The notes under the pieces were generated by a model. That model had not been told where the DNA came from and did no database searches. It worked only from the letters and a program-made list of their open reading frames with translations. A program made the translations under genes and the position numbers. 64,000 nt of DNA from Patescibacteria group bacterium. GTDB taxonomy: Bacteria > Patescibacteriota > Patescibacteriia > Veblenbacterales > UBA10138. This document shows, piece by piece, positions 1 to 64,000 of this stretch (its first letter is position 1; the number at the start of each line of letters is the position of its first letter). The stretch covers positions 109,781 through 173,780 of the forward strand of contig JAHITT010000001.1 of the NCBI GenBank assembly GCA_018817715.1. Direction: 5' to 3'.

Positions 1-540
1 TACAGATCGTTTTTCTCGCTCCGCCTCTGCTTGTTTACCAATAACGCGTTTCATTTCTTCGGGCAAAGTAATATCTTTTAAGTCCACCGAATCTACTTTA
101 ATACCCCAAGGATCCGTTAACTTATCCACGATTTCCCGAATCCTTTCGGAAATCTTATCGCGATTACTTAACAACTCATCTAATTCCACTTCACCAACAA
201 CATTACGCATAGTAGTTTGCGCTAGTTGAGAAATGGCATATTTATAATCTTCCACTTCCAAAATAACTTTTTCGGCTGATTGAACTTTATAATAAATTAC
301 CGCATTGACCCGGACAGAAATATTATCTTTGGTAATAGCTTCCTGGTCCGGCACATCCACGGCTTTAACGCGCATATCCACCTTAACGTAACTTTGAAAA
401 ATCGGTATAACTAAACGCCAACCCGGCTCCATAATGGCCGTAAATTTCCCCAAAGTAAATCTAACCCCCCTCTCATACTGATTTATTTGGCGGATACAAA
501 TAATTAATAAAAATAGAACTGCTAAAGGAATAAAATACAT
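1..540 (-). CDS. SPFH/band-7 (stomatin/HflC-like) membrane protein, C-terminus cut by window edge
   Basis: Minus-strand ORF starting at ATG 540-538 (not in ORF track because it runs off the edge). Translation MYFIPLAVLFLLIIC...GVRFTLGKF...KVDMRVKAVDVPDQEAITKDNISVRVNAVIYYKV...AISQLAQTTMRNVVG has an N-terminal TM helix and a typical SPFH domain. Confidence 0.7.
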   Translation of the reverse strand, partial: MYFIPLAVLFLLIICIRQINQYERGVRFTLGKFTAIMEPGWRLVIPIFQSYVKVDMRVKAVDVPDQEAITKDNISVRVNAVIYYKVQSAEKVILEVEDYKYAISQLAQTTMRNVVGEVELDELLSNRDKISERIREIVDKLTDPWGIKVDSVDLKDITLPEEMKRVIGKQAEAEREKRSV

Positions 541-618
541 AAAAATTTTAATTAATAATCAGCTAATAAATTATAGCACAAAACCTGTTTAAATTAACTA
601 TAAAACTTAGAAGTTCTA

Positions 619-1539
619 TTAATCAAAATAAGGAATTCCCCACCACAACCAAGGATCAACATAGCGGTATTTACAACCTAAGTTGGCTAATTGCGCCAAA
701 TCCGCCTCAGTTAAAGAAAAATCAAATACCTCAATATTATCCTTAATTCTCGACTGGCTAACGCTTTTAGGAATAACCACGGTTTGGCGTTGAATAGCCC
801 AACGAATAAGAATTTGTGCTGGTGTTTTTTTATGGCGGGCGGCAATCTGTTTAAGTTGACTGTCTTGTAATAAGACTGGAGCCTCCAATTGATTTACAAA
901 ATTACCTGGCGAACCCAAAGGTGAATAAGCCGTAACAGTTAAACCCTGAGCCTGGCAAAAAGCCACTAAACGATCCTGAGAATTATAAGGATGCAATTCC
1001 ACTTGATTGACCGCTGGCTGAATTCTGGCATAAGTTAAAATATCCATAATCATCGGTCCAGTAAAATTAGCCAAACCTATGGCTTTAGCCAAACCTTTAT
1101 CTACTAACTCTTCCATAGCCTGCCAGGTCTGCTGTAAAGACACTTTAACTGTTGGCGGTTGATTGTCGCCATTATTAATCCCCTGAGCCACTCCCCAATG
1201 CATTAAATAAAGGTCCACATAATCTACCTGTAAATCCTGCAAAGTTTTTTGACAAGCCGGCAAAACATCTTGGGGAGCATGCTTAGTATTCCATAATTTA
1301 CTGGTGATAAATAATTCCTCCCGTTTTAGACCGCTAGCGAAAATATTACTAAAGGCTTGACCGATTTCCGGCTCATTGCCGTAAATTGCCGCACAATCAA
1401 TATGACGATAACCGGCCTTAAGAACAGCAAAATTAACAGCTTCACCCACCTGACCAGGCTGGGACTTCCAAGTACCCAAACCAACCAACGGCATTTTAGC
1501 CTGGTTGTTTAGGGTGATAAATTTTTCAACTTGATCCAT
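619..1539 (-). CDS. aldo/keto reductase family oxidoreductase
   Basis: LVGLGTWKS...GYRHIDCAAIYGNE...LFITSKLWN; AKR signature motifs. Confidence 0.85.
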   Translation of the reverse strand: MDQVEKFITLNNQAKMPLVGLGTWKSQPGQVGEAVNFAVLKAGYRHIDCAAIYGNEPEIGQAFSNIFASGLKREELFITSKLWNTKHAPQDVLPACQKTLQDLQVDYVDLYLMHWGVAQGINNGDNQPPTVKVSLQQTWQAMEELVDKGLAKAIGLANFTGPMIMDILTYARIQPAVNQVELHPYNSQDRLVAFCQAQGLTVTAYSPLGSPGNFVNQLEAPVLLQDSQLKQIAARHKKTPAQILIRWAIQRQTVVIPKSVSQSRIKDNIEVFDFSLTEADLAQLANLGCKYRYVDPWLWWGIPYFD

Positions 1540-1563
1540 ACAAATTTTATTATTTAAAAATTA

Positions 1564-2901
1564 CTAATAATTCAAGCTATCTATATCATCCTGATAACGA
1601 TTCGCCAAAGCCACAACACTGTCACCATAAAAACTATAAGCCGGGTTAACCGAACCGGCAAAATACTTCATAGCGGCTGTCCACTCGCCCGATTGCTGCC
1701 TAGCGCCATCGGCGCCTAACTTTACACCAGCGGCCACAAAAGCATCCCGAATATCCCAAGGATTAGCTGTCCGGCCAGTAATCTTGGCTACTTTATCCCG
1801 ATAACCAAGCCAAGTGGAAGGAATAAATTGAGCCGGGCCCATAGCACCACCCCAGCCGATTTGCTTACCCTGTTTATCGCGCATTGGGCAAGACACCGGT
1901 GTAGTGTCGGGATCCAAACCTAACTCCTTGGTAATTTGCAAAAAAGGCTCTTGGTCGCGGGTCGGTTTCATAATTACCCGCCAGCCTTTTTCTGGCGGGT
2001 CACTGGCCCGATTGCAAGTGCCGACATTTTTACCCAAATTGGACTCTTGAGTTAAAACCGCCAACAAAAAAGCTGCTCTAACACCGGTTCGCTCCGATAC
2101 CCATTGAGCAATTTGCACAGCTTCGCCAAAAGTAACCCGCTTGGTCGTACCAAAAAGTTCATAAATACGGGCCCGAATTTCATCAGCCTTCTTTTTTTTA
2201 TCTTTTAAAAGTTGTTGATAAGCTGCTTCTTGACCTTTGGTTTGGCTAAGCAAATTATCTTGTTGAGAGATATTTTGGGATAAAGAATTTTTTTGTAAAT
2301 TAGCGATGGAAATTAAATTTTTTTGACCCTCCCGTTGATTTTCCAAATTTTTTTTATAATCAACCAGCTTTAAACCTTCTTCCTTGGAATGCTCTAACAA
2401 ACTAAACAACTGATCACTTAATAATTTATAAGTTTGGATTTCATCAAAAAAACCAGAAATACCTTTATCGTACAAAAACATGTTAAAAACCGTATTCTGC
2501 TGACTGGTAATATGCAACTGCCGTATAATTTTCGCCATTTCCTTATGTAAACCAGTAAGCCTCTGCTCGTTAATATCAATATCACCTTGGGTTTTGTTAA
2601 TCTGCTTTTCTGTGCCTTGTAGTTGCAAGGTGGTTTGCTTAATCTGCAAAGCAATGGATGATTGTTTTATCCTAAGTTCGCGAATTTTATTATTCAGGGT
2701 GGCTTTTTGTGATTGAGTGCGACCTAGTTCTTTAGTGTACTGTTCAATTTGCACTTCAATTTCTTTTAATTCCTGCTCTAACCTCTGCTGTTCAACCTGC
2801 AATTGCTGTTGGGTGACACTCCCCTGCCCTAAAGCGCTTAAATAAGGCCAAAACAAAAAATTGACTACTAAAATTATTGATAATACAAACTTAAATTTCA
2901 T
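1564..2901 (-). CDS. secreted coiled-coil protein with C-terminal lytic murein transglycosylase (MltB/Slt35-like) domain
   Basis: The C-terminal GAMGPAQFIPSTW motif resembles MltB-family lytic transglycosylases. The N-terminal 250 aa is Q/E/K/L-rich coiled coil. Likely true start is MKFKFVLSIILV (signal peptide) at 2901 rather than the ORF-track start 2958. Confidence 0.55.
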   Translation of the reverse strand: MKFKFVLSIILVVNFLFWPYLSALGQGSVTQQQLQVEQQRLEQELKEIEVQIEQYTKELGRTQSQKATLNNKIRELRIKQSSIALQIKQTTLQLQGTEKQINKTQGDIDINEQRLTGLHKEMAKIIRQLHITSQQNTVFNMFLYDKGISGFFDEIQTYKLLSDQLFSLLEHSKEEGLKLVDYKKNLENQREGQKNLISIANLQKNSLSQNISQQDNLLSQTKGQEAAYQQLLKDKKKKADEIRARIYELFGTTKRVTFGEAVQIAQWVSERTGVRAAFLLAVLTQESNLGKNVGTCNRASDPPEKGWRVIMKPTRDQEPFLQITKELGLDPDTTPVSCPMRDKQGKQIGWGGAMGPAQFIPSTWLGYRDKVAKITGRTANPWDIRDAFVAAGVKLGADGARQQSGEWTAAMKYFAGSVNPAYSFYGDSVVALANRYQDDIDSLNY

Positions 2902-2971
2902 AACAAGTTTGATTATACCATAAGAGACTAAATCAAATCGAAAAATTGATGCTGACAAAATAAACTTTCTT

Positions 2972-3007
2972 CCCTTGTACTAACGTGTTAACACGTTGGT
3001 ACAAGGG
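2972..3007. promoter_or_regulatory. 36-bp near-perfect palindrome (cccttgtacTaacgtgtt|aacacgttGgtacaaggg) in a divergent promoter region
   Basis: Inverted repeat with one mismatch and an AACGTGTTAACACGTT core. It lies between the divergent transglycosylase and CN-hydrolase genes. Confidence 0.4.
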
Positions 3008-3116
3008 TAAAATTTGATTTATAATTTATATCAAATTCACTGACTATTACCTTGAAACTTCAACTATGCTCTGTTATCTTAACTATACAAAGAAAAATTA
3101 TTTAATCCAATAACTA

Positions 3117-3836
3117 ATGTCTATAAAAATTGCCGCTGGCCAAATTGAAGTTGGTGACAATATTGAAAAAAATCTACAAAAAATACTACTAGCCATTACC
3201 ACAGCCGCCGCCCAGCAGGCCGACTACCTTTGCCTACCAGAAATCTGTTTGGTATCTGATGAAAAACTAATACGTAATATTAATAAAGAAATCGAACAAA
3301 TTAAACAAGCTGCCAAAAAATATAAAATAAATGTTATCTTTGGCACTTACCTTAAAATAGACGGCCATATTAGAAATCAATTGTGGGTAATTAACAAAAA
3401 TGGCGAAACTATTCATAAGTACAACAAAAAACACACTTTTTTTACCGAACGCTCCACAGTCAAAGAAGGAAAAAACAATAAAGTATTAACTATAGATAAT
3501 TTAAACTTTGCTGTTATAAACTGCTGGGATTACGCCTATCCGGAAGATATACGAAAACTGGCTCGTGATGGTGCCCAGGTTATTTTTTGTCCTAGCTACC
3601 TAGTATCACATCCTCACACTAAAGAAGTTTTAGATAAAATACCCCAAGTGCGAGCTTTTGATTCTATGTCTTACTTTATTATGGTGGATGCTTTTAATAA
3701 AGAAACTTTTAAACGTAGCAAAATTTGTCATCCGCTTAAAACCCTCTCCAGCCTATCTGATTCGCCGGGTATTATTTACGCTACAATTGAATTAACCGCT
3801 ATTACTAAACTGCGTCAGCGTTTTTTGAATTTATAA
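3117..3836 (+). CDS. carbon-nitrogen hydrolase (nitrilase superfamily)
   Basis: AAGQIEVGDNIEKN..., catalytic Cys in the VINCWDYAYPE context. Size and layout typical of CN hydrolases. Confidence 0.7.
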   Translation: MSIKIAAGQIEVGDNIEKNLQKILLAITTAAAQQADYLCLPEICLVSDEKLIRNINKEIEQIKQAAKKYKINVIFGTYLKIDGHIRNQLWVINKNGETIHKYNKKHTFFTERSTVKEGKNNKVLTIDNLNFAVINCWDYAYPEDIRKLARDGAQVIFCPSYLVSHPHTKEVLDKIPQVRAFDSMSYFIMVDAFNKETFKRSKICHPLKTLSSLSDSPGIIYATIELTAITKLRQRFLNL

Positions 3837-3979
3837 AAAACTATCTAAAAATCCCTTAAAAATATCTTAGGGATTTTTTGTTTTAGGGATAGTAAAAATT
3901 TCGTCTCGTACCCTTCGATTCCTCTTATTTATCCAACTAAAAACAAAACACCCCACCCAAACGGTGAGGTAATTTGTCT

Positions 3980-4054
3980 TGGCAGGGGTGGTAGGAATCG
4001 AACCCACGTCATTGGTTTTGGAGACCAAGGTCCTGCCACTGAACGACACCCCCA
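3980..4054 (-). tRNA. tRNA-Trp (anticodon CCA)
   Basis: Reverse complement folds as a cloverleaf with anticodon loop CUCCAAA, T-loop GGTTCGATTCC and encoded CCA end. Confidence 0.8.
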
Positions 4055-4072
4055 TAATCCGCACTTAACGGA

Positions 4073-4228
4073 TTACTTGGTCTCTTTATGTAAAACGTGC
4101 TTCTTACACCAATTGCAATGCTTTTTGGTTTCCAAACGAGTTTTAACTTTTTTCTTGTTACGGAAAGAATGGTAGTTAATGCGATGACAATCGCTACACT
4201 CCATCTTAATAAGATTATCCTGTGACAT
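4073..4228 (-). CDS. rpmG: 50S ribosomal protein L33 (zinc-ribbon form)
   Basis: 51-aa ORF absent from the ORF track: MSQDNLIKMECSDCHRINYHSFRNKKKVKTRLETKKHCNWCKKHVLHKETK. CxxC...CxxC plus the KHVLHKE motif match L33. Confidence 0.8.
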   Translation of the reverse strand: MSQDNLIKMECSDCHRINYHSFRNKKKVKTRLETKKHCNWCKKHVLHKETK

Positions 4229-4265
4229 ATAATATAGAAAGTAATAATTAAAATTAATTTTAAAC

Positions 4266-4341
4266 TGGAGCCGATGGTCGGGTTCGAACCGACGACCTAC
4301 AGTTTACAAAACTGTTGCTCTACCAACTGAGCTACATCGGC
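4266..4341 (-). tRNA. tRNA-Thr (anticodon UGU)
   Basis: Acceptor stem GCCGATG/CATCGGC, anticodon loop TTTGTAA, T-loop GGTTCGAACC, CCA encoded. Confidence 0.85.
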
Positions 4342-4391
4342 CCATTCTTTAATAATTTATGGTTCACCCTAAGCAAGCACAGCGAGTTGAA

Positions 4392-4411
4392 TGGTGGGCC
4401 GAGTAGGATTC
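4392..4411. repeat. exact 20-nt direct repeat of the tRNA-Tyr 3' end (includes CCA), 136 nt downstream of the tRNA
   Basis: tggtgggccgagtaggattc occurs at 4392-4411 and again at 4548-4567 (the 3' end of tRNA-Tyr). Flanking sequence differs. Confidence 0.75.
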
Positions 4412-4547
4412 TCCCTCGCTCCGACTCGGGCACCCGGGCGCTACACACAAAAACCTGCGCTCGCTCGGTTTTTTCTCGCGCCCTTCGAATCCTTTTCCAT
4501 CCCCCCAAATATTCAAAGGTCGACTAATTATCTTTTTATATTCAAAG

Positions 4548-4634
4548 TGGTGGGCCGAGTAGGATTCGAACCTACGAAGGCATAAAGCCAGCAGATTTAC
4601 AGTCTGCCCCGTTTGACCGCTTCGGTACCGACCC
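4548..4634 (-). tRNA. tRNA-Tyr (anticodon GUA), long variable arm, CCA encoded
   Basis: Anticodon stem-loop GCAGA-CTGTAAA-TCTGC, long variable arm, T-loop GGTTCGAATCC, 87 nt. Confidence 0.85.
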
Positions 4635-4654
4635 TTAAAAATTTGTCCCCCCTG

Positions 4655-4727
4655 AGCCGATGCGCGGATTCGAACCGCGGACCTACTCCTTACCATGGAG
4701 TTGCTCTACCAACTGAGCTACATCGGC
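4655..4727 (-). tRNA. tRNA-Thr (anticodon GGU)
   Basis: Acceptor GCCGATG/CATCGGC, anticodon loop ATGGTAA, T-loop GGTTCGAATCC. No CCA encoded. Confidence 0.85.
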
Positions 4728-4812
4728 TCGCGAAGGACAAAATCTAATTTTTAAAAAGTGGCCTTACTTTGACCAATTTAAAATCTTTAAATATTTATCA
4801 ACCAAACTAATT

Positions 4813-5748
4813 TTAATCTATTTTAACACCAAAACTAGTAATTTTCTTACTAGACCGTCTTTTAATTGGTTTATTTTTTTGAACCTGTGCTCTAATTTGT
4901 TCGGTAAAGTCATTAATTTTTTGATTGTCTGAATTTACCTCGCGTAAAACATCTAAAGCTTCCTGTGCCTCGTTCAGATGCCCATTTACTATACTGAGTT
5001 CTATATAAAAGTCAAGCACTTTAGGGCTATTAGGCTCCAATTCTCGAGCTTCAGTCAAATGAGCTAAGGCCTGATTAAAATCACCTAATTGTTGATAGAC
5101 ATAAGCCAACTCCAAATGGAGCTGAATAGTATTTTTAAGAGCCAAACTTTTAAGATACTGACCCTTAGCTTCTTCTAAAAAACCCTGACCTTGAGCTACT
5201 TTAGCTAAACCCAAAGAAGAATAACGAGCCCGACCTTGTTCTGCTAAATATTCCAAAACTTCTTTAGCTTGCTCGTAATCTCTAGTTTCCAAATACACAT
5301 CAGCCAAGCTTTGATAAATATCCAAATTAGTTGGCTGGTGTTGAATAGCGCTTAAATATAAATTCTCTGCTTCGGCTAAATCCCCTTCCTGCTTAGCCTG
5401 CTCAGCCTTGTTTAAAATTTTTGCCACTACTTCCTCAACTTTACCCAAAGATACTTCCTGCTGAGCCACCTTCTCTTCCATTTGTTGAACAGATTGTTTT
5501 AACTGATCCTGTTTGAACTGAATTTTTTTATACCAAGGATCAAATTGTTTTTTAAGCCAACGCTTGCCTCTTTGTAACTTACGCTGTAAACGAGCTTCCA
5601 CTAAATCTTGTTTAACTTCTTGCTGTTTTAAACCGCTTAAATTATCCACATCAATTAATTTAAGGATGGGAAACTTACCAATAGCTAAAACAATCAAACC
5701 TACTAGACCCAACAACAAAACTATAACCAAAATAATATCGATTACCAT
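4813..5748 (-). CDS. membrane-anchored TPR-repeat protein
   Basis: N-terminal TM helix, then a coiled-coil region, then several TPR-like repeats (AEAENLYLSAIQHQP, YQSLADVYLETRDYEQA, LELAYVYQQLGDFNQA). Confidence 0.55.
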   Translation of the reverse strand: MVIDIILVIVLLLGLVGLIVLAIGKFPILKLIDVDNLSGLKQQEVKQDLVEARLQRKLQRGKRWLKKQFDPWYKKIQFKQDQLKQSVQQMEEKVAQQEVSLGKVEEVVAKILNKAEQAKQEGDLAEAENLYLSAIQHQPTNLDIYQSLADVYLETRDYEQAKEVLEYLAEQGRARYSSLGLAKVAQGQGFLEEAKGQYLKSLALKNTIQLHLELAYVYQQLGDFNQALAHLTEARELEPNSPKVLDFYIELSIVNGHLNEAQEALDVLREVNSDNQKINDFTEQIRAQVQKNKPIKRRSSKKITSFGVKID

Positions 5749-5751
5749 AAT

Positions 5752-6534
5752 TTACAACTGCTTTAATAGCTGACTAAATCTATCTTCCTGTAAACTGGCT
5801 CCACCCACTAACACACCGCTCAACGGCCAATCACTCAAACAAGTGGCAATATTACTAGCATCCACACTACCGCCATAAACCAATCTAACTTGACCGCTTA
5901 ATAATTTGGAGCTGGAAAAAATATCTACCAAAGTCTGTCCGATTACTTGAGCAGTATGAATCAATTCCTGATTATCAACGGCCTGACCAGAACCAATCAC
6001 CCAAACTGGCTCATAAGCCACCACCACCCGCTGATCTTTAGTTAAAGACAAGCCAGCCAAAGCTTGCTGAATTTGACGAGAAATTATTATATCTTTACGT
6101 CCAGCTTGACGTTCGGCAAAAGTTTCGCCCACACAAACTACTGGCACTAAACCAACGGCTAAAGCCGCCGCGACTTTATGCTTAATCATTACATCAGTCT
6201 CTTTTAAATACTGACGCCTTTCTGAATGACCAATCAACACATAACTAACCCCTGCTTCAACCAAAACAACTGGCGACACCTCACCAGTATAAGCTCCAGT
6301 AGATTGCCAAAAAATATCCTGAGCGCCCAATTTTATCTTAGATTTAAGCAAACTCTTAGCTACTGGCCATAAAGCGGGAAAAGTCGGACATAAAACCAAT
6401 TCCAAAGATTTTTTAGTTTGTAATGATTTATAAGACTTAAGAATTTTTTTAGCCAAAATCACACTGTCTTTAATCGACAGATTCATTTTCCAATTAGCTA
6501 TTATTAAAGATGCGGAAGAATTAGACATAATCAT
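5752..6534 (-). CDS. tpiA: triose-phosphate isomerase
   Basis: IANWKMN, GHSERR, YEPVWVIGSG and VYGGSV motifs. Confidence 0.9.
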   Translation of the reverse strand: MIMSNSSASLIIANWKMNLSIKDSVILAKKILKSYKSLQTKKSLELVLCPTFPALWPVAKSLLKSKIKLGAQDIFWQSTGAYTGEVSPVVLVEAGVSYVLIGHSERRQYLKETDVMIKHKVAAALAVGLVPVVCVGETFAERQAGRKDIIISRQIQQALAGLSLTKDQRVVVAYEPVWVIGSGQAVDNQELIHTAQVIGQTLVDIFSSSKLLSGQVRLVYGGSVDASNIATCLSDWPLSGVLVGGASLQEDRFSQLLKQL

Positions 6535-6613
6535 TACCTAACCAATGAATTATTTCAATAGTAATTTAATAACTCCAAAACACTTTAACAGCACACTTTT
6601 TATCATACACGGC

Positions 6614-7585
6614 TCAACTAATGGATTCAAGCCAAGCCATTAACCTAAAAGCATCCTGACGTCGCAACTGATCGGTTGGTGCACCCAATAAAACCATTAA
6701 ATAGACCCGGCCGGCAGTATCACTGGCCTGCATAACCAAATTATAACCCACTTCATTAAGATGTCCCGTTTTGCTAGCACTAATACGCCAAGCTGGCTGG
6801 CTAAGCAATTGGTTAGTATTAATCAGCCGAAAAGAATTTTTATCTGTTTTAATTACCACCTCATGGGCCAAACCAGCTGATTTAATAAATTCATCCTGCC
6901 AAACCCAAGCGGCCAACCTAGCCATCTGCCAAGCCGTCCCTTTGTTTAAGGCACTTAAACCAGTTGGATCAGAAAAAACCATTTGCCCTAAATTCAAACC
7001 ATAAGCAGTTTGATTCATTTTATAAACAAAAGCTTCCAAACTTGGACTAACTTTTTTAACCAAAGCCAAAACAACATTATTAGCCGAAGCCACTGCACTA
7101 GCCTGTATAGCCTGCTCGACACTTAAGGACTCTTGCTTTAAGACTGGCAACTGACTAACAGCTTCATCTTCACTTACATAAGCTTGCCAATCAGTAATTT
7201 GACTAACCGGCTCTACCGTCACTAAAGTAGATAAATTAAGTTGACTGTCGCGTACTAAACGTAAAGACATCAACTTGGTTAAACTAGCCAAGGGCATAAT
7301 CTGCTCCGGATTTTTCGCCCCAACAATAAACCAATCAGTCACCTCAACCAATAGAACACTACGACTAGCTAAATCCAAGTCCGCTAAATTATAAACCGCT
7401 GACCAATTAACTGGAGCCTGCTGGCTGGCTAAGGATAATTTAGGCAAGGTACCTTGCCGATTATAATTATTATTAGACCAAGCCGCTGGCCACCACAAAA
7501 AACCCATGGCCAATAAGCCAATAACCAACCATTGGTTTCTATTGGGCAGAAGAATTTTGAGCCGTAAATTGCTGTAAAATTTCAT
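6614..7585 (-). CDS. D-alanyl-D-alanine carboxypeptidase (peptidase S11/PBP5-like), membrane anchored
   Basis: SxxK active-site motif in MPLASLTKLMS and an N-terminal TM segment. The start overlaps scpB by 47 nt. Confidence 0.5.
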   Translation of the reverse strand: MKFYSNLRLKILLPNRNQWLVIGLLAMGFLWWPAAWSNNNYNRQGTLPKLSLASQQAPVNWSAVYNLADLDLASRSVLLVEVTDWFIVGAKNPEQIMPLASLTKLMSLRLVRDSQLNLSTLVTVEPVSQITDWQAYVSEDEAVSQLPVLKQESLSVEQAIQASAVASANNVVLALVKKVSPSLEAFVYKMNQTAYGLNLGQMVFSDPTGLSALNKGTAWQMARLAAWVWQDEFIKSAGLAHEVVIKTDKNSFRLINTNQLLSQPAWRISASKTGHLNEVGYNLVMQASDTAGRVYLMVLLGAPTDQLRRQDAFRLMAWLESIS

Positions 7586-8105
7586 GACTGGAAAGTTCTT
7601 GATAATTGGGTAACTCCAAATTGGAACCTAACCCCAAATGACGTAAAAAATCCATAGTAACCTGATAACGAGACAATTCCCCAGCTGAACCCGTTTCCTG
7701 TACCAAACCGCGAATTTGTAAATTACGCAAAATCAAACTACAGTTAACTCCCCTAATTTGTTCTAATTCAGCTTTACTAATTGGACCACGATAAGCAATA
7801 ACGGACAAAGCTTCCAATTGTGGCCGAGTTAATTCACCCATTTCTTCTTGCTGAACCAATTCCATTACTAAAGCTGCATAATCTGGATTAGTTACCAAAG
7901 CAACTTCTGAACCGTTCAATAATAACCGAAAACCAGTTGACCGCTCCAGATAATCTTTTTGCAATTCCTGAACTGCAACGGCTATATCAGCGACGGTTAT
8001 TTTTAAAATTTCTGCTAAACGCTTTTGGTTAACCGCCTTACCGGCCGCTAATAATAAACTTTCCAATTTAGCTTTGACTTGACTAACTTCTGTTTCCTTG
8101 GACAT
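7539..8105 (-). CDS. scpB: segregation and condensation protein B
   Basis: Winged-helix ScpB signature LSVIAYRGPISKAELEQIRGVN. Confidence 0.8.
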   Translation of the reverse strand: MSKETEVSQVKAKLESLLLAAGKAVNQKRLAEILKITVADIAVAVQELQKDYLERSTGFRLLLNGSEVALVTNPDYAALVMELVQQEEMGELTRPQLEALSVIAYRGPISKAELEQIRGVNCSLILRNLQIRGLVQETGSAGELSRYQVTMDFLRHLGLGSNLELPNYQELSSHEILQQFTAQNSSAQ

Positions 8106-8108
8106 AAC

Positions 8109-8810
8109 TTAAATCTTACTAATTTTAATATTACTGAATAAATCACTTTGTTCAGCCACTAGCTGGTGTTGCTTAACTAATTCTAACAAGGCTAAAAAAG
8201 ATACAATCATTTCCGTTTTATCCTGCGCCCCTTTAACGAATGATAACCAATCAACATTAATTTTTTCTTTAATTAATAATCGTAGATTATTTATTTTTTC
8301 TTGAATAGAAATAACTCGCTTAAAAGCCACTTCCGGCAATTTTATTAAAGGTTCTAAAGATAAAATTAAATGCTGCCAAACATCGGACATTTTTTCAGCT
8401 GATAGGTTGGCTGGTGGTATGAACTTATCAACCGATTTAATAAATAAAGGTTTTGGTCGACCAAAAGAAATCTGGCCTGCCTGCCAGCGTTTGGCCAAAT
8501 AATTACTAGCCACTAAATATTCACGATACAATTTTAATTGAGCTTCTAATTCTTTGGCCTCCTGCTCGTCGCCCAACTGCAAACTGGGTAATAACAAACG
8601 AGATTTTATAAAAAGTAACTTAGCCGCTATCACCAAAAAATCCGCCACCTCTTCAGGATTAAGTTCTTCTACCTGGCTTAAATAAGACATATACTGATCT
8701 GTCACTTGAGCCAAAGAAACTTCGGTTATATCAAGCTCCTCCTGCTCGATAAGTTGGAGCAGGAGGTGTAAGGGGCCTTGAAATTTTTCTAAAGTTATTT
8801 GATAACTCAT
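8109..8810 (-). CDS. scpA: segregation and condensation protein A
   Basis: LEKFQGPLHLLLQLIEQEELDITEVSLAQVTDQY motif. Start moved to MSYQ (8810) because the ORF-track N-terminus overlaps the upstream gene in another frame. Confidence 0.8.
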   Translation of the reverse strand: MSYQITLEKFQGPLHLLLQLIEQEELDITEVSLAQVTDQYMSYLSQVEELNPEEVADFLVIAAKLLFIKSRLLLPSLQLGDEQEAKELEAQLKLYREYLVASNYLAKRWQAGQISFGRPKPLFIKSVDKFIPPANLSAEKMSDVWQHLILSLEPLIKLPEVAFKRVISIQEKINNLRLLIKEKINVDWLSFVKGAQDKTEMIVSFLALLELVKQHQLVAEQSDLFSNIKISKI

Positions 8811-8811
8811 G

Positions 8812-9372
8812 TTATTTCTTAGTCTTCTTAGATTTAACAACTTTTTTAATCTTTGGTTTTTTACTAGTCGTTTTGTTTTTAGCCTTTTTAACTTTAGCAA
8901 AGTAATGCTTCTTAGCAAAATTACCTACTACGCCTTCAACGACTTTTATTAAATCCCGACTTTTTAAATGCAATGATTCTTCAAAACTACCAGCCTGCAC
9001 CAAAGCTTTTTGTGTTTTTAAAACAGCTTTATCCACATAAACCGGCATCTTATGCAACGGACCATAAAAAGGGCTAATAGCTCCAGCCTTAATTTTAAAC
9101 AACTTGGGCATAATTTGTTCTTTTTCTATTTTAACCGCCTTAGCTTTAAGCATTTTTTTTAAAGCTGACAAATCCAACCGAAAAGAAGCTGGCACCACCA
9201 CCAAAATATACGATTTATCAGCTTTAACAACCAAGGTTTTTAAAACCTTGTCCATTTCTTTTTTCATGGTTTGAGCTAAATCATAAGCCGTATAAACAGT
9301 CCGATGCAAAGCCACCTCATAAGGTACTTTATTTTTTGTTAAAAAATTGGTTATTTTACTTGGTATTTTCAT
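8812..9372 (-). CDS. YbaK/ProX-type aminoacyl-tRNA deacylase domain protein with Lys-rich C-terminal tail
   Basis: YbaK-like core with GAISPF motif. The C-terminal 35 aa are highly basic (KKAKNKTTSKKPKIKKVVKSKKTKK). Stop codon and scpA start overlap as taacATG. Confidence 0.6.
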   Translation of the reverse strand: MKIPSKITNFLTKNKVPYEVALHRTVYTAYDLAQTMKKEMDKVLKTLVVKADKSYILVVVPASFRLDLSALKKMLKAKAVKIEKEQIMPKLFKIKAGAISPFYGPLHKMPVYVDKAVLKTQKALVQAGSFEESLHLKSRDLIKVVEGVVGNFAKKHYFAKVKKAKNKTTSKKPKIKKVVKSKKTKK

Positions 9373-9396
9373 ATTAATTTATGATTAATGATTAAT

Positions 9397-9690
9397 TTAA
9401 AAAGTTGTTGGTAAGGGAACATTTAAAAAACGAGACAAAATTAAACCGATTAAAGCTAAAATAACCACCCCAATAACTAGCCGCCATAAAATATGGGTTA
9501 CTACCTTTAACACCACCACCACCAATATAACAACCAAAAGCCCTAAAGCCCAAGTTGGCAAATCCTGATCCAAGCGCCAAACCTGATTATTACCCAAAGG
9601 AATGGTTATTTTTGGTAAAGTGACATAAGAAGCCACAATTGTGCCCATAACACCCAACCAAGACAAAACTTTTTGAATTAATCCGGCCAT
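9397..9690 (-). CDS. small integral membrane protein (2-3 TM), unknown function
   Basis: Hydrophobic stretches GVMGTIVASYV and LGLLVVILVVVVLKV...VIGVVILALIGLIL. Preferred over the overlapping 62-aa frame. Confidence 0.35.
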   Translation of the reverse strand: MAGLIQKVLSWLGVMGTIVASYVTLPKITIPLGNNQVWRLDQDLPTWALGLLVVILVVVVLKVVTHILWRLVIGVVILALIGLILSRFLNVPLPTTF

Positions 9691-9694
9691 AATT

Positions 9695-10018
9695 TTACTT
9701 TTTAAGTATTAATTTTTTTAAAGGCAGGGGTAAGGGTGGCTGTTGGCCTATTAAACGCTTGGCCACTTTTTTGCCCACGGCCGTTAATTTAATCTCACTA
9801 ATAAACCATTTCCTAGGTGTACGCACGCCATAACCTTTTAACAAAGAACGATCAATTAAACTTTCCAAACTTTTAGTTACACTACCCACTTGGGCATCAT
9901 GCTTAGGTGCTTTAGTTAAATTTTGATAATACTTCATAAAAACCAAACGCGGCACCTTAGCTGTAGAATTTAAATAACAGCTTTTCAAAATATATTTTTG
10001 TAAAGCCGAAAAATGCAT
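9695..10018 (-). CDS. hypothetical basic protein
   Basis: 107-aa ORF in an operon-like array. No recognisable motif. Confidence 0.3.
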   Translation of the reverse strand: MHFSALQKYILKSCYLNSTAKVPRLVFMKYYQNLTKAPKHDAQVGSVTKSLESLIDRSLLKGYGVRTPRKWFISEIKLTAVGKKVAKRLIGQQPPLPLPLKKLILKK

Positions 10019-10023
10019 AAAAA

Positions 10024-10686
10024 TTACAACAACTTAACATGATTAATAACTATACCAAAACGCCAACCCAACACCTCAGCCGCTTTACGACAATAAGCCA
10101 TCCGTTCGCTAAAAATTTGAAAATATTCCATCAAAGGAGCTCGATTAACATCAATAATCAATTTTAAAGTAACAATCTTATTTTTAGCATCAATTTTTAA
10201 TTGATTGTCAGTCACTGCGTAATTAAGACGGTCGTGAATATCTTTTTTTAAATTAGCTGGGCTGGGATTAATAACGCGACTACGCCGAACATCCGATTTA
10301 TCGGCAATAATCAAACAAGCTGCTATTTTGCTAGGAATTTTTATCTCATCTTTATCGTGAGCCACAATGGCCTGCGTAACTACAGCTAAATCTCGAGGAG
10401 TCATTTTGTCACGAAAAGTTTCATGAAACATTATACCCGCCCAATAATGATGCTGAGTCCGACCCAAAAAATTAGCCATATCATGGCACCAACCAGCCAT
10501 AGCCGACAATTCCTGTTGGCGTTTAGGTAATTTAACGGCCTGAGCCAAAGCTTGAGCCCGCTCGGCCACAATGGCCACATGCTTAAAACCATGGTCGGTA
10601 AAACCTAACCAGGCCATATAATCCTGAGTCTGCTGAATATATTCCGTTATATAAGGGTTACTTTTTATATCTTCAAAGGTAATCAT
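10024..10686 (-). CDS. HD-domain metal-dependent phosphohydrolase
   Basis: HGFKH ... CHDMANF ... HH ... AHDKDE pattern of HD motifs. Confidence 0.7.
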   Translation of the reverse strand: MITFEDIKSNPYITEYIQQTQDYMAWLGFTDHGFKHVAIVAERAQALAQAVKLPKRQQELSAMAGWCHDMANFLGRTQHHYWAGIMFHETFRDKMTPRDLAVVTQAIVAHDKDEIKIPSKIAACLIIADKSDVRRSRVINPSPANLKKDIHDRLNYAVTDNQLKIDAKNKIVTLKLIIDVNRAPLMEYFQIFSERMAYCRKAAEVLGWRFGIVINHVKLL

Positions 10687-11221
10687 ATTTTTTTGCTATT
10701 TTTAACCAATCCTTTTTTAAAACAGATAAAACATATTCATCTTTAAACTCTTGCCCCTTCTTAACTCTCTGCCGTAAACAACCTTCTAACTTATAACCAC
10801 ATTTTAAACTGTATTGCAAACTACGGGGATTATTTTTATAAACATAGCTTTCTATCCGATTCAAACCGAGTTTTGTATAAGCAAATTTTAAAAGCGTCAT
10901 TTTAGCATCGCTACCATAACCCTTATTCCAAAAAGCTTTAGCTATAAAAGCTCCGGTGGAAGCGCGACCATGTTCTTTAACAATATGACCCAAAGTCATA
11001 ATACCAATTGGTTCCTGGCTAACATTAGTTTCAATAATAAAATGGTATGATTTTTTATCTTTAATCATTTTAGCAACTTTGGCTTTTTCGGCAGCTAAAG
11101 TCTTTACACCGCTGGTTAGTAAAAAACGGTTAACCCGCTGATCATTAATTAACTTATAAAGCCACTTATAATCAGACAATTTTAACGGACGCAACTGAAC
11201 TTTTTTTCCTTGTAAAACCAT
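10673..11221 (-). CDS. GNAT family N-acetyltransferase (RimJ/RimL-like)
   Basis: LRPLKLSDYKWLYKLINDQRVNRFL N-terminus and an acetyl-CoA binding-type core typical of RimJ/L-like GNATs. Confidence 0.55.
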   Translation of the reverse strand: MVLQGKKVQLRPLKLSDYKWLYKLINDQRVNRFLLTSGVKTLAAEKAKVAKMIKDKKSYHFIIETNVSQEPIGIMTLGHIVKEHGRASTGAFIAKAFWNKGYGSDAKMTLLKFAYTKLGLNRIESYVYKNNPRSLQYSLKCGYKLEGCLRQRVKKGQEFKDEYVLSVLKKDWLKIAKKYDYL

Positions 11222-11226
11222 GACAA

Positions 11227-12645
11227 CTATTTTTTTGAAAAATTAATACCCAATTCAACAAGTTGTGCGGGATCAACCTGGCTAGGCGCGCCCATTAACG
11301 GATCCCGGACGTCACCGGTTAAGGGAAAAGCAATGACTTCCCGAATATTCTTTTCGCCGCATAAAATTGAAACCAAACGATCCAAACCCGGCGCAATACC
11401 GCCATGTGGCGGTACGCCATATTGAAAAGCTTCAATCAAATGACTAAACTGCTGTTTTTGCTCAACAGAAAATCCAATCAAATCCCAAATTTTTTCCTGA
11501 ATCTGAGCTTCGTGGATACGCAAGCTGCCGCCACCGACTTCCAAACCATTCAAAACTAAATCATGCTGATAAGACCGCACCCGCCCCGGATCCGTGTCCA
11601 GCCAGGGCACATCCTCTTCTTTGGGTCTAGTAAACATATGATGCGACGGCGCCCAAACGCTTTGACCTGAACCGTGAAAAAAATCTTCTGTTGTCTGTTT
11701 ATTGAATAAAGGAAAATCCACTATCCAAGCAAAGGCTAATTCATTAACATCCTCCTTATTTTGCCGTAAGTCTGGTTTGTCAGTACCATATTGGGCCATA
11801 ACTTCTTGATATTTTAACCGAGGCCAGGGCATGGTAGAAAAATATTTATCTGGAAAAAGTTTTTTAACCAAAGAAGTAAACATCTCTTCTGTTAAACTAA
11901 GCAACTCATCCTGGGACATAAAAGATGTTTCCATATCAATTTGATAAAATTCCCCCGGACTACGATCGGCCCGCGCATCTTCATCCCTAAAACAAGGGGC
12001 TATTTGAAAATACCTTTCAAACCCAGCCACCATTAATAACTGTTTATATTGCTGAGGTGATTGGGGTAAAGCAAAAAATTGTCCTGGATGCACCCGCGAA
12101 GGCACTAAATAATCCCGAGCACCTTCTGGAGTAGATTTAGATAAAATGGGTGTTTGGATATAAGTAAAATCTTTGGCTGTTAAATAATCAATTACATAAT
12201 TAATAATCTGACCCCGTAATTTAATATTACGCGACATCCGTTCGTGTCGTAAATCTAAATAACGGTACTTTAACCTTAATTCTTCGCTGGCTTGCCTATC
12301 CTCGTTGGCTATTTCAAAGGGCGGAGTTTTAGCTGAATTTATTATAGTTATTTGACTAGCTTCTATTTCAATAGCTCCACTGGTTAAAGCTGTGTTCTCT
12401 CGGCCACTCTCTCGAGTTTTAACAGTACCCTGCACCGCTACTACATACTCCGGACGTATTTCTTTGGCCGCCACTAAAGACTCTTGGGATAAATTAGGAG
12501 AAATAACCACCTGAACCAAACCAGAGGTATCACGTAAATCAATAAAAATCATTTTACCCAAATTACGCCGACCATTAACCCAGCCTTTCAGTAAGACTTG
12601 CTCTCCTATTTTATTAACCGCTTCTTTAATAAAAATACGTTGCAT
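11227..12645 (-). CDS. aspS: aspartyl-tRNA synthetase, bacterial type but lacking the GAD insertion domain
   Basis: N-terminal OB fold. Class II motifs FFALPQSPQQYKQLLM, FRDEDARADRSPEF and GGIAPGLDRLV. Only 472 aa, with DKPDLR followed directly by WIVDFPLF. Confidence 0.85.
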   Translation of the reverse strand: MQRIFIKEAVNKIGEQVLLKGWVNGRRNLGKMIFIDLRDTSGLVQVVISPNLSQESLVAAKEIRPEYVVAVQGTVKTRESGRENTALTSGAIEIEASQITIINSAKTPPFEIANEDRQASEELRLKYRYLDLRHERMSRNIKLRGQIINYVIDYLTAKDFTYIQTPILSKSTPEGARDYLVPSRVHPGQFFALPQSPQQYKQLLMVAGFERYFQIAPCFRDEDARADRSPGEFYQIDMETSFMSQDELLSLTEEMFTSLVKKLFPDKYFSTMPWPRLKYQEVMAQYGTDKPDLRQNKEDVNELAFAWIVDFPLFNKQTTEDFFHGSGQSVWAPSHHMFTRPKEEDVPWLDTDPGRVRSYQHDLVLNGLEVGGGSLRIHEAQIQEKIWDLIGFSVEQKQQFSHLIEAFQYGVPPHGGIAPGLDRLVSILCGEKNIREVIAFPLTGDVRDPLMGAPSQVDPAQLVELGINFSKK

Positions 12646-12677
12646 AAGATATAGAAGTAAAAATCTAGAATATAAAA

Positions 12678-13976
12678 TTACGGCCTTAACCTGTTAAGCA
12701 ATCTGGGAAACGGAATGCTTTCTCGAATATGCTTTAAACCACACAGCCAAGCCACAATTCTTTCCAAACCGTAACCAAAACCAGAATGCGGCACTGAACC
12801 ATACTTTCTTAAATCTAAATACCAACCAAAATCACTGAGTGATAAATTATGTTCCAACATCCGTTTTTTTAATTCTTCATAATTATCTTCACGCTGACTA
12901 CCGCCAATTATTTCACCATAACCTTCCGGAGCCAACAAATCAGCGTTCAGCACTCTAGTTGGATCACTTGGATCCCGCTTCATATAAAAAGCCTTAACCT
13001 CGGCTGGATATTTTTCCACAAAAACCGGCCGATCATACATTTTAGTCAAAATTGTTTCATCATCCGCTCCTAAATCATCCAAATCACCTATGTCGCTACC
13101 CTGCTGTCTTAATTTATTAACGGCTTCAAGGTGAGTTAATCTGTAAAATGGTGCCTTAATATTTTGCAAAGGAGTTAAATCACGTTCCAAGATTTGTAAC
13201 TCAGTTAAATTATCTCGCAAAACAGCTTGAACAATAAAAATTATTAAAGCTTCTTGAATTTTTAAATTGTCTTCATGTTCAACAAAAGCTGCCTCGGCAT
13301 CCATCATCCAAAATTCTATTAAATGCCGACGGGTCTTGGATTTTTCTGCCCGAAAAACCGGCCCAAAATCAAATACTCGCCCCAAGGAACTAATAGCCGC
13401 TTCCAAATACAACTGCCCAGATTGAGTTAAATAAGCTGGCTCGCCAAAATAATCCAATTCAAATAAACTAGTTGTACCCTCACAAGCTGTGGGTGTTAAA
13501 ATTGGTGAATCAAATTTAATAAACCCCTGACTGTTCAAATAACTAAAGGTGGCGTTAATAATGGTATTACGAACTCGCTGAATTGCCCATTGCCTAGATG
13601 ATCTTAACCACAAATGACGATTGTCCAACAAAAAATCCGGGCCATGCTCTTTTTTGCTTATGGGATATTCGGCAGCTAAAGAAATTATTTTTACCTCCGT
13701 AGCCTGCAATTCATACTGTTCCAATTTAGGATGCTTAGCGACCACCCCCACCACACTTAAAGACGACTCTATAGTTAAAGCCTGACAATCAACTAAACTA
13801 GCAGCCGCCACCTTAGCGGCATCTACTACCACTTGGCTAAAACCAAAACCATCTCTAACTTGCAAAAACCAAATTTTACCCGAAGATCGACTATTAACCA
13901 GCCAGCCCTTAATTTCGACTGTTTGACCTAAAAAATCCTTTAATTGATGGGATTTAACATACTGCATAGTCACCAT
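12678..13976 (-). CDS. asnS: asparaginyl-tRNA synthetase
   Basis: FRAEKSKTRRHLIEFWMMDAE, GGSQRE and GFGYGLERIV motifs. Confidence 0.85.
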   Translation of the reverse strand: MVTMQYVKSHQLKDFLGQTVEIKGWLVNSRSSGKIWFLQVRDGFGFSQVVVDAAKVAAASLVDCQALTIESSLSVVGVVAKHPKLEQYELQATEVKIISLAAEYPISKKEHGPDFLLDNRHLWLRSSRQWAIQRVRNTIINATFSYLNSQGFIKFDSPILTPTACEGTTSLFELDYFGEPAYLTQSGQLYLEAAISSLGRVFDFGPVFRAEKSKTRRHLIEFWMMDAEAAFVEHEDNLKIQEALIIFIVQAVLRDNLTELQILERDLTPLQNIKAPFYRLTHLEAVNKLRQQGSDIGDLDDLGADDETILTKMYDRPVFVEKYPAEVKAFYMKRDPSDPTRVLNADLLAPEGYGEIIGGSQREDNYEELKKRMLEHNLSLSDFGWYLDLRKYGSVPHSGFGYGLERIVAWLCGLKHIRESIPFPRLLNRLRP

Positions 13977-14113
13977 AGTATACTATTTTTCCTTTAAATT
14001 GGCAAAAAATACTCCTTAAAATTAAGATCTTAAATCTAAACTAATTATCAATTACTAAAAACTCTTACTCTTATTCCTAGCTTGTGTTATTCTAAATCTC
14101 ATTAAGCTTAAGT

Positions 14114-14599
14114 ATGCTAGAAAAAATAAAACAATTAACTTGGAAATTATTCGAACCAATCTTCCCGTCAGTCAGAGATTTTTGGGTTTTCTTGGGATTT
14201 ATTAAACATTCGACCAGACAGCCTCACCTATTAGGTAAATTAAAACCTGGACTAACTAAAAAATCTTTGCGGACCAAATTAAACTTGGCTGGCTTCAGCG
14301 ATGATTATTTGGCTTGGATAGATCCAGACGAAATATTAAATATGCGGAAAATCGTTAAAACAATTTACCAATATCACGTTCGACTATTTTTAGACGGTGA
14401 AATTAGAGGACACTACGAATATACAGCAGAAAGTCACCCTTTTAAACATCTTTACGATAAGGGTATGACAGATGGTCGGGATTATTTGCTACCTCTTTTA
14501 CAGGATCTACTACTACCCGAAGTGGCCAAATTAAATCCCAAATCGCCGCCGCCACATTCTGAGGATTCCCTCTTAAAGGAAAATGATGCAAATCAATAA
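14114..14599 (+). CDS. hypothetical protein (161 aa); 3' end overlaps the convergent ATP-grasp gene by 158 nt
   Basis: Long ORF with an upstream intergenic region. No recognisable motif. The long convergent overlap makes the exact C-terminus, or even reality, uncertain. Confidence 0.3.
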   Translation: MLEKIKQLTWKLFEPIFPSVRDFWVFLGFIKHSTRQPHLLGKLKPGLTKKSLRTKLNLAGFSDDYLAWIDPDEILNMRKIVKTIYQYHVRLFLDGEIRGHYEYTAESHPFKHLYDKGMTDGRDYLLPLLQDLLLPEVAKLNPKSPPPHSEDSLLKENDANQ

Positions 14600-15722
14600 A
14601 AGGTAAACTATTGCATTCAATTATTCCTGAACCCGGCTGTTCTTGCCAAGGCCGACTAATATCCTCCAAAATCATATCAAAACCGATAATTGAATCAGCT
14701 ACCACACTGGCTGCTCGTTCGAATAATAACCTGTTTTGCGGATGAACCTGATCGGTTACTTCAATAGTCGCGCCACCCAAACCACGATTAACTTTGCGAT
14801 TTAAAAAAACCCTAGTTCCTGGCCCGGGCACCGATAACCAATTATAGCCTTGGCTAGTTAATTCTGATTCTGTCTCCTGATTTTTAATCACTGGGGAAAA
14901 AACTTCCGCTTGACCAGACTTTTGCTGATTAATCTGATCAACCAATTGATCAATAGTACTTAAACCGTCGCCTAATACACTGGCTAATTCCCGGCGAGCT
15001 ACGGCTTGCAATTTTAATTTAATTACCGTAGCTCGATGAACTTCACCTGTTAACTGCTCTTCAATTATCACCCAGGGGCTAATTTTTTGCGCTGAATAAA
15101 AAGCCTTAACCAATTGACTACGGGTCATAATATTACTAAAAGTATGACGACTTCTGGAACCAAACCTTGGTTTAACGATTAAAGGACCACCTAACTTATC
15201 AAAAATACTAAGGGCTTTTTTTACTAAAACCGCGCTACCGCCACGAGCAATCGGTAAACCAGCCGCCTGAAATTTTTGGCGCATAATAGCCTTGTCATCC
15301 ATCCAAGATAAACCAATTGTTGGACCAACTGGTCGAGGTAAGCCGTCAAAAATATAATAATGACCGTTTAGACTAGCTACCATTATATCAGTTGGTCTTT
15401 TAAACAAACGCCACTCTTTTAAAACAATACCGCGCCTTAAAGCCTCTTGCCACAAAACTTTAGTACGTGAATTATGATCGGGTCTTAAATCTTCAACTAT
15501 CTCCGCTAAACCCAATCGGGCGGTTCCCAACATAATTGTATAAGCCAACTTATGCCAAGCCCGACTAAGCCTAAGTGGCTGAAAAAAGACAGCGATTTTC
15601 TCCAAAACTTTTATATAGGGCTTAAGTAGTTGATCAATCAAACTGGTCCACCAAGCTAAACGATGAGAAGTTGGCGCTGAACCACAATCAACACAAATTG
15701 TTTTTCTTTTAATTTTAGACAT
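14442..15722 (-). CDS. cyanophycin-synthetase-like ATP-grasp protein (CphA N-domain plus ATP-grasp domain only, no Mur-ligase domain)
   Basis: LIVKPRFGSRSRHT, HPQNRLLFERAASVVADSIIGFDMI, GIIECNSLP and RGNPQNVAAAIWDLIWP align by eye with the N/G domains of CphA. N-terminal CVDCGS Cys pair. Confidence 0.6.
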   Translation of the reverse strand: MSKIKRKTICVDCGSAPTSHRLAWWTSLIDQLLKPYIKVLEKIAVFFQPLRLSRAWHKLAYTIMLGTARLGLAEIVEDLRPDHNSRTKVLWQEALRRGIVLKEWRLFKRPTDIMVASLNGHYYIFDGLPRPVGPTIGLSWMDDKAIMRQKFQAAGLPIARGGSAVLVKKALSIFDKLGGPLIVKPRFGSRSRHTFSNIMTRSQLVKAFYSAQKISPWVIIEEQLTGEVHRATVIKLKLQAVARRELASVLGDGLSTIDQLVDQINQQKSGQAEVFSPVIKNQETESELTSQGYNWLSVPGPGTRVFLNRKVNRGLGGATIEVTDQVHPQNRLLFERAASVVADSIIGFDMILEDISRPWQEQPGSGIIECNSLPFIDLHHFPLRGNPQNVAAAIWDLIWPLRVVVDPVKEVANNPDHLSYPYRKDV

Positions 15723-15843
15723 AACTGATTTCTGATTGTAACAATTGACCTAAATAAAGTAAACAACTTTAACACAAAATATCAACAACAAACTACCAAT
15801 TTTGGGTATTAGTCAAGACCGCTAACTGGTAAACAACTTATAG

Positions 15844-16482
15844 CTATTCAACTTTACGGTTTAAAATTTTTTGTTTAAACCATCTTTTAAAGACTTGACG
15901 ACTTTTACTATCGCCCAATAATTGCCACAAAACAGGTAAAACAGAAAAAACAATTATAGCCAAAATTATTAGCAATAAATACTTATCTGCCTGGGGCAAA
16001 ATAGTACCCAAATAATAACCCAAAATAGTTACACCAATGGCCCAAAAAAAACCACCGACTAAATTATAAACAATAAAAGTCCGATAGTGCATGCCACCAA
16101 TACCAGCCAAAATCGGCGCCAAGGTACGAACACCAGGAATAAACCTGGCTAATATAATAGTCTTACCACCGTGCGTCTGATAAAACGCTTTGGCTTGTTC
16201 CAAACGCTCTTGCTTAAAAAAGAATGAATCCGGTCTAGTAAAAAAATTACGACCGACCCTCTTACCAAACGTATAACCAACACTATCACCTAAAACAGCC
16301 GCACTAAAACACAGTATAACCAACCAGCCAATATCAAAATAACCCTGGGCCGCTAACAAACCGGCGGTAAAAAGCAAACTGTCACCAGGAAAAAAAATTC
16401 CCACCAAAACACCTGACTCGGCAAAAATAACCAACCACAAGCCTAAATATCCAGCAGCAATTATAAAATCTCTTAAATCCAT
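15844..16482 (-). CDS. DedA/SNARE-associated (VTT domain) membrane protein
   Basis: FAESGVLVGIFFPGDSLLFTAG...LGDSVGYTFGKRVG signature. Confidence 0.8.
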   Translation of the reverse strand: MDLRDFIIAAGYLGLWLVIFAESGVLVGIFFPGDSLLFTAGLLAAQGYFDIGWLVILCFSAAVLGDSVGYTFGKRVGRNFFTRPDSFFFKQERLEQAKAFYQTHGGKTIILARFIPGVRTLAPILAGIGGMHYRTFIVYNLVGGFFWAIGVTILGYYLGTILPQADKYLLLIILAIIVFSVLPVLWQLLGDSKSRQVFKRWFKQKILNRKVE

Positions 16483-16517
16483 AACTTAGATATTAACACA
16501 ACTAAATCCTCTTCTAT

Positions 16518-16883
16518 TTATAAACCAGCTAAAGGCCTAGAGCGTTGATTCAATCGATTATTTTGCACTAACCAAGAAATTAAACTTAATAACAAGCTAA
16601 ACAATAAAGCTGATAAAAAACTATCCACAGCAAAACCCGGCACCAGCCAAGCGGTTAAAGTTATTAATAAAGCATTAAGCATCAAAGCAAACAAGCCAAA
16701 AGTTAATAAAGTTATGGGCAAAGTTAATACTATCAAAAAAGGCTTTAAGAAAACATTAATTAAACCTAAAACCAAGGCTGTGGCCAAAGCAGCCACTAGG
16801 CTCGTTAAATGGATGCCCGGTAAAATATAAGATAAAGCGACTATCACTAAAGTATTAATTAACCAATATCTTAAAAAATTCAT
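16518..16883 (-). CDS. DUF360 / phage-holin-4-like small membrane protein (YvlD/YqeB family)
   Basis: 121 aa with 4 predicted TM segments. Conserved layout ALATALVLGLINVFLKPFL...LLITLTAWLVPGF. Confidence 0.55.
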   Translation of the reverse strand: MNFLRYWLINTLVIVALSYILPGIHLTSLVAALATALVLGLINVFLKPFLIVLTLPITLLTFGLFALMLNALLITLTAWLVPGFAVDSFLSALLFSLLLSLISWLVQNNRLNQRSRPLAGL

Positions 16884-17689
16884 AAATTATTTTTTATATC
16901 AACTAAAGTTCGCACCTGATTAGATAATACTCCCTCTAATTCAATCCAAGGAATTATAACTGTTCTTAAGCCGGCCGCATAAGCCGCCACTTGATAAGGA
17001 TCAAAATACAATTCCAACCCGACTGGTTGGATTGTAAATTTAGAAAAATTAGCCAAAGTAGGTGCCGCTCCTTGTTTAATAAGGGTTAACGACAATCCAT
17101 CATCATCTTTTAAATCTGGTTGGCTGGCCAGATTTAAAATAGCCAAAGAGGATAAAATTTCCAGATAATTCGTTTGGCTTTTAAATAAATCAGCTAATTC
17201 AATTATTTTTTTATCTTTAACCGAATAGTTAACTGTTTCCGAAAAACTATTGGGGTGAGCTGCGCCAGTTAAATAGTTGGAAATATTAAAACGCCAACTA
17301 ACCAAAATCGTAGTGGCTTGTTTTAAATCATAATCTACATTAAGTGAACTTGAATAAAAATCTTCTGGGCTAACCCTGGCACCATCCCAATCGGATAATT
17401 CTTGTTTAAAAGTAGTTATTTGTTTAACAGCGGCCTGATAAGCTAATTCATTCAAAATCGTTGAATCAACTTCCTCGGCAGTAAAAAAAGGATAAGCTAC
17501 TTTAACATAGTAAGATGTTTGGTCTGTCCCCTCCTCAATAGTTTTGGTTACATAAGATAAATTCTGGCCTGGTTGATAACTGGAACGATTTTGGCCTAAC
17601 CAATAGCCTAAACTGCCCAATAACAACACTACCAGCAAAACTATAGTAGGTTTAATTTTCTTATAATCAAAATTATTTTTAATCTCCAT
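16880..17689 (-). CDS. membrane-anchored DUF4163/DUF3298 (RsiV extracellular domain-like) protein
   Basis: Single N-terminal TM, and a C-terminal YFDPYQVAAYAAG motif characteristic of DUF3298. Overlaps the downstream DUF360 gene by 4 nt. Confidence 0.5.
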   Translation of the reverse strand: MEIKNNFDYKKIKPTIVLLVVLLLGSLGYWLGQNRSSYQPGQNLSYVTKTIEEGTDQTSYYVKVAYPFFTAEEVDSTILNELAYQAAVKQITTFKQELSDWDGARVSPEDFYSSSLNVDYDLKQATTILVSWRFNISNYLTGAAHPNSFSETVNYSVKDKKIIELADLFKSQTNYLEILSSLAILNLASQPDLKDDDGLSLTLIKQGAAPTLANFSKFTIQPVGLELYFDPYQVAAYAAGLRTVIIPWIELEGVLSNQVRTLVDIKNNL

Positions 17690-17766
17690 CTAAAGACATT
17701 TTAGCACGACTAACAACCCCTTTTAATCAATTAAGTTTATTTTAGGCTAAGATTAGCCAAACCTAA

Positions 17767-18483
17767 TTAACCGTATAAGTATTTACGACGTTTTTTCTCT
17801 GGTAAACGTTCAATGGCATAACGCAACATGGTACGGGGCATTAAACGATAATTAATTTCTAAAAAATCTTCCAACACAACTTGACCGCATCTTTTACCAA
17901 CCTCTCTTAACATCCAGCCAACCGCTTTATGAATTAAATCCTGCTGATCATTAAGCAATATTTTAGCCAAAACCAAAGTGTCTTGGGCTTCCTGCTGTTT
18001 AATAAAATAAAAAGTAGCTAAAATAGCTTGGCGCCGGCGCCATAAATTTGCTGATTTAGCCATCTTATACAATGGTCGACGTGATCTAGTAAATAAGTAA
18101 GCACCCAATATTTTATCAGCTGACAAATCCACCAAATCCCAATTATTTACAAATCGCCAATTTTGAAAATAAAAATCATAAATCTTTTTTCTTAACTTAA
18201 CATCGGCTGATTCAAAAATCTTTACCAAAATTAATAAAGCTAACAAACGTTGCTCGTGAATCGGCGAGCTTAATAAAATTTTTACTTCTACTAAACTACA
18301 TAAAGAATAATATTGCTTTACCAAATACCTAATTTCCGGCACGGTCACCCCCCAAAAAATATCCCCGGCGGCATACTGACCCGGCCCGGTCTTAAAAAAA
18401 CTTTGTAAAACCAAAGCTTTACCAGGCTGGGATCGTTTTTTTAATTGACTAATAATTTCCTTTATTAACTTTTGTTTAACCAT
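17767..18483 (-). CDS. DNA alkylation repair (AlkD/AlkC-like HEAT-repeat) family protein
   Basis: FFKTGPGQYAAGDIFWGVTVPEIR and later helical repeats match the PF08713-type DNA glycosylase family. Confidence 0.6.
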   Translation of the reverse strand: MVKQKLIKEIISQLKKRSQPGKALVLQSFFKTGPGQYAAGDIFWGVTVPEIRYLVKQYYSLCSLVEVKILLSSPIHEQRLLALLILVKIFESADVKLRKKIYDFYFQNWRFVNNWDLVDLSADKILGAYLFTRSRRPLYKMAKSANLWRRRQAILATFYFIKQQEAQDTLVLAKILLNDQQDLIHKAVGWMLREVGKRCGQVVLEDFLEINYRLMPRTMLRYAIERLPEKKRRKYLYG

Positions 18484-19054
18484 GAGATCTAACTTGATTT
18501 AATAATTTTCTTATTTGTTTAACATTTAACTTAGCCTCCTTTTGGCAATCTTTTAAAGTTAAATAAGATAATTTTTGTTTCATTTTATATTCAGCAAAAT
18601 CAATCGCCTGGGCCAAAGACAGTCCCCGCCTACCCAATTCATGCAATTCTATTAAAAATCCCTCCACAGTAATAAACTTAAAACATTCAGCATTTTTTAC
18701 CACCTCGGCAATCAAAGAAAGTGTCGGCTCTTTGCCATGATGTGCCTTGATTGAATTAATTATTATAATTCTATCAGACTTACTTACTCCCCACTTTTTT
18801 AAAATTGGTTCAACATAAAAAGCGCTCAAAACAGTATGCTTCTTTTGTATCCGGCCTTTAATAACCTTAGAAAAAACCGTATGTGCCAAATACAAAGCTG
18901 CTATAACTAGATCAGATCTCACTTTATGTTTTTTAGACAAAATGAATCCTTTTTTAACAGCCAACTCTGTTAAGGCCCAGGCTGGCGCACCATTCTTAAC
19001 TGTTTGACGCCTCATTAATTCTTTCGCTTTTAAAATCAAAACTTGACCTTTCAT
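18476..19054 (-). CDS. hypothetical protein, possibly degenerate HD-like
   Basis: 192 aa with AALYLAHTV and IKAHHG His-containing motifs but no canonical HD dyad. Overlaps the AlkD-like gene by 8 nt. Confidence 0.3.
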   Translation of the reverse strand: MKGQVLILKAKELMRRQTVKNGAPAWALTELAVKKGFILSKKHKVRSDLVIAALYLAHTVFSKVIKGRIQKKHTVLSAFYVEPILKKWGVSKSDRIIIINSIKAHHGKEPTLSLIAEVVKNAECFKFITVEGFLIELHELGRRGLSLAQAIDFAEYKMKQKLSYLTLKDCQKEAKLNVKQIRKLLNQVRSHG

Positions 19055-19068
19055 AAAAACACCTTTAA

Positions 19069-20106
19069 TTATTCAACCGAAATAAAATGTTTAACTAACT
19101 GAATCATTATATCCTTTTGTTTGGGCTGGCTGGAAGCCACCAATAAAGCCAAAGCTACCAAAGTAGTATCGGCTATTTTCCTTTGGCCTTTTTTATTTAG
19201 TAAATAATTATTCCTAGCCAAATATATTATTAACAAAAAAGAAGCGATTCTTTTATTACCATCCACAAAAGGATGATCCTTAATAATTAAATAAAAAAGA
19301 TGAGCTGCTTTATCTTCTAAACTAAAATAAAGTTCCCGGCCAGCATAAGTTTGGTTAACAGCTGCTAAAATACCAACTAAAGAATTACTTTTATCCAAAC
19401 CAAATAAGTCGCTAGCCTGCTTTTTATCAACCAATTGATTCTTTAACTCACTGATAGCCGGCACCGCCTGATCATAGGACAAACGATATTTAATGTTTTG
19501 CAACTCCTTAGCCAAGGCCGGTAAAACACCTTGATCGTAACTGTGAAGCAATAACCAAGACTGAGTATAATCGGTTATAACTTGAAGCAAACCAATCGCC
19601 TCTTCTCTGTCTAAATAACGATTAAGTAAAGTATTTTGTAAAACACTAACCGCTTGCTCTAATTTTTTAAAACTTAAACCAGTTTGGTCTTTAAGACGAT
19701 TTTGATTAAGAGTAAAACCTTGCACTAAATGGTCTTTTAAAACCTTACTGGCCCAAACTCTAAATCTAGTCCCCTGTTTGGAATTAACCCGATAGCCCAC
19801 AGAAATAATGGCATCTAAATTATAATACTCTAAAGCGCGTTTTATCTGACGATTTCCCTCATTTTGAACTGTTGCATATTTGGCAACAGTTGCCGACTTG
19901 TTAAGCTCCTTTTCCTTATAAATATTGGTTAAATGGCGGGAAATTACCGACTTATCCCGATTAAATAAATCGGCCATTTGTTGCAAGGTTAACCAAACCG
20001 TATCTTTATTTAAACGAACTTCTAAAGAAGAAATTTTACCTGTTGGTTGATAAATAATAACTTCACCTCGATTGACTATTGATTTGTTATCTTTACTAGT
20101 GGCCAT
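19069..20106 (-). CDS. RhuM-family N-terminal domain fused to a Fic/Doc domain
   Basis: The N-terminal YNLDAIISVGYRVNSKQGTRFRVWASKVLKDHL is classic RhuM (PF13310). The C-terminal HPFVDGNKRIASFLL is the Fic motif HxFx(D/E)GNxR. Confidence 0.7.
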   Translation of the reverse strand: MATSKDNKSIVNRGEVIIYQPTGKISSLEVRLNKDTVWLTLQQMADLFNRDKSVISRHLTNIYKEKELNKSATVAKYATVQNEGNRQIKRALEYYNLDAIISVGYRVNSKQGTRFRVWASKVLKDHLVQGFTLNQNRLKDQTGLSFKKLEQAVSVLQNTLLNRYLDREEAIGLLQVITDYTQSWLLLHSYDQGVLPALAKELQNIKYRLSYDQAVPAISELKNQLVDKKQASDLFGLDKSNSLVGILAAVNQTYAGRELYFSLEDKAAHLFYLIIKDHPFVDGNKRIASFLLIIYLARNNYLLNKKGQRKIADTTLVALALLVASSQPKQKDIMIQLVKHFISVE

Positions 20107-20121
20107 AAATATTTTTATATC

Positions 20122-21150
20122 CTACAACCATTTTTTTCTTTTAAAATAAGCCAACATAAAACCGGCCACCACCACAATAACCAACCACACCGCGGGATAA
20201 CCATAAGGTGAACTAAGTTCCGGCATATACTTAAAATTCATGCCGTAAACACCAACGATAAAAGTTAAAGGTATAAAAATAGTGGCAATAATCGTAAGAA
20301 CTTTCATAACTTCATTTAAACGATTACTCTCGCTGGATAAATAAACGTCCAACAATCCTAAAACCATGTCGCGGTAAGTTTCTAGGGAATCCATAACCTG
20401 AACAGTGTGATCGTATAGCTCCCTTAAATAAGGTTTTGTATGTTTTTGAATTAAATTAGAATCCGATCTTTCTAGGGTAGACACCACTTCCCGCAAGGGC
20501 CAGACGGCTTTACGCAATAATATTAACTGCCGCCTAAGTCCATGAACAATCCGTGCTGTACTGGGCAACGGCTTATCCACTAATTTATTTTCTAAAGCTT
20601 CAATCTGCTCACCGATTTTTTCCAAAATTAAAAAATAATTATCCACCACGGCATCAGTCAAAGCGTAAGCCAAATAATCAATGCCATTTTTACGTAAACG
20701 ACTATCATCTGTTAATAAAACGGCGCGTAATTTTTCAAAAACATCTTGCGGATTATCTTGAAAAGAAACTAGATAATTTTTACCCACCACCAAACTTATC
20801 TGCTCCGCTGAAATTTTTTTACTATCGACATTATAAAAAACCATTTTAAAAGTCAAAAACAAATAGTCACCATAGTCTTCCAATTTGGGCCTTTGTTGAG
20901 AATTACTAAGAGACTCCGTTACCAAATGATGCCACTTAAGCTGCTTGGCTAAATTAGCTAAAATATCTAAGTTAATTCCGTCAACCACATCTAACCAAAC
21001 CAAACTGGGAGTTGCTACCAATGTGGCCATATCGGGCAAAGATTTTAATTCTCGTTTTTGACAATTATTTTTATCGTATTCAAAAACTCTAAAGTTGGGT
21101 TGCTTATCAGCTGTCTTAGTTAGATTAGACATAAAATAAAAGTAAACCAA
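20122..21150 (-). CDS. corA: CorA-family Mg2+/Co2+ transporter
   Basis: YGMNF (GMN motif) before the two C-terminal TM helices. Confidence 0.85.
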   Translation of the reverse strand: MVYFYFMSNLTKTADKQPNFRVFEYDKNNCQKRELKSLPDMATLVATPSLVWLDVVDGINLDILANLAKQLKWHHLVTESLSNSQQRPKLEDYGDYLFLTFKMVFYNVDSKKISAEQISLVVGKNYLVSFQDNPQDVFEKLRAVLLTDDSRLRKNGIDYLAYALTDAVVDNYFLILEKIGEQIEALENKLVDKPLPSTARIVHGLRRQLILLRKAVWPLREVVSTLERSDSNLIQKHTKPYLRELYDHTVQVMDSLETYRDMVLGLLDVYLSSESNRLNEVMKVLTIIATIFIPLTFIVGVYGMNFKYMPELSSPYGYPAVWLVIVVVAGFMLAYFKRKKWL

Positions 21151-21741
21151 TTAGGACCTATTTAAAAAAGGGTTAACACCTCCAAAAACTATTTCCGGTG
21201 TTTGATTATTTATAATATCTTCCGACAAATTATATTTTAAACTATATAAATGGCCGATAGCACAAAATTTGGCCTGACTATAATCAAAACCTAAAGCCAA
21301 ACTAACTTCCTTAACCATCTGCTCGCTAGAACCCTCTATTTCCACGAACGGTTCTAACCAGGGCCACTGGTCTATAGTTATTTCCACATCCGATAATTTC
21401 CATAATTCTCTAGTTGATTCCTGATAAGCCTTTTTTTGGCAACCAATCGCTGTCAACAATTCCACCGCCTTAGTAAAATTGGACACTTGCAAACAAATTT
21501 CTTTTTGATCCTCAATCCGGCCATTGATAACTTGTTTATAGCTTAAGGTTATTTTATCCGCCTCATCCCTCACTCTAAGCCAAGCACCCGGTTTAGCCTG
21601 TCCAGACGGCAAGGTAAAAACTACCCGTTTTTGTAAAAATTCAGGTTTAATTAATAAGGCGCCAGCTTTAGTAAGCCTTTGCCTAATGTCGGCCTTTTCC
21701 ACCGGACTAAAAGTAGCTTCGTATTCCGTGTCCATATTCAC
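21151..21741 (-). CDS. CYTH-domain protein (class IV adenylyl cyclase / triphosphate tunnel metalloenzyme family)
   Basis: N-terminal EYEATF (the ExExK-like motif) and C-terminal VEIEG, about 190 aa. Its stop abuts the corA start. Confidence 0.55.
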   Translation of the reverse strand: MNMDTEYEATFSPVEKADIRQRLTKAGALLIKPEFLQKRVVFTLPSGQAKPGAWLRVRDEADKITLSYKQVINGRIEDQKEICLQVSNFTKAVELLTAIGCQKKAYQESTRELWKLSDVEITIDQWPWLEPFVEIEGSSEQMVKEVSLALGFDYSQAKFCAIGHLYSLKYNLSEDIINNQTPEIVFGGVNPFLNRS

Positions 21742-21756
21742 TATTATAACACCAAA

Positions 21757-22227
21757 TCAATAATGATAATTTTTATTTTTTAAAATAGTAATTGCCCGAT
21801 AAATTTGCTCAATCAGCATTACCCTGGCTAATTCGTGAGGCAGGGTCATTTGGGACAAAGCCAATTTCTGAAAACCCGGATAATGCAAGACCTCCTTGGA
21901 TAAACCTAAGGTACCGCCAACCACAAAAACTATTAACCCCTGGCAATTAGTTAACTTGCCGACTAATTGACTAGAGGTATATTCAGTACCATGCTCGTCT
22001 AAAACAAAAAAACAACCATGTTCAATTTTCTTTATTTCTTTTAACAAGCGCTCACCTTCGGCGCGCTTTACCCTGTCTCGATCAGCCCGTTCTGTAAAAG
22101 ACTCCGGCTTTACTTCCCTAATCTCCACTTTGCCATAAGGTTGTAACCGTTTTAAATATTCCCTACAGGCCTGCTGGTAAAAACTTGTCTTAAGTTTACC
22201 TACAGCTAAAATTATTATTTTAAACAT
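21757..22227 (-). CDS. rlmH: 23S rRNA (pseudouridine1915-N3)-methyltransferase RlmH (SPOUT)
   Basis: MFKIIILAVGKLK...VFVVGGTLGLS...LSQMTLPHELARVMLIEQIYRA. Start moved to MFKII because the ORF-track 5' extension is likely spurious. Confidence 0.8.
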   Translation of the reverse strand: MFKIIILAVGKLKTSFYQQACREYLKRLQPYGKVEIREVKPESFTERADRDRVKRAEGERLLKEIKKIEHGCFFVLDEHGTEYTSSQLVGKLTNCQGLIVFVVGGTLGLSKEVLHYPGFQKLALSQMTLPHELARVMLIEQIYRAITILKNKNYHY

Positions 22228-22307
22228 ACTATAATTATAAAGCAATTTGACAAAACCCCCAATAAAAGCTAATAAAAGAAAAGTTAAACAAACAAAGGGG
22301 CTTAACA

Positions 22308-22874
22308 ATGAAAGGAATATTTTTGGCCTTAATTGGGCCTAACGGAACTGGAAAAACCAGTTTAGCTAAAAACCTGGCTAAGCGGCTGGGCTGGTTGTAT
22401 CTAAAATCCCCGCCTAAACAATTTTGGCGAGAAAGAAGCCATATAGAAAGGCTTGGTGACTTACAAGATAGATATAAATTTTATTTAAAAATCAATAAAT
22501 ATTTATCTATCTTTATTAAAAAAAAGATATACCAAGGTAAATCCGTTATACTAGACAGGTACTATTTGGATACTTGGATTACCCATAATCAAATAATCCA
22601 AGAAAAAGATTTCCGAGGATTATTGGAGCCTAATCTTACAATCTTAGTGACTTGTACGGTAAAAAAACAACTGAAGCGATTGGCTAAAAGAAAAAAACTA
22701 TCAACATCTGAAAAAAGATACTCCACCGCACAACTCAATTCCCTAACTCAAACTTATAGAAAAATAGCTACCAGGGCTACACGTTTATTACTAATAAACA
22801 CGGACAAAAAAACCAAAAAACAAAACCTGGCTATAACCTTAGATGCTCTTAAAAAATTGGAACTTATATCTTAA
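22308..22874 (+). CDS. P-loop nucleotide kinase, thymidylate-kinase-like
   Basis: Walker A GPNGTGKTS and a DRY motif (ILDRYYLD) as in dTMP/dNMP kinases. AT-rich. Confidence 0.45.
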   Translation: MKGIFLALIGPNGTGKTSLAKNLAKRLGWLYLKSPPKQFWRERSHIERLGDLQDRYKFYLKINKYLSIFIKKKIYQGKSVILDRYYLDTWITHNQIIQEKDFRGLLEPNLTILVTCTVKKQLKRLAKRKKLSTSEKRYSTAQLNSLTQTYRKIATRATRLLLINTDKKTKKQNLAITLDALKKLELIS

Positions 22875-22904
22875 CCCTTGTTTTATAAAAATAAAACAAG
22901 GGTT
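22873..22904. terminator. bidirectional rho-independent terminator hairpin
   Basis: aacccttgtttta-taaaaa-taaaacaagggtt, flanked by T/A runs between convergent genes. Confidence 0.6.
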
Positions 22905-22912
22905 AGTTTTTA

Positions 22913-24466
22913 TTACTTAGGCAAAAGCTCTCTGGATTTAACAGCTGGCTGATCAATTGAATCTGTGAACGGCTCAATCATAGGCCAAGACTGAGGCGTT
23001 GGCCGGTTGTTTTGGCCATTGTTAGCCAAAGCTTGATCAACCAATTCCTTAACCAAAGGCACCACTACCCCTACTTGATTTAATTGGTTTTGGTGGCTGT
23101 TAAAATTATTAACCGGAAACAATAAAGCTGGCACATACAAAAATTGGCCACTATTTTCTTTTTGCTGCCACCATTTAGCATAAATTAACTTAGGAGTCAT
23201 AAGTTCTACATCTCCGCCCGGCTGATTTGATTCCATAATATAATAAATATCACTTTGCCAACCACCCTGAAGCGCTAATTTTAACAAACGATCAAAATCC
23301 GTTTCCATTTCATAGGCTGAACCAACAAAACTATTAAGCTGAGCTCCCCATAAGCCGGTCACCCGCTGACTACGCAAACTAACACTAACAGTTAAACCAA
23401 CTGGCTGACCGCCAGATAGTTCATACACCTCTTTGTCCTGCAGACTCCAGGGATATAAAACAGTCATAGTATCTGGATAATAAATTTCCTGACCAGAAAC
23501 GGTCTGAGCCAAAACCCTGGGCCAATCTTTATTAACTATCGGCTGACCATAATCACTTAAATCAAAATTTATATCTGACAAAAATTTATTAGCAATTGAT
23601 ATTAACTGATCATTAGGCAACAACTGCTCTTGAGTAATTCTGTTTTGTATTACGCAAGCCTCATCCCTACAATTAGCTTCCGGATGAGGCCAATAAGCCC
23701 AGTTTTCTCCCAAAGACAACTGCCCTTCACTACCGCTCCAGCTGACTATATAACCAAATTCTTTATTTTGTGATAATGACCAAGACTGTAAAGACAGATC
23801 ATTGAATTTGCTTAAATCCAAAGGCAATTTGCCTAATTGTCCAAATAGTCCTCTAATCGAGCCACTACTTGAAGATGGTTGATATTGCACAACCATGCTG
23901 GAGCTAGGCAAATCATCGATTTTTTCCCCTTTATAAACATAGTTCAAACTCGGCTGCGGCTGATAAGGTGCCGGATAAATTAAAGATTTAGCACTGGCTG
24001 ATGAATCAGCTGACAAAGATTCAGCCCGAGGAGCCGCTAGGCTTAAGCCGCCACCTCCACCCAAACCAGTAGCTTGCTTAATCGCTGGCTGACTCAACAA
24101 AGAACCAAAAGCTCTGTCTGGTAATCCAATTAGTTTGTTTGAATTAATCTGATAGTCTAATTTAGGTAAAAATTGAACAGTCAAAATGACTAACAATAAA
24201 ATACCGCTAACACCCCAACCTAATACAGGTGATCTAAAATAATTGCCTATCACACCAAAATAAGTAGACCAAAAGTTAGTCGGCCGCTTAGCAAACTTAT
24301 TTAACAATTGATTTTTTAATTCATTCTTAAAATTTTCATCTATTACCAAAGCGGGCCGGGCCATAGTTAAAGCCTGCAAAATTTTAATCAATTCCCCCTC
24401 CCTCTGGCGTAAACCAGGCTCTAATTGATAAATATCTTCTAATATCTGCTGATAAATATTTTCCAT
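22913..24466 (-). CDS. putative membrane-spanning anti-sigma factor (cytoplasmic N-domain, 1 TM, large extracytoplasmic domain)
   Basis: Follows the ECF sigma gene 4 nt downstream on the same strand. TM helix GVSGILLLVILTVQFL after roughly 80 cytoplasmic residues. Confidence 0.4.
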   Translation of the reverse strand: MENIYQQILEDIYQLEPGLRQREGELIKILQALTMARPALVIDENFKNELKNQLLNKFAKRPTNFWSTYFGVIGNYFRSPVLGWGVSGILLLVILTVQFLPKLDYQINSNKLIGLPDRAFGSLLSQPAIKQATGLGGGGGLSLAAPRAESLSADSSASAKSLIYPAPYQPQPSLNYVYKGEKIDDLPSSSMVVQYQPSSSSGSIRGLFGQLGKLPLDLSKFNDLSLQSWSLSQNKEFGYIVSWSGSEGQLSLGENWAYWPHPEANCRDEACVIQNRITQEQLLPNDQLISIANKFLSDINFDLSDYGQPIVNKDWPRVLAQTVSGQEIYYPDTMTVLYPWSLQDKEVYELSGGQPVGLTVSVSLRSQRVTGLWGAQLNSFVGSAYEMETDFDRLLKLALQGGWQSDIYYIMESNQPGGDVELMTPKLIYAKWWQQKENSGQFLYVPALLFPVNNFNSHQNQLNQVGVVVPLVKELVDQALANNGQNNRPTPQSWPMIEPFTDSIDQPAVKSRELLPK

Positions 24467-24470
24467 AATG

Positions 24471-25049
24471 CTAATTTCGGTAAAACTGACCGATAATTGT
24501 TAAATAAAGCAGGACTAAAGGGAACTCCTGTCTGATTTTAGCCATCGTCCGACTAAAAGACATTTTACAACTAGCTAAACTTTTGCCAGTTACTCCAGCT
24601 ATTTCTTCATAAGACAAACCATCCCATAATCTTAATAAAACAATTTCCCTCTGCTCTTTAGATAAATTATTTAAATAACTCTGTATTTGTTCCAAAGCGA
24701 TGTTGTTAGCCGCCTCTTTAGCTGGATTATCCTGGGAGCTTAAATTTCCTATCAAATCTATATCCTCAGTAATTTGGCTGGTGCGCCAATGATCATAAAG
24801 AGTATTACGGGCGATACGGTACAGCCAAGCGGAGAAAGTTCCTTTATCAGCCTTGTATTGATATAACTTTTCCAAAGCTTTAGTAAAAATTAAACTAGTC
24901 AAATCCTCACTAACTTCTTTGTGTCTGGTGCGATAATAAATAAAACCGTATATTTTTTTAAAATATTCTTCATAAAGACTGCTAAAAGCACCTAAGTCGC
25001 CCTGCTGCGCTCGGCTGATGATCTGGCTGTTTTGTTCAATTGCTTCCAT
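24471..25049 (-). CDS. ECF-subfamily RNA polymerase sigma-70 factor
   Basis: Region 2 (FTKALEKLYQY, WLYRIARNTLYDHWR) and region 4 (LLRLWDGLSYEEIAGVTGKSLASCK). Confidence 0.8.
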   Translation of the reverse strand: MEAIEQNSQIISRAQQGDLGAFSSLYEEYFKKIYGFIYYRTRHKEVSEDLTSLIFTKALEKLYQYKADKGTFSAWLYRIARNTLYDHWRTSQITEDIDLIGNLSSQDNPAKEAANNIALEQIQSYLNNLSKEQREIVLLRLWDGLSYEEIAGVTGKSLASCKMSFSRTMAKIRQEFPLVLLYLTIIGQFYRN

Positions 25050-25198
25050 GTTAAACCGTATTTTAAATAATTGGGCCGACTATCAAATGTAAATCCTCGT
25101 TCGGACCAATAAAAACTTTTTAGTCTTTTAAGCATAGCATTTTACTTTAATTATTTAAATAACCCCCTATTATAACCTACGACTCAACTAACAAAAAG

Positions 25199-25228
25199 TA
25201 ACCCCTCCTCTTATAAAGAGGAGGGGTT
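25199..25228 (-). terminator. rho-independent terminator of the SIMPL gene
   Basis: Perfect hairpin aacccctcctctt-ataa-agaggaggggtt, followed by a T-run on the minus strand. Confidence 0.65.
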
Positions 25229-25252
25229 AAAAATACCAAATAACTTCGGTTG

Positions 25253-26029
25253 TTATTTAATCTTATAGTTCAAATTCACTTCTATAACAACTTCCTGACT
25301 ACCACTAGGCAATTGCGGTGAACCAGCCGAACCCATACCACCCTTACCATCATAATAAGGCATTGGTTGACCTGGCACCTGAATCAGGTTCTCCCACCAA
25401 CCGACAACTTCCCCCAAAGTAACCCCGGCCGCGGCAGACAATTTAACCGACTTAGTCTTGGCATCAACAATCGCTTTTAGTCTGGCTTCTTCTTTCAAAT
25501 TTTCTAGATTAGAAGTTTCAAAACTAATACCAGTTACTTGATTGGCGCCAGCTTCGGTCGCACCAGCAATAACTTTGGCTACCTTAGTACTATCGCCAGC
25601 AATTTCATTAACTTTAACTATTAACTGCTGATTAGCGCTATAACCCGAAGGTACTGTAACACCATCTTTATAATCGTACTGCGGATTAAGATAATAAGAT
25701 TGAGTTTGTATATCAGTTTCGTTAATACCCGCTGCCTTAGCGGCCGCTATAACTTTAACCATTTTATCATTAAGCTCCTGCAAAGCCTTAGCAGCTGTGG
25801 CTACTTTATCAACTTGCACCCCCAAAGTCACATTGGCAATATCGGGCTGATAACTAACCCGACCCTGCCCTGTAACATTAACCTGCCACTGCGGCTGGTT
25901 AACAAACCTATCTCTTAATAAAGCTAACACCAAAATACCCGCTAATAAAACTAACCCTACTAGACTAAGAATAGTCTTAGGGCTACGCCAGCTTAGGCAA
26001 CAAGCGCTGGTCGAATCAATCTGTTCCAT
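25253..26029 (-). CDS. SIMPL/DUF541-domain protein (YggE-like), TM anchored
   Basis: GQGRVSYQPDIANVTLGV...AKALQELNDKMVKVIAAAKAAGI...ENLKEEARLKAIVDAKTKSVKLSAAAGVTLGEV pattern typical of PF04402. Confidence 0.65.
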   Translation of the reverse strand: MEQIDSTSACCLSWRSPKTILSLVGLVLLAGILVLALLRDRFVNQPQWQVNVTGQGRVSYQPDIANVTLGVQVDKVATAAKALQELNDKMVKVIAAAKAAGINETDIQTQSYYLNPQYDYKDGVTVPSGYSANQQLIVKVNEIAGDSTKVAKVIAGATEAGANQVTGISFETSNLENLKEEARLKAIVDAKTKSVKLSAAAGVTLGEVVGWWENLIQVPGQPMPYYDGKGGMGSAGSPQLPSGSQEVVIEVNLNYKIK

Positions 26030-26245
26030 AAAACATTCCCTTTTTATAACCTAAACAGGCTTTAGCCTATTTAGGGCTGTTAAATAATAAATTCTAACTA
26101 ATTATACGCTAGTTAATCCAAAAAGTAACATGACTGACTTATTTATGAATTATAACTAAAGTCTGGTATTTTAAGCAAAGTGTTACTAATATTAAACTGA
26201 ATCGTAAGCTATAATATAAACGTTCTAATTATTAACCTAAAAACT

Positions 26246-27037
26246 ATGATCAATGAACCCTATAGTCAAATACCCAGCAAACTAAAAATAGCTTTAGGTC
26301 TGTTACTAATATTATGGCTAGCCACCCTAAGTGTTCACAAAATTTTTCAAGCTGGCCTATCTTACCAAGAATTAAATCACTGGCAAAATCCCCGCAGTAC
26401 CAATGATACAGTAAGTTTAAGTGGTGAAGGTAAAGTTGTCGCCATTCCAGACGTAGCCATAATTTCTCTATCTGTAGAAAACCGATCCAAAACCGTGGCT
26501 GCCGTCCAACAAGATAGCAATAAAAAAATGAATGATATTGTTTCTTATCTTAAGGGCCTAGACATTGATAAAAAAGATATCAAAACCACCAACTATAATT
26601 TAAGACCACTGTACGCTTACAACCAAGAAACTGGCAAACAAATTTTTGACGGCTACGAATTAAATCAAACCATTGAAGTTAAAATAAGACAACTGGATAA
26701 AGCCAGCCAAGTTTTAGATGGTGCTTTAAGTAAGGGTGCCAATCAAATCGGCCAGCTTAATTTTACTGTCGATAATCCAGAACAATTGCGAAACGAGGCA
26801 AGACTTAAAGCCATTGCCCAAGCTAAAGAAAAAGCCCTTGCTTTGGCTGAAGCGGCTGGTGTAAAACTAGGCAAAGTCCGCTCTTTTTCAGAAAATACTA
26901 ATTCACCAACTCCTTACCGAAATTATCTAAGCCAAGATTTATCCTATGCTGAATCAGCCAAAACTATAGCGCCAACTATAGAAGCTGGGAGTCAAGAAAT
27001 AATTGTCCAAGTAACTATGAGTTTTGAAATTGAATAA
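26246..27037 (+). CDS. SIMPL/DUF541-domain protein, paralog, divergently transcribed
   Basis: GEGKVVAIPDVAIISLSV...QQDSNKKMNDIVSYLKGLDI...EQLRNEARLKAIAQAKEKALALAEAAGVKLGKV. Confidence 0.65.
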   Translation: MINEPYSQIPSKLKIALGLLLILWLATLSVHKIFQAGLSYQELNHWQNPRSTNDTVSLSGEGKVVAIPDVAIISLSVENRSKTVAAVQQDSNKKMNDIVSYLKGLDIDKKDIKTTNYNLRPLYAYNQETGKQIFDGYELNQTIEVKIRQLDKASQVLDGALSKGANQIGQLNFTVDNPEQLRNEARLKAIAQAKEKALALAEAAGVKLGKVRSFSENTNSPTPYRNYLSQDLSYAESAKTIAPTIEAGSQEIIVQVTMSFEIE

Positions 27038-27126
27038 TACGATTCAATTCTAATTCCTACTCACCCACTCTTTAATAAGGGTGGGTGTTGTTTTATATAT
27101 TTTATTTTTTATATAAATAACAAACA

Positions 27127-29847
27127 CTAAATACTGCTAACCGATGATGGCACGGATAATTTTTTACTTTTGAAAAAAATAAATTTAACTACTTCCAAAA
27201 CCGCTATCAAAAATAAAGTAAAAAATAACACTATTGACCAATGCTCTAAGGTTAAAGGAACGGTATAAAAAACTTTTTGTAAAGGTGTCCAATAAACAAC
27301 CAACAACTGTAAGCCTAAACTTAATAAAACAGCTCCGACTAAAGATCTGTTATTCCAATTGCTTTTATGCCACAAAGGCACACCAAACTGTTTTAAGCTA
27401 AAGGCATAAAGCGGCGTGGAAACCGCCATTAAACTAAAAATAATAGTCCGCACAGTATCCTCCGACATCAACCAACCTGTTAAAACCATAAAAATAACTA
27501 AAGCTCCTAAACCTTTCAAAAGGCTAATACCGGCAATAACTAACCGATCTTTTAAATCTAAAATCGGCTGCTGACGAGAGATGGGTGGCTGTTCCATAAT
27601 TTCCGGCCGACCTGGATCGCTGGCCAAAGCTAAAGCGGGAAAAGTATCAGCTACTAAATTTATCCACAAAATTTGTGTAGCCAACAAAGGCAACCAGACC
27701 GGACCACCCCTAACCAAACTCCATAATAAAGCGCCAACTATTAAAACCACCTCAGCAAAACTATCTGACATTAAATATAATAAAACTTTACGAATATTAT
27801 TATAAATCGTCCGGCCTTCTTCCACCGCCGCCACGATAGTAGAAATATCATTGTTCAGCAATACCATATCGCTGGCTTCACGGGCTACATCCGTTCCCGC
27901 ACCAAAAGATATGCCAATATCGGCCGCTTGCAAAGCCGGCGCATCATTAACACCATCGCCAGTCATGGCTACTACTTCGCCTTGACCTTGTAAAGCCCTA
28001 ACTATATTTAATTTATCCTGAGGGGTAGCCCGAGCAATCACAGAAATTTCTTTTAAACTAATCGCTAAATCTTCCGCCGTCAAATCAGCTAATTCATAAC
28101 CATCTAAAATATTATTAGACTCAGCTTTAAGACCAGCCTGAATGGCAATGGCTTGGGCTGTAAGTTTATGATCACCAGTTATCATTATAATTCTTAAACC
28201 CGCCCGCTTGGCTTTAAGCAAAGTGTCACCTACTCCAACGCGCAATGGATCATTTAACACGGCCAAACCCAATAAAGTTAGATTGCTAAGATTATCTTCC
28301 GTAAGAATAAACTTTTTAGCCACCACGGTTTTTAGAGTCCGTTTGGTTAAAGCTAATAAGCGATAACCTTGTCCACTCATCTTAGCTATTAAATCCACAA
28401 AAGCCTGCTTTTTAGCCTGATCTAATTTTACAATTCCAGAAGTTATTTCCAAATCCACACACCTTTCCAATAATCTTTCTGGCGCTCCTTTAACGTACAA
28501 AATAACTTCTTTATCTTTTTTATGTAAAGAAGCCATCAATTTCCTTTCGGAATTAAAAGGCAAAACCTTAATTTGTGGCTGACTAGCTCGGCTTTGTTCT
28601 ATTAAAATACCCTGCTCTTCAGCCGCTAAATAAAGAGCTCTTTCTGTTGGACTACCCACGACAAAATACTCACCACTTTGAGTTTTATACTCTTTATAGG
28701 CATCAGAAACCATTACACCAGCTAACAATAAATTTTGAGCCGTAATATTTTCCGACAAGGGCTGAACTTCTGGCCAGCCTTCCAAATTCGGCAAAACTAA
28801 TTGACTTACCTTCATTTGGCCGGCCGTCAGGGTGCCTGTTTTATCAGCACAGATTACCGTAGTGGAACCTAATGTTTCAGCCGCCACTAATTTACGAACC
28901 AAAGATTGACGCTTTAAAATCCGACGCATACCCAAGGCTAAAATAGCGGTTACCAAAACCACCAAACCTTCTGGTACGGCTGACACGGCAATAGCCACAG
29001 CCAAAGTAAACATCTGCTGAAAACTATAAGAAAAACTTAATCCTAATAACAAAATCCCCAAACAAACAAACATGACTATTAAACCAATATACTTGGCTAA
29101 GCGCGCCAGTTTAACTTGCAAAGGAGTATCAGTTTCTTTAACTGCCAAAAGAAGTTGGGCAATATTACCCAATTGGGTATGATAACCAGTCGCTACCACC
29201 ACCGCTAAAGCGCGACCACGAGTTATAGTACTGCCCTGATAAACCATATTAAACCTTTCAGCCATCACTGTAGTAGCGGTTAATTTTCCTATTTTCTTTT
29301 TGATGGGCTCGGATTCACCAGTCAAAGCCGCTTCATTAGCTTCTAATTCTGTGGCCTGCAATAATCTGGCGTCGGCCGGCACTTTATCGCCCGGCTGTAA
29401 ATAAATAATATCTCCTGGTACCAAATCTTTAACTAATACCGCTGTATTACGACCGTCTCTTTTTAAACGAGCATAATCCTCCACGTAATTTTGTAATTCC
29501 TTAAGAGCATTAGCGGCTTTATATTCCTGTACAAAACCTACTGCTGCGTTAATAGCTACTGCTACCAAAATAACAAAACCATCTAACCAATCCTGCAAAG
29601 CCAAAGTAACCACCGCTGCCACTAATAAAATAATGACCAAAGCACTTTTAAATTGATTAAAAAACAAACTAAGTGCCCCAGGTTGCCGACGTTCTGGTAA
29701 AGAATTGGGGCCAACCCTAACCAAACGCACCAAAACCGATTGTTCTGACAAACCCTTTAACGAGCTTTTAAGTTCCTTTAAAATCTCACTAGCCGACAAA
29801 GCGTGCCAAGCTTTCGGCACGACTTTTAAATCTTCTAAACTGGGCAT
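27127..29847 (-). CDS. P-type cation-transporting ATPase (type II, Ca2+-ATPase-like)
   Basis: DKTGTLT phosphorylation site, TGDHKLTAQAIA, GDGVNDAPALQAADIGISFG, and 8-10 TM segments. Confidence 0.9.
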   Translation of the reverse strand: MPSLEDLKVVPKAWHALSASEILKELKSSLKGLSEQSVLVRLVRVGPNSLPERRQPGALSLFFNQFKSALVIILLVAAVVTLALQDWLDGFVILVAVAINAAVGFVQEYKAANALKELQNYVEDYARLKRDGRNTAVLVKDLVPGDIIYLQPGDKVPADARLLQATELEANEAALTGESEPIKKKIGKLTATTVMAERFNMVYQGSTITRGRALAVVVATGYHTQLGNIAQLLLAVKETDTPLQVKLARLAKYIGLIVMFVCLGILLLGLSFSYSFQQMFTLAVAIAVSAVPEGLVVLVTAILALGMRRILKRQSLVRKLVAAETLGSTTVICADKTGTLTAGQMKVSQLVLPNLEGWPEVQPLSENITAQNLLLAGVMVSDAYKEYKTQSGEYFVVGSPTERALYLAAEEQGILIEQSRASQPQIKVLPFNSERKLMASLHKKDKEVILYVKGAPERLLERCVDLEITSGIVKLDQAKKQAFVDLIAKMSGQGYRLLALTKRTLKTVVAKKFILTEDNLSNLTLLGLAVLNDPLRVGVGDTLLKAKRAGLRIIMITGDHKLTAQAIAIQAGLKAESNNILDGYELADLTAEDLAISLKEISVIARATPQDKLNIVRALQGQGEVVAMTGDGVNDAPALQAADIGISFGAGTDVAREASDMVLLNNDISTIVAAVEEGRTIYNNIRKVLLYLMSDSFAEVVLIVGALLWSLVRGGPVWLPLLATQILWINLVADTFPALALASDPGRPEIMEQPPISRQQPILDLKDRLVIAGISLLKGLGALVIFMVLTGWLMSEDTVRTIIFSLMAVSTPLYAFSLKQFGVPLWHKSNWNNRSLVGAVLLSLGLQLLVVYWTPLQKVFYTVPLTLEHWSIVLFFTLFLIAVLEVVKFIFFKSKKLSVPSSVSSI

Positions 29848-29858
29848 AAAAACTTCTT

Positions 29859-30009
29859 AATTACCTATTTTATTAAAATGATTAAAATTAAATTTCTTTT
29901 TAACATTTCCTTTATGTCTTTTTACCTGCTCTGCCTGTTGCACCTTAAAACGAGACGGCGTTCGGTAACGCGTCATAGGCTTATTGCTTTTGCTGGAATA
30001 ATTACGCAT
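29859..30009 (-). CDS. small basic ORF (50 aa) immediately upstream of the P-type ATPase
   Basis: MRNYSSKSNKPMTRYRTPSRFKVQQAEQVKRHKGNVKKKFNFNHFNKIGN. Its stop lies 12 nt before the ATPase ATG. Not in the ORF track (under 60 aa). Confidence 0.2.
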
Positions 30010-30075
30010 ACTATAATAATATAACACATCTTATAGTATTAAACTTACTTTTGTTTGTTTCAATAAGCTACTTTT

Positions 30076-31035
30076 ATGACTTGGTCAATTATTTTTTTAA
30101 TAATCGGTTTCGTCCTACTAATTAAAGGAGCTGATTTGCTGGTCGATGGCGCTTCTTCTTTAGCTAAACGACTTAAAATCCCAGCCTTAGTAATTGGTCT
30201 AACTATCGTGGCTTTCGGCACTTCCATGCCGGAACTTATTGTTAATTTATTAGCCAGCTTACGTGGCAATACAGATATTGCCATTGGCAACGTACTAGGT
30301 AGTAATATTTCTAACATCTTATTAATTATCGGCATAGCTTCTTTAATTTACCCTTTAGCTATTAAAACCAGTACAGTTTGGAAAGAAATCCCTTTAGCTC
30401 TTTTGGCCGTAGCTGCTTTAGGTATCCTAGCCAACGACAAATTAATAAATAAAGCTTCCATTAATATTATTGATGTATCTGATGGAATTATTTTAGGTTT
30501 ATTCTTTCTGATTTTTTTGTACTATGTTTTTGAAATTAGTCGCAATAAAACAAGCCCAGATGAGGTTGCTATAAAACAACTACCTATTAGCAAATCAATC
30601 GCCCTGGTAATAATCGGTATTATTGGTTTAAGCTTAGGTGGCAATTGGGTAGTTGATAGCGCCGTCGCCCTAGCTAAAAATTGGGGCATAAGCGAATCCT
30701 TAATCGGTTTAACCATTGTAGCCATTGGTACCAGCCTGCCTGAACTTTTTACCTCAGTCGTGGCTGCTTGGAAAAAGAATCCTGATATTGCCATTGGTAA
30801 CGTGGTTGGTAGTAATATTTTTAACATTTTGTGGATTGTCAGTGTTAGTGCCATAGTTAAACCCTTACCTTTTAACACCAGTTCTAATATAGATTTGGGC
30901 GTTACCATGCTCGCCACAATTTTGCTTTTTCTTTTTACCTTTATTGGACAAAAAAGAATTATTGAACGTTGGCAAGGCGCTTTATTCGTAATAAGTTATA
31001 TAGTTTATATTGTTTACTTAGTAATAAAAGGTTAA
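30076..31035 (+). CDS. Na+/Ca2+ exchanger (CaCA family, YrbG-like)
   Basis: Two alpha-repeat motifs GNVLGSNISNILLIIG and GNVVGSNIFNILWIV, about 10 TM segments. Confidence 0.85.
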   Translation: MTWSIIFLIIGFVLLIKGADLLVDGASSLAKRLKIPALVIGLTIVAFGTSMPELIVNLLASLRGNTDIAIGNVLGSNISNILLIIGIASLIYPLAIKTSTVWKEIPLALLAVAALGILANDKLINKASINIIDVSDGIILGLFFLIFLYYVFEISRNKTSPDEVAIKQLPISKSIALVIIGIIGLSLGGNWVVDSAVALAKNWGISESLIGLTIVAIGTSLPELFTSVVAAWKKNPDIAIGNVVGSNIFNILWIVSVSAIVKPLPFNTSSNIDLGVTMLATILLFLFTFIGQKRIIERWQGALFVISYIVYIVYLVIKG

Positions 31036-31104
31036 TAATCCCTTGATTATCTAAGAAGGTTCTGCTAAGATACGAAACGCACTTTAGTAACAGATTATAA
31101 ATAG

Positions 31105-31180
31105 GGGTCCATAGCTCAGCTGGTAGAGCAGCGGCCTTTTAAGCCGCGTGTCGTGGGTTCGAGCCCCACTGGACCCACCA
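31105..31180 (+). tRNA. tRNA-Lys (anticodon UUU), CCA encoded
   Basis: GGGTCCATAGCTCAGCTGGTAGAGCAGCGGCCTTTTAAGCCGC...GGTTCGAGCCCCACTGGACCCACCA, anticodon loop CTTTTAA. Confidence 0.85.
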
Positions 31181-31236
31181 TCCCGTCTGACGGGATTTAT
31201 TCGGTCTTACAACTCCATTCAATAGAATGGAGTTTT
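31181..31236 (+). terminator. two consecutive hairpins after tRNA-Lys (cccgtctgacggga; aactccattc-aatag-aatggagttttt)
   Basis: Inverted repeats, the second followed by a T-run. Confidence 0.5.
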
Positions 31237-31360
31237 TGATTATATGGGGATCGAAGGGTACGGATAAAAAGTGAACTGCTTCACTTTTTAGATGACCCCA
31301 GCTCTTTTTGGGAAAAATCGAGCCTTCTTCAAAGGAGAGTGCGAAATTTTGGGAAAAGAG

Positions 31361-31380
31361 GAGCCCCACTGGACCCACCA
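31361..31380. repeat. exact 20-nt direct repeat of the tRNA-Lys 3' end (gagccccactggacccacca), 200 nt downstream
   Basis: Identical to 31161-31180. Flanks differ. att-site-like. Confidence 0.75.
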
Positions 31381-31445
31381 ATACAAAACTGGCCGGGGAA
31401 AATTTTTAAAACCAATTCGTGGGTGGCTCGCGGAACCATTTTTTC

Positions 31446-32060
31446 TTACTCTCTGTCAGTAAACACTATGAGCCGACCGGAACTAGTTTTCTCCGCCTTA
31501 TTCCAAACTCCCGTGCAAGTAATTAGATTAAGATGCGCTTTTCCGTCGCTTGAGTCAAACACATCAGAAGCATCCTCATTTTTGTCATATATCTGAATTT
31601 CGCGGACAACAAAAATAATATTCACCCCTTTTTCATCTTCAACAGATATTTTGTCACCTTTGCGTAGTTTATATAAATTATCAAATACCGCCGGCAGGTC
31701 ATTCTTCCAGCTGTAATGCCCGGCAATAACGGAACTACCACTCTGCCCGGGACGCGGCCCAAGATTAAACCATGCTACTTTAACAGGGTCTTTTGGTACG
31801 TCCATTGCTCCGTCGGATGTAAGACCCACATACTCAATTGGAGCATCAACATTTATACTTGGAATTTTGAGACGCTCTGGTAATCCAACGTTTGCTTGTT
31901 CTAAGTTTGGAATAGTGACGACATTTTCAACAAGCATTGCCGAGCCATTTTGAGTTGAGCTTTTAGGTAAAAAATACAAAAGAAATACGATAAAAAGAGT
32001 TAATCCTGAAAGGATAACTATTGATAATAATGTTCGTTTTGATAAAATTTTTAATTGCAT
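31446..32060 (-). CDS. sortase family transpeptidase
   Basis: N-terminal TM anchor, catalytic TLITCTG (TLxTC) motif and conserved Arg near the C-terminus. Start set at MQLK (32060), downstream of the terminator hairpin of the preceding gene. Confidence 0.7.
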   Translation of the reverse strand: MQLKILSKRTLLSIVILSGLTLFIVFLLYFLPKSSTQNGSAMLVENVVTIPNLEQANVGLPERLKIPSINVDAPIEYVGLTSDGAMDVPKDPVKVAWFNLGPRPGQSGSSVIAGHYSWKNDLPAVFDNLYKLRKGDKISVEDEKGVNIIFVVREIQIYDKNEDASDVFDSSDGKAHLNLITCTGVWNKAEKTSSGRLIVFTDRE

Positions 32061-32082
32061 AAATTTTACAAAAGGTTCATGA

Positions 32083-32125
32083 CCACAAATGCCAGACAAA
32101 AATTTGTCTGGCATTTGCTCATTAG
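32083..32125 (-). terminator. terminator hairpin after the LPXTG protein gene
   Basis: caaatgccagacaaa-...-tttgtctggcatttg inverted repeat. Confidence 0.5.
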
Positions 32126-32143
32126 TTTTTCTCAATGCTTAGA

Positions 32144-33199
32144 CTAAACCGTTTGTTTTCTTCGAACAAAGTAGAAAAAAATTGAGACCGCAAAGACGCC
32201 CGCCAGGATGACGATATTCCAGGGAGTACCTTTCTCGTCAAAACCAATTCCCGTATTTGGTAGTTTTGGAGAGACTACTAGAAGTGGAGGTGTAGGAGTT
32301 ATTGTGGGTGTTGGAGTTGGTGTAGGAGTTATTGTGGGTGTTGGAGTTGGTGTAGGAGTTATTGTGGGTGTTGGAGTTGGTGTAGGAGTTATTGTGGGTG
32401 TTGGAGTTGGTGTAGGAGTTATTGTGGGTGTTGGAGTTGAAACAGTAGGAATCGAAACAATATCAGCATCAAGAGTGACTGCGGTTTGAGCAAGAGCTCT
32501 ACCATTTAGTGTTGCACCAGTGTTTAACACAATTGCTGTTTGATCCAATATATTTCCACTAAAGTTAGAGCCTGTTCCGAGTGTAGTTTGGCCTGCAACC
32601 TGCCAGAATATATTAGAAGCCTGTGCACCACCACTAAGGACAACTTTCACAGAGGAGCTTACAGTAAGAGTTTGTGCTATCTGGAAAATCCAAACATCAT
32701 TTGCGCCACCAGAAAGAGTAACGTCTGTTGGTATTGTTACACCAGTGCTCCATTTATAAAGTCCTGGAGCAAGGGTCATTCCCCCAATGTTTCCTGCTCC
32801 TAATTCAGTAGCCGTCGGATTTATTCTTCCAGCAGCATCTGTATAGGCAGTTTCCATATCATTTATAGCTGTAACCATTTTAGCAGGTGTAGGAGACATA
32901 TAATCAGCAGCATATGCTTTTCCGGTCACTAGAGCTGACGTCGAAAATGTATTCGAAGCATCTATTGTTAACCCAAAACCAGTCATAGCAGTTGCGCTGA
33001 TTGGACTTACCCCAATATCTCCAGTAATTGAGGTGGCTCCAGTGGTTGAAATTCCTGATTTTGTCAAAATAACAAAATCACCCGCTGATCCAAGATTTAC
33101 TGTGGCTGGACCAGCCGCGAATACAGTAATTGCTGAAGTGATAAACATTAAGAAAACAACCAACGTAGTTATTATTGAATTTTTATTAATTTTTTTCAT
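32144..33199 (-). CDS. LPXTG-anchored surface protein with DUF3494 (ice-binding-protein-like beta-helix) domain and (TPTPTPTI)x5 linker
   Basis: Signal peptide. LGSAGDFVILTKSGISTTGATSITGDIGVSPISATAMTGF matches the DUF3494/IBP family. The C-terminus carries LPNTG, a hydrophobic stretch and RRKQTV. Confidence 0.65.
   Translation of the reverse strand: MKKINKNSIITTLVVFLMFITSAITVFAAGPATVNLGSAGDFVILTKSGISTTGATSITGDIGVSPISATAMTGFGLTIDASNTFSTSALVTGKAYAADYMSPTPAKMVTAINDMETAYTDAAGRINPTATELGAGNIGGMTLAPGLYKWSTGVTIPTDVTLSGGANDVWIFQIAQTLTVSSSVKVVLSGGAQASNIFWQVAGQTTLGTGSNFSGNILDQTAIVLNTGATLNGRALAQTAVTLDADIVSIPTVSTPTPTITPTPTPTPTITPTPTPTPTITPTPTPTPTITPTPTPTPTITPTPPLLVVSPKLPNTGIGFDEKGTPWNIVILAGVFAVSIFFYFVRRKQTV
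32285..32442. repeat. tandem repeat, 30-nt unit x ~5 (encodes PTPTPTITPT on the minus strand)
   Basis: gtaggagttattgtgggtgttggagttggt repeated head-to-tail. Confidence 0.85.
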
Positions 33200-33282
33200 A
33201 AATTTTTATAAATGATTATTTTTGATTATTAAGACCTTTCTCGTAACTTACTTATCTTGTGATAGTATTAAACACTTGTTTT

Positions 33283-33477
33283 TTAGATGAAGTCATCGAC
33301 CTTTACATTAAGCGCTTTCGCTATTTTCTTGAGTGTATCGAGTGTTGGGTTCTGGTTCCTGCCGGTTTCAATTTTTACAATCGTATTAAGGGCGACATCG
33401 GCCAATCGCGCTAATTTTTCTTGAGATAACCCTTTGACTTCTCTTAACTTTCTTAACTTTTTAGCGATATTTGACAT
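33283..33477 (-). CDS. XRE-family helix-turn-helix transcriptional regulator (64 aa)
   Basis: LRKLREVKGLSQEKLARLADVALNTIVKIETGRNQNPTLDTLKKIAKALNV. Confidence 0.7.
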   Translation of the reverse strand: MSNIAKKLRKLREVKGLSQEKLARLADVALNTIVKIETGRNQNPTLDTLKKIAKALNVKVDDFI

Positions 33478-33772
33478 AATGCTATTTATAATTAGTGGAT
33501 AAAATATTAACTGTACTACAGTTAAACTATCTTAATACTACACCTATGGTTAAATACTGTCAAGTAGTTAATTTTAATACTATCGATAACTTTACTGTAA
33601 GTTTATTAGGTGGCTATACCACGCACAACTCCATATTTTCTTGCGGTGCATTTTGCTTTGTAAAATACAAATCCCATCGGCGCGAAAAGCGAGTGGTAGT
33701 GGGGCGAAGTGTTCGTCCGTTTCAGAAATTTTTGCTAAAATAGGTTTAAGCGTGGTTGTATAAATATACCAC

Positions 33773-33812
33773 AAAAAAATTACAGTACTTTTAAAGTACT
33801 GTAATTTTTTGT
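33773..33812. terminator. bidirectional rho-independent terminator
   Basis: Perfect palindrome aattacagtacttt-aaagtactgtaatt, flanked by A6 and T6 runs. Confidence 0.65.
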
Positions 33813-33846
33813 TGTAGTGACTTACTTTACAAAATTAAACCTCTTA

Positions 33847-34368
33847 CTAATTTCTATCCGGCAAAGCTAATAGCTTTAACAACAATTCCCTAGTTACCTG
33901 CACATCAGCCAAAGCCCGATGAGCAGTTGGTTGGGATATGGAAAAATGCTTGGCTAAATATCCTAAATTATAACTACCAATCATAACTTTAGCTTTAGCC
34001 AAATCTAAAGTATCTAAAACTGGATTACTCAACGGCGGTAAACCTAAATCGCTTAAATGTTTGTTAATAAAAGATAAATCAAACTTGGCATTATGCGCCA
34101 CCAAAGTTGCCCCAGAGGCAAACAACATAAAAGCCGGTATTACCTCTATTAAAGGCTTGCCTTGATTTAAAATCATCTCATTGGTTATACCATGAATGGC
34201 CACAGCCTCGGCTTCCACTCGTCGATTAGGATTAACTATGGTATCAAAAGAATCTACCACCTTATTCTGTTTTAACTTTTCCGCAGCCAACTCAACTATG
34301 GCATGGCCCGCTTTAGGATCCATACCAGTTGTTTCCACATCAAAAATAACATATTCAATATCCGACAT
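33847..34368 (-). CDS. DnaQ-like 3'-5' exonuclease (DEDDh)
   Basis: YVIFDVETTG (Exo I), HNAKFDLSF (Exo II), HRALADVQVT (Exo III). Start set at MSDIEY. Confidence 0.75.
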   Translation of the reverse strand: MSDIEYVIFDVETTGMDPKAGHAIVELAAEKLKQNKVVDSFDTIVNPNRRVEAEAVAIHGITNEMILNQGKPLIEVIPAFMLFASGATLVAHNAKFDLSFINKHLSDLGLPPLSNPVLDTLDLAKAKVMIGSYNLGYLAKHFSISQPTAHRALADVQVTRELLLKLLALPDRN

Positions 34369-34487
34369 AACTATAAGTATTTTAGCCGACCAGACTAATA
34401 AAAGCCAATAATTAAACTGCTTGTGAACAAATTGTGTATTCAGCACCCTTGCCCCTTAAGACCTTATCTGTGTAAAATAACGCTACT

Positions 34488-35873
34488 ATGAATAAACCAT
34501 CTACAGCTATTCGGGCTGATAAAATGCCGCCACAAAATCTGGAAGCTGAAATATCCACTTTAGGCGCCCTATTATTAGACAAAGATGCTATTGTTAAAAT
34601 AGCTGATATTTTAGAACCTAATGATTTTTATAAAGATGCTCATGGTGATATTTACGAAGCCATGGTGCAACTATATGAAGCCCGCACGCCAATTGATATT
34701 TTGTCTTTATCCAGCCGTTTGCAAGAAAAAGGCAAGCTGGAAAGTATTGGCGGCCACAGCTTCTTGTCCAGCCTAGCGGAAAGCGTTCCCACGGCTAGCC
34801 ATGTAGTACACTACGCCAAAATAGTCCAACGCAAAAGTACTTTGCGACGCATGTTATCAGCCGCTGCCGAAATTACCGGCCTAGGTTACCAAGAAACCGA
34901 TGACATTGAAGACTTACTAGACCAAGCCGAAAGAAAACTTTACGGCATTTCCCAAAAATATTATCGGGAAAATTTTATTCCGATTAAACACGTTCTTAAT
35001 GAAGCTTTTGACCGTATAGATGAATTACACAAAGAATCGGGTAAATTAAGAGGCCTGGCCACCGGCTTTACCGATTTGGATAATATTCTGGCTGGTTTGC
35101 AAAAATCCGACTTGGTTGTTTTAGCCGCCCGACCCAGTGTTGGTAAAACCGCCCTGGCTTTAGATATAGCCCGCCAAATCGCCACCAAACAAAAAATACC
35201 AGTGGGCATTTTTTCTTTAGAAATGTCCAAAGAACAACTAGTTGATCGCCTGTTGTGCTCCGAAGCCAATGTAGATATGTGGCGCATGCGTACTGGCAAA
35301 CTTTCCGAACGAGAAGACGATTTTCCCCGCATTGGCCATGCTATGGGCGTACTATCGGAAGCACCAATTTTTATAGATGATTCAGCTACTGCTAATATAA
35401 TGGAAATAAGAGCCAAAGCCAGACGTTTACAAATGGAACATGGTTTAGGCCTTATTATGGTGGATTACTTACAATTAATGGAAGGACGCTCAGCAGAAAA
35501 TCGCGTGCAAGAAGTGGCCGAAATAACCCGCGGCCTAAAAGCCTTGGCCCGCGAACTTAATGTACCAGTACTAGCTTTGTCGCAGTTATCTCGTGCCGTA
35601 GAAATGAGTAAACCAGCCATACCTAAACTAGCTCACTTAAGAGAATCTGGTTCTATTGAACAGGATGCCGACGTAGTAATGTTTATTTATCGCAAAGCCG
35701 CTGATAAAAACTACCAAACCGAAGATTTACTACCTGAAGAAAAAAATATCGCCGAAATTCACATTGCCAAACATCGTAATGGTCCAACTGGCTTAGTAAA
35801 ATTGTTCTTCAACGAGGCCTATGTTAGTTTTAAAAGTTTAGAAAAAAAATCGACTACTCCCCCTCCTCAATAA
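34488..35873 (+). CDS. dnaB: replicative DNA helicase DnaB
   Basis: N-terminal DnaB domain and RecA-like core with Walker A ARPSVGKTALALDIA. 461 aa. Confidence 0.9.
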   Translation: MNKPSTAIRADKMPPQNLEAEISTLGALLLDKDAIVKIADILEPNDFYKDAHGDIYEAMVQLYEARTPIDILSLSSRLQEKGKLESIGGHSFLSSLAESVPTASHVVHYAKIVQRKSTLRRMLSAAAEITGLGYQETDDIEDLLDQAERKLYGISQKYYRENFIPIKHVLNEAFDRIDELHKESGKLRGLATGFTDLDNILAGLQKSDLVVLAARPSVGKTALALDIARQIATKQKIPVGIFSLEMSKEQLVDRLLCSEANVDMWRMRTGKLSEREDDFPRIGHAMGVLSEAPIFIDDSATANIMEIRAKARRLQMEHGLGLIMVDYLQLMEGRSAENRVQEVAEITRGLKALARELNVPVLALSQLSRAVEMSKPAIPKLAHLRESGSIEQDADVVMFIYRKAADKNYQTEDLLPEEKNIAEIHIAKHRNGPTGLVKLFFNEAYVSFKSLEKKSTTPPPQ

Positions 35874-35898
35874 AAATTATTAAATAACCATTATAACT

Positions 35899-36204
35899 AT
35901 GAGCATGTTTTCCAAACTCAAAGAAATTAAAGATTTAAGACATCAAGCTAAATCCATTCAAGACTTGTTAGCGCAAGAACACGTAGAAACCTCGGCTGCC
36001 TGGGGTAAAGTTACGGTTAAAATGAGTGGCAATCAGGAAATAGAAGAAATAATTATTGACCGAGAATTAATGACGCCTGATAAAAAATCCGACTTAGAAA
36101 AAGGCCTTAAAGAAGCGGTTAATGAAGCTAACAAAAAAGTACAAAAAATCATGGCCGCCAAAGTGCGTCAGCAAGGCGGTTTGAATATTCCTGGACTTAA
36201 GTAA
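35899..36204 (+). CDS. ybaB: YbaB/EbfC nucleoid-associated protein
   Basis: About 100 aa with the conserved ...VTVKMSGNQEIEEIIID... motif and C-terminal GGLNIPGL. Confidence 0.7.
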   Translation: MSMFSKLKEIKDLRHQAKSIQDLLAQEHVETSAAWGKVTVKMSGNQEIEEIIIDRELMTPDKKSDLEKGLKEAVNEANKKVQKIMAAKVRQQGGLNIPGLK

Positions 36205-36210
36205 TAACTT

Positions 36211-36651
36211 ATGGAAAAGGCTTGCGATTTTTGTAATAAAAACAATTTCGCCACCAGAATTTATTTGGAAAATAAATACTTTTATTGGCTACTAAACAGA
36301 CGACCCCTTAAACCTGGGCATACTTTAATAATTCCCAAAAAACACTGCCTGGCTTTAACCGACCTAACCACCGAAGAAAACTCCCTTTTGTTAAATGATT
36401 TAAAAAAATATTTACCCCAGTTATTAAAAGTTTTTAAAGCTGTTGGTTATAATTTAGCTATTAATTTTTCTGAAACAGCCGGACAAACCGTCCCCCATTT
36501 ACATATTCATATCGTTCCCCGGCCACAAAGTGACTCCACAGAAAAAGTTGATTATGTCCGAGCTGAATTTTACCGCAATACGCCGGAAATTAATCGAACC
36601 CTGCTAACAGAACAAGAAATTAATCAGCAAATTAAACTACTTAATCAATGA
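36211..36651 (+). CDS. HIT (histidine triad) family hydrolase
   Basis: HLHIHIVPR histidine triad. Confidence 0.8.
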   Translation: MEKACDFCNKNNFATRIYLENKYFYWLLNRRPLKPGHTLIIPKKHCLALTDLTTEENSLLLNDLKKYLPQLLKVFKAVGYNLAINFSETAGQTVPHLHIHIVPRPQSDSTEKVDYVRAEFYRNTPEINRTLLTEQEINQQIKLLNQ

Positions 36652-37217
36652 AACAAGCAGTTATAATTCATGGTTTTGGTGGTAGCCCAGACAATGGTTT
36701 TAAAGGCTGGCTTAAAAATGAATTAGAGCAAGCCGGATGGACAGTTTTTAATCCGCAAATGCCCAACCCCAAACAACCTCTCCAACAAGACTGGGTAAAT
36801 ACCATAATTCAAAATATTCCTAATCCGGACCAACAAACTTACCTGGTGGGCCACAGTTTAGGCTGTATTGCCATACTGCGGTATTTAGAACAATTGCCAA
36901 ACAATATAAAAATCGGCGGCGTCTTCTTGGTGGCCGGTTTTAGTCAAATGCTAAAAGATGCCAAATACCAACCTCTGGCTAATTTTTTTAATAAACCGAT
37001 TGCTTGGCCCAAAATCAAACAAGTTTGTCCTAATTTAATTTGTTTTTTCTCTAACAATGATTGGGCTGTGCCGGCTAAACAAATTACACCTTTTAAACAA
37101 CAGGGCGCTAAAATAATTATTTTGCCAGACCGTGGCCATTTTTCCGACAATGACGGCTGTATTAATTTACCAGAACTAAAGCAAGCTATCCTCAATTTAT
37201 CCAAAAAACCCGCTTGA
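36648..37217 (+). CDS. alpha/beta serine hydrolase (YdeN/RBBP9-like)
   Basis: IIHGFGGSPDNGF...VGHSLGC nucleophile elbow. ATGA overlap with the HIT gene. Confidence 0.6.
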   Translation: MKQAVIIHGFGGSPDNGFKGWLKNELEQAGWTVFNPQMPNPKQPLQQDWVNTIIQNIPNPDQQTYLVGHSLGCIAILRYLEQLPNNIKIGGVFLVAGFSQMLKDAKYQPLANFFNKPIAWPKIKQVCPNLICFFSNNDWAVPAKQITPFKQQGAKIIILPDRGHFSDNDGCINLPELKQAILNLSKKPA

Positions 37218-37231
37218 TTAAGCGGGTTTTT
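37205..37231 (+). terminator. rho-independent terminator
   Basis: aaaaacccgctt-gatta-agcgggttttt. Confidence 0.6.
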
Positions 37232-37258
37232 AAAAAATGAAACAAAATCTCCAATTAA

Positions 37259-37843
37259 TTGTATTATATAGATATGGACTTAACTGCTTTAACAGACGAA
37301 CAATTAGCTAATAAGGTACAACAGGGCCAATTTGAAGCCTTTGACCAACTAATGTCCCGCTATCAAGAAAAAATTCTGCGCTATGTAAAACGGCTAACCA
37401 ATAACCGGCCAGATAGCGAAGATATTGTTCAGGAAACCTTTTTAAAAGCTTACCAAAATATTAATAGCTTTAAAATTGATATGCGTTGGTCGCCCTGGCT
37501 GTACCGTATCGCCCATAATTTAAGCTTTAATTTTTTAAAACGTTTAAGCTACAGCCCCTTGCCGTTTTTTGACCCCGACACCCTGTGGCCCCATCCTGTA
37601 GCTCCCGAAGATCCTAATAAAGATATTTTGGATAAAGAACTGAAAGAACATTTAGATGACTGTTTAAAAAAATTAAAACCCAAATACCGCGAAGTAGTTA
37701 TTATGCGCCACCAAGAAGACTTATCCTACAAAGACATAGCAGAAATTCTAAAAATACCTTTGGGCACAGTTAGCATCCGGCTCAAACGGGCTGGCCAAGA
37801 GCTTAAAAAAATTTGCCAACCACAGGATTTAAAATATGACTAA
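37259..37843 (+). CDS. ECF-subfamily RNA polymerase sigma-70 factor (second copy)
   Basis: Region 2 (EDIVQETFLKAYQNINSFK, WLYRIAHNLSFNFLK) and region 4 (LSYKDIAEILKIPLGTVSIRLKRA). Confidence 0.8.
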   Translation: MYYIDMDLTALTDEQLANKVQQGQFEAFDQLMSRYQEKILRYVKRLTNNRPDSEDIVQETFLKAYQNINSFKIDMRWSPWLYRIAHNLSFNFLKRLSYSPLPFFDPDTLWPHPVAPEDPNKDILDKELKEHLDDCLKKLKPKYREVVIMRHQEDLSYKDIAEILKIPLGTVSIRLKRAGQELKKICQPQDLKYD

Positions 37844-38624
37844 ACTCAATCAACCACTCAATTTAAATAACCTTAAACAACTGGTCACAGCCAAAATAAC
37901 CAGCGGCCAAGTAAAAATGCACAGCAAAACTTTCTTTGCTACGGGCCGAGTTTTAAGTTGGCTAAGCGGCCTATTGTTTAGCTTATTATTAATACTGCTA
38001 ACTAGTTTTATAGTTTATGTTCTACGTTATAATAGTTTAGTTTTTAAAGGCTTTGGTTGGTCTGGTTTAAATATTTTTCTAAATTCCTTGCCTATTTTAG
38101 CCTTAATAATCGTTACTTTACTGGGTTTAAGTTTAAGCTTATTAGCTTGGCGCCAAACACCAGCTTATAAAAAACCAGCCGCTTACACTGTTGGACTCAC
38201 TATAGTTGTAAGCCTAATAATCGGCTTAGCTATTAATCTAACCCCTTTGCATGCCCGACTGGCTGAAAAAGCCTTTAACCGACAATTACCAGTTTTAGGT
38301 CCAGTCTATAGCCAAAATCTTAATGGCCGCTGGTTAGGCGCTACCGCTGGCACTATCACAGATATACAAAATAATAATTGGGAAATTGAAGATAATTTGC
38401 AAACTCTGTGGTTAGTAAAAATAAGCCCAACCACTCGCTTTCCTTTTGATAAAGATTTCCACATTGGCGATAAAGTCATAATCCACGGACCAACCAGTAA
38501 CCAAACCATCAAAGCTAAGGGGGTTAGAAAAATAGATGATCAAGAAAAAATAAACTTCCCTCATATGCAAAATGGACGAGGTCCGGGTAAATTACGCAAC
38601 CCGCGACCATTACCCAATCCCTAA
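37836..38624 (+). CDS. putative membrane anti-sigma factor (3-4 TM)
   Basis: ATGA overlap with the sigma gene. Hydrophobic helices LLFSLLLILLTSFIVYVL, LPILALIIVTLLGLSLSLLAW and VGLTIVVSLIIGLAI. Confidence 0.4.
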   Translation: MTKLNQPLNLNNLKQLVTAKITSGQVKMHSKTFFATGRVLSWLSGLLFSLLLILLTSFIVYVLRYNSLVFKGFGWSGLNIFLNSLPILALIIVTLLGLSLSLLAWRQTPAYKKPAAYTVGLTIVVSLIIGLAINLTPLHARLAEKAFNRQLPVLGPVYSQNLNGRWLGATAGTITDIQNNNWEIEDNLQTLWLVKISPTTRFPFDKDFHIGDKVIIHGPTSNQTIKAKGVRKIDDQEKINFPHMQNGRGPGKLRNPRPLPNP

Positions 38625-38700
38625 TTATGAAACAAAAGAGTCGGCCCGTTTGTATTAATAAGTGAAAGGTCGATTAATAAAAACTTATCTTAGTAAACTT

Positions 38701-39144
38701 ATGAAAAAAACAGCTATTATGGTAACTTCGTTAGTTTTGGGTTTAGGCTTGGTTTATACTGCTTTAGCCGCTGGACCAACCAACAGTTACAAAAATAACC
38801 AAGCCGGTTTTGGTCGGCAAAATATGTTAGATAGTAAAGCTAAAATATTAGGCCTAACTAGCGACGAATTAAAAACCAAACTGGATTCTGGTTTAAACTT
38901 CCAACAAATTGCCGAGCAACAGAATATCTCCTTAGCTGATTGGCAAGCTAAAATAAAAGCCAATCATCAGGAAAAATTACAAAAAATGGTAAGTGCTGGA
39001 ATTATTACTCAAGACCAAGCTGACAGCCGTTTACAACAAATGGCCGAAAGGCAAAACAATCACCCTAACAACCAACCCTTTAACAAAGGTGCCAACCGAG
39101 GCTTACATTTTGGCAGAGGTATGAGTTTAGGTCTTAATCGTTAA
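38701..39144 (+). CDS. secreted hypothetical protein (signal peptide)
   Basis: MKKTAIMVTSLVLGLGLVYTALAAG signal peptide. Q/N-rich. Start chosen at the internal Met of the ORF-track ORF. Confidence 0.4.
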   Translation: MKKTAIMVTSLVLGLGLVYTALAAGPTNSYKNNQAGFGRQNMLDSKAKILGLTSDELKTKLDSGLNFQQIAEQQNISLADWQAKIKANHQEKLQKMVSAGIITQDQADSRLQQMAERQNNHPNNQPFNKGANRGLHFGRGMSLGLNR

Positions 39145-39341
39145 TCTTTAAGACTAACTAATTCACTGCTAAAAAGAGCTTTATTTATAAGCTCTTTTTG
39201 GTATAATAAACAAGTGTTAATAAGTCAAAATAAACAAATCTTAATCCCGCCCTGGCGGGACTAAATCTTAAATAATTCTCAATACCCAAATCAAAATTAG
39301 GATTTAGGATTTAGGATTTAAAATTTTTAATTTTTTCTATC

Positions 39342-39941
39342 ATGTCACCCACTCCGCACGCTTTAGAACAATTACTCAAAGAATTTTCCCAACTACCTGG
39401 CATCGGCCCTAAAACAGCTGAACGCTTAGTTTACTATTTACTTAAAAAACCAAAAAATAATTTACTAAATTTTGCCGCTAGTCTAAAAAAAGTCCATGCT
39501 GAAGTAGGTACTTGTTCTGTTTGTTTTAGGTTTGCCGATCAGAATCCTTGCCAGATTTGTACCGATAGTAAACGTGATCATCATATTATCTGCGTAGTAG
39601 CCGCCAGCCAAAATATACCCGCCCTAGAAAAAACTCACGCCTTCCATGGTTTATATCATGTTTTGGGTGGTTTAATAAATCCTTTGGAAGGCATAACGCC
39701 GGATCAAATACGTTTTAAAGAATTAATAAATCGCTTAAAAACCAATGGCGTTCAAGAAGTAATTCTGGCCCTTAATCCTGACATAAATGGCGAAACAACC
39801 AATTTATATTTAAGTCAAATGATAAAACCTTTAAAAATAAAAGTTACTCGCCTGGCTCGTGGCCTGCCCATGGGAGCTGATTTGGAATATGCTGACGAAA
39901 TAACTTTGGAAAACGCTCTTAAAGAACGACGGGAATTGTAA
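39342..39941 (+). CDS. recR: recombination protein RecR
   Basis: HhH (LPGIGPKTAERL), C4 zinc finger (CSVC...CQIC) and Toprim domain. Confidence 0.9.
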   Translation: MSPTPHALEQLLKEFSQLPGIGPKTAERLVYYLLKKPKNNLLNFAASLKKVHAEVGTCSVCFRFADQNPCQICTDSKRDHHIICVVAASQNIPALEKTHAFHGLYHVLGGLINPLEGITPDQIRFKELINRLKTNGVQEVILALNPDINGETTNLYLSQMIKPLKIKVTRLARGLPMGADLEYADEITLENALKERREL

Positions 39942-39960
39942 TAATACTGGTAGCCAATCT

Positions 39961-39996
39961 ATAACCCCACTTAGCTTTAAGCCAAGTGGGGTTATA
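39961..39996. terminator. bidirectional terminator hairpin
   Basis: ataaccccacttagc-tttaa-gccaagtggggttat. Confidence 0.6.
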
Positions 39997-40000
39997 TTAT

Positions 40001-40138
40001 TTATTCATCATCCTCATCATCTTCTTCTTCCTCTTCAGATTCTTTGTCGTACTCTTCTGTTTCTTCTTCTTGAGGTTGATAACCAGCAACGTCATCGTTG
40101 GCTTGGTCATCATTTTGTATCAGCTCGTCATCGAGCAT
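40001..40138 (-). CDS. small acidic ORF (45 aa, D/E-rich)
   Basis: MLDDELIQNDDQANDDVAGYQPQEEETEEYDKESEEEEEDDEDDE lies between two terminator hairpins. Under 60 aa so absent from the ORF track. May not be expressed. Confidence 0.2.
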   Translation of the reverse strand: MLDDELIQNDDQANDDVAGYQPQEEETEEYDKESEEEEEDDEDDE

Positions 40139-40196
40139 ATGTTATATCCTTGTTCTTTAGTTTTTTAAAACTAAAGCATTAGGTTGATTAGTTTAT

Positions 40197-40514
40197 TTAA
40201 GATATCTTACCTACCTTAACTTCGGTAAAAGGCTGCCGGTGGCCATAAACTTTATGATACCTGACCTTGGCTTTATAATGGACTACTCTTATTTTTTTAG
40301 CCCGACCCTGTTTTAAAACCGTTGCCTTAATTTCCAATTTTACATTGGGTTGGCCAATGGTTACTTCAGAACCATCATCTTCGGCTGTTAACAAAACATC
40401 ATTTAAAACAAAATCTTTAGCCACTTCCGAATTAATTTTTTCTATTTTTAAAACATCGCCCTCGTGAACCAAATACTGTTTGCCACCAGTGCGAACTACG
40501 GCCATCTTAGACAT
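40197..40514 (-). CDS. rplU: 50S ribosomal protein L21
   Basis: MAVVRTGGKQYLVHEGDVLKIEKI... Confidence 0.9.
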   Translation of the reverse strand: MSKMAVVRTGGKQYLVHEGDVLKIEKINSEVAKDFVLNDVLLTAEDDGSEVTIGQPNVKLEIKATVLKQGRAKKIRVVHYKAKVRYHKVYGHRQPFTEVKVGKIS

Positions 40515-40607
40515 AATTTAAATACCATTAAAAATATAAGCTTAGGTAGAATACTATAACCACTGGCTAGTGTCAACCCTGCAAACAATTAATTTTTTTG
40601 GCTAATC

Positions 40608-41063
40608 TTAGGGTAAATATTCAATTTTAAGACCCTCTTTAACATTATTTTCTTTAGCCCAACCAGCTGAAGTTTCTAAAACCATATCCACTGGTTGAGG
40701 CGGGGTAACAGTTTGCACACGAGGATCTTCTAGTAAGGGTGGTGGCACGTTACTGTTTATACCCACCACCACACCTTGATAAAACCAAATTATATCAATA
40801 GAAAAGTTCATTTTATCCATCCAAAAAGTATAAACATCCGACTGACCAAAAACAAACAACATTCCCCGATTTTTATTTAAAAAAGGCCGACCAGACAAAC
40901 CTTTAGCTTGATCCTCTGGGGTAGTAGCTAGTTCCACTGTTAACTCACCCTGAGCTAATTTAATTCTTTTTTCTGGTAAGGTTTTAAGAGTCTGCTGAGC
41001 ACTACAACCGGCCAATAAAATTACTACCAAACTTAGCCCTATAAGGCTTGACTTTTTTAGCAT
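40608..41063 (-). CDS. DUF192 (COG1430) lipoprotein
   Basis: Lipobox LLAGCSA, and the core ...MLFVFGQSDVYTFWMDKMNFSIDIIWF... typical of DUF192. Confidence 0.6.
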   Translation of the reverse strand: MLKKSSLIGLSLVVILLAGCSAQQTLKTLPEKRIKLAQGELTVELATTPEDQAKGLSGRPFLNKNRGMLFVFGQSDVYTFWMDKMNFSIDIIWFYQGVVVGINSNVPPPLLEDPRVQTVTPPQPVDMVLETSAGWAKENNVKEGLKIEYLP

Positions 41064-41153
41064 ATTGGTATTATAGTAAAGTATTCTTTAAAAATCTATT
41101 AAATAAATTTGGTCACCCAAAACAAAAACAACCTTAACAATTAGGAGTACATC

Positions 41154-41705
41154 ATGGAAATAGCACTGATAGCCTTATTAGAAGAGTTCTTTCAGTTAGT
41201 TAAATCTAGAATAACCAGCACTTCTACCCAAATATTTATTGAACAATTTTCCTTGTTTTGTAAAAAATATTCCATCATAGAAACTGACAGGGAGAAATTC
41301 CTAAAATCGTCTATCAATAGTTACAATATAAAATATGAAGACGAAACTTCTCACGAAAAATTCGATAAACTAAATAACTTGCCTGAGTTTAGAGAATTAA
41401 TAGATAATATAAAAATTGCCACCAAAGAAAAAAAAGAAATAGACATCTTAAGAAATCAACTTTTTGAATCTATAGACAAAGAAGAATTTGAAAAAACAAT
41501 ATTTAAAGAAATTGAAAAAAACATTCTAGAAACAAATAAAGATATTTTTACTAACAACAAAATATCCAATCTGATAATAGAATGTAATCGCTGGTCAATT
41601 AAACCAAATAAAATAATGTCAACAGTAAAAGAATCTTGCAAAGATCCTCAAATATATTTTGACAAAAAAATCTCTGTTTTCTCTATTGCTGAATTTATAA
41701 ATTAA
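41154..41705 (+). CDS. hypothetical protein, markedly AT-rich, K/E/I/N-rich
   Basis: 183-aa ORF whose base composition differs from its neighbours. No recognisable motif. Confidence 0.35.
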   Translation: MEIALIALLEEFFQLVKSRITSTSTQIFIEQFSLFCKKYSIIETDREKFLKSSINSYNIKYEDETSHEKFDKLNNLPEFRELIDNIKIATKEKKEIDILRNQLFESIDKEEFEKTIFKEIEKNILETNKDIFTNNKISNLIIECNRWSIKPNKIMSTVKESCKDPQIYFDKKISVFSIAEFIN

Positions 41706-41733
41706 TATACACAATAATTCCTTCAAGGTCCGC

Positions 41734-42783
41734 TTATATAAGTTGGCCTTGCTTTTTTTTATAAGCCCAAACCAATACTATACCTAACATTATCATTACT
41801 AAAACCAAAACCAGCAAAGCCCAAATTTTACCTAAGCTACTTAAAAATAAAGCTGTTAAACCAAACAAAGCAGTTAAAACATAAAGAAAAACCACTGCTT
41901 GACGATGCGATAAACCAACATCCAATAAACGATGGTGCAAGTGGCGCCTATCTGAAGCTGCTAAACTTTTCTTTTCCAAAAACAAACGTCTAATAATTAC
42001 CCAAACCACATCCAATATCGGCACGCCCATAACTAACAAAGCCGTAGCAATTTTACTACCGCTAATAATAGCCAATACACCCAACATAAAACCAATATAC
42101 AAACTACCACCTTCGCCCAAAAAAATCTTAGCCGGCTGCCAGTTCCACCACAAAAAACCTAAACAAGCGCCCGCCATCACCAAAGCCAAATAACCAACCG
42201 ACGGCTGGTAAAAGGCTGTTACTTGAGTTAAACCAAAAATTATTAAACTACCAATTAAACCAATACCCGTAGCCAAACCATCTAAACCATCTAATAATTT
42301 AGTGGTATACATAGTGCCTAACAGCCAAAAAAAGGTCAAAAACAAGCCTAAATAAGGCCAAAAATCATTAAGCTTAATAACACCGCCCAAGGGATTGGTA
42401 ACAGCCGAAACTGTCACACCGCCAACCATAACAGTGGCCACCGCTAGCAGTGGCCAAAGAATCTGTTGCCAAGGCTTAAGTTTGTAGCAATCATCCAAAT
42501 ACCCGCCGACCATTAATAAACCACTGCCAATCATTAAACTTATAATTTGTCTAGCAGTTATATCTCGACCAATTATTAAATCTGTAAAAAAGGCTAAATA
42601 ACCAACCAACAACAAAACTGTTAACCAAATAGCCGTACCGCCCAACAAAGCCACCGGTTGTGAATGAATTTTTCTTAGATTATCCGGATTATCCACTATT
42701 TTAAAATGCCAAGCTACTTTTTTTACTAAAAAAGTTAAACTATAAGCCACTATAAAACTGATAATAAAAAAAATAATTTTCAT
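41734..42783 (-). CDS. glycosyltransferase family 4 polyprenyl-phosphate sugar-phosphotransferase (WecA/MraY-like)
   Basis: 10-11 TM. KLLDGLDGLATG motif of the MraY/WecA superfamily. No clear MraY-specific PTMGG. Confidence 0.7.
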   Translation of the reverse strand: MKIIFFIISFIVAYSLTFLVKKVAWHFKIVDNPDNLRKIHSQPVALLGGTAIWLTVLLLVGYLAFFTDLIIGRDITARQIISLMIGSGLLMVGGYLDDCYKLKPWQQILWPLLAVATVMVGGVTVSAVTNPLGGVIKLNDFWPYLGLFLTFFWLLGTMYTTKLLDGLDGLATGIGLIGSLIIFGLTQVTAFYQPSVGYLALVMAGACLGFLWWNWQPAKIFLGEGGSLYIGFMLGVLAIISGSKIATALLVMGVPILDVVWVIIRRLFLEKKSLAASDRRHLHHRLLDVGLSHRQAVVFLYVLTALFGLTALFLSSLGKIWALLVLVLVMIMLGIVLVWAYKKKQGQLI

Positions 42784-42784
42784 A

Positions 42785-43183
42785 TTAACCTTGTTTAGTT
42801 TTATCTAACCAGGTTTGTAATAAAAAAACTGCCGCCAATTCATCACGCTCCTTAGGACTACCTTGATTAATGGCCGTATCAGCCTGTCGCGAAGTTAATC
42901 TTTCATCCTGCAAACTAACCGGCACCGATAAGCTATCTGTTAATAATTTGGCAAAACGCTGGCAATCTTTAGTTTGTTCGGAAATTTGACCAGATAAACT
43001 TACTGGCTCCCCTACTACTACTCGACTAACACCTTCTTCGGTTATCAAACTTGTAATAGCTGTTAATATTTCATTATCAGATAAATCTTTTAGCACACCA
43101 CGCGGAAAAGCTAAACCTATTTCGGTATCACCAATAGCTAAACCAACTCGCTTACTACCATAATCTATGGCCAAAATCTTCAT
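42785..43183 (-). CDS. ruvX: Holliday-junction resolvase-like YqgF/RuvX
   Basis: MKILAIDYGSKRVGLAIGD... RNase H-like fold. Confidence 0.8.
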   Translation of the reverse strand: MKILAIDYGSKRVGLAIGDTEIGLAFPRGVLKDLSDNEILTAITSLITEEGVSRVVVGEPVSLSGQISEQTKDCQRFAKLLTDSLSVPVSLQDERLTSRQADTAINQGSPKERDELAAVFLLQTWLDKTKQG

Positions 43184-43207
43184 ATAACCAACTTAAAAAG
43201 TAAAATC

Positions 43208-43972
43208 TTATTTAGTTAATATCTCACAACCTTTATCAGTAACGGCTACAGTTACTTCAAAATGAGCTGACAGGCTACCGTCAGTAGTTACAACTGTCCA
43301 ACCATCAGATAAAACTTTAATATCAGACTGGCCCATATTAACCATTGGTTCTAAAGCTACAGTCATACCAGTTTTAAACTTTAAACCTTGGCCCGCCTGA
43401 CCAAAATTTGGTATGGGCGGATCTTCGTGAACAGCATAACCAACCCCGTGACCAACCATTTGTTTAACCACACTAAAACCCTGCTTTTCAACATAAACCT
43501 GAACAGCCTGACCAAAATCTCCAACAGTAGCCCCGTCTTTAATAACAGCCAAACCAACACTTAAAGCCTGCTTGGTAACCTTAATTAGCTTTTCTGCTTG
43601 GCTAGATATTTTCCCCACGGCCACGGTTATAGCCATATCAGTACATAAGCCTTGATACCAACAACCAACATCTAAACCAACTAACTGGCCAGTTTGCAGT
43701 ATAATATTGGAACTAGGCAAACCATGTACTACGGCGCTGTCAACCGAAGTGCATAAAGTCGCCGGATAAGGATTACCAGTTTCTTTACCATAATGTAAAA
43801 AAGAGGGTTTAGCTCCCCTATCTTTTAATAATTTTTCCGCCAAATCATTTAAATAAGCCGTACTAACGCCTGGTTTAACTTCTGTAGCTACTAAATGTAG
43901 AACCTCAGCTAAAATCCGCCCACCTTGGCGCATTATTTCTATTTCTTCGTTTTTTTTAATCAATTTAGACAT
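43208..43972 (-). CDS. map: methionine aminopeptidase type I
   Basis: Pita-bread fold motifs GxDVGCWYQGLCTDM and HGVGYAVHEDP. Confidence 0.9.
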   Translation of the reverse strand: MSKLIKKNEEIEIMRQGGRILAEVLHLVATEVKPGVSTAYLNDLAEKLLKDRGAKPSFLHYGKETGNPYPATLCTSVDSAVVHGLPSSNIILQTGQLVGLDVGCWYQGLCTDMAITVAVGKISSQAEKLIKVTKQALSVGLAVIKDGATVGDFGQAVQVYVEKQGFSVVKQMVGHGVGYAVHEDPPIPNFGQAGQGLKFKTGMTVALEPMVNMGQSDIKVLSDGWTVVTTDGSLSAHFEVTVAVTDKGCEILTK

Positions 43973-43973
43973 T

Positions 43974-44615
43974 CTACTTTCTGGATAATAATTCTTTTTC
44001 TATCAAAGACGCTACCTGATCAATAGTCTGATGGCCATCAATGGTTAACAAAGTTCCTTTTTGTTTATAAAACTCTAACAAAGGTTCGGTTTGATCATGA
44101 TAAGTTTGTAAACGCTGTTTAATAACTTCTGGAACATCATCAACCCGTTGTTCTAAAGCCCCACCGCATTTATTACAAATCCCCACTTGGCTAGGTGGCT
44201 GATAATCAATATGATAAACTGCCCCACAAACCAAACAATTCCGCCGGCCAGCAATTCTTTTAATTCCTTCTTCATCCGATAAAGCCAAATTAATAACTAA
44301 AACATCTGGCATTAATTTATACAAAAATTCAGCCTGGGCCAAAGTCCTAGGATAACCGTCTAATATAAATCCTTGAGGCGACTCACCTAACCTAGCCCCC
44401 ACCAAATGATTGGTAATGTCATCGGGCATCAACTGACCTTTATCTATCACCTCTTTTACCTGCTGACCTAAATTAGAACCACTGCTAACAGCCTGCCGAA
44501 AAATTTCACCAGTAGAAATATGAGCCAAACCAAAACCGGCGGCTAATCTTTTGGCTTGGGTTCCTTTGCCACTACCCTGTGGACCAATAATAACAAAGTG
44601 CCTATTTAATATCAT
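43974..44615 (-). CDS. adk: adenylate kinase with zinc-binding LID
   Basis: IIGPQGSGKGTQA, and the CLVCGAVYH...CNKCGG lid. Confidence 0.9.
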   Translation of the reverse strand: MILNRHFVIIGPQGSGKGTQAKRLAAGFGLAHISTGEIFRQAVSSGSNLGQQVKEVIDKGQLMPDDITNHLVGARLGESPQGFILDGYPRTLAQAEFLYKLMPDVLVINLALSDEEGIKRIAGRRNCLVCGAVYHIDYQPPSQVGICNKCGGALEQRVDDVPEVIKQRLQTYHDQTEPLLEFYKQKGTLLTIDGHQTIDQVASLIEKELLSRK

Positions 44616-44688
44616 AAAAACAAAAACCGTTGTTTAAAATCCAACGGCTCAATTTTACCTTGATTAAACGACTTTATCAAGAATCTTC

Positions 44689-45966
44689 TTATAATTCATC
44701 ATAATCTCGCATAACCAACTGGGCATTTATTTGCCTAACCGTGTCAATAACTACCGACACCACGATTAACAAGGAAGTACCTCCAATAACCAAAAGCTGG
44801 GAACCGGTAACCACCTGCATACCCAAAGGCAAAACAGCAATCAAGCTTAAGAATAAGGCGCCGGGCAAAACTACTCGATTCATAGTTTGTGAAAGAAAAT
44901 CAACCGTGCTTTTACCAGGACGAATACCGGGTATAAAGCCACCTTGTTTTTGTAAATTCTCCGCTACCTGATCTGGTTTAAAAACGACTGAAGTATAAAA
45001 ATAAGTAAAAGCAAAAACTAAAATAAAATAAAATACACCATAAAATATCTGGTTCTGAAAAAGATTTATGGTAAATTCGGCTCCTTTAACTAACAAAGCT
45101 GATTGAGATTTAACAAAAAATTGAGCAATCATCGGCGGCACCAAGACTACAGAAATAGCAAAAATAATAGGAATAACGCCGGCCTGCAAAAGCCTTAGTG
45201 GTAAATAACTAGTAGCCCCGCCTAAAGTAGTGGAACCCCTAACCATACGAGCATAAGTTACCGGGATATTACGTTGAGCTTCAGTAACCACCACCACCGC
45301 CACCACAGTAAGTAAGGCTATGGCTATAAAAATAATAACGCTAAATAACTGAGTGGGGTCGTAAGTAGCAATAGTTTGTTGAATTTGTTTAGGCACCGAA
45401 GCTACGATACCGGCAAAAATCAATAAAGACACCCCGTTACCAATTTTCTTTTCGGAAATTATTTCACCCAACCAAACCAAAAAAACTGTACCCGCTGTTA
45501 CTGTTACTAAACTAGTAATAAGTTTTAAACCCTGCAAATCCGGTATTAACCCGCCCCCGCTTTGACTACGCAACAAAACCATAAAACTATAAGCTTGAAG
45601 CAAAGACAAAGGTACGGTTAACCAACGGGTATACTGGTTTATTTTTTGTTGACCAGCTTCACCTTCTTTAGACATTTCTTGCCACTTAGGTACTATCATG
45701 GTTAACAGTTGGACAATAATGGAGGCTGTTATATAAGGCCCCACACCCAACATAACCACAGAAAAATTTTCCAAACCACCACCAGAAAATATATTAAGCA
45801 AACCAAAAAATTGATTAGAGGCAAAAAAATTTCTTAAGCCAACAGCATCAACTCCTGGAATCGGTAAATGAGCCAATAAACGAAAAACTACCAAAATAAA
45901 AAGAACAAATAAAATATTATTTCTTAAATCCGGTGTTTTCCAAATTTGTTCTATCTTTTGCCACAT
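44689..45966 (-). CDS. secY: preprotein translocase subunit SecY
   Basis: 10 TM. Conserved SecY motifs (GGLENFSVVMLGVGPYITASII). Confidence 0.9.
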   Translation of the reverse strand: MWQKIEQIWKTPDLRNNILFVLFILVVFRLLAHLPIPGVDAVGLRNFFASNQFFGLLNIFSGGGLENFSVVMLGVGPYITASIIVQLLTMIVPKWQEMSKEGEAGQQKINQYTRWLTVPLSLLQAYSFMVLLRSQSGGGLIPDLQGLKLITSLVTVTAGTVFLVWLGEIISEKKIGNGVSLLIFAGIVASVPKQIQQTIATYDPTQLFSVIIFIAIALLTVVAVVVVTEAQRNIPVTYARMVRGSTTLGGATSYLPLRLLQAGVIPIIFAISVVLVPPMIAQFFVKSQSALLVKGAEFTINLFQNQIFYGVFYFILVFAFTYFYTSVVFKPDQVAENLQKQGGFIPGIRPGKSTVDFLSQTMNRVVLPGALFLSLIAVLPLGMQVVTGSQLLVIGGTSLLIVVSVVIDTVRQINAQLVMRDYDEL

Positions 45967-45987
45967 AATCTAAATCTAATTAAATGG

Positions 45988-46458
45988 CTATTTAACAGCC
46001 ACAATCTCTACTTGACCACCAGCTGCTTCCACAACCGCCTGAGCGCCCTTAGAAACAGCCTGAACCTTAACTTTTAACTTAACAGTTAATTTAGTATTAC
46101 CAATTAACTTTAATGGCCGAACCGGACCACGAACCAAACGTTTACTCTTTAAAAAAGAATAATCTACCACTGTCCCGTCGGGAAAAGTAGCTAAACGATC
46201 AATAGTCACCGTAGCAAAACTTTTTTGCAAACTCTTAAAACCCCTAACTTTAGGTAAACGAGCAACAAAATGCTTAACACCTAACTGACCCAAACCTTTA
46301 CGTCCACCTTGCCTGGCTCGTTGACCTTTTAAGCCTCGAGTAGAATAAGTACCATGACCAGAAGCATTACCACGGCCTAAACGTTTCTTAGAACGCCTTG
46401 ATTTGGCTGGGGATCTTAAACTGTTTAAAGCTAATACCATAATTTTATTTCTTAACAA
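45988..46458 (-). CDS. rplO: 50S ribosomal protein L15
   Basis: ...RLGRGNASGHGTYSTRGLKGQ... Confidence 0.9.
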   Translation of the reverse strand: MLRNKIMVLALNSLRSPAKSRRSKKRLGRGNASGHGTYSTRGLKGQRARQGGRKGLGQLGVKHFVARLPKVRGFKSLQKSFATVTIDRLATFPDGTVVDYSFLKSKRLVRGPVRPLKLIGNTKLTVKLKVKVQAVSKGAQAVVEAAGGQVEIVAVK

Positions 46459-46951
46459 TCTTCATACGGCTAAAAGCGGCTAAAACAGCCCGCACATTAT
46501 TTATTTTATTGGCTGAGCCTAATATTTTAGAAACCACGTTAGGCACACCAGCTAATTCCAAAACTATTCTAACTGGACCACCAGCAATTATACCAGTACC
46601 AACTTTAGCTGGTCTTAATAAAACTTTAGCGCTCTTATATTTTATTGTAGTTTCGTGGGGCAAAGTTTCACCTCTTAAAGGCACACTAATTAAATCCCGC
46701 TTGGCTTTAGTAGTCGCTTTGCTAATAGCTAAACTGACATCAGCACCTTTAGCTAAGCCAGCGCCCACTTTTCCTTTACGGTCGCCTACTACTACTAAGG
46801 CCCGAAAACGCATCCTTTTACCACCGGCCATAACACGAGTAACCCTGGACAATTCCACTATTCGTTGATCAAATTCGTCTTCTACTCTGTCCCGTCTAGG
46901 GCCACGCCGGCCAAAACCGCGCCTGTCATTTTGTGATTTTTGCATAACCAT
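46445..46951 (-). CDS. rpsE: 30S ribosomal protein S5
   Basis: ...VTRVMAGGKRMRFRALVVVGD... Confidence 0.9.
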   Translation of the reverse strand: MVMQKSQNDRRGFGRRGPRRDRVEDEFDQRIVELSRVTRVMAGGKRMRFRALVVVGDRKGKVGAGLAKGADVSLAISKATTKAKRDLISVPLRGETLPHETTIKYKSAKVLLRPAKVGTGIIAGGPVRIVLELAGVPNVVSKILGSANKINNVRAVLAAFSRMKIVKK

Positions 46952-46964
46952 AATATATTTTTAC

Positions 46965-47318
46965 CTAAAATTTCAAACCCGCTTGCCTGAGGCTTTCAGC
47001 CAAAGCTTTTACCCGGCCATGATAAGCAAAACCAGCTCGATCAAAGACCGCTTCCTTGATACCTAATTTAACTAATTTTTCCCCTAATAACTGGCCCACT
47101 TGAGCCGCTATAGCCAAAGGTTTAAGTTCTTTTTTAAGGTCTAATTCCTTATCTAAAACTGACACTATAGTATGGCCTTTAACATCATCTATAGCTTGAG
47201 CCGAAATATGTTTTAAACTGCGCCACACCACCACCCGCGGACAAGCCGCCGTACCATTGACATGACTTCTAACCCGCTTATGGCGATGGATACGATTTTG
47301 AGATCGAGAATTATTCAT
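46965..47318 (-). CDS. rplR: 50S ribosomal protein L18
   Basis: Operon position. ...FDRAGFAYHGRVKALAE... Confidence 0.85.
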   Translation of the reverse strand: MNNSRSQNRIHRHKRVRSHVNGTAACPRVVVWRSLKHISAQAIDDVKGHTIVSVLDKELDLKKELKPLAIAAQVGQLLGEKLVKLGIKEAVFDRAGFAYHGRVKALAESLRQAGLKF

Positions 47319-47329
47319 AAAATATTTTC

Positions 47330-47881
47330 CTACTTAGCGCCAGCTGCCTTAACTACTTTGCCGGCCTTACGACGAATAACTTCATTAAGATATTTTATAC
47401 CCTTACCTTTATAAGGCTCTGGTTTGCGCAAAGCCCTTATTTCGGCGGCTACCTGACCAACTTCTTGCTTATTAGCGCCAGTTAAAATGATAATGTTTTT
47501 TTCTACTTTAGCACTAATATTTTTAGGAATATCAAAACGAACTGGATGAGAAAAACCCAAATTAAAAACTAAAGTTTCCCCTTCTATTTGAACCTTAAAA
47601 CCAATACCCGATAATTCCAAAGATTTACTATAACCTTCGTGGACACCTTGAACAGCATTAGCAACTAATTGCCGAGCTAAACCCCATAAAGCCCGTTGTG
47701 CTCGGTCAGAGCTATCGGTCACACTAACCGATAAAACATTGTCCGTCTGTTGTACCTTAACCCGACCAGGCAATTGTTCGGTTACTTCACCTTTGGGGCC
47801 TTTAGCGGTAAAGGATCGACCAACTATAGTCACTTGAACACCGGCTGGTATATTAATTGGTAATTTTCCTAATCTAGACAT
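47330..47881 (-). CDS. rplF: 50S ribosomal protein L6
   Basis: MSRLGKLPINIPAGVQV... Confidence 0.9.
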   Translation of the reverse strand: MSRLGKLPINIPAGVQVTIVGRSFTAKGPKGEVTEQLPGRVKVQQTDNVLSVSVTDSSDRAQRALWGLARQLVANAVQGVHEGYSKSLELSGIGFKVQIEGETLVFNLGFSHPVRFDIPKNISAKVEKNIIILTGANKQEVGQVAAEIRALRKPEPYKGKGIKYLNEVIRRKAGKVVKAAGAK

Positions 47882-47889
47882 AAATTTCT

Positions 47890-48276
47890 TTAATAAATTT
47901 CACAAATTACCTCACCACCTAATTTAGCTGCCCGGGCTTTTTTGTTGGTCATTAAACCTTGGGATGTTGAAACTATCGCTATACCCAAACCCGATAAAAC
48001 TTTAGGCAAAGAATCGCTTTTAACATAATGCCGTCGACCAGGCTTGCTGATTCTTTTTAAATTTTGAATGGCTGGCTTACCTTTAAGATACTTTAAAGAT
48101 ATTACCAAAGACCTCTTTGGCGAAGTTTCTTCACCAATCGCTTCAATATAACCTTCATCTAATAATATTTGAGCTAGCCCAGCCTTAAGGTTGGAATAAG
48201 GCACCAGCACCCGGCTCTTATTTACTAGAGCGGCGTTGCGAATTCGAGCTAACATGTCACTAATTGGATCTGTCAT
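47890..48276 (-). CDS. rpsH: 30S ribosomal protein S8
   Basis: MTDPISDMLARIRNA... Confidence 0.9.
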   Translation of the reverse strand: MTDPISDMLARIRNAALVNKSRVLVPYSNLKAGLAQILLDEGYIEAIGEETSPKRSLVISLKYLKGKPAIQNLKRISKPGRRHYVKSDSLPKVLSGLGIAIVSTSQGLMTNKKARAAKLGGEVICEIY

Positions 48277-48297
48277 AAACTAAAAATGGAATATAAA

Positions 48298-48492
48298 TTA
48301 CCAGCTGGCTTTTGTAATACCGGGTATTTCACCGTTATTGGCCAATTCTCTAAAACAAATACGGCACATATTAAAATCTCTCATATAACCATGCTTTCGA
48401 CCACAACGCCAACAACGCCTCACTATACGAGTAGAGTATTTTGCCTTAGTTAGAGAACGGCGAGATTTTACTTCTTGAGCGGTTGTAGACAT
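48298..48492 (-). CDS. rpsN: 30S ribosomal protein S14 type Z (zinc-binding)
   Basis: 61-64 aa, CxxC...CxxC ([25 protein letters not shown]). Confidence 0.9.
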
Positions 48493-48500
48493 AATCTTGT

Positions 48501-49049
48501 TTACTTACTAAAAGGGAAACCCAACAATTCAAATAAACGTAAAGTTAAATCACGGGCTCGACCACTAGTTACGACTGTAACTTCCAAACCGTGTAAGGCT
48601 TCTATTTCGTCAGACCTAATTTCCGGAAAAACTACGTGTTCTTTAAAACCAATAGTTAAATTACCCTGCTGATCAATTATTTTTTTGGATAAACCTCGAA
48701 AATCCCTAACCCGAGGCAAAGTAATATTGACAAACCTATCCAAAAAATCATACATTCTTTGGCCACGCAAAGTTACACTAACACCCACCACCATACCTTC
48801 CCGAATCTTAAAATTAGAAATAGACTTCTTGGCTTTAGTAAAAACCGGTTTTTGTCCGCTAATACGCTGTAAAGTTTTAAAAGCATTTTCCTGTTGTTTA
48901 GTATCACTTAAAACCTTACCTAAACCAATATTCAGAACTACTTTTTGCAATCGAGGCATTTGCATAATATTTTGCAAAGAAAATTCCTTTTGCAAAACTA
49001 ACCAAGCGGCCTGCCACAAATCTTTAATTGTTTTATGATTTTCTTTCAT
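48501..49049 (-). CDS. rplE: 50S ribosomal protein L5
   Basis: Operon position and conserved L5 core. Confidence 0.9.
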
Positions 49050-49052
49050 AGA

Positions 49053-49382
49053 TTAAATAGTCACTAATGATTGCTTACAACGATGGCATAACCTGACTTT
49101 TTTACCATCAGTAGTCGTTGATAAAGTAATTCTGGTTCCTTTGCTACAATGCGGACAAACCACCATCAACTTATTAGCCTTTAAAGGAGCGGCAAACTGC
49201 ACTTTACTACCACCCTGCCCCTTACCACTGGCTTTTAAATGCTTAAACCTCAAATTTACTCCCTCCACCACTACTAAACTTTCCTCGGGAAAAACTTGGG
49301 TTACCTTACCTTGTTTACCCTTGTCTCGTCCAGCTAAAACCTTAACAATATCATTTTTCTTTATTTTTAACTTAATAAACAT
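49053..49382 (-). CDS. rplX: 50S ribosomal protein L24 (KOW) with C-terminal CxxC...CxxC extension
   Basis: KIKKNDIVKVLAGRDKGKQGKV KOW motif. C-terminal VVCPHCSKG...LCHRCKQ. Confidence 0.85.
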   Translation of the reverse strand: MFIKLKIKKNDIVKVLAGRDKGKQGKVTQVFPEESLVVVEGVNLRFKHLKASGKGQGGSKVQFAAPLKANKLMVVCPHCSKGTRITLSTTTDGKKVRLCHRCKQSLVTI

Positions 49383-49391
49383 AAGCGTAAA

Positions 49392-49763
49392 TTACAAAAC
49401 CTCGGGAGCTAAAGAAACAATCTTTTGAAAACCCTTATTTCTTAATTCTCGAGCAATCGGACCAAAAATACGAGTGCCCTTAGGTTCCTTGGATTTTTTA
49501 TCAATAATCACTATAGCATTTTCATCAAACCTAACATAAGACCCATCAGTTCTCCTTTGTTCCTTACGTGTCCTGACCACAACCGCTGTAACCACTTCAC
49601 TTTTTTTAACCATACCATGCGGTTCAGCTGATTTTATTACGGCTGTTATCAAATCACCAATTCGAGCATAACGTTTTTTGTAACCACCTAAAACACGTAT
49701 ACATTGAACCTTCTTGGCTCCTGTATTATCGGCTACTTTTAACATGGATCTAAGTTGTATCAT
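49392..49763 (-). CDS. rplN: 50S ribosomal protein L14
   Basis: [18 protein letters not shown]... Confidence 0.9.
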
Positions 49764-49770
49764 AAAATAT

Positions 49771-50028
49771 TTACTTTAATTTACCAACAATACGCCAACG
49801 CTTAAGGCGTGATAACGGACGAGTAGCTTCCAAAATTACTTTATCACCCAATTTATATTCATTTTTTTCATCATGCGCATGATAACGTTGGCTTAAACGA
49901 ATCCGTTTACCATATTTAGGATGAACAACCACTCTTTCCACCTTAACCACCCGAGTTTTATCGGTTTTAGCCGATACCACCAAGCCTTCTAAGCTACGTT
50001 TAATTTTATTTGTCTTAACTAAAATCAT
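49771..50028 (-). CDS. rpsQ: 30S ribosomal protein S17
   Basis: Operon position, OB-fold core. Confidence 0.85.
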
Positions 50029-50045
50029 ATAATACCAATTATTTA

Positions 50046-50237
50046 TTAACCCTTCTGCTGAGCTGTTTTAAAACGAGCAATCTGTTTACGGATTTTTCTT
50101 ATACTACGAACATCTTTAAGATCTTGTTGAGCCACCCGCAAACGCAAAGCCCTTAATTCTTGAACAGCCTGGGCCAATTTTTGCTCCAATTGCCCTTTAT
50201 CTAAATTATCTTCTGTTTTAGGAGTTTGTTTAGTCAT
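50046..50237 (-). CDS. rpmC: 50S ribosomal protein L29
   Basis: 63 aa, helical, between rplP and rpsQ. Confidence 0.8.
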   Translation of the reverse strand: MTKQTPKTEDNLDKGQLEQKLAQAVQELRALRLRVAQQDLKDVRSIRKIRKQIARFKTAQQKG

Positions 50238-50242
50238 ACAAA

Positions 50243-50653
50243 TTATACCTTTTTAACTATAGTAGTTTTAACCGGCAATTTAAAAGAGGCCAACCGAAAA
50301 GCTGTAGAGGCTTCTTCATCATTTACACCACCAAGCTCAAACATAATCGTACCAGGCTTAATGGGCGCCACATAATGATCCACCGCACCTTTACCACCAC
50401 CCATACGTATTTCATTACCCTTAACAGTAATTGATTTATCCGGAAAAATCCTAATCCATAATTTACCCTTACGTTGCAGGCTACCAGTAATCGCCCGACG
50501 AGCCGCTTCTATCTGACGCGACGTTATCCAATTAGCTTCCAAAGACTTCAGGCCAAAGCTACCAAAACTTAAATTAATCTTTTGGCTGGCTTTACCTTTA
50601 ATTTGATCGCCTCGATGATGCTTGCGATATTTTACTTTCTTAGGAATCAACAT
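50243..50653 (-). CDS. rplP: 50S ribosomal protein L16
   Basis: MLIPKKVKYRKHHRG... Confidence 0.9.
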   Translation of the reverse strand: MLIPKKVKYRKHHRGDQIKGKASQKINLSFGSFGLKSLEANWITSRQIEAARRAITGSLQRKGKLWIRIFPDKSITVKGNEIRMGGGKGAVDHYVAPIKPGTIMFELGGVNDEEASTAFRLASFKLPVKTTIVKKV

Positions 50654-50666
50654 AAAAACTAATTAA

Positions 50667-51365
50667 TTAACGATTGAACCGGCCGCGACGGCCAAAAGAT
50701 GGACGATGGGGCGGTGTTGACATTATAGAATTTGTCCCACCCTCGCCTCGATTAATCCAAACCTTTATACCTAAAACACCATAAGTCGTCTTGGCTGTAG
50801 TGCGAGCGTAATCAACTTCGGCACGTAAAGTATGTAAGGGCACCTTACCAACGCTTAATTTTTCACTACGAGCTATTTCGGCACCATTCAAACGACCGCC
50901 GACCATTACCTTAACACCCAAAGCACCCGACTTCATTACTTGATCAATAGCCTGTTTCATTACCCTTCTAAAAGGCATTCTTTTTTCTAATTCTAAAGCC
51001 ATATTCTCCGCCACAATTTCCGGAGACAACATGGGATTGGTAACTTCTTGAATATTAAGTTGCAAATTTTGACCAATTTTTAAAAATTTATCTTTCATTT
51101 CTTTTTTTAAATCTTCAGCACCAGCACCCCCTCGACCAATCACTAAACCCGGTTTAGCCGTCTGAATATTAACTGTTAAACTGTTAGCACCTCTTTCCAC
51201 TTCTAAACCAGCCACTGACGCGCCACGTAGTTTTTTTCTTAACCAACGTCTTAATCTGACATCTACTTCTACCATCTCACTGTATTCACGTTCGTTAAAC
51301 CATTTTGACTTCCAGGTATATAAGATTCCCATTCGGAAAATTTTTGGATGTACTTTCTGTCCCAT
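50667..51365 (-). CDS. rpsC: 30S ribosomal protein S3
   Basis: MGQKVHPKIFRMGI... KH domain. Confidence 0.9.
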   Translation of the reverse strand: MGQKVHPKIFRMGILYTWKSKWFNEREYSEMVEVDVRLRRWLRKKLRGASVAGLEVERGANSLTVNIQTAKPGLVIGRGGAGAEDLKKEMKDKFLKIGQNLQLNIQEVTNPMLSPEIVAENMALELEKRMPFRRVMKQAIDQVMKSGALGVKVMVGGRLNGAEIARSEKLSVGKVPLHTLRAEVDYARTTAKTTYGVLGIKVWINRGEGGTNSIMSTPPHRPSFGRRGRFNR

Positions 51366-51367
51366 AT

Positions 51368-51724
51368 CTATTTTTTACTAGCTGATTTAGGAGCCACATC
51401 GCTTAAAACAACCTTAATGTGACTGGTTGGCCGTCTTAAAGGCGTGGCTCGACCCATGGCTTTAGGTTGCCAACGCTTTAAAACAGGTCCTTGATTAACT
51501 TGAATAGTTTTAACCCACCAATCAGACGGCTCCAATTTTAAATTAGATTTTCCGTTAGCGGCCGCTGATTTTATTAATTTAATTACCGGCTTGGCTGAGC
51601 CCTTACTTAAATTATTTAACTGACGCTCGGCCTCCGCCAAAGTCTTACCACGCACCAAATCAATTACTAATTTGACTTTGCGGGGAGATAATCTGGTGAA
51701 TTTTAATTGTGCTTGTACTTCCAT
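51368..51724 (-). CDS. rplV: 50S ribosomal protein L22
   Basis: Operon position and conserved core. Confidence 0.85.
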   Translation of the reverse strand: MEVQAQLKFTRLSPRKVKLVIDLVRGKTLAEAERQLNNLSKGSAKPVIKLIKSAAANGKSNLKLEPSDWWVKTIQVNQGPVLKRWQPKAMGRATPLRRPTSHIKVVLSDVAPKSASKK

Positions 51725-51733
51725 AAATCTAAA

Positions 51734-52066
51734 TTATTTCTTAGGAGTGACTACTGGGGCAGCCACTGGCTTAGCAGCTACAGCAGCGGCGGCGGCTTGT
51801 TCCTTAGCCATCCTACCACCGTGACCAGTGAATTTACGGGTTGGAGAAAACTCGCCCAACTTATGACCGACCATATCTTCCACCACCAAAACCGGTATAT
51901 GAATCCGACCATTATGAACACCAATAGTAAAACCGACCATTTCTGGAGTAATAACTGAATCGCGTGACCAAGTTTTTATAATAGTCTTATCGCCCACCTT
52001 TAATCTACCTAATTTAATAAGTAGTTTGGCATTGACAAATGGTCCTTTTTTTAAACTTCTAGACAT
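51734..52066 (-). CDS. rpsS: 30S ribosomal protein S19 with Ala/Pro-rich C-terminal extension
   Basis: [11 protein letters not shown]...[13 protein letters not shown], then [24 protein letters not shown]. Confidence 0.9.
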
Positions 52067-52077
52067 ATAAAATTCTA

Positions 52078-52917
52078 TTAACGTCTCCTCTTAGAACGAC
52101 GACTAACAATAAACCTATTAGAAGCTTTAGTTGACCGTCTGGTCTTAACACCTAAAGCTGGTTTACCCCAAGGTGTCTTAGGGTGTTTAAGACCAATAGG
52201 ATTATGGCCTTCACCACCACCATGAGGATGATCCACTGGATTCATAGCCTTACCTCGTACCGTCGGTTTAAAACCCATATGACGCCTGCGACCAGCTTTA
52301 CCCAATCTAACATTGGAGTGATCTATATTACCAACTTGACCAACTGTTGCCAAGCAACCATTAGCTACATCTCTTATTTCCCCTGAAGGCAACTTTAATC
52401 TTACTAAACCAGTCTCACTGGACATAACAATCGCCCAAGCTCCAGCTGATTTTACCATTACGCCGCCCTGTCCGGGAGTCAATTCAATATCATGCACCTG
52501 AACCCCGACTGGTATATGTTTTAAAGGTAAGCGATTACCAGTTTTTATTTCTATAAATTTCTGTGATGACATTATTTTGTCACCAACTTTAAGTCCAGTA
52601 GGAGCCAAAATATAACTTCGGCTACCATCACTATAAACAAGTAAAGCTAAATTAGCCGTCCGATTAGGATCATAGGCCAACAACTCTACTTTAGCTTCCA
52701 AATCATATTTTTGACGCTTAGAATCTACCTCCCTTAATAATCGTTTAGCTCCCCCGCCACGATGCCGCACGGTAATACGACCTTGAGCATTTCGTCCGGC
52801 CTTAGAAGTTTTGCCCTTAGTTAAACTCTTAAGTGGCCTTGACTTACTAACTTCCGACAACAAAACACCGGCATGGCGCCTTCCTGGAGTAGTTGGTTTG
52901 TAATTCTTAACTGGCAT
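52078..52917 (-). CDS. rplB: 50S ribosomal protein L2
   Basis: ...[24 protein letters not shown]... Confidence 0.9.
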
Positions 52918-52927
52918 ATCTTAAATA

Positions 52928-53269
52928 CTAAATAGATTTAGTTGTTTGTAAAGTTTGACCAGGCGCTAAACGAACTGTCATAATACGACGAATCCTAGTC
53001 TGACCAATGTTACGACCACGTCGAACAGTCTTACGTGGTAAATTACGGGCATTAACCGCTATCACTCGCACACCATGAGCCGATTCAATTGCTTTTTTAA
53101 CAACGATTTTAGAAACACCTGGTTTCACTTTAAAACTGTATTGACCCTGGGACTGCAAACGAGTAGCTTTTTCCGAAACTTGTGGCAACAATAAAACAGC
53201 TGGAGCCTTAGTTATTTTCTTAGGCAAGCTAAAGGTTTTTATTTTAGGTTTTTTCTTTAATAAAGCCAT
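52928..53269 (-). CDS. rplW: 50S ribosomal protein L23
   Basis: Operon position, conserved core. Confidence 0.85.
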   Translation of the reverse strand: MALLKKKPKIKTFSLPKKITKAPAVLLLPQVSEKATRLQSQGQYSFKVKPGVSKIVVKKAIESAHGVRVIAVNARNLPRKTVRRGRNIGQTRIRRIMTVRLAPGQTLQTTKSI

Positions 53270-53275
53270 AAAATT

Positions 53276-53920
53276 TTACTTAACCGCTTTTAAAACTCTG
53301 GTCATTAATTCCTGCAAAGCGTCTTCCGAAATTAACCAATGTGGTAGTTTTATACCATCATAAGAATTAAATTGCCTTACTGACATTATATTGGCACCAG
53401 GAATATTATTAAAACCGCGTCGTAAAGCCTTTTCCTTGTCCGACAATAAAAGTAAATACTTTTTTCTGGGCACAGCTAAGGCTTTAATAATTTCCACAAA
53501 AACTTTAGTTTTATCCGCCTGGGGCCAAGCTTTAACCACTGTTACTCGACCAGCTGATAAATAATCTTTCACCGTCATAACAGCGGCAGCGGATTTTAAT
53601 TTAGTTGGCAAGCTTTGACTGTGGTCTCGTTGTTTCCGTGGGCCAAAAACTACACCACCACCCACCCATAAAGGCGACCTAATAGAACCATGTCTGGCTC
53701 GGCCGGTGCCCTTTTGCTTCCAAGGTTTTTTACCACCACCTCTAACTTCGCTACGATTTTTAGTATGAGCCGTATCAGCGCGACGATTAGCTTGATAAGC
53801 CACTACCACTTGATGCACCACTGATGGTTTAACCACCACTGCTTGCAAAGCCTCGGGCAAATTTACTTCCCCGACTGACTTACCTTTATTATCTAAAATG
53901 GAAATTTTTGCGTCTGACAT
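53276..53920 (-). CDS. rplD: 50S ribosomal protein L4
   Basis: ...GGGKKPWKQKGTGRARHGSIRSPLWVGGGVVFGP... Confidence 0.9.
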   Translation of the reverse strand: MSDAKISILDNKGKSVGEVNLPEALQAVVVKPSVVHQVVVAYQANRRADTAHTKNRSEVRGGGKKPWKQKGTGRARHGSIRSPLWVGGGVVFGPRKQRDHSQSLPTKLKSAAAVMTVKDYLSAGRVTVVKAWPQADKTKVFVEIIKALAVPRKKYLLLLSDKEKALRRGFNNIPGANIMSVRQFNSYDGIKLPHWLISEDALQELMTRVLKAVK

Positions 53921-53921
53921 A

Positions 53922-54536
53922 TTATTTCTCAGCTACAATTGATACCAAACCTTTAAAAGCTCCCGGCACCGCTCCTTTAACTAACAACTCATTATTGGCG
54001 GCATCCACACCCATAATTTCTAAATTATGAACAGTAACTTTTTGGCCACCCATTCGACCGGCCATGCGCATACCCTTACGGACATGTTGCACTCCACCAG
54101 CACCGATTGAACCCGGCATACGAGATTGATCTTTATGGCCGTGACTAGAAGGATGACCCTTAAAACCATGGCGCTTAACCACACCTTGAAAACCTAAGCC
54201 TTTGGCCTTAGCAGTTATAGCCACCTTATCACCTAATTGAAACTGATTAACATCCAAAACCTGGCCAATTTCTAAATTAGTTTCCGTCGGAATATCAAAC
54301 TCTTGCAAATGCCTTAAATTTTTACCTACAGCCTTAAGATGACCTTGCAAGGGTTTGCTAACTTTCTTCTTTTCGGCAAAACCGACCTGAACCGCTCTGT
54401 AACCATCTTTATCATCTTCTTTAATTTGAGTAACCCAACAAGGCCCAGCTTTTAACCTAGTTACAGCCACTGCTTGGCCGTCTGGTAAAAAGAGACGTTC
54501 CATATTCTGTTTATGAGCAAGAATCAATTTAGACAT
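53922..54536 (-). CDS. rplC: 50S ribosomal protein L3
   Basis: ...GFKGHPSSHGHKDQSRMPGSIG... Confidence 0.9.
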   Translation of the reverse strand: MSKLILAHKQNMERLFLPDGQAVAVTRLKAGPCWVTQIKEDDKDGYRAVQVGFAEKKKVSKPLQGHLKAVGKNLRHLQEFDIPTETNLEIGQVLDVNQFQLGDKVAITAKAKGLGFQGVVKRHGFKGHPSSHGHKDQSRMPGSIGAGGVQHVRKGMRMAGRMGGQKVTVHNLEIMGVDAANNELLVKGAVPGAFKGLVSIVAEK

Positions 54537-54786
54537 AAATACTTTAAGTACTAAAAAACCGCTTAACTTATCTTAATGTAAAACAATAACCAACTTGACT
54601 GACTGCTCCAATAAGTAAACGGTTTCATAAATATTTTCTGATTTAGTAGCTGTGAATTTAACTTCTAAGTTGGTAATTATACTCCTAATAACCCTTATTT
54701 TTAAATTGGCTAGCTAGCGATTGCAGGTTTGTTTTCTTGGGAAAACACCGTACACAAGGCCAAAGCTAAAGGGTCACCAATTAATT

Positions 54787-55146
54787 CTACATTTTTATCT
54801 CAACATCGACACCGGCTGGCAAATTAAGGTTGGTTAAACCATCAATGGTTTTGGCTGTTGGATCCAGTATATCCAAAAGCCTCTTATGTATTCTCATTTC
54901 ATATTGTTCCCGAGCGTTCTTATGAACAAAACTGGAACTATTTACGGTATAACGCGTTAATTCGGTTGGTAAAGGTATTGGTCCAACCACTCTGGCACCA
55001 GTCCTTTGAGCTGTTTCCAAAATCGTGCGCATGGCTTGATCAATAATTTTATGGTCATAAGCTCGAATTTTTATTCGAACCCTAGACTTACTTTCCTCTT
55101 CTGACGCGGGTTTATTAACCTTATTGTCTGTCGTGTTAGTTACCAT
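54787..55146 (-). CDS. rpsJ: 30S ribosomal protein S10 with about 20-aa N-terminal extension
   Basis: ...RIKIRAYDHKIIDQAMRTILETAQRTGARVVGPIPLPT... Confidence 0.9.
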   Translation of the reverse strand: MVTNTTDNKVNKPASEEESKSRVRIKIRAYDHKIIDQAMRTILETAQRTGARVVGPIPLPTELTRYTVNSSSFVHKNAREQYEMRIHKRLLDILDPTAKTIDGLTNLNLPAGVDVEIKM

Positions 55147-55191
55147 ACCGCAATTAAATCTTTTATTTTAAGTAAAGAGCTATTTTATAAA

Positions 55192-56394
55192 TTATTTAAC
55201 AATAGCCGATACCACACCAGCGCCGACGGTTCGACCGCCTTCACGTATGGCAAAACGTTGGGTAGCTTCCAAAGCTACTGGTGAAATTAACTTAACGTTA
55301 ATTTTAAGTTTATCGCCCGGCATAACCATTTCCGTACCTTCTGGCAAAATAACTTCACCTGTTACATCGGTTGTTCTAATGTAAAACTGAGGCTTATAAC
55401 CTTTTAAGAATGGTGTATGACGACCGCCTTCATCTTTAGTCAAAACATAAATCTCAGCTTCAAATTCAGTATGTGGAGTAACCGTACCTGGTTTGGCCAA
55501 AACCTGACCTCGTTCCACATCGTCCTTTTTTAAACCCCGCAAAAGCAACCCGGCATTATCACCAGCTCGCCCCTCATCTAACTGTTTATTAAACATTTCA
55601 ATACCAGTCACCACAGTCTTTTGAGTGTCTCTTAAACCAATTACTTCAACTTCATCATTCAACTTTAAAATACCACGCTCAATACGGCCAGTTACCACCG
55701 TACCTCGGCCTTCAATAGAAAAAATATCTTCAATCGGCATTAAGAAAGTTTTGTCCACTTCGCGAGTTGGCTCGGGAATATATTCATCTACTTTATTAAC
55801 CAATTCCATAATAGACTGAACATAAGGATCATCAGCTTTACCAGCCTTAGCCGCTTCCAAAGCCTTTAAAGCGCTACCGCGAATAATTGGGGTAGTATCA
55901 CCAGGAAATTCATATTTCTTAAGCAAATCCCTAACTTCTTCTTCCACCAAATCAATTAAATCTTTATCATCCACCATGTCAACTTTATTCAAAAAAACCA
56001 CAATATAAGGCACACCTACCTGACGAGCCAATAAAATATGCTCGCGAGTCTGAGGCATTGGACCATCAGCCGCCGACACAACTAAAATAGCGCCGTCCAT
56101 CTGGGCCGCACCAGTAATCATGTTTTTTACATAATCAGCGTGACCTGGACAATCCACGTGAGCGTAATGCCTCTTGCCTGATTCGTATTCAACGTGAGCG
56201 GTATTAATAGTAATACCACGAGCCTTTTCTTCCGGAGCATTGTCAATCTGATCGACTGACTTGTCCTGAGAAGCATGGCCACCCAACTTAAGTACCTGCA
56301 ACAAAGCCGCGGTCAAAGTAGTTTTGCCGTGGTCAACGTGACCGATAGTACCGATATTAATATGCGGTTTAGAACGGTCAAATTTGTCTGCCAT
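55192..56394 (-). CDS. tuf: elongation factor Tu
   Basis: [29 protein letters not shown]. Confidence 0.95.
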
Positions 56395-56554
56395 ATTGAT
56401 TAACTCCTTTACGGCCCTAACTTATCCTGTTTTATTAGATTAACAGGCGCTAAGTTTAGCCAAAAATAATATCTAAAAAAAATATTTAATAATTTAGTAG
56501 CTTGCTTACTCTAGCACGACTTTAAAACTTTAGCAAGTCCCCCCTTAAGGACCT

Positions 56555-56884
56555 TTAGATTGGTTCGGGGTAATACTCGTCATCATTACTTAACCCGCCA
56601 ACTAAACCACCTATTTCCTCCACCTCACCTAATTTAGACTGCGGTAAAGCAATTGGTTCGACTGGTTTACTTTTAGGTGGCCGACCGCGCTTCTTAGTAG
56701 CTGAAGGTGCTAAAGAATTTTTAATAGGTAACGAATCAAGATTTTTTTTACCTTTTACTAAAGCCTCATAATGTTCCAAAGAAGTCAGAATTAAAGTTTG
56801 ACCAGATGGTAATATTACCACCACTTTATCACTGACTGGTCCTAGTAATGCAGCTAAACGTTGCCAATCCAAAACCTCTGACAT
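56555..56884 (-). CDS. hypothetical protein (109 aa) inserted between fusA and tuf, with an AT-hook-like KKRGRPPKSKP motif
   Basis: ORF 3 nt downstream of the fusA stop. The N-terminal half is hydrophobic/structured and the C-terminal half is acidic (DDEYYPEPI). Confidence 0.45.
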   Translation of the reverse strand: MSEVLDWQRLAALLGPVSDKVVVILPSGQTLILTSLEHYEALVKGKKNLDSLPIKNSLAPSATKKRGRPPKSKPVEPIALPQSKLGEVEEIGGLVGGLSNDDEYYPEPI

Positions 56885-56887
56885 AAA

Positions 56888-58966
56888 TTAACTCTTAGCT
56901 TTATCGCCGATTATGGTTTCGGCTACGTGCCGAGGCACTTCAGCGTAATGATCAAACTCCATAGTATTAGAACCACGGCCTTGGGTCATTGACCGAAGAT
57001 TAGTGGCATAGCCGAACATTTCCGATAAAGGCACCAGAGCATCCACCACTTTGGCGTTAGTTCGATCACGCATTTCTAATATTTGACCTCGTTTGGAATT
57101 TAAATCACCAATTACATCACCCATAAAATTTTCCGGCATAACAACTTCTATTTTCATAATCGGTTCTAAAATAACCGGAGTAGCTTGCCTAAAAGCCGAC
57201 TGAAAAGCCATAGAACCAGCAATTTTAAAAGCCGCTTCGGAAGAGTCCACATCATGATAACTACCATCGTAAACAGCCGCCTTAATATCGACCACTGGAT
57301 AACCGGCCAAAATACCATTTTCTAAAGCTTCTTTAATACCTTTTTGGATAGCTGGGATAAATTCACGAGGAATCACACCGCCTCTAACTTCATCAATAAA
57401 TTCAAAACCTTTACCAGTTTCATTCGGCTCTACCCTTACCCAACAATGACCATATTGACCATGGCCACCAGATTGACGGATATATTTACCTTCCGCCTGA
57501 GCGATTTTAGTAATAGTTTCTTTATAAGCCACCTGGGGACGACCAACATTAGCCTCCACCTTAAACTCGCGTCTCATTCTATCAACAATCACATCTAAAT
57601 GTAATTCACCCATTCCCCAAATAATTAACTGACCTGTTTCTTCATCGCTGCGTACCCGGAAAGTTGGATCTTCTTCGGCTAACTTCTGCAAAGCTATGCC
57701 CATTTTTTCCTGATCAACTTTAGTCTTAGGCTCAATAGCCAAAGAAATAACTGGCTCAGGAAAAGTAATGGATTCTAAAATTACTGGATTAGCTTCATCG
57801 CACAAAGTATTACCAGTGGTTGTAACTTTTAAACCAACCGCCGCCACTATGTCACCAGCATAAACCTCTTGCACATCTTCGCGACTATTGGCATGCAAAC
57901 GGACAATCCGACTAATTCTTTCTCGTTCACCATTGGTTGAATTCAAAACATAAGAACCAGACTTTAAAGTACCAGAATAAACCCTAAAAAAGGCCAGCTT
58001 ACCTATAAAAGGATCGGCGGCGATTTTAAAAGCCAAAGCAGAAAAAGATTCTTTGTCATCTGTGCCACGCTTAACCTCTTCTTCTGTACCAGGTTTAAGT
58101 CCTTTAATCGGCGGCACTTCCAAAGGTGATGGCAAATAATCTATAACCCCATCCAACAAAAATTGAACACCTTTATTTTTTAAAGCTGAACCACAAAATA
58201 TCGGCACGATTTTATTAGCAATACAAGCCTGCCGTAAAACCTTTTTTAAATCGGCTACTGGAATTTCTTTGCCTTCTAAATAAACGCTTAATAATTTATC
58301 ATCATGCTCGGCTATGGCTTCAATTAATTTATGGCGATATTCTTCCACTTTGTCTTTCATGTCTTCGGGCACGGCTATCTCTTCCCATTCTTTACCCATA
58401 TCATCTTTATAAATAACTGCTTGACGAGTAAGTAAATCTATAATGCCAGTAAAAGTTTCGGCCGCGCCAATTGGTAATTGAACTGGAAAAGCACTTTTAG
58501 TTAAACGTTCGTGAATGGAAGCAACATCAGCATAAAAATCAGCACCCATACGATCCATTTTGTTTATAAAGGCCAAACGTGGCACTTTGTATTCATCAGC
58601 ATAGCGCCAATTAGTTTCCGATTGTGGCTCTACACCAGCTACACCATCAAAAACCACTACACCACCATCTAAAACGCGCATACTACGTTTAACTTCCACA
58701 GTAAAATCAATATGACCCGGTGTATCTATTAAATTAATTTGATGCCCTTTCCAAAAACAAGTGGTAGCGGCGGCGGTTATAGTAATACCTCTTTCTCTTT
58801 CTTGTTCCATCCAATCCATAGTAGCTTCACCTTCATGAACTTCGCCAATTTTATGTTTTTTGCCAGTATAAAACAAAATACGCTCGGAAACGGTTGTTTT
58901 ACCAGCATCAATATGAGCAATTACCCCTATATTACGTACTTTATCCAAACTGTATTCACGAGCCAT
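56888..58966 (-). CDS. fusA: elongation factor G
   Basis: [23 protein letters not shown], 692 aa. Confidence 0.95.
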
Positions 58967-59069
58967 AATAGATAAATCAAAAATTAAAAGTCTTCACCCA
59001 AGGCCTAACCGCTTTGGGCAGTAAGTTTATTATAAAAAATAACCAATAACGATTAACGAACTACCCATC

Positions 59070-59537
59070 TTAAGCAAAATGAGCAAAAGCACGGTTGGCT
59101 TCGGCCATACGATGCACATCCTGTTTTTTCTTAATGGCATCACCTTCATTGTTAGCAGCCGCCATTAATTCCTCGGCCAATTTTAAATGTGTCGGGCGGC
59201 CCTTTTTGGCTCGAGTAGCAGTAATTATCCAACGCATGGCCAAAGTTTGCTTGCGATCTCCCCGAACTTCAATGGGCACTTGATAATTAGCCCCACCTAC
59301 TCGGCGGCTTTTTACTTCTACTTGAGGAGAAACGTTCTTCATAGCCTCATCAAACAAATCCAAAGGTGGCTGTTTGGTCTTTTTTTCCATTTCCGCCAAA
59401 GCTTCATACATTATTTTTCTGGCTACGGTTTTTTTACCGCGTTCCATCAAATGATTTATAAACTTGGCCAACACTACACTGCCGTATTTAGGATCTGGTT
59501 CAATTACTCTTTTAATTGCTTGCTTTTTGCCTCTCAT
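59070..59537 (-). CDS. rpsG: 30S ribosomal protein S7
   Basis: Operon position, conserved core. Confidence 0.9.
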   Translation of the reverse strand: MRGKKQAIKRVIEPDPKYGSVVLAKFINHLMERGKKTVARKIMYEALAEMEKKTKQPPLDLFDEAMKNVSPQVEVKSRRVGGANYQVPIEVRGDRKQTLAMRWIITATRAKKGRPTHLKLAEELMAAANNEGDAIKKKQDVHRMAEANRAFAHFA

Positions 59538-59551
59538 AAATAATCTTAAGC

Positions 59552-59971
59552 TTAGGATTTAGGTTTTTTAACGCCGTATAAAGAACGACCTTGTTTTCTG
59601 TTTTCTACTCCCGAAGTATCATAAACTCCCCTAACAATATGATAACGAACACCTGGTAAATCTTTTACTCGGCCACCCCGGATTAAAACAATAGAGTGCT
59701 CTTGTAAATTATGCCCCACGCCCGGAATATAAGCGGTTACTTCCATACCATTAGACAGGCGAACACGGGCGATTTTCCGCAAAGCTGAGTTAGGTTTTTT
59801 TGGTGTCGTAGTAGTTACCTTAACGCAAACCCCTCTTTTAAAAGCGCTACCCTTAGATAAATAAGTACGCTTGCGCCTTTGGACATTAAAAATAGATTCC
59901 AAGGCTGGAGTTTTGGATTTTTTAGGTAAAGTCTTGCGACCTTTACGCAATAACTGATTTATCGTAGGCAT
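59552..59971 (-). CDS. rpsL: 30S ribosomal protein S12
   Basis: [13 protein letters not shown]...[10 protein letters not shown]... Confidence 0.95.
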
Positions 59972-60142
59972 AAATTTATAATACTTTTTGGAGCCTTAAG
60001 GATTAACCTTTAAAAGATAAAAAAACAGCTCCACCCAACTATTTATATACGGCTCGGAGTGTAACAAGTATTAAGCCGAACGTCAAGTCAAGCCTTAAAT
60101 AAGCTCACAAGTCCAATTTTATTTATAACTTCTTTAAAATTT

Positions 60143-60760
60143 TTAAAATAAACTACCCGGTGCCACAGCCAATTGAAGCAAAAATTCCATAATCGGCCTT
60201 AACCAATCAAACAGGAATAAAATAAAGAAAAACAAAACAAAAATACCGTATTTTTCCAACCACAATTTAAAACCATACCATTTATCCGGTAATAAAACAT
60301 ACAAAATTTTGGAACCATCCAAAGGCGGAATAGGCACTAAATTAAATACGGCCAATAAAATATTAGCGTAAATAACAATAGTTAAAAAATTAGTCAAACT
60401 ACCCAAATTAACTAACTGAACTACCAAACCTAAAACAAAAGCCACCAGTAGATTAATTACCGGACCAGCCCCACCCACTAAAGCACTGCCCCACTTTTGC
60501 GCCCGTAAAGCCAAAGGATTAAAAGGTACCGGCTTGGCATAAGCAAACAAAAAACCACCGCCCGACACAAAAAACAGCAAAAAAGGTAAAAACAAAGTTC
60601 CCCAAGGATCAATATGGGGCACTGGATTAATAGTTAATCGGCCAGCTAAACGCGGTGTCGGGTCGCCCAAACGATCGGCCATCCAAGCGTGAGCGTATTC
60701 ATGTAAAATAGCTGACGGGATAATAACTATTAAGAAAAAAACCATTTCTAAACTGGACAT
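60143..60760 (-). CDS. peptidase M50 (site-2 protease/SpoIVFB-like) family zinc metalloprotease
   Basis: HEYAHAW (HExxH) in TM1 and NLVPIPPLDG (LDG motif). About 6 TM. Confidence 0.7.
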   Translation of the reverse strand: MSSLEMVFFLIVIIPSAILHEYAHAWMADRLGDPTPRLAGRLTINPVPHIDPWGTLFLPFLLFFVSGGGFLFAYAKPVPFNPLALRAQKWGSALVGGAGPVINLLVAFVLGLVVQLVNLGSLTNFLTIVIYANILLAVFNLVPIPPLDGSKILYVLLPDKWYGFKLWLEKYGIFVLFFFILFLFDWLRPIMEFLLQLAVAPGSLF

Positions 60761-60861
60761 ATAACTTGACGAATAAACTAATAATGCTATACTAAGCTAG
60801 TTTTAAAACTGTCTTGGTAAGTAATACTATAACTTAAATTTAAGCTAATTTCAATCATTTT

Positions 60862-61038
60862 ATGGCTAGAACTTGCGATAAGTGCGCCCGCGGCTATTTA
60901 AAAGCCTTGTCGCGCAGTCACTCCAATATACCAACCCTTAAGCGCCAACATATTAATTTGCAAAGCAAAGTAGTAGATGGTAAAAGGCAAAAACTTTGTA
61001 CTCGTTGTATTAAGGGTTTAAGCAAAAAATCTAATTAG
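60862..61038 (+). CDS. rpmB: 50S ribosomal protein L28 (zinc-ribbon form)
   Basis: 58-aa ORF absent from the ORF track: MARTCDKCARGYLKALSRSHSNIPTLKRQHINLQSKVVDGKRQKLCTRCIKGLSKKSN. MARxC...GNxRSHxxN...KRxxxxNLQ matches L28. Confidence 0.75.
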   Translation: MARTCDKCARGYLKALSRSHSNIPTLKRQHINLQSKVVDGKRQKLCTRCIKGLSKKSN

Positions 61039-61054
61039 TTCATCTAATTTTCCT

Positions 61055-61092
61055 TCAAAGTCTCTGCTCCATCAGAGACTTTTTTGATTAAA
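61055..61092 (+). terminator. rho-independent terminator after rpmB
   Basis: aaagtctctg-ctccat-cagagacttt followed by a T-run. Confidence 0.65.
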
Positions 61093-61109
61093 AAATAACT
61101 AAAAACAAA

Positions 61110-61138
61110 TTGACAAAAGGCCTGTTGAATAATAAAAT
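61110..61138 (+). promoter_or_regulatory. candidate sigma-70 promoter for alaS (TTGACA-17-TAAAAT)
   Basis: TTGACA at 61110-61115, 17-nt spacer, TAAAAT at 61133-61138, about 37 nt upstream of the alaS ATG. Confidence 0.45.
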
Positions 61139-61174
61139 TGACAATATCTTAGCTAAAATTACAGCAACTATTTT

Positions 61175-63034
61175 ATGACTTCTGTCAGTTCTGTCCGCCA
61201 AGCTTATTTAAATTATTTTAAGCAACAACAACATGCTGTTGTGCCTTCGGCACCGCTAGTACCAGACAACGATCCTTCCACCTTATTTACCTCGGCCGGC
61301 ATGCAACCAATAATCCCCTACCTAATGGGCACTAAACATCCTTTAGGCAGTCGCTTGGTTAATTCACAAAAATGTTTTCGCACTCAAGATATCGACGAAG
61401 TCGGTGACAATCGACACACAACCTTTTTTGAAATGTTGGGTAATTGGAGTTTGGGAGATTATTTTAAAAAAGAACAAATTCATTTTGTTTTTGATTTTTT
61501 GGTTAATCATATAAAACTTAATCCCGAGCGTTTATATGTTACAATTTTTCGCGGCGACCCTAACCTTAAAATTGACCAAGATACCGAAGCGGCCGATTTA
61601 TGGAAAAATGAATTTGCCACTGTCGGACTAACCGCTTTAACCGTGCTTAATCCAGAAACAGAAGGTCTAAAAGACGGCCGAATATTTTTTTATGATGATA
61701 GTAAGAATTGGTGGTCCCGGGCTGGTCAACCACAAAATATGCCAGTCGGCGAACTAGGCGGGCCAGATTCAGAAATTTTTTGGGATTTTGGTGCTGATTT
61801 AAAACTGCACGAAAACTCAGCTTGGCAAAATAAACCTTGCCACCCTAATTGCGACTGTGGCCGGTTTATGGAAATTGGTAACAGTGTTTTTATGCAATAT
61901 GCAAAAACTCCAAACGGGTTTGCCCCCTTACCGCAAAAAAATATTGACTTCGGCGGCGGTTTGGAAAGAATTACAGCGGCCGCTAACAACCAACCGGACA
62001 TTTTTAAATTAGATGTTTTTAAAGAAGCTTTAACAATCTTAGAAAAACTAAGCAAGCACACTTATAAGCAAGACGAAATTACCGCTAAATCTTTTAGAGT
62101 AATTTTAGATCATTTAAGGGCTGTAACTTTTTTGCTGAACGACAATGTTTTACCCAGTAATAAAGACCAAGGCTATTTTACCCGCCGGCTAATCCGCCGA
62201 GCCGTACGCTACGCTAACTTAATCGGCCTTAATGAGCCTTTTACCGATAAATTAATCAAAACTTTTATCAACGTTTACGCCAACGATTTTCCCGAACTTA
62301 AAGACCGCCAAGACTCTTTGATAAAAGAAATTTCCAAAGAAGAAACTAAATTTTTAACAACCATTAATAAAGGACTGAACGAATTTAAAAAAATCACCAT
62401 TACTAATAATACGATAACCGGCCAGGACGCTTTTAACTTATTCGCCAGCCACGGCTTTCCTATTGAAATGACGGAAGAAATTGCCACTGAACAAGGCTTT
62501 AAAGTAGACAAAGAAACTTTTTATAAATTACTTAAAGAGCATCAAGATAATTCCCGCACCGCCTCCATAGGCAAATTTCAAGGTGGTTTAGCTGATCACG
62601 GTGAATTAACCACTCGCCTGCACACCGCTACTCACTTAACTCTGCAAGCTTTAAAACAAGTTTTAGATCCACAAATCCAACAAAAAGGTTCTAATATTAC
62701 ACCCCAAAGATTGCGCTTGGATTTTTCTTATCCTAATAAAATAACACCAGAGCAAATAAACCAAGTAGAAACCATAGTTAATGAGCAGATAAAATTAAAC
62801 CTGCCGGTTGTTTGTAAAGAAATGACTTTAGATGAAGCCAAAACTTTAGGAGCCACTGGCGTATTTGAAAATAAATACGGCGCTAGAGTAAAAGTTTATT
62901 CAGTTGGTAATTTTTCCAAAGAAATTTGCGGCGGTCCGCATGTTACCGCTACCGGTGAGTTGGGTACTTATAAAATAACCAAAGAAGAAGCTTCCTCGGC
63001 CGGCGTTAGGCGTCTTAAGGCTGAATTACTATAA
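61175..63034 (+). CDS. alaS: alanyl-tRNA synthetase, short form (catalytic plus editing domains, no C-Ala domain)
   Basis: N-terminal AlaRS catalytic motifs (FTSAGMQP, FRTQDIDEVGDNRHTTFFEMLGNWSLGDYFK). C-terminal editing-site HxxxH (TATHLTLQA) and CxxxH (CGGPHV). Only 619 aa. Confidence 0.8.
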   Translation: MTSVSSVRQAYLNYFKQQQHAVVPSAPLVPDNDPSTLFTSAGMQPIIPYLMGTKHPLGSRLVNSQKCFRTQDIDEVGDNRHTTFFEMLGNWSLGDYFKKEQIHFVFDFLVNHIKLNPERLYVTIFRGDPNLKIDQDTEAADLWKNEFATVGLTALTVLNPETEGLKDGRIFFYDDSKNWWSRAGQPQNMPVGELGGPDSEIFWDFGADLKLHENSAWQNKPCHPNCDCGRFMEIGNSVFMQYAKTPNGFAPLPQKNIDFGGGLERITAAANNQPDIFKLDVFKEALTILEKLSKHTYKQDEITAKSFRVILDHLRAVTFLLNDNVLPSNKDQGYFTRRLIRRAVRYANLIGLNEPFTDKLIKTFINVYANDFPELKDRQDSLIKEISKEETKFLTTINKGLNEFKKITITNNTITGQDAFNLFASHGFPIEMTEEIATEQGFKVDKETFYKLLKEHQDNSRTASIGKFQGGLADHGELTTRLHTATHLTLQALKQVLDPQIQQKGSNITPQRLRLDFSYPNKITPEQINQVETIVNEQIKLNLPVVCKEMTLDEAKTLGATGVFENKYGARVKVYSVGNFSKEICGGPHVTATGELGTYKITKEEASSAGVRRLKAELL

Positions 63035-63061
63035 AATCACCATGAAAATATTAATTACTAA

Positions 63062-63096
63062 ATACTCTTGGGTAATTAACTAAGAGTATTTTTCTG
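63062..63096 (+). terminator. rho-independent terminator after alaS
   Basis: aaatactcttgg-gtaattaact-aagagtattt followed by a T-run. Confidence 0.55.
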
Positions 63097-63167
63097 ATAT
63101 CATAAACAATATCCTTTTATTATTTTTAAATATTAATAGTAACTTTATGAGAATAAATAATAAAAAA

Positions 63168-64000
63168 ATGAGAGTAGCGGTTATTGGTCTAGGTAAACAG
63201 AGTTTGGAAGATCATGTACCAGGTATAATTGGTTCCAGGGAAGCTGAGTTAATTTCAGTTTGTGATATTAACTCAGAAATCGTTGAAAAAATATCCCAAA
63301 AATACAAAGTACCTGGCTATAGTGACTCAGAAAAGATGTTAAATAATGAAAAACTCGATTTCATTCTTGTATCAGTACCTCATTATGCATACCAAACAAT
63401 AGTTGAATCTGCTATAAAACATAAAATAAATATCATTAAAGAAAAACCCTTTGCTATTGATCTAAAATCTGCCAAAAAAATTGTTGAATCGGCTAATAAT
63501 AACGGTGTCCATATTTTAACTACCGTACAAAGGAGGTTTAATCCTATATTTACAACTTTTTTACAACTAGTAAATAAAATAGGTAAAATTTCTTTTTTTG
63601 AAGGTCGCTACACCTTTTTTACTCCCGACCCAGATGGTGGTTGGCGAGGTCAAAAAAAATTAGCTGGCGGAGGATGCTTAATTGATATGGGTTATCACAT
63701 GATTGACCTAATAATATGGTATTTTGGTATGCCTGATAAAATATTTGCAGAAATGTCAGCTACAGCTAAAGAAAACTGCGACTATGATGCCGAGGACACA
63801 GCCTCTTTAACTATGAAATTCGACAAACAAGAAATTTGGGGAAACCTTTTCATTTCCAGAGTGGTCCCGCCCAAAAACGAAATATTTCGAGTAGTAGGCA
63901 CTCGCGGTATAATTGAATTAGAACGGGGTCGACTTGAAAGATTTTCCTCTGATGGTAAAAGTCTAGAAAAATTGTTAAGGGAAAACTCGTGGCCCTCTGC
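63168..64000 (+). CDS. Gfo/Idh/MocA-family NAD(P)-dependent oxidoreductase, 3' end beyond window
   Basis: Rossmann N-terminus MRVAVIGLGKQSLEDHVPGI, and EKPFA motif (IIKEKPFAIDL). AT-rich. An alternative in-frame start lies at 63147. Confidence 0.65.
   Translation, partial: MRVAVIGLGKQSLEDHVPGIIGSREAELISVCDINSEIVEKISQKYKVPGYSDSEKMLNNEKLDFILVSVPHYAYQTIVESAIKHKINIIKEKPFAIDLKSAKKIVESANNNGVHILTTVQRRFNPIFTTFLQLVNKIGKISFFEGRYTFFTPDPDGGWRGQKKLAGGGCLIDMGYHMIDLIIWYFGMPDKIFAEMSATAKENCDYDAEDTASLTMKFDKQEIWGNLFISRVVPPKNEIFRVVGTRGIIELERGRLERFSSDGKSLEKLLRENSWPS

Follow-up and report, generated by a model that had tools for sequence, protein, structure and literature searches.

A candidate family of gene-less, structured elements associated with tRNA 3′ ends in Patescibacteria and Clostridia

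An exact 20-nt duplicate of the 3′ end of a tRNA-Tyr gene, located in the 64,000-nt stretch of Patescibacteria DNA analysed here (the window), appears on balance to mark the 3′ boundary of a 156-bp insertion that is gene-less and folded; the reading slightly favoured, jointly with this, is that the inserted unit is a non-autonomous structured mobile element recombining at T-loop position 56/57. As judged from sequence comparison, gene-less structured elements associated with tRNA 3′ ends form a widespread family. The family is new to annotation: Rfam does not contain it, collections of phages, plasmids and E. coli genomes lack it, and queries of the literature, whether framed as concepts or as sequences, turned up no mention of it.

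The tRNA-Tyr unit

The minus strand of the window carries tRNA-Thr(GGU) (4654–4727), tRNA-Tyr(GUA) (4548–4634; Rfam tRNA score 55 bits), tRNA-Thr(UGU) (4266–4341), a ribosomal protein L33 (rpmG) ORF (4073–4228; Pfam PF00471, E=7.7e-16) and tRNA-Trp (3980–4053), an order given in a preliminary description of the locus and upheld here by ARAGORN, Rfam and Pfam. The exact duplicate of the tRNA-Tyr 3′ end reported there is equally secure: the 20-mer GAATCCTACTCGGCCCACCA, which is tRNA-Tyr positions 57–76 with the CCA included, has two exact occurrences in the 64 kb, at 4548–4567 and 4392–4411, separated by 136 nt, and no match to it was found in 100 dinucleotide shuffles even with up to three mismatches allowed. 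The 136-nt spacer holds no tRNA by ARAGORN or Rfam, as had been stated, matches no Rfam family, and contains only overlapping chance ORFs in the ORF listing, none of them coherent. Searched against Rfam 15 at E ≤ 10, the region 3800–4800 of the window returned the tRNAs only, plus a tmRNA_permuted match at E=0.22, with membership taken at a score at or above gathering or at E<0.01.

Read along the minus strand, the unit follows the first repeat copy (the last 20 nt of the tRNA, 4548–4567) with a 54-nt trailer (4494–4547) that is A/T-rich and unconserved, is missing from relatives with an empty site and forms part of the inserted DNA; it holds an internal 10-nt direct repeat, CTTTGAATAT, and no terminator-like site. 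A guide-like segment, P1a (AGGATTC, 4487–4493), is the reverse complement of tRNA-Tyr 57–63 (GAATCCT) and pairs with the start of the second repeat copy; it was detected as an inverted repeat, and the helix P1 was recovered by RNAalifold. A junction of invariant alignment columns, GAA (4484–4486), separates P1 from P2 (4436–4483), in which RNAalifold pairs GGGCGC (4478–4483) with GCGCCC (4436–4441) around an inner hairpin (4449–4474) bearing the conserved apical loop GAGCGAGCGCA (4456–4466). The junction GGG (4433–4435) leads into the P3 hairpin TGCCC-GAGTCGGAGCGA-GGGA, the two together spanning 4412–4435, and P3 is followed by the second repeat copy, an exact tRNA-Tyr 57–76 at 4392–4411, of which 4405–4411 form P1b and 4392–4404, the acceptor 3′ strand with CCA, are unpaired in the family consensus. 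Beyond this copy lies the native 3′ flank of tRNA-Tyr (4342–4391, minus strand), pushed downstream by the insertion and aligning with the flanks of two relatives (L125, L022).

By the pairing that defines the proposed family, the Tyr unit has all seven P1a positions paired and an exact 20-nt copy, and the distance from tRNA end to GAAGGG, 61 nt, equals the family median of 61 nt. The family covariance model matches 4392–4496 with 83 bits, a score for a sequence that is itself in the training set. The minimum free energy fold of the Tyr unit retains P2, but in single-sequence folding an alternative 3′ pairing is favoured, at −40.0 kcal/mol compared with −34.9 for the consensus, so that the claim of a fold stands on comparative evidence, not on thermodynamics.

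A second unit and a relic in the window

A unit of a different subtype lies at 31181–31380 on the plus strand behind tRNA-Lys(UUU) (31105–31180), whose last 20 nt (31161–31180) are repeated exactly, as tRNA-Lys 57–76, at 31361–31380; both window repeats thus begin at tRNA position 57. Its trailer carries a terminator-like hairpin (31211–31234), followed by P1a (GGGGATC, 31246–31252), GAA (31253–31255), P2 (31256–31299) and P3 (31302–31360). Six of the seven P1a positions are paired beside the exact 20-nt copy, with one A·G mismatch to GAGCCCC; this P1a would match a T-loop of sequence GATCCCC more closely than it matches its own tRNA, yet the repeats on both sides are Lys-type, a discordance implying that cores are moved or converted separately from the repeats. 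The Lys unit, which is outside the training set, scores 19.6 bits (E=0.004) against the family covariance model, and its unconstrained minimum free energy fold is the family three-way junction (z=−2.2).

Behind tRNA-Trp, positions 3837–3979 of the minus strand hold the remains of a third unit, with a terminator at 3949–3971 followed by P1a and GAAGGGTACGAG at 3905–3924. No P2 3′ strand, P3 or tRNA-end copy was found and the family covariance model does not detect it; it is classed as a relic because the tRNA-end copy is absent. Full units lie behind the orthologous tRNA-Trp at two loci (L051, L057), and a similar relic at a third (L022). The motif GGRWTCGAAGGGYRCG follows the same-strand tRNA by 61 nt in the Tyr unit, 72 nt in the Lys unit and 63 nt in the Trp relic, the family spacing being set at 49–69 nt after a same-strand tRNA and the window units being counted as conforming to it. 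Genes flanking the window units encode a TPR protein, L33, a Na/Ca exchanger and a sortase (Pfam).

The family and its distribution

More than 150 units of the same build were found in public genomes and metagenomes, behind at least 26 tRNA types, mostly in Patescibacteria and in rumen and gut Clostridia; they come from at least two phyla that are well sampled, with a few loci in Spirochaetes besides. On the tRNA strand the order is tRNA, trailer (~40–60 nt), P1a, GAA, P2, NGG, P3 and a copy of tRNA 57–76; P1a, of 7–9 nt, is complementary to positions 57–65 of the tRNA just upstream and pairs with the first 7–9 nt of the copy. The trailer is poorly conserved and usually carries a terminator-like hairpin, and most units, lying behind such a hairpin, have no promoter-like signal. 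The core consensus is GAA / P2 GGGYRCG...CGYRCCC / NGG / P3 hairpin, the Tyr spacer sharing the motif GGRWTCGAAGGGYRCG with the rest of the family, and in the Clostridial subtype P3 reads CCGNC-CGCA-GNCGG, with base-pair swaps. Units are of constant small size (~100–250 bp), and none of those at ~190 loci contains a gene.

When genomes were scanned with the pattern TTCGANNCC-N60-90-GGRWTCGAAGGGYRCG, at least 120 loci matched, where our own estimate predicts ~8; a real T-arm is present at 107 of the matches, and an exact tRNA 3′ copy of at least 12 nt at 65. Among these exact-copy units the copy reaches 17 nt in nearly all, and the left repeat edge falls at tRNA position 56/57 in 61. When the tRNA requirement was dropped in a metagenome scan, 58 of 76 matches still lay no more than 400 nt downstream of a same-strand tRNA, with a median spacing of 61 nt, the remainder being mostly chance matches or contig edges.

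Cores are 85–99% identical between units at different tRNAs, even within one MAG, while the flanks are unrelated. Tandem arrays (L120, L065, L102, L118/L050) and serial stacks (L046/L063, L123/L126) occur, including stacks of different core types at a single tRNA, and in two units (L013, L058) the match between the second copy and the local tRNA has been lost, leaving the copy as a fossil. No genome carries a consistent set of unit-bearing tRNA types. The repeat ends at CCA in most units and exactly at the terminator T-tract in several; three tRNA genes without an encoded CCA (L023, L088, L097) are followed by a second copy that has one, and at many other CCA-less genes (L021, L038, L042, L057, L081, L100) the copies reproduce the genomic non-CCA trailers. 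This mixed CCA evidence led to the rejection of mature tRNA as the source of the second copy.

Predicted fold and covariation

The predicted three-way-junction fold is supported by covariation. Across all subtypes, 93.5% of alignment cells are paired against 84.8% in shuffles (0/500), and the covariation measure is 0.243 against 0.092 (0/500), slid controls giving 31–53%; within the subtype of the Tyr unit, the 27-pair fold has 89.7% of cells paired against 80.6% when shuffled (0/500). In this subtype all five P3 pairs show double-sided changes, with 95% of cells paired, and four of six inner-hairpin pairs are compensatory. Across subtypes, P2 exhibits CG<->UA and GC<->AU swaps. Of 64 units, 46 fold better on the sense than on the antisense strand (p=3e-6).

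The second repeat copy is itself one strand of P1, a helix that likewise covaries, and P1a is Watson–Crick complementary to tRNA 57–63 in ~95% of cases (n=65 units), falling to 55–60% at positions 64–65 and to random further on; a minihelix mimic, in which the acceptor tail 66–72 would pair upstream of P1a, was discarded on this near-random pairing past 65. At G·U-containing T-stems and TTCGATT loops P1a is the Watson–Crick complement (GTAGGAATC), not a copy, and derivation from T-stem 49–56 is ruled out by the tRNA-Trp stem GTGGG/CCTAC and by the TTCGATT loops.

The helix order P1a-J-P2-J-P3-J-P1b is the strand topology of the type I hammerhead, in which the P3/P1b border is the reactive junction. 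The hammerhead core nucleotides (CUGANGA, GAAA, a cleavable NUH) are absent from the unit junctions, which read GAA / NGG / 0–1 nt. Rfam searches at both gathering and permissive thresholds gave no match to the unit in the window or in 16 other unit-bearing loci; the latter returned tRNAs only, apart from one Gut-1 match (L036). The unit region of that locus has no Rfam match, and the Gut-1 hit is an unrelated hairpin array downstream.

Empty sites and neighbouring genes

At the two unit-less loci (L125, L022), the CCA of tRNA-Tyr is followed directly by the sequence that stands after the second copy in the window, and a precise empty site is seen in a relative of 71% identity. The polymorphism between filled and empty forms is precise, the native flank coming next to the distal repeat on its far side, yet deletion between 20-nt repeats can also give this polymorphism, which therefore falls short of proving insertion. 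Unit presence is patchy over 11 orthologous operons of the Candidate Phyla Radiation (CPR, equivalent to Patescibacteria), while the same operon carries units behind tRNA-Tyr and tRNA-Trp in CPR classes that are distantly related and have very small genomes, and the second copy tracks lineage-specific acceptor-stem changes (T66 in the window, C66 in L123); conserved operon positions and a copy that follows the acceptor stem could mean selection for a host function. Relatives also carry unrelated classical partial tRNA duplications at their tRNAs.

Linked genes point to no partner. When 1,512 ORFs from 120 loci were clustered all against all, the top neighbours were housekeeping genes only and no recombinase recurred; neither recombinase, reverse transcriptase nor autonomous parent element was found across ~190 loci, and the 10 ORFs next to the Tyr and Lys units of the window, compared with Pfam, included no recombinase or reverse transcriptase. 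Small GIY-YIG ORFs beside tRNAs were dismissed as a partner, being present at only 7 of 128 loci and at none in the window; the repeats flanking these ORFs in relatives resemble the P3 loop. A pattern scan of viral contigs gave no match to the unit, none was found in INPHARED phages, PLSDB plasmids or E. coli genomes, and the loci examined contain no autonomous transposon parent of the kind that defines a MITE. Similarity between the trailer and the flank after the second copy is detectable in only 28 of 124 units, mostly tandem arrays, and is lacking in both window units, so a simple target-site duplication running from position 57 to the terminator was rejected.

Possible origins of the unit

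For the mobile-element reading speak the recurrence of the architecture at the Tyr, Lys and Trp genes of the window, its presence at 26 tRNA types, the empty sites, the arrays, the patchiness, the cores shared between different tRNAs and the covarying fold with its sense-strand bias. Entry would take place in the T-loop of the tRNA, where positions 56 and 57 adjoin, in a manner equivalent to Campbell-type insertion of a circle comprising tRNA 57–76, trailer, P1a and core; the tRNA would be kept whole by the new 3′ end, usually with a terminator, that the element brings along. The substrate may be a folded single strand in which P1 presents the crossover site, recognised by an unlinked, trans-acting recombination or repair activity, with arrays arising from repeated insertion beside the tRNA or from rolling-circle or unequal exchange, and relics such as the Trp copy from decay. 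Against this reading, neither a linked enzyme or parent element nor a viral, phage or plasmid copy was found, and a double-stranded circle of 105–250 bp is awkward as a recombination substrate. A heterologous repeat brought in by Campbell insertion would moreover leave a chimeric tRNA, whereas both repeats of the Lys unit, for all the poor fit of its P1a, are Lys-type.

Unlikely, though deserving weight, is a structured RNA that serves the host, co-transcribed with the tRNA or read through from it and acting on that tRNA in cis or trans, possible roles being 3′-end or operon processing, diversion of enzymes or toxins that recognise the T-arm/acceptor 3′ end, and supply of an RNA resembling tRNA 3′ fragments, with selection or gene conversion keeping P1a and the tail matched to the tRNA. 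The compensatory changes in the three-way junction, the invariant junction nucleotides and the favoured sense strand fit such an RNA, as do the recurrence of Tyr and Trp units in one operon of distant, tiny-genome CPR lineages, the adjustment of the second copy to acceptor-stem changes and the tight tRNA–unit spacing; the Tyr unit must presumably be transcribed, since it sits inside the Thr-Tyr-Thr-rpmG-Trp operon and neither of its sides has a terminator. Most units, however, stand behind a terminator-like hairpin and lack a promoter-like signal, they are patchily distributed even among close relatives, some of which have a clean empty site or a decayed relic, and tandem arrays, mixed-core stacks at one tRNA, fossil copies (L013, L058) and a scatter over 26 tRNA types that form no consistent set in any one genome also speak against a host RNA. 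A protein-gene-free, guide-directed element that inserts itself, with the three-way junction and the 7-nt guide as its active agent, is doubtful; that agent could be a ribozyme, or a folded single-stranded substrate hijacking universal host enzymes, with strand exchange at T-loop 56/57, a small circular RNA or ssDNA intermediate, and copying behind tRNAs. More narrowly, and rather improbably, an RNA-mediated, ribozyme-like element might use P1a as an internal guide on positions 57–63 of the tRNA or its gene, its core catalysing or scaffolding strand exchange at 56/57 and host enzymes copying the chimeric or circular RNA into DNA. The guide-like decay of complementarity, the hammerhead-like topology with no protein partner in cis, repeats that end at a T-tract or CCA, the 3′ ends of primary or mature transcripts, and the CCA present in the second copy at three CCA-less genes would all suit this mechanism, and rolling-circle copying would fit the arrays, but the conserved nucleotides of any known self-cleaving ribozyme are missing, Rfam finds none, the copies at many CCA-less genes carry genomic non-CCA trailers, and no reverse transcriptase is linked.

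The preliminary description preferred an integration scar, the attL/attR of a phage or integrative element at tRNA-Tyr of which nearly all DNA was later lost, a reading now very unlikely. Its geometry holds, in that a tRNA 3′ direct repeat starting in the T-loop bounds an insertion with the native flank (as in L125 and L022) after the distal repeat, and the unrelated partial duplications in relatives lend it some plausibility; the loss of most of an element does not, since the 136 nt with their repeat make up a complete ~100–250-bp family member with a covarying fold and never a gene. The supposed remnant is a conserved, covarying structure of constant small size in more than 150 loci, with no coding remnants, no locus with a long version and no viral, phage or plasmid matches, and the same architecture returns at the window tRNA-Lys and, as a relic, at tRNA-Trp. 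That description had itself named occurrence of the repeat within a conserved RNA as evidence against a scar, and by that measure a plain scar fails. Its alternative, a small structured RNA in the spacer, gains support as far as structure is concerned from the covarying fold. It had also taken the slot between Tyr and the second Thr, which corresponds to glyT in E. coli thrU-tyrU-glyT-thrT, for a vacated tRNA-Gly position, and a degenerate tRNA or tRNA pseudogene would accord with the GC-rich segment and its tRNA-like ending; this is scarcely credible, as neither ARAGORN nor Rfam finds a tRNA-like fold, the 3′ end is Tyr-type and not Gly-type, the 5′ part is the conserved non-tRNA core, and no relative with the same operon has tRNA-Gly there, so that the slot is not a vacated one.

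Comparison with known systems

Tyrosine-integrase tRNA sites of the T-loop class and CIME-like remnants share with the units a direct repeat from T-loop to tRNA 3′ end, an intact proximal tRNA, a native flank after the distal repeat and tandem or serial accumulation. The units differ in being only ~100–250 bp long, without gene or integrase remnant, in the folded core with a target-complementary segment that adjoins the repeat, and in cores common to different tRNAs with no autonomous parent or phage, viral or plasmid kin found. Integron attC sites and the attP(+) of CTX phage (XerCD) are folded single-stranded sites whose structure is conserved above sequence; an imperfect helix formed from the two ends of the unit, an exchange point at the helix end, the occurrence of arrays and the lack of a gene within the site itself are points of likeness. 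The units, in contrast, show no similarity to IntI or Xer sites and have no cassette ORF, their target is the tRNA T-loop, and the helix partner is complementary to that target.

Short, element-borne pairing with the target at the junction recalls the internal guide sequence (IGS) of group I introns, trans-hammerhead arms, IS200/IS605 guides and the IS110 bridge RNA, and the three-helix topology resembles the type I hammerhead, although catalytic nucleotides, an Rfam match and a transposase or recombinase gene are lacking and at least 20 nt of target are duplicated. Bacterial MITEs and REP-like repeats are likewise short, non-coding, multi-copy (three units in the 64 kb) and stably folded, and terminal inverted complementarity is a further MITE-like trait, but the units are strictly at tRNA 3′ ends with fixed spacing, one ‘terminal repeat’ is target-derived, and their distribution crosses phyla with a conserved core. 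Permuted tmRNA and split tRNA genes also place a free-standing tRNA 3′ portion beside a structured RNA, and weak Rfam tmRNA_permuted matches were obtained (E=0.22 and 0.93, far below the gathering score); the units differ in having an intact tRNA upstream and neither a 5′ acceptor partner nor a tag reading frame.

Significance

If the family is as described, a repeat running from T-loop to CCA is, by itself, no evidence of a lost prophage, and an unannotated type of structured mini-element is common at the tRNA genes of two very large bacterial groups whose members are mostly uncultured. Such units would account for many annotations of a ‘partial tRNA’ or tRNA fragment, and for breaks in assemblies beside tRNAs. 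The motif would then be a testable candidate for guide-directed recombination or for ribozyme-like or tRNA-mimicking activity, in organisms with genomes so tiny that they have little room for junk, and with the covariance model and search patterns a genome-wide census and phylogenetic profiling for a partner enzyme become possible. Should the self-inserting reading be true, the units would constitute a new class of minimal mobile element across Patescibacteria and Clostridia.

A structured unit behind three tRNA genes

On the minus strand, ARAGORN and Rfam place tRNA-Thr(GGU) at 4654–4727, tRNA-Tyr(GUA) at 4548–4634, tRNA-Thr(UGU) at 4266–4341 and tRNA-Trp at 3980–4053, with an ORF for ribosomal protein L33 at 4073–4228. 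The sequence GAATCCTACTCGGCCCACCA, which spans tRNA-Tyr positions 57–76 from G57 of the T-loop to the encoded CCA, occurs in two exact copies in the 64-kb window, as the last 20 nt of the tRNA itself (copy 1, 4548–4567) and as a distal repeat (copy 2, 4392–4411), confirming the exact duplicate noted in the preliminary description; a match with up to three mismatches arose in 0/100 shuffled sequences. The 136-nt spacer between the copies had been described as non-tRNA sequence, with which both ARAGORN and Rfam agree, and an Rfam search matched it to no family even at a permissive E ≤ 10.

A repeat scan related spacer segment 4469–4496 to 3899–3926 downstream of tRNA-Trp, each containing 10 nt that are reverse-complementary to the T-loop of its adjacent upstream tRNA, down to a matching A/T difference. 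The motif common to both segments, GGAWTCGAAGGG, is nearly matched at only three places in the 64 kb, each lying 55–66 nt past a tRNA 3′ end, the third after tRNA-Lys(UUU) (31105–31180, plus strand). Behind this gene lies a complete unit of a different subtype from that of tRNA-Tyr (31181–31380, plus strand), comprising a terminator-like hairpin, a GGAWTCGAAGGG-type motif, ∼100 nt and an exact copy of tRNA-Lys 57–76 (31361–31380). The copy behind tRNA-Trp (3837–3979, minus strand) retains a terminator and P1a+GAAGGGTACGAG, the remaining fold and the tRNA-end copy being gone; since the motif is present and the tRNA 3′-end copy absent, it is classed on its sequence as a relic. Assembly breaks have been observed at such loci: in L002, a Logan SRR6514274 contig from an independent assembly of this organism, the sequence stops within tRNA-Lys, just short of the Lys unit and 106 nt past a Na/Ca-exchanger gene, consistent with repeats causing assembly breaks, and a run of Ns lies within a tandem array of units at locus L102.

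Anatomy and fold

Read on the tRNA strand, a unit comprises an unconserved trailer of 40–60 nt, usually with a terminator-like hairpin; P1a, complementary to tRNA 57–63/65; an invariant GAA; P2 (GGGYRCG...CGYRCCC), enclosing a variable hairpin that in the window's subtype has a conserved GAGCGAGCGCA loop; NGG; the P3 hairpin; and the copy of tRNA 57–76, whose first 7–9 nt pair with P1a. The Tyr-unit trailer also holds a 10-nt direct repeat, CTTTGAATAT (4538–4547 and 4509–4518, minus strand), one copy directly after the tRNA-Tyr CCA and the other 29 nt further.

RNAalifold recovered P1 and P2 from 36 aligned units; counting of pairs in this alignment gave 93.5% of cells paired vs 84.8% in shuffles and a covariation score of 0.243 vs 0.092 (each 0/500 shuffles), slid controls giving 31–53% paired. 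Every helix is supported when the window's subtype is aligned nearly without gaps (27 pairs, 89.7% paired vs 80.6%, 0/500), with double-sided changes in 5/5 pairs of P3 and 4/6 of the inner P2 hairpin. P1 is Watson–Crick paired in ∼95% of units at 57–63 and in 55–60% at 64–65, with random pairing further out; of 64 units, 46 fold better on the sense strand than on the antisense (p = 3e-6). The unconstrained MFE fold of the Lys unit is exactly the family three-way junction (z = −2.2); for the Tyr unit, the consensus fold is 5 kcal/mol less stable than a local alternative pairing, and the unit's fold therefore rests on comparative evidence. A covariance model trained on the alignment scored the Tyr unit, one of the training sequences, at 83 bits; the Lys unit reached 19.6 bits (E = 0.004), and nothing else in the 64-kb window matched.

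Distribution of the family

Scanning 185,579 species-representative genomes for TTCGANNCC-N{60,90}-GGRWTCGAAGGGYRCG returned at least 120 loci, against ∼8 expected by chance on our own estimate. Among the matches listed, 107 have genuine GGTTCGA T-arms, 65 of which are followed 85–234 nt past the tRNA by an exact copy of its 3′ part (seeded at 12 nt, with a match of 17 nt or more in nearly every case), its left edge at tRNA position 56 or 57 in 61/65; most remaining T-arm matches listed have a copy with 1–3 mismatches, with a few truncated relics besides. Metagenome contigs were also scanned for the core and GAATCC only, without requiring a tRNA, which gave 76 matches, 58 of them with a same-strand tRNA within 400 nt upstream; in these the tRNA end and GAAGGG are a median of 61 nt apart (26–69 nt in 54/58); those without a tRNA are mostly GC-rich chance matches or contig edges.

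At least 26 tRNA anticodon types carry units, most commonly Tyr, Arg, Lys, Ser, Trp and Glu, and hosts are chiefly many classes of Patescibacteria and rumen/gut Clostridia, with a few Spirochaetes. Nine loci (L007, L041, L051, L055, L057, L060, L119, L061 and L120) are titled 'uncultured Gammaproteobacteria' or 'Bdellovibrionales'; these labels are probably wrong, as judged from sequence, because the units are of the Patescibacterial subtype and several of these MAGs also contain the TPR-Thr-Tyr-Thr-Trp operon of CPR together with the TPR protein cluster. In a Clostridiales MAG (L036), the terminator of the unit is directly followed by a Gut-1 RNA (RF01706, 50.7 bits; 5448–5518, plus) and a partial second copy (5540–5600, minus), a short-hairpin array with GUGAAAU-like spacers that is unrelated to the unit. 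Literature searches by concept and by sequence found nothing describing a tRNA-3′-end unit family, and the Tyr spacer is a complete member of a family that appears not to have been described before.

Filled sites, empty sites and exchange of cores

Among orthologous TPR-Thr-Tyr-Thr-rpmG-Trp loci of relatives, L123 (TPR identity 73%) has an orthologous Tyr unit with C66 in both tRNA and copy 2, vs T66 in both in the window. L125 (71%) has no Tyr unit, and TTCGACTCGC...GCTCGCTCATGGTGAAC, the homologue of the window sequence past copy 2, directly follows the CCA; the site is likewise empty in L022 (51%), and L126 (59%) has a degenerate Tyr unit. Orthologous tRNA-Trp genes are followed by intact units in L051 and L057 and by a relic like the window's in L022. 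Tyr and Trp units are patchy across 11 orthologous operons, being present, absent or decayed. A tRNA-Gly had been supposed missing from the Tyr–Thr slot; 0/11 operons have one there. The geometry at all loci is that of [57–76 + trailer + P1a + core] inserted at 56/57 or, equivalently, [trailer + P1a + core + 57–76] inserted after the CCA, and the unit is an insertion/deletion polymorphism adjoining the tRNA. The proposed integration scar accordingly holds in its geometry, but not in the supposed loss of most of an element, as the spacer is a complete family member.

Units also stack, the flank past copy 2 in L046 resembling the L063 trailer and that in L123 matching the tRNA-proximal trailer of L126 in full, and form tandem arrays, with at least three units of 105 nt in L120 and further arrays in L065, L102 and L118/L050. 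The trailer is still similar to the post-copy-2 flank in 28/124 units, the window's Tyr and Lys units not among them. Cores at different tRNAs are 85–99% identical, with trailers and distal flanks at background similarity. Two loci of one MAG, L008 and L069, have P1a-core-GAATCCC in common and nothing else, the L008 P1a matching the tRNA of L069 better than its own; the Lys-unit P1a, GGGGATC, mismatches its own tRNA at one position and better fits a GATCCCC T-loop, both repeats being Lys-type; and L013 and L058 have as copy 2 the tail of another, related tRNA (L020-type), the acceptor stem of the functional tRNA being perfectly paired. Cores therefore undergo exchange or conversion apart from the repeats, and copies can fossilise.

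Other rearrangements occur at tRNA ends. In L123 (1533–1860) a tRNA-Thr(UGU) is apparently split, its 5′ and 3′ parts (GCCGATGTAGCTCAGTTGGTAGA and CCATCGGCTCCA, respectively) lying on either side of ∼290 nt that hold two other tRNA-Thr(UGU)-like genes, which looks like replacement of the gene by incoming copies. Behind tRNA-Trp in L126 (4884–5003), a tRNA-Trp-like pseudogene whose anticodon region is of UCA type has a ∼29-nt hairpin inserted in its T-loop at ∼55/57, the T-loop position of the units' junction, and terminates with a copy of the Trp 3′ end bearing two mismatches. Partial duplications lacking the GAAGGG core (L081:3106–3300; L051:5043–5150 and 4753–4860; L125:3675–3790) lie behind tRNA-Trp, Tyr and Thr(GGU), starting in the anticodon loop, variable/T-arm region or T-loop. 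In these CPR genomes the 3′ ends of tRNAs are hot-spots for recombination in general.

Partners and possible mechanisms

No gene was found inside any unit examined, and clustering of 1,512 ORFs from 120 loci returned only housekeeping recurrent neighbours (ABC transporter, TPR, FtsX, RecG, TsaD, SmpB, sigma-70, T2SSE, Hsp20). Viral contigs, GenBank phages, plasmids and E. coli genomes contained no unit copies, and GIY-YIG ORFs occur near tRNAs at only 7/128 loci and not in the window. In three relatives a small GIY-YIG nuclease ORF of 76–84 aa lies between tRNA-Tyr and tRNA-Thr (L125:4036–4290; L022:495–722; L051:5262–5489), and the inverted repeats on its two sides, TTCGACTCGCT / AGCGAGTCGAA, are similar to the P3 loop of the unit (CGAGTCGGAGCGAG); window positions 4381–4391 hold left repeat-like sequence only (TTCAACTCGCT), the ORF being absent. 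GIY-YIG ORFs are also found directly upstream of unit-bearing tRNAs in L018, L078 and L081.

A random remnant of a large prophage is excluded by family-wide conservation. A host function of a co-transcribed structured RNA is a serious rival of low probability. In its favour, the Tyr unit sits mid-operon with a terminator on neither side, units persist at the same tRNAs across distant lineages whose genomes are tiny, and copy 2 follows acceptor-stem changes. A guide-directed or ribozyme-like RNA-mediated mechanism, which we consider improbable, would accord with the guide-like complementarity profile of P1a, with repeats that end at transcript 3′ ends and with a hammerhead-like topology, although hammerhead nucleotides are absent, the CCA evidence is mixed and catalytic activity is putative. 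Patchy presence, arrays, stacking, relics and cores common to different tRNAs argue for selfish mobile DNA, and we lean towards the unit being a non-autonomous structured mobile element, in which the folded single strand would be the form recognised, recombination would take place at the tRNA T-loop and an unlinked activity would serve the unit.

Follow-up and report, generated by a model that had tools for sequence, protein, structure and literature searches.

The locus described here raises two related questions, namely why a pair of convergent genes should overlap by 158 nt at their 3' ends, and whether the proteins they encode act together. Within the window, the 64,000-nt stretch of Patescibacteria DNA that we analyzed, a 161-aa ORF with an ATG start (14114..14599, plus strand), delineated from the ORF listing and its homologues, runs against a 426-aa ORF, likewise with an ATG start (14442..15722, minus strand), which the ORF listing and its placement in the GshF / CphA G-domain clade identify as an ATP-grasp ligase gene; the two share positions 14442..14599 in different frames. 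The smaller gene, hereafter the partner gene, is divergent from an AsnRS gene, with a common intergenic region of 137 nt, and we have taken this AsnRS/AspRS adjacency as synteny only and not as a functional link. A consensus scan found promoter-like hexamer pairs 5' of the partner gene (13993..14028, plus strand) and a promoter-like site with a TG extension 5' of the ATP-grasp start codon (15735..15763, minus strand), each with 9/12 matches, which is not evidence of function. Rfam gave no match over 13500-16000.

Judged by conservation at the sequence level, both ORFs are genuine genes, and neither is a chance ORF. For the 161-aa ORF, the conservation of which the first-pass annotation had left in doubt, we found 32 close homologues that are 49-81% identical to it, and its Patescibacteria family numbers 210 clusters when grouped at 50% identity and 767, from a profile search, when grouped at 90%. 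The family of the ligase is also from Patescibacteria and is of similar size, with at least 741 clusters counted at 90% identity (741 homologues at E<=1e-10); members of both families are annotated solely as hypothetical. All of the motifs that the first-pass annotation had quoted (LIVKPRFGSRSRHT, HPQNRLLFERAASVVADSIIGFDMI and RGNPQNVAAAIWDLIWP), together with the N-terminal CVDCGS Cys pair, were located in the 426-aa translation.

By profile and alignment comparison, the 426-aa protein is an intact stand-alone ATP-grasp protein of the GshF / CphA G-domain clade. Its catalytic body, residues 84-402 (14517..15473, minus strand), was delimited by invariant alignment columns and by mapping onto CphA1 with residue roles from PMC9427784, and contains K184, the P-loop G188-H193, R230, R244, K310, R313, D349, E369, N371 and D377. 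The alignable segment begins at residue 84-87 for GshAB and N-acetylglutaminylglutamine (NAGGN) synthetase and at residue 136 for CphA, with positions 207-473 of the 871-position CphA profile corresponding to residues 136-400; past residue 402 there is a 24-aa disordered tail and nothing else. The earlier description of a CphA-like ATP-grasp protein devoid of the Mur-ligase half is thus borne out, with only the G-like part present and no M domain. The CphA-like N domain that it also listed (residues ~1-160 in CphA) was not recovered, as the CphA alignments start at CphA residue ~206 and Pfam gave no match to such a domain; in its place, residues 1-75 contain a C-x2-C-x6-H motif peculiar to this family, together with a helical extension. 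The motif, C10-x2-C13-x6-H20 (15663..15695, minus strand), is at least 90% conserved in the family alignment, recurs in distant members, fused proteins and truncated mini-ORFs, and is a possible partial zinc knuckle. The extension, residues 20-69 (15516..15665, minus strand), precedes the segment alignable to GshAB, NAGGN synthetase and CphA, and was modeled by AF2 as helices 20-32, 34-46, 48-51 and 54-69 with pLDDT 85-97.

The ligase falls far under all curated family cut-offs, with bit scores of 209.3 vs. 877 for NF010623 and 200.1 vs. 850 for TIGR02068, the two CphA models. A Ddl- or RimK-type enzyme, which had been raised as another identity for this protein, is not what the profile search returned, as the curated D-alanine--D-alanine ligase (Ddl/Van) cut-off (~243-262 bits) was not reached and RimK scored 18 bits where its cut-off demands 143; RimK and LysX/ArgX belong to a far more distant ATP-grasp subfamily. 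We also rejected a GshAB/GshF identity, given that the match (126 bits vs. 425) covers profile positions 435-753 of 756, i.e. the C-terminal module only; compared to GshF/GshAB (PDB 3ln7), the ligase is 20% identical and lacks the gamma-glutamylcysteine ligase half, and the partner protein is not known from GshF systems. Homology to NAGGN synthetase (TIGR03103, GNAT + ATP-grasp) extends over the whole body 84-402 (E 4e-31), but the ligase has no GNAT domain, scores 108 bits vs. 569, and differs in taxonomic range and context. In the literature on ATP-grasp proteins, cyanophycin synthetase and peptidoglycan of CPR/Patescibacteria, we found no account of this family.

Among the closest known systems is the G domain of CphA1/CphA2 (PDB 7lg5, 7lgm, 7ta5), to which the ligase is ~26% identical over ~320 aligned residues. 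The CphA enzymes consist of N, G and M domains; the last of these is Mur-ligase-like and works in CphA1, whereas CphA2 has a truncated version (PMC10273328). The G domain and the ligase have in common the ATP-grasp fold with a Gcore/Glid/Gomega-like layout, the ATP lysine, the Mg2+ ligands and the arginines R309 and R323; they differ in that the ligase lacks the N and M domains, carries another P-loop and several substitutions at substrate positions, and has an N-terminal C-x2-C-x6-H helical extension and a separate partner protein. In the alignment, the invariant residues K184, R230, R244, D349, E369 and N371 correspond to K261, R309, R323, D431, E450 and N452 of CphA1, so that the ATP-binding Lys, both Mg2+ ligands and the acyl-phosphate-stabilizing Arg are invariant in the family. 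By these residues, the ligase is predicted to be a catalytically active member of the ATP-grasp superfamily. The phosphate loop is nevertheless distinct, with G-S-R-S-R-H (residues 188-193; 15144..15161, minus strand; invariant in 47 family members) standing where the CphA1 P-loop has D-G-N-H-G-R. Among the CphA1 G-domain residues that bind cyanophycin or the incoming Asp (E215, H267, N394, R458, R309 and R323; PMC9427784), only R309 and R323 are kept, as R230 and R244; E215 is replaced by S139, H267 by R190 and R458 by an invariant D377, the position of N394 is a variable column, and G456, another specificity position, is F375. K310 and R313, in the specificity loop, are new invariants of the ligase family. 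Because the arginine for the alpha-carboxylate is now an invariant aspartate, the cyanophycin-binding acid is gone and new Lys/Arg residues occupy the specificity loop, we infer that the substrate is probably neither cyanophycin nor aspartate.

The partner protein comprises a conserved core, residues 1-129 (14114..14500, plus strand), defined from alignments and AF2 secondary structure, and a variable C-terminal tail, residues 130-161 plus the stop (14501..14599, plus strand). In the AF2 model (pLDDT 78; residues 140-161 below 50), the core of this His/Glu/Arg-rich alpha/beta protein is laid out as an N-terminal helix followed by a beta-alpha-beta3-alpha domain, with the motif QYHxRxF-DGExRGHxE-x3-E-x-HP-x2-H. 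Searches with the 161-aa protein matched nothing in Pfam, NCBIfam or the PDB, including a 52-sequence profile run against the PDB; per-member Pfam scans of the family at E<=1 gave no match, and Foldseek of the model against the PDB found no fold match (best E-value 0.22), so any role for the partner is conjecture. From strand alternation only, the conserved Arg/His/Glu residues are predicted to lie on one face of the sheet, a placement that suggests an anionic-ligand or metal site.

The two genes occur together well beyond this locus, across the phylum. We could assess 66 non-redundant ATP-grasp loci whose downstream DNA was long enough to be informative, and 44 of them have the partner gene 3' of the ligase; it is convergent in 44/44 and lies within 300 nt in 40 of them, and the remaining 22 loci have no partner gene inside ~4 kb. 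Subunits of a single enzyme are not usually encoded by strictly convergent genes, and this layout would also suit two genes that antagonize or mutually regulate each other. The pairing persists in distant pairs at 41-44% identity, and the partner family is the only recurrent neighbor family in 83 ligase loci. A neighboring DedA/VTT gene was dismissed as a functional partner, being conserved solely among close relatives (6/83 loci), and the Lipocone/VTT paper ties no VTT protein to the ligase family; the ComF/PilM neighborhood was likewise set aside as sub-clade synteny. In three lineages (P0216, P0243 and P0260), the ligase and the partner reside in one polypeptide, with the partner domain at the ligase C-terminus, continuous ORFs and an hhalign E of 3e-57 for the ATP-grasp part. 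The surroundings of the fused genes (gyrB, and an ATP synthase epsilon gene together with a CsoR-like gene) were uninformative. Further fusions join the partner domain to MurB, GT2 (Glycos_transf_2) and GT4 (Glycos_transf_1), each of them being one 50%-identity cluster on a short contig. In one lineage, a well-conserved partner gene sits beside a 107-117-aa, catalytically dead ligase remnant, implying that the partner can persist without an adjacent active ligase. Adjacency in divergent genomes and fusion into one polypeptide mark the two, as far as gene order and domain architecture can tell, as a functionally coupled pair, and the single-polypeptide fusions reinforce the first-pass suggestion that a CphA-like ligase and its partner form a module.

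Does the overlap itself carry a function? A rough gene map of the window shows eight convergent junctions, of which seven have gaps of +28 to +527 nt and this one alone overlaps. An overlap was present in 13/13 related loci with the partner gene (61-158 nt, the window's being the longest), and the relative frame was the same in independent assemblies; in a wider set, 23 pairs overlap by 4-163 nt and 17 pairs are gapped by 4-176 nt. Conservation across the overlap is divided between the genes. In one half, partner core residues 110-129 are 50-85% identical among relatives despite lying under the ATP-grasp tail, vs. 0-67% for that tail (residues 403-426 plus the stop; 14442..14516, minus strand), which has a pLDDT <50 and is missing in relatives of 403-405 aa. 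In the other half, the ligase core (64-82%) lies antisense to the partner tail (16-41%), which covers conserved ATP-grasp residues 375-408, has many gaps and differs in length between homologues. From these segment identities, one frame is conserved per half and purifying selection in both frames is not indicated. The claim that the overlap is real therefore stands at the ORF level, where it recurs in relatives, but not in the sense of selection in both frames. A terminator scan found no terminator-like hairpin inside the window's overlap; distant relatives have no overlap and a hairpin between the genes, and strong terminator-like hairpins were found in most gaps tested (15 sequences, gaps of 30-300 nt; z -4 to -11). 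We read the overlap as a by-product of tight packing rather than dual coding, as evidenced by: 1) the segment identities; 2) the disordered tails; 3) the varying lengths of overlaps and gaps; and 4) the hairpins in the gaps. The conserved ends of the convergent genes lie ~16 nt apart; on this reading, each frame would run on as a variable disordered tail to the first stop within the other gene, and the overlap would stand in place of the bidirectional terminator-like hairpin of the non-overlapping relatives.

Taking these data together, we think it somewhat more probable than the contrary that the two genes specify a single ligase system in two parts, which is specific to Patescibacteria, depends on ATP and forms amides from a carboxylate and an amine. 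In this system, the ligase would activate the carboxylate as an acyl-phosphate and then join the amine, and the partner would assist it as a subunit with an accessory, substrate-presenting or regulatory role.

Several other explanations need to be weighed against this proposal. The one we take most seriously, while still judging it improbable, is that the pair is antagonistic or mutually exclusive, with the partner undoing or restraining the work of the ligase, as a metallo-hydrolase or an inhibitor, and the convergent layout providing reciprocal antisense control or transcriptional interference such that one gene is expressed at a time. Convergence without exception and the frequent 3' overlap would suit such an arrangement, as would the conserved, metal-site-like H88, H100, E102, E106 and H112 of the partner, and with no hairpin in the window's overlap, read-through transcripts would be mutually antisense. 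Ligase-amidase fusions are also known, e.g. glutathionylspermidine synthetase/amidase. However, a fused polypeptide forces equimolar co-expression, the partner has no hydrolase fold match, and many relatives insulate the genes by a strong bidirectional terminator-like hairpin, which means that conservation does not extend to the antisense overlap. Less probable again is a minimal polymerase, whereby the G-like domain would iteratively extend a poly-amino-acid (either the backbone of a cyanophycin-like polymer or a tail of the RimK type), with the partner serving as primer, anchor or N-domain substitute. CphA1 and CphA2, in which the G domain alone extends the chain, are among the nearest characterized relatives, and R230 and R244 are retained; against this, the CphA N and M domains are missing, E215, which contacts the cyanophycin Arg side chain, and R458, which holds the alpha-carboxylate of the incoming Asp, have been replaced, and a variable, disordered partner C-terminus would make a poor defined acceptor.

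That the ligase takes the partner as its substrate, whether as a RiPP-like precursor or as a carboxylate-tagged protein in the manner of RimK-S6 or LysX-LysW, we regard as very unlikely. The substrates LysW and S6 end in a defined acidic C-terminus. The partner, by contrast, folds as a domain whose invariant residues resemble those of an enzyme, its C-terminus is non-conserved with no conserved acceptor residue, and it is fused to the unrelated enzymes MurB, GT2 and GT4. When an annotation shows a long convergent overlap, a mis-call is often the cause, and ours is the longest among the 13 related loci; even so, we give hardly any credence to one of the two ORFs, or the overlap, resulting from a mis-call, frameshift or sequencing error. 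The earlier suggestion that one ORF was mis-called fails, as both proteins represent conserved families and the overlap recurs, with its relative frame unchanged, in independent assemblies; recognizable counterparts of both tails also exist among relatives, namely P0005, P0006 and P0009 in the case of the partner and L004 and L001 in that of the ligase.

Returning to the amide-forming ligase system that we favor, the fusions of the partner domain to MurB, GT2 and GT4 raise the possibility that the substrate may be, more speculatively, a nucleotide- or lipid-linked cell-envelope precursor. A functional analogy is found in Campylobacter jejuni, where the C-terminal amidoligase of Cj1438, a TupA-like ATP-grasp fused to GT2, amidates an envelope-glycan carboxylate in capsule synthesis (PMC11800379). 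Cj1438 belongs to another ATP-grasp subfamily and was not detected as a homologue of the ligase, and its coupling to the glycosyltransferase is physical, as opposed to the indirect coupling here through the partner domain. We put forward tentatively, and with more doubt than conviction, that a Patescibacteria-wide, previously undescribed two-component amidoligase decorates an envelope precursor (for example UDP-MurNAc or the peptide stem on it, or else a sugar acid linked to a nucleotide or a lipid), with the 160-aa His/Glu/Arg domain as a precursor-binding or metal-dependent module.

Patescibacteria (CPR) make up a large part of bacterial diversity and are ultra-small organisms with tiny genomes and many lineage-specific families of no known function. 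Two such families, previously hypothetical only and of ~750 clusters each at 90% identity, are tied here into one conserved module that offers a recognizable chemistry, ATP-dependent amide-bond formation, together with a new partner domain, and hence a testable target. The locus also shows clearly how a long convergent overlap can be explained with no appeal to dual coding or regulation. If the envelope hint is true, the module would represent a CPR-specific modification of the cell wall or surface, relevant to the episymbiotic lifestyle of these bacteria.

Both reading frames described in the first-pass annotation, together with the 158-nt overlap of their 3' ends in different frames (14442..14599), were recovered from the ORF listing, with the small gene (14114..14599, plus strand) encoding 161 aa and the ligase gene (14442..15722, minus strand) 426 aa, each from an ATG start; all motifs cited for the ligase were found in its translation, which is identical to the record 'hypothetical protein KKC17_00715 [Patescibacteria group bacterium]' from a contig of 531 kb. 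The window has a G+C content of ~37% with most genes on the minus strand, and on a rough gene map it holds 8 convergent junctions, 7 with gaps of +28 to +527 nt and this pair as the sole overlapping one. The small gene is a lone plus-strand gene within a long minus-strand run, so read-through from the ligase would go antisense over it towards the AsnRS gene (minus strand); between AsnRS and the small gene lies a divergent, AT-rich region of 137 nt (13977-14113) with promoter-like hexamers on both strands. Two other minus-strand genes, encoding a RhuM/Fic-type protein of ~345 aa (19069-20106) and an HD-domain-like protein of 220 aa (10024-10686), are syntenic with the related locus L001 and take their Pfam labels from the homologues there.

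The 426-aa protein yielded nothing significant against Pfam. In NCBIfam, residues 136-400 matched the central part of the cyanophycin synthetase profile (positions 207-473 of 871; E 9e-62; 209 bits vs. a cut-off of 877), with weaker matches to the GshAB C-terminal ATP-grasp (residues 87-400) and to N-acetylglutaminylglutamine synthetase (residues 84-402), and a PDB sequence search returned CphA1 (7lg5, E 1e-37), CphA2 (7ta5, E 3e-26) and GshAB (E 1e-18). Based on these matches, the protein is placed by sequence as a stand-alone member of the GshF/CphA-G clade, which agrees with the stand-alone CphA-like ATP-grasp proposed earlier. It is not a cyanophycin synthetase, since the hallmark of that enzyme class is the set of N, G and M domains (PMC10273328); a Ddl-type or RimK-type identity, which the earlier note had left to a profile search, was also rejected, with Ddl, RimK and LysX profiles giving 15-24 bits only vs. 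cut-offs of 143-276.

At E<=1e-10 we found 741 ligase homologues, almost all of 390-430 aa, from Patescibacteria or unclassified MAGs. At 40-55% identity, members share at the N-terminus a C-x2-C-x6-H motif, whose C10, C13 and H20 are conserved to 90% or more, as well as a helical extension (confident helix predictions for residues 20-69), and they end soon after a conserved (W/F)P near residue ~400. With these family-specific features occupying the N-terminus, the CphA-like N domain claimed in the first-pass annotation is unsupported. In a Veblenbacteria-like lineage, an intact and conserved mini-ORF of 107-117 aa (locus L003, 6411-6734, minus strand; equivalents in L006, L009, L010, L011 and L014) stands in place of the full ATP-grasp gene; its overlap with the 3' end of the small gene, itself well conserved, measures 61-91 nt. 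The mini-ORF retains the C-x2-C...H motif and ligase residues ~160-226 with VKP changed to VEP, so that the ATP lysine is gone. It could be a non-catalytic vestige of the ligase that is being maintained, perhaps representing the partner-contacting part.

For the active site, we combined a CphA1 alignment, a 47-sequence family alignment and the CphA1 residue roles given in PMC9427784. K184, R230, R244, D349, E369 and N371 are invariant in all 47 sequences and correspond to CphA1 K261 (ATP phosphates), R309 (acyl-phosphate and oxyanion stabilisation), R323 (binding of the beta-carboxylate of the substrate Asp), D431 and E450 (Mg2+ ligands) and N452, respectively. Whereas this catalytic apparatus is kept, the ligase differs from CphA1 at substrate-contact positions: E215, the binding residue for the cyanophycin Arg side chain, is replaced by S139; the P-loop histidine H267 by R190 within an invariant G-S-R-S-R-H loop; N394 of the specificity loop falls in a variable column while its neighbours T392 and L395 become invariant K310 and R313; G456, an oxyanion contact, becomes invariant F375; and R458, which holds the alpha-carboxylate of the incoming Asp, becomes invariant D377, a charge reversal (same source). 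These data suggest an active carboxylate-amine ligase with substrates other than those of CphA.

The 161-aa protein had no match in Pfam or NCBIfam, and our literature search found no description of either family. The ORF is nonetheless conserved, with 32 close homologues (49-81% identity) and a profile search reaching 210 clusters at 50% and 767 at 90% identity; the best 120 of the 767 are about 141-184 aa long (mostly ~165 aa) and unnamed or 'hypothetical protein', those with named sources being Patescibacteria lineages. The conserved core extends to ~residue 129. Across 52 diverse aligned sequences E102 never varies, and conservation is 90% or higher at R35, G41, L56, R78, Q86, Y87, H88, R90, E96, H100, E106 and H112. 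An AF2 model (pLDDT 78) comprises an N-terminal helix, a beta-alpha-beta-beta-beta-alpha domain and a disordered tail (residues 140-161); strand alternation predicts that Q86, H88 and R90 would point to the same side of the sheet as R98, H100 and E102.

Close relatives keep the order AspRS and AsnRS (both minus), small gene (plus), ATP-grasp (minus) and VTT/DedA (minus). A profile scan for the ATP-grasp across a metagenome collection gave 77 non-redundant ligase loci, 66 with at least 500 nt of downstream DNA; HMM searches of six-frame ORFs located a small-family gene at 44 of the 66 (67%), always downstream of the ligase on the opposite strand, and none at the locus in the other 22. Forty lie within 300 nt of the ligase, 23 overlapping by 4-163 nt and 17 with gaps of 4-176 nt, and 4 lie 1-2 kb away. 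The convergent partner is present even beside ligases merely 41-44% identical to that of the window (hhalign probability 99.9, E 1e-32), and clustering of neighbouring ORFs returned the small family as the only recurrent neighbour; ComF/PilMNO genes (~20 loci) and DedA (6 loci) were dismissed as sub-clade synteny. A local partner duplication is indicated at locus L085, where two small-family genes (5128-5655 and 5659-6174, minus strand) lie in tandem downstream of a single ATP-grasp gene. Three Patescibacteria-type loci with the same synteny and small proteins 52-67% identical to that of the window (L006, L011, L012) come from MAG records titled 'uncultured Gammaproteobacteria bacterium', probably mislabelled or contaminated bins.

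The module of ligase plus partner suggested by the first reading gained substance from fusions, as three 50%-identity clusters join a ligase and a C-terminal small domain in uninterrupted ORFs (P0216, 553 aa; P0243, 561 aa; P0260, 482 aa and N-terminally incomplete), with residues 2-399 of P0216 matching the full-length ligase family including the Cys motif (E 3e-57). Such Rosetta-stone evidence speaks for ligase and partner acting jointly. In other fusions the small domain joins the N-terminus of a GT2 glycosyltransferase (P0156) and the C-termini of MurB (P0221; L099, 43-1473) and a GT4/Glycos_transf_1 enzyme (P0257), each a single 50%-identity cluster on a short contig; these enzymes are cytoplasmic, use UDP-sugars and work in envelope-precursor synthesis, a hint towards that pathway.

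At the ORF level the overlap itself is real, and it recurs in all 13 related loci with the small gene (61-158 nt), in an identical relative frame among full-length pairs. The small-protein core ends at ~14500 and the ligase core at ~14517, so the cores abut ~16 nt apart. The small tail (residues 130-161) is 16-41% identical to relatives over a ligase core (375-402) of 64-82% identity, and the ligase tail (403-426) is 0-67% identical, and absent in relatives of 403-405 aa, over a small core (110-129) of 50-85%; both tails are predicted to be disordered. The TAA stop of the small gene (14597-14599) lies antisense to the codons for F375 and I376 within the invariant PFIDLH motif, so the tail end is set by chance stops from synonymous choices in ligase codons. 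In non-overlapping relatives, most gaps contain a palindromic hairpin of very high stability (z -4 to -11) between A and T tracts, near-perfect after the ATP-grasp stop in L078, L074, L087, L091, L067 and L052, which looks like a bidirectional intrinsic terminator; no such hairpin and no Rfam match was found in the window region. Of the earlier alternatives, a real overlap stands; it is best read as two convergent genes packed end to end whose tails run on into each other, rather than as a dual-coding or dedicated regulatory element. In this genome, antisense transcripts arising by read-through would be plausible.

The ligase is an intact ATP-grasp enzyme from a clade in which the carboxylate of a peptide or amino acid is activated as an acyl-phosphate, and its partner is conserved and sometimes fused to it. 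We surmise that the two would form one ligase system, in which the altered pocket (D377, K310, R313 and GSRSRH) points to a substrate other than cyanophycin, perhaps an amine with no free alpha-carboxylate combined with an anionic moiety, and the partner may bind an anionic ligand or metal and either present the substrate or regulate the ligase. In capsule synthesis, ATP-grasp amidoligases are coupled to glycosyltransferases (PMC11800379); on that analogy the substrate could, speculatively, be an envelope precursor. A counterpoint is that at 22 of the 66 ligase loci there is no partner next to the ligase, and that the partner persists beside the 107-117-aa remnant. An antagonistic hydrolase or inhibitor under antisense control could draw on the read-through and has the fusions to contend with; we consider it rather doubtful. 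A minimal poly-amino-acid polymerase, with kinship to CphA on one side and the changed substrate contacts on the other, is unlikely, and the partner itself serving as ligase substrate is most improbable. An artefact, with the pair recurring across loci, hardly merits consideration.

Once dissected, the overlap is ordinary. The ligase is novel as a stand-alone member of a known ATP-grasp clade with a new N-terminal extension, and the small protein is a new, uncatalogued partner domain coupled to it across Patescibacteria.

Follow-up and report, generated by a model that had tools for sequence, protein, structure and literature searches.

The repeated 3′ end of a Patescibacteria tRNA-Lys gene is probably the end of a widespread, structured tRNA-trailing module with the architecture of RtT

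When the 3′ end of a tRNA gene is repeated exactly a short distance downstream of the gene, is the repeat the scar of an integrated element or the end of an RNA made along with the tRNA? The question arises at a tRNA-Lys(UUU) gene with an encoded CCA, identified by ARAGORN at positions 31105 to 31180 of the + strand of the 64,000-nucleotide stretch of DNA analyzed here, hereafter called the window. The gene scored 72.5 bits with the Rfam tRNA model. An exact 20-mer search showed that its last 20 nucleotides, GAGCCCCACTGGACCCACCA (tRNA positions 57 to 76; 31161-31180, + strand), recur on the same strand at 31361-31380. The two occurrences, 200 nt apart, are the only ones in the 64-kb window, and no third copy was found there when up to three mismatches were allowed. 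None of 100 dinucleotide shuffles yielded a match to the sequence, and the identity between the two copies ends exactly at the borders of the 20-mer on both sides. The initial annotation, which had correctly reported this repeat, interpreted it as the attL and attR sites of a largely deleted element located at the edge of a sortase/adhesin islet, and it proposed as an alternative a small RNA made with the tRNA.

We examined the sequence between and around the two copies. The tRNA gene is followed by a spacer (31181-31243, + strand) that contains a small hairpin (31181-31195) and, according to a terminator scan, an intrinsic-terminator-like hairpin followed by a T run (31211-31234). Folding of the inter-repeat interval predicted two additional helices beyond these two hairpins, and its only open reading frames were mechanical ones (31139-31381 on the − strand and 31292-31462 on the + strand), in agreement with the hairpins and the lack of coding capacity described initially. 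The additional helices belong to a 137-nt module (31244-31380, + strand) that was delineated by the minimum-free-energy fold, by RNAalifold and by the covariance model R1 described below, and that is predicted to form a three-way junction. In the minimum-free-energy fold, the 5′ strand of the closing helix P1, TGGGGATC (31245-31252), is followed by a GAA junction (31253-31255), helix P2 (31256-31298), a CAG junction (31299-31301), helix P3 (31302-31360) and the 3′ strand of P1 (31361-31368), all on the + strand. The latter strand consists of the first 8 nt of the 20-nt copy, and the remainder of the copy, namely the acceptor 3′ strand and ACCA (31369-31380), forms a free tail. P1 contains one A.G mismatch. 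A further terminator-like hairpin with a T run is found 3′ of the module (31416-31444, + strand, with the hairpin at 31416-31434), and a simple scan detected no sigma-70-like promoter for the module.

The same layout had been pointed out for the tRNA-Tyr(GUA) gene of the window (4548-4634, − strand, identified by ARAGORN), and our analyses agree. The last 20 nt of that gene, GAATCCTACTCGGCCCACCA, are found at 4567-4548 and again at 4411-4392, which gives a period of 156 nt, and the Lys and Tyr copies begin at the identical tRNA position, within the T-loop (GA NN CC...). The Tyr copy ends a second module (4392-4495, − strand), located between tRNA-Tyr and tRNA-Thr(UGU). The first reading had not noticed a motif, GGAWTCGAAGGGYRCG, that is present 55 to 67 nt past the CCA of three tRNA genes of the window: tRNA-Lys (31247-31262), tRNA-Tyr (4492-4477) and tRNA-Trp (3922-3907). 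By chance, 0.06 matches would be expected. The motif opens with bases that are reverse-complementary to the T-loop/T-stem portion of the adjacent tRNA 3′ end. Motif search, sequence inspection and the terminator scan indicated that the tRNA-Trp trailer (3830-3979, − strand) harbors a degenerate or partial module, with a terminator (3971-3949), a P1 5′ strand and GAAGGG motif (3922-3907) and one more hairpin, and a copy of the tRNA-Trp 3′ end is absent from this trailer. As two independent deletions would not have left the same motif in the same place, we sought the pattern in other genomes.

One scan of contigs representing one genome per species, with the pattern GGTTCGANNCC-N11-CCA-N{45,75}-GGNNTCGAAGGG, returned at least 120 loci; because both TCGAAGGG and the spacing were fixed in this pattern, these loci are biased to one form of the motif. 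Among the matches listed, the motif dinucleotide was complementary to the T-loop dinucleotide in 94 of 120, and 60 of 120 had a copy of at least 12 nt of their own tRNA 3′ end within 400 nt, 52 of these 60 copies being exact over the 20-mer. Eight of the listed loci had an exact copy together with a noncomplementary motif, and about 40% of the listed family loci had no recognizable copy of the tRNA 3′ end. For the 87 comparable loci, we calculated the Hamming distance between the tRNA end and the best downstream 20-mer. It was 0 in 44 loci, 1 to 3 in 12 and at the background level in about 25; when the downstream regions were exchanged among the same loci, 0.7 exact matches were obtained by chance. 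In 50 of 56 loci, identity began on the left at T-loop position 56/57. The repeat period ranged from 112 to 328 nt, with a median of 165.

The tRNAs followed by modules represent at least 17 isotypes, and the hosts belong to at least six phyla, with Patescibacteria, Clostridia, Burkholderiales and other Proteobacteria, Acidobacteriota, Bdellovibrionota and Planctomycetes among them. Massilia horti ONC3, Herminiimonas contaminans, Herbaspirillum sp. alder98, Pelomonas caseinilytica and Dysosmobacter sp. are cultured carriers. Subtypes of the module recur behind different isotypes, both inside genomes and across phyla; the Tyr module of the window, for instance, has its subtype in common with a Moranbacteria locus at a tRNA-Lys gene (L044) and with a Saccharibacteria locus (L047). 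Several loci contain more than one unit. Massilia horti has the order tRNA-Asp, module, tRNA-Asp, module, and a similar tRNA-unit-tRNA-unit arrangement is found at L040. Tandem arrays are present at L019 and L087, duplicated spacers were also seen, and at L086 three modules of two subtypes follow one tRNA-Pro gene, each of them ending in a copy of the tRNA-Pro end. No Rfam family matched the module at the gathering score in the whole window, at E ≤ 10 in the region or in 16 family loci, and we found no earlier description of this family in the literature outside RtT.

The modules share a common organization, in the order tRNA with CCA, spacer, P1 5′ strand (xGGNNTC), GAA junction, P2, (C/A)GG junction, P3, P1 3′ strand and tail. 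They are located on the strand of the tRNA, a few tens of bases past the tRNA's own terminator hairpin, and a spacer with a terminator-like hairpin separates the tRNA from the module at 82 of 97 family loci (85%). P2 begins with GGG and ends with CCC, with variable hairpins inside, and P3 is often a hairpin with a CCGCAG-type loop. The 3′ strand of P1 consists of the first 7 to 9 nt of the copy, and the 12-nt tail comprises the acceptor 3′ strand, the discriminator base and CCA. The shortest modules are 62 to 76 nt long. A terminator-like hairpin was found at most 70 nt after the copy at 28 of 45 family loci.

Conservation of the structure was assessed on an alignment of six sequences of the Lys subtype, from the window, L002 and four loci of other lineages that follow His, Gly, Glu and Gln tRNAs. 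RNAalifold returned the three-way junction, with double changes in 19 of its 30 pairs. Paired cells amounted to 92.2%, compared with 73.5% in shuffles, none of 500 shuffles reached the observed value, and sliding the partners by one to three columns reduced paired cells to at most 58.6%. The same pairing pattern was found in a subset of 13 Clostridia sequences. Across all loci, the pairing in P1 exceeded that of a partner-shuffled control at positions 3, 4, 7 and 8 of the copy and weakened past position 9. At L077, where the T-loop is TTCAAGT, the P1 strand is GGGACTT, showing that P1 covaries with tRNA position 57, and neither side of the GAA:TTC complementarity varies. As pairing support ends at copy position 8 to 9, the motif is better read as the 5′ strand of P1, pairing with the copy, and we dropped our reading of it as an antisense to the tRNA T-loop. 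An acceptor-like extension of P1, which would mimic a minihelix, was unsupported by pairing across loci.

The covariance model R1, built from the six Lys-subtype sequences, gave 42 hits at E < 0.01 in other loci, across subtypes and including extra members of arrays. The Lys module, which belongs to the seed of the model, scored 98.5 bits, and the Tyr module, which is outside the seed, scored 40.7 bits (E = 3.6e-9). Both modules fit the family, with P1-GAA-P2(GGG...CCC)-NGG-P3-P1′ followed by the acceptor strand and NCCA of the adjacent tRNA. The Trp trailer, with its 5′ fragment only, was not detected in the R1 scan. On the strand of the tRNA, the inner helices contain 13 G.U versus 2 A.C combinations, an excess that lends modest support to an RNA of tRNA sense, whereas the corresponding numbers for P1, 31 and 39, hold no strand information. 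A presumed resemblance to the 5′ region of tmRNA (GGAUUCGAC) was given no weight. Self-cleaving ribozyme consensuses, TnpB/Cas12-type guide RNAs and IS110 bridge RNAs were considered and dropped as candidates, since no protein was linked to the modules, the would-be seed is occluded by P1 and no match to a consensus was noticed.

To follow the module in relatives of the window, we compared five related tRNA-Lys loci, including that of the window, two of which, L126 and L127, were obtained in a metagenome scan with the 42-nt 5′ part of tRNA-Lys. At L002, where the Na+/Ca2+ antiporter is 85% identical to that of the window, the tRNA-Lys gene is followed by a homologous module. The T-loop variants of the two tRNAs differ, with GATCCCC... 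in L002 and GAGC in the window, and each variant is matched in the tRNA and in its own 20-nt copy. At L003 (antiporter 84% identical), the tRNA is inverted along with its promoter, and only a terminator is present after the tRNA. The syntenic locus L126 consists of tRNA-Lys, a terminator and a convergent RNase_T gene (80% identical), with neither module nor islet at the site, and the module is also absent after tRNA-Lys at L127. Module occupancy is thus two out of five in a small sample whose flanks are not alignable. It had been suggested initially that relatives might carry a larger element bracketed by the repeat pair; there was none at any of these five loci. The initial annotation had also held that a conserved RNA feature would show no variation in occupancy. 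Occupancy does vary, and what varies is the small module, never a larger element.

Rather than an attachment-site scar, the repeat is probably the 3′ terminus of a structured, tRNA-trailing module that belongs to a widespread family with the architecture of RtT (rttR). This family is a widespread variant of the RtT kind that is not annotated in Rfam. The conservation of the structure and the analogy with E. coli RttR favor the alternative put forward initially, a small RNA made with the tRNA. We propose that the module is transcribed in the sense of the tRNA, by read-through of a leaky tRNA terminator or from another start, and that its 3′ end would be trimmed to CCA like that of a tRNA, in keeping with the ends annotated for RttR in E. 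coli. This would yield a stable small RNA with the same 3′ tail as its tRNA. Such an RNA may be rare, given the terminator-like hairpin at 85% of the loci and the failure of a simple scan to detect a sigma-70-like promoter, and, if nothing protects it, its unpaired tail of 12 nt should be accessible to 3′ exonucleases. As DNA, the two direct repeats of 20 nt would be substrates for recombination. This would account for the tandem arrays at L019 and L087 and the duplicated spacers, for the clean loss of the module in relatives such as L126, and for the persistence of a copy identical to the tRNA despite its cost to P1, as seen in the A.G mismatch of the window and in the eight loci with a noncomplementary motif. 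Gene conversion may uphold the identity of the copy, or else selection may do so if the copy has to pair with the 5′ half of the tRNA or with its gene. Whichever it is, the strict tracking of each tRNA 3′ end points to a recombination or pairing mechanism worth identifying.

A conserved fold does not by itself distinguish a functional RNA from a mobile element that is structured, and we also considered that the modules might be selfish, non-autonomous mobile DNA targeting the 3′ part of tRNA genes, a view that we find rather unlikely. In such an element the fold would serve mobility and the enzyme would be encoded elsewhere; the 5′ strand of P1 would recognize the T-loop/T-stem, and insertion would make its own 20-nt copy, in the manner of a long target-site duplication. 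In favor of this view, subtypes are common to different isotypes within genomes and across phyla, the three modules of two subtypes at the tRNA-Pro gene of L086 suggest independent acquisition, and occupancy is patchy in close relatives, two in five, with flanks that are not alignable. Copies are frequently decayed. Decayed or missing copies, including that of tRNA-Trp, and the mixed subtypes of L086 are features typical of selfish mobile DNA. The left border of the duplication is sharp, at T-loop position 56/57, and its right border is variable. The complementarity in P1 spans positions 57 to 64 only, which are common to many tRNAs, whereas the isotype-specific tail invariably matches the local tRNA. 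Against this view, no transposase, recombinase or reverse transcriptase is linked to the modules in 94 loci. Clustering of neighbor genes at the 94 motif-bearing loci revealed no recurrent protein family, the best candidate being present at 5 of them. No mechanism is known to generate both a 20-nt duplication and a complementary guide inside the element, we found no filled site that could be paired with an empty one through alignable flanks, and viral contigs yielded no match. The window and L002 share both the locus and a homologous module, which vertical descent with gene conversion would fit equally well. The selfish-element view and that of an RNA are in any case compatible with each other.

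The interpretation given initially fares much worse. It is very improbable that the repeats are the attL and attR sites of a tyrosine-integrase element that crossed over in the T-loop and lost nearly all of its interior, with the islet perhaps as related cargo. Integrases that target the T-loop are expected to produce a block of identity from the T-loop to the CCA, and the direct repeats cover that block. The islet also seemed suggestive. Pfam searches agreed with the gene content described initially downstream of the repeat and identified a sortase, an Ice_binding protein with an LPXTG anchor, an HTH_3 (XRE) regulator, an exonuclease (RNase_T) and DnaB, and the sortase, LPXTG and XRE genes are missing from the syntenic loci L002, L003 and L126. 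Judging from this comparison, the islet is an insertion in the lineage of the window, and its position next to the repeat pair was correctly recognized. It is nevertheless located downstream of the second copy and thus outside the pair, and no 20-mer is found at its far edge in the window, even with up to three mismatches. No integrase was found among the 20 window ORFs scanned against Pfam, as had been noted before, and neither an integrase nor any cargo or larger element lies between the repeats at any of the approximately 94 motif-bearing loci. Distant copies of the tRNA end up to 8 kb away, as would bracket cargo, were in no case linked to the motif, and viral contigs contained no match to the tRNA-Lys 20-mer or to the general pattern. 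A real tRNA fragment displaced by an island, found at L087, does not look like these copies, as it exceeds 30 nt and extends over the 5′ strand of the T-stem. The interior is a covarying module that recurs after many tRNAs and in many phyla, and independent deletions would not produce one and the same covarying three-way junction behind two tRNAs of the window and behind dozens of others. Repeat pairs of tRNA ends of this type should not be annotated as att sites or island scars.

Least probable of all is that the second copy serves as an alternative tRNA 3′ end, with the interval as a giant intron-like insertion in the T-loop, or that it is an inconsequential local duplication: the minimum-free-energy fold of 31105-31400 does pair the 5′ half of the tRNA with the second copy, which is possible for either copy because the two are identical, but a normal tRNA is already complete with the first copy, which is followed by a terminator, the T-stem strand of the second copy is tied up in P1, no bacterial splicing system for T-loop insertions is known, and conservation, covariation and recurrence in many phyla would not be seen with a neutral duplication.

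A broader reading that covers both the RNA and the mobile-element views is offered tentatively. It is possible, although doubtful, that the modules, and perhaps RtT as well, form one ancient class of target-adaptive elements of tRNA 3′ ends. They might be mobile, with P1 as a T-loop guide and each insertion copying the last 20 nt of the local tRNA, or they might be regulatory RNAs that show an uncharged-tRNA-like 3′ tail, fitted to the tRNA of their locus, to the translation, stringent-response or tRNA-repair machinery. In either version, if true, they would represent an unannotated, multiphylum family of structured RNAs that tracks tRNA sequences as in no described system.

Comparison with known systems places the modules closest to RtT. 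As in the sRNAs of the 3′ETS-leuZ type, a non-tRNA RNA would come out of the trailer of a tRNA transcript. 3′ETS-leuZ of E. coli, however, is a short unstructured sponge derived from a tRNA 3′ external transcribed spacer, and such sRNAs have neither a copy of the tRNA 3′ end nor a conserved junction. The Xanthomonas RNA sX4 (RF02223) gave matches of about 40 bits, below its gathering score of 70, over tRNA-Ser, the terminator and the start of the module in Herminiimonas and Herbaspirillum. In the Rfam consensus of sX4, the CCCCCC of the tRNA pairs with a downstream GGGGGG that is followed by UGAGA, which resembles an RtT-type P1 5′ strand. The match nevertheless comes mostly from the tRNA-Ser part and leaves the module body and the copy uncovered, and sX4 was ruled out as the family of the module, its match being carried by the tRNA and below threshold. 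With the attL/attR sites of tRNA-targeted integrative elements and of their CIME-type deletion derivatives, the modules have in common direct repeats of the tRNA 3′ end from T-loop to CCA, with an intact tRNA at the left repeat, but a repeat that starts in the T-loop, as here, is equally of the RtT type and does not discriminate. Unlike such sites, the modules have no integrase and no cargo and are not found in viral contigs; their interior is a conserved fold rather than remnants that differ from site to site, and the repeat is always about 20 nt long, with a constant left border.

RtT has been known since 1978-1991 and is regarded as peculiar to Gammaproteobacteria, and to our knowledge it has no established function. 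In the tyrT-tyrV locus of E. coli K-12, the units are 178 bp long, score 133 to 137 bits with RF00391 and each end in AATCCTTCCCCCACCACCA, the last 19 nt of tRNA-Tyr. One unit lies between tyrT and tyrV, and the annotated sRNA rttR begins 7 nt after tyrV and stops at the CCA of the copy. The structure of RtT in Rfam has a closing helix, GGGGAAGGAU/AUCCUUCCCC, and a tail, CACCACCA. The literature describes RtT as an RNA that is set free from the transcripts of tRNA operons and credits Bosl and Kersten (1991) with suggesting a link to the stringent response. RtT RNAs are described as detected by Northern blotting or RNA-seq in other Gammaproteobacteria, with RtT reported next to Asn and Lys tRNAs in Pasteurellaceae and also in Xanthomonas (PMC4986893, PMC3300014).

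The modules differ from RtT in several respects. They form a plain three-way junction, whereas RtT has a long internal loop and then a two-hairpin multiloop, and they are mostly located beyond an intrinsic terminator (82 of 97), whereas RtT of E. coli starts 7 nt after tyrV, with no hairpin in between. They are hosted by Patescibacteria, Clostridia, Burkholderiales, Acidobacteriota and others, but not by Gammaproteobacteria. RF00391 matched nothing in the window at its gathering score (45 bits) and nothing at E ≤ 10 in 31100-31460; it gave no match at E ≤ 1 in 8 family loci and none at the gathering score in 8 more, and R1 gave no match to the RtT locus of E. coli. On these results homology with RtT is unproven. 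As the modules are not members of RF00391, have a different inner architecture and lie mostly beyond a terminator, we call them RtT-like in architecture only.

In their architecture, the modules nevertheless match RtT. Like RtT, the Lys and Tyr modules of the window are directly downstream of a tRNA and on the same strand, and the Tyr module lies between two tRNA genes (tRNA-Tyr and tRNA-Thr). The unit ends in the last 19 or 20 nt of the tRNA, CCA included, as an exact 20-mer in both window modules. Its closing helix, as found in the Lys module, joins an upstream strand to the portion of the copy that corresponds to T-loop and T-stem, which leaves a free 3′ tail. Both have a purine-rich junction after the 5′ strand of P1 (GAGAA in RtT and GAA in the modules) and an inner hairpin with a GCA or CCGCAGG-type loop; the periods are also of the same order, approximately 110 to 330 nt for the modules and 178 in E. 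coli, and tandem arrays occur in the module family as well. A large comparative set that includes cultured carriers now exists for testing RtT-type elements, and the modules enlarge this old, unexplained class beyond the Gammaproteobacteria and beyond the present coverage of Rfam.

Beside tRNA-Lys in the window lie three genes on the minus strand, coding for a sortase (31446-32135), an Ice_binding/LPXTG protein (32144-33199) and an XRE regulator (33283-33477). This islet (31446-33477; given as 2.4 kb) is missing from three syntenic relatives, L002, L003 and L126, in which RNase_T directly follows the tRNA-Lys region. A recombinase and a flanking repeat were sought for the window islet, and neither was found. 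Approximately 370 nt between the XRE gene and RNase_T (33480-33846) carry no convincing ORF, and this ORF-poor stretch is closed by a strong hairpin with a T run at ~33775-33812.

In the close relative L003 (4220-4400), tRNA-Lys and its conserved upstream promoter-like region are flipped, as judged against the orientation of the antiporter and RNase_T genes. The same sequence was also assembled independently, as a Logan contig that ends inside the tRNA-Lys gene, at window position ~31141, a break that may stem from repeated tRNA k-mers or from strain variation at the locus. Elsewhere in the window, a single minus-strand ORF (19069-20106) joins RhuM, a virulence protein family, to Fic/DOC domains.

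At locus L087 (613-704 and 3735-4470), a displaced 3′ piece of tRNA-Ser, longer than 30 nt, lies ~3 kb away from tRNA-Ser(gga), and four or more tandem modules of 182 nt come after this piece. What lies upstream of the module array looks like a real tRNA-integrated island. Three modules of two different subtypes stand behind a single tRNA-Pro in a Peribacteria MAG (L086, 6750-7250); all end in a copy of the tRNA-Pro 3′ end, the third copy being decayed.

In a Saccharibacteria MAG (L047, 682-797 and 1291-1531), the tRNA upstream of the module contains a group I intron (RF00028, 90.8 bits); nearby there is also a LOOT RNA (RF03000). Sub-threshold matches (~40 bits) to sX4, a Xanthomonas sRNA (RF02223), cover tRNA-Ser, the tRNA's terminator and the module start in L099 (2062-2245) and L109 (6827-6976). 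The end of the sX4 consensus itself seems to be the upstream strand of an RtT-type closing helix P1, GGGGGGUGAGA. In Clostridia-type modules (e.g., L032, 198-295), the internal loop of the inner helix P2, GAGUGAAUGAC ... GUCAGAGC, is strongly conserved; it bears a likeness to kink-turn or loop-E type motifs and may be a protein-binding site.
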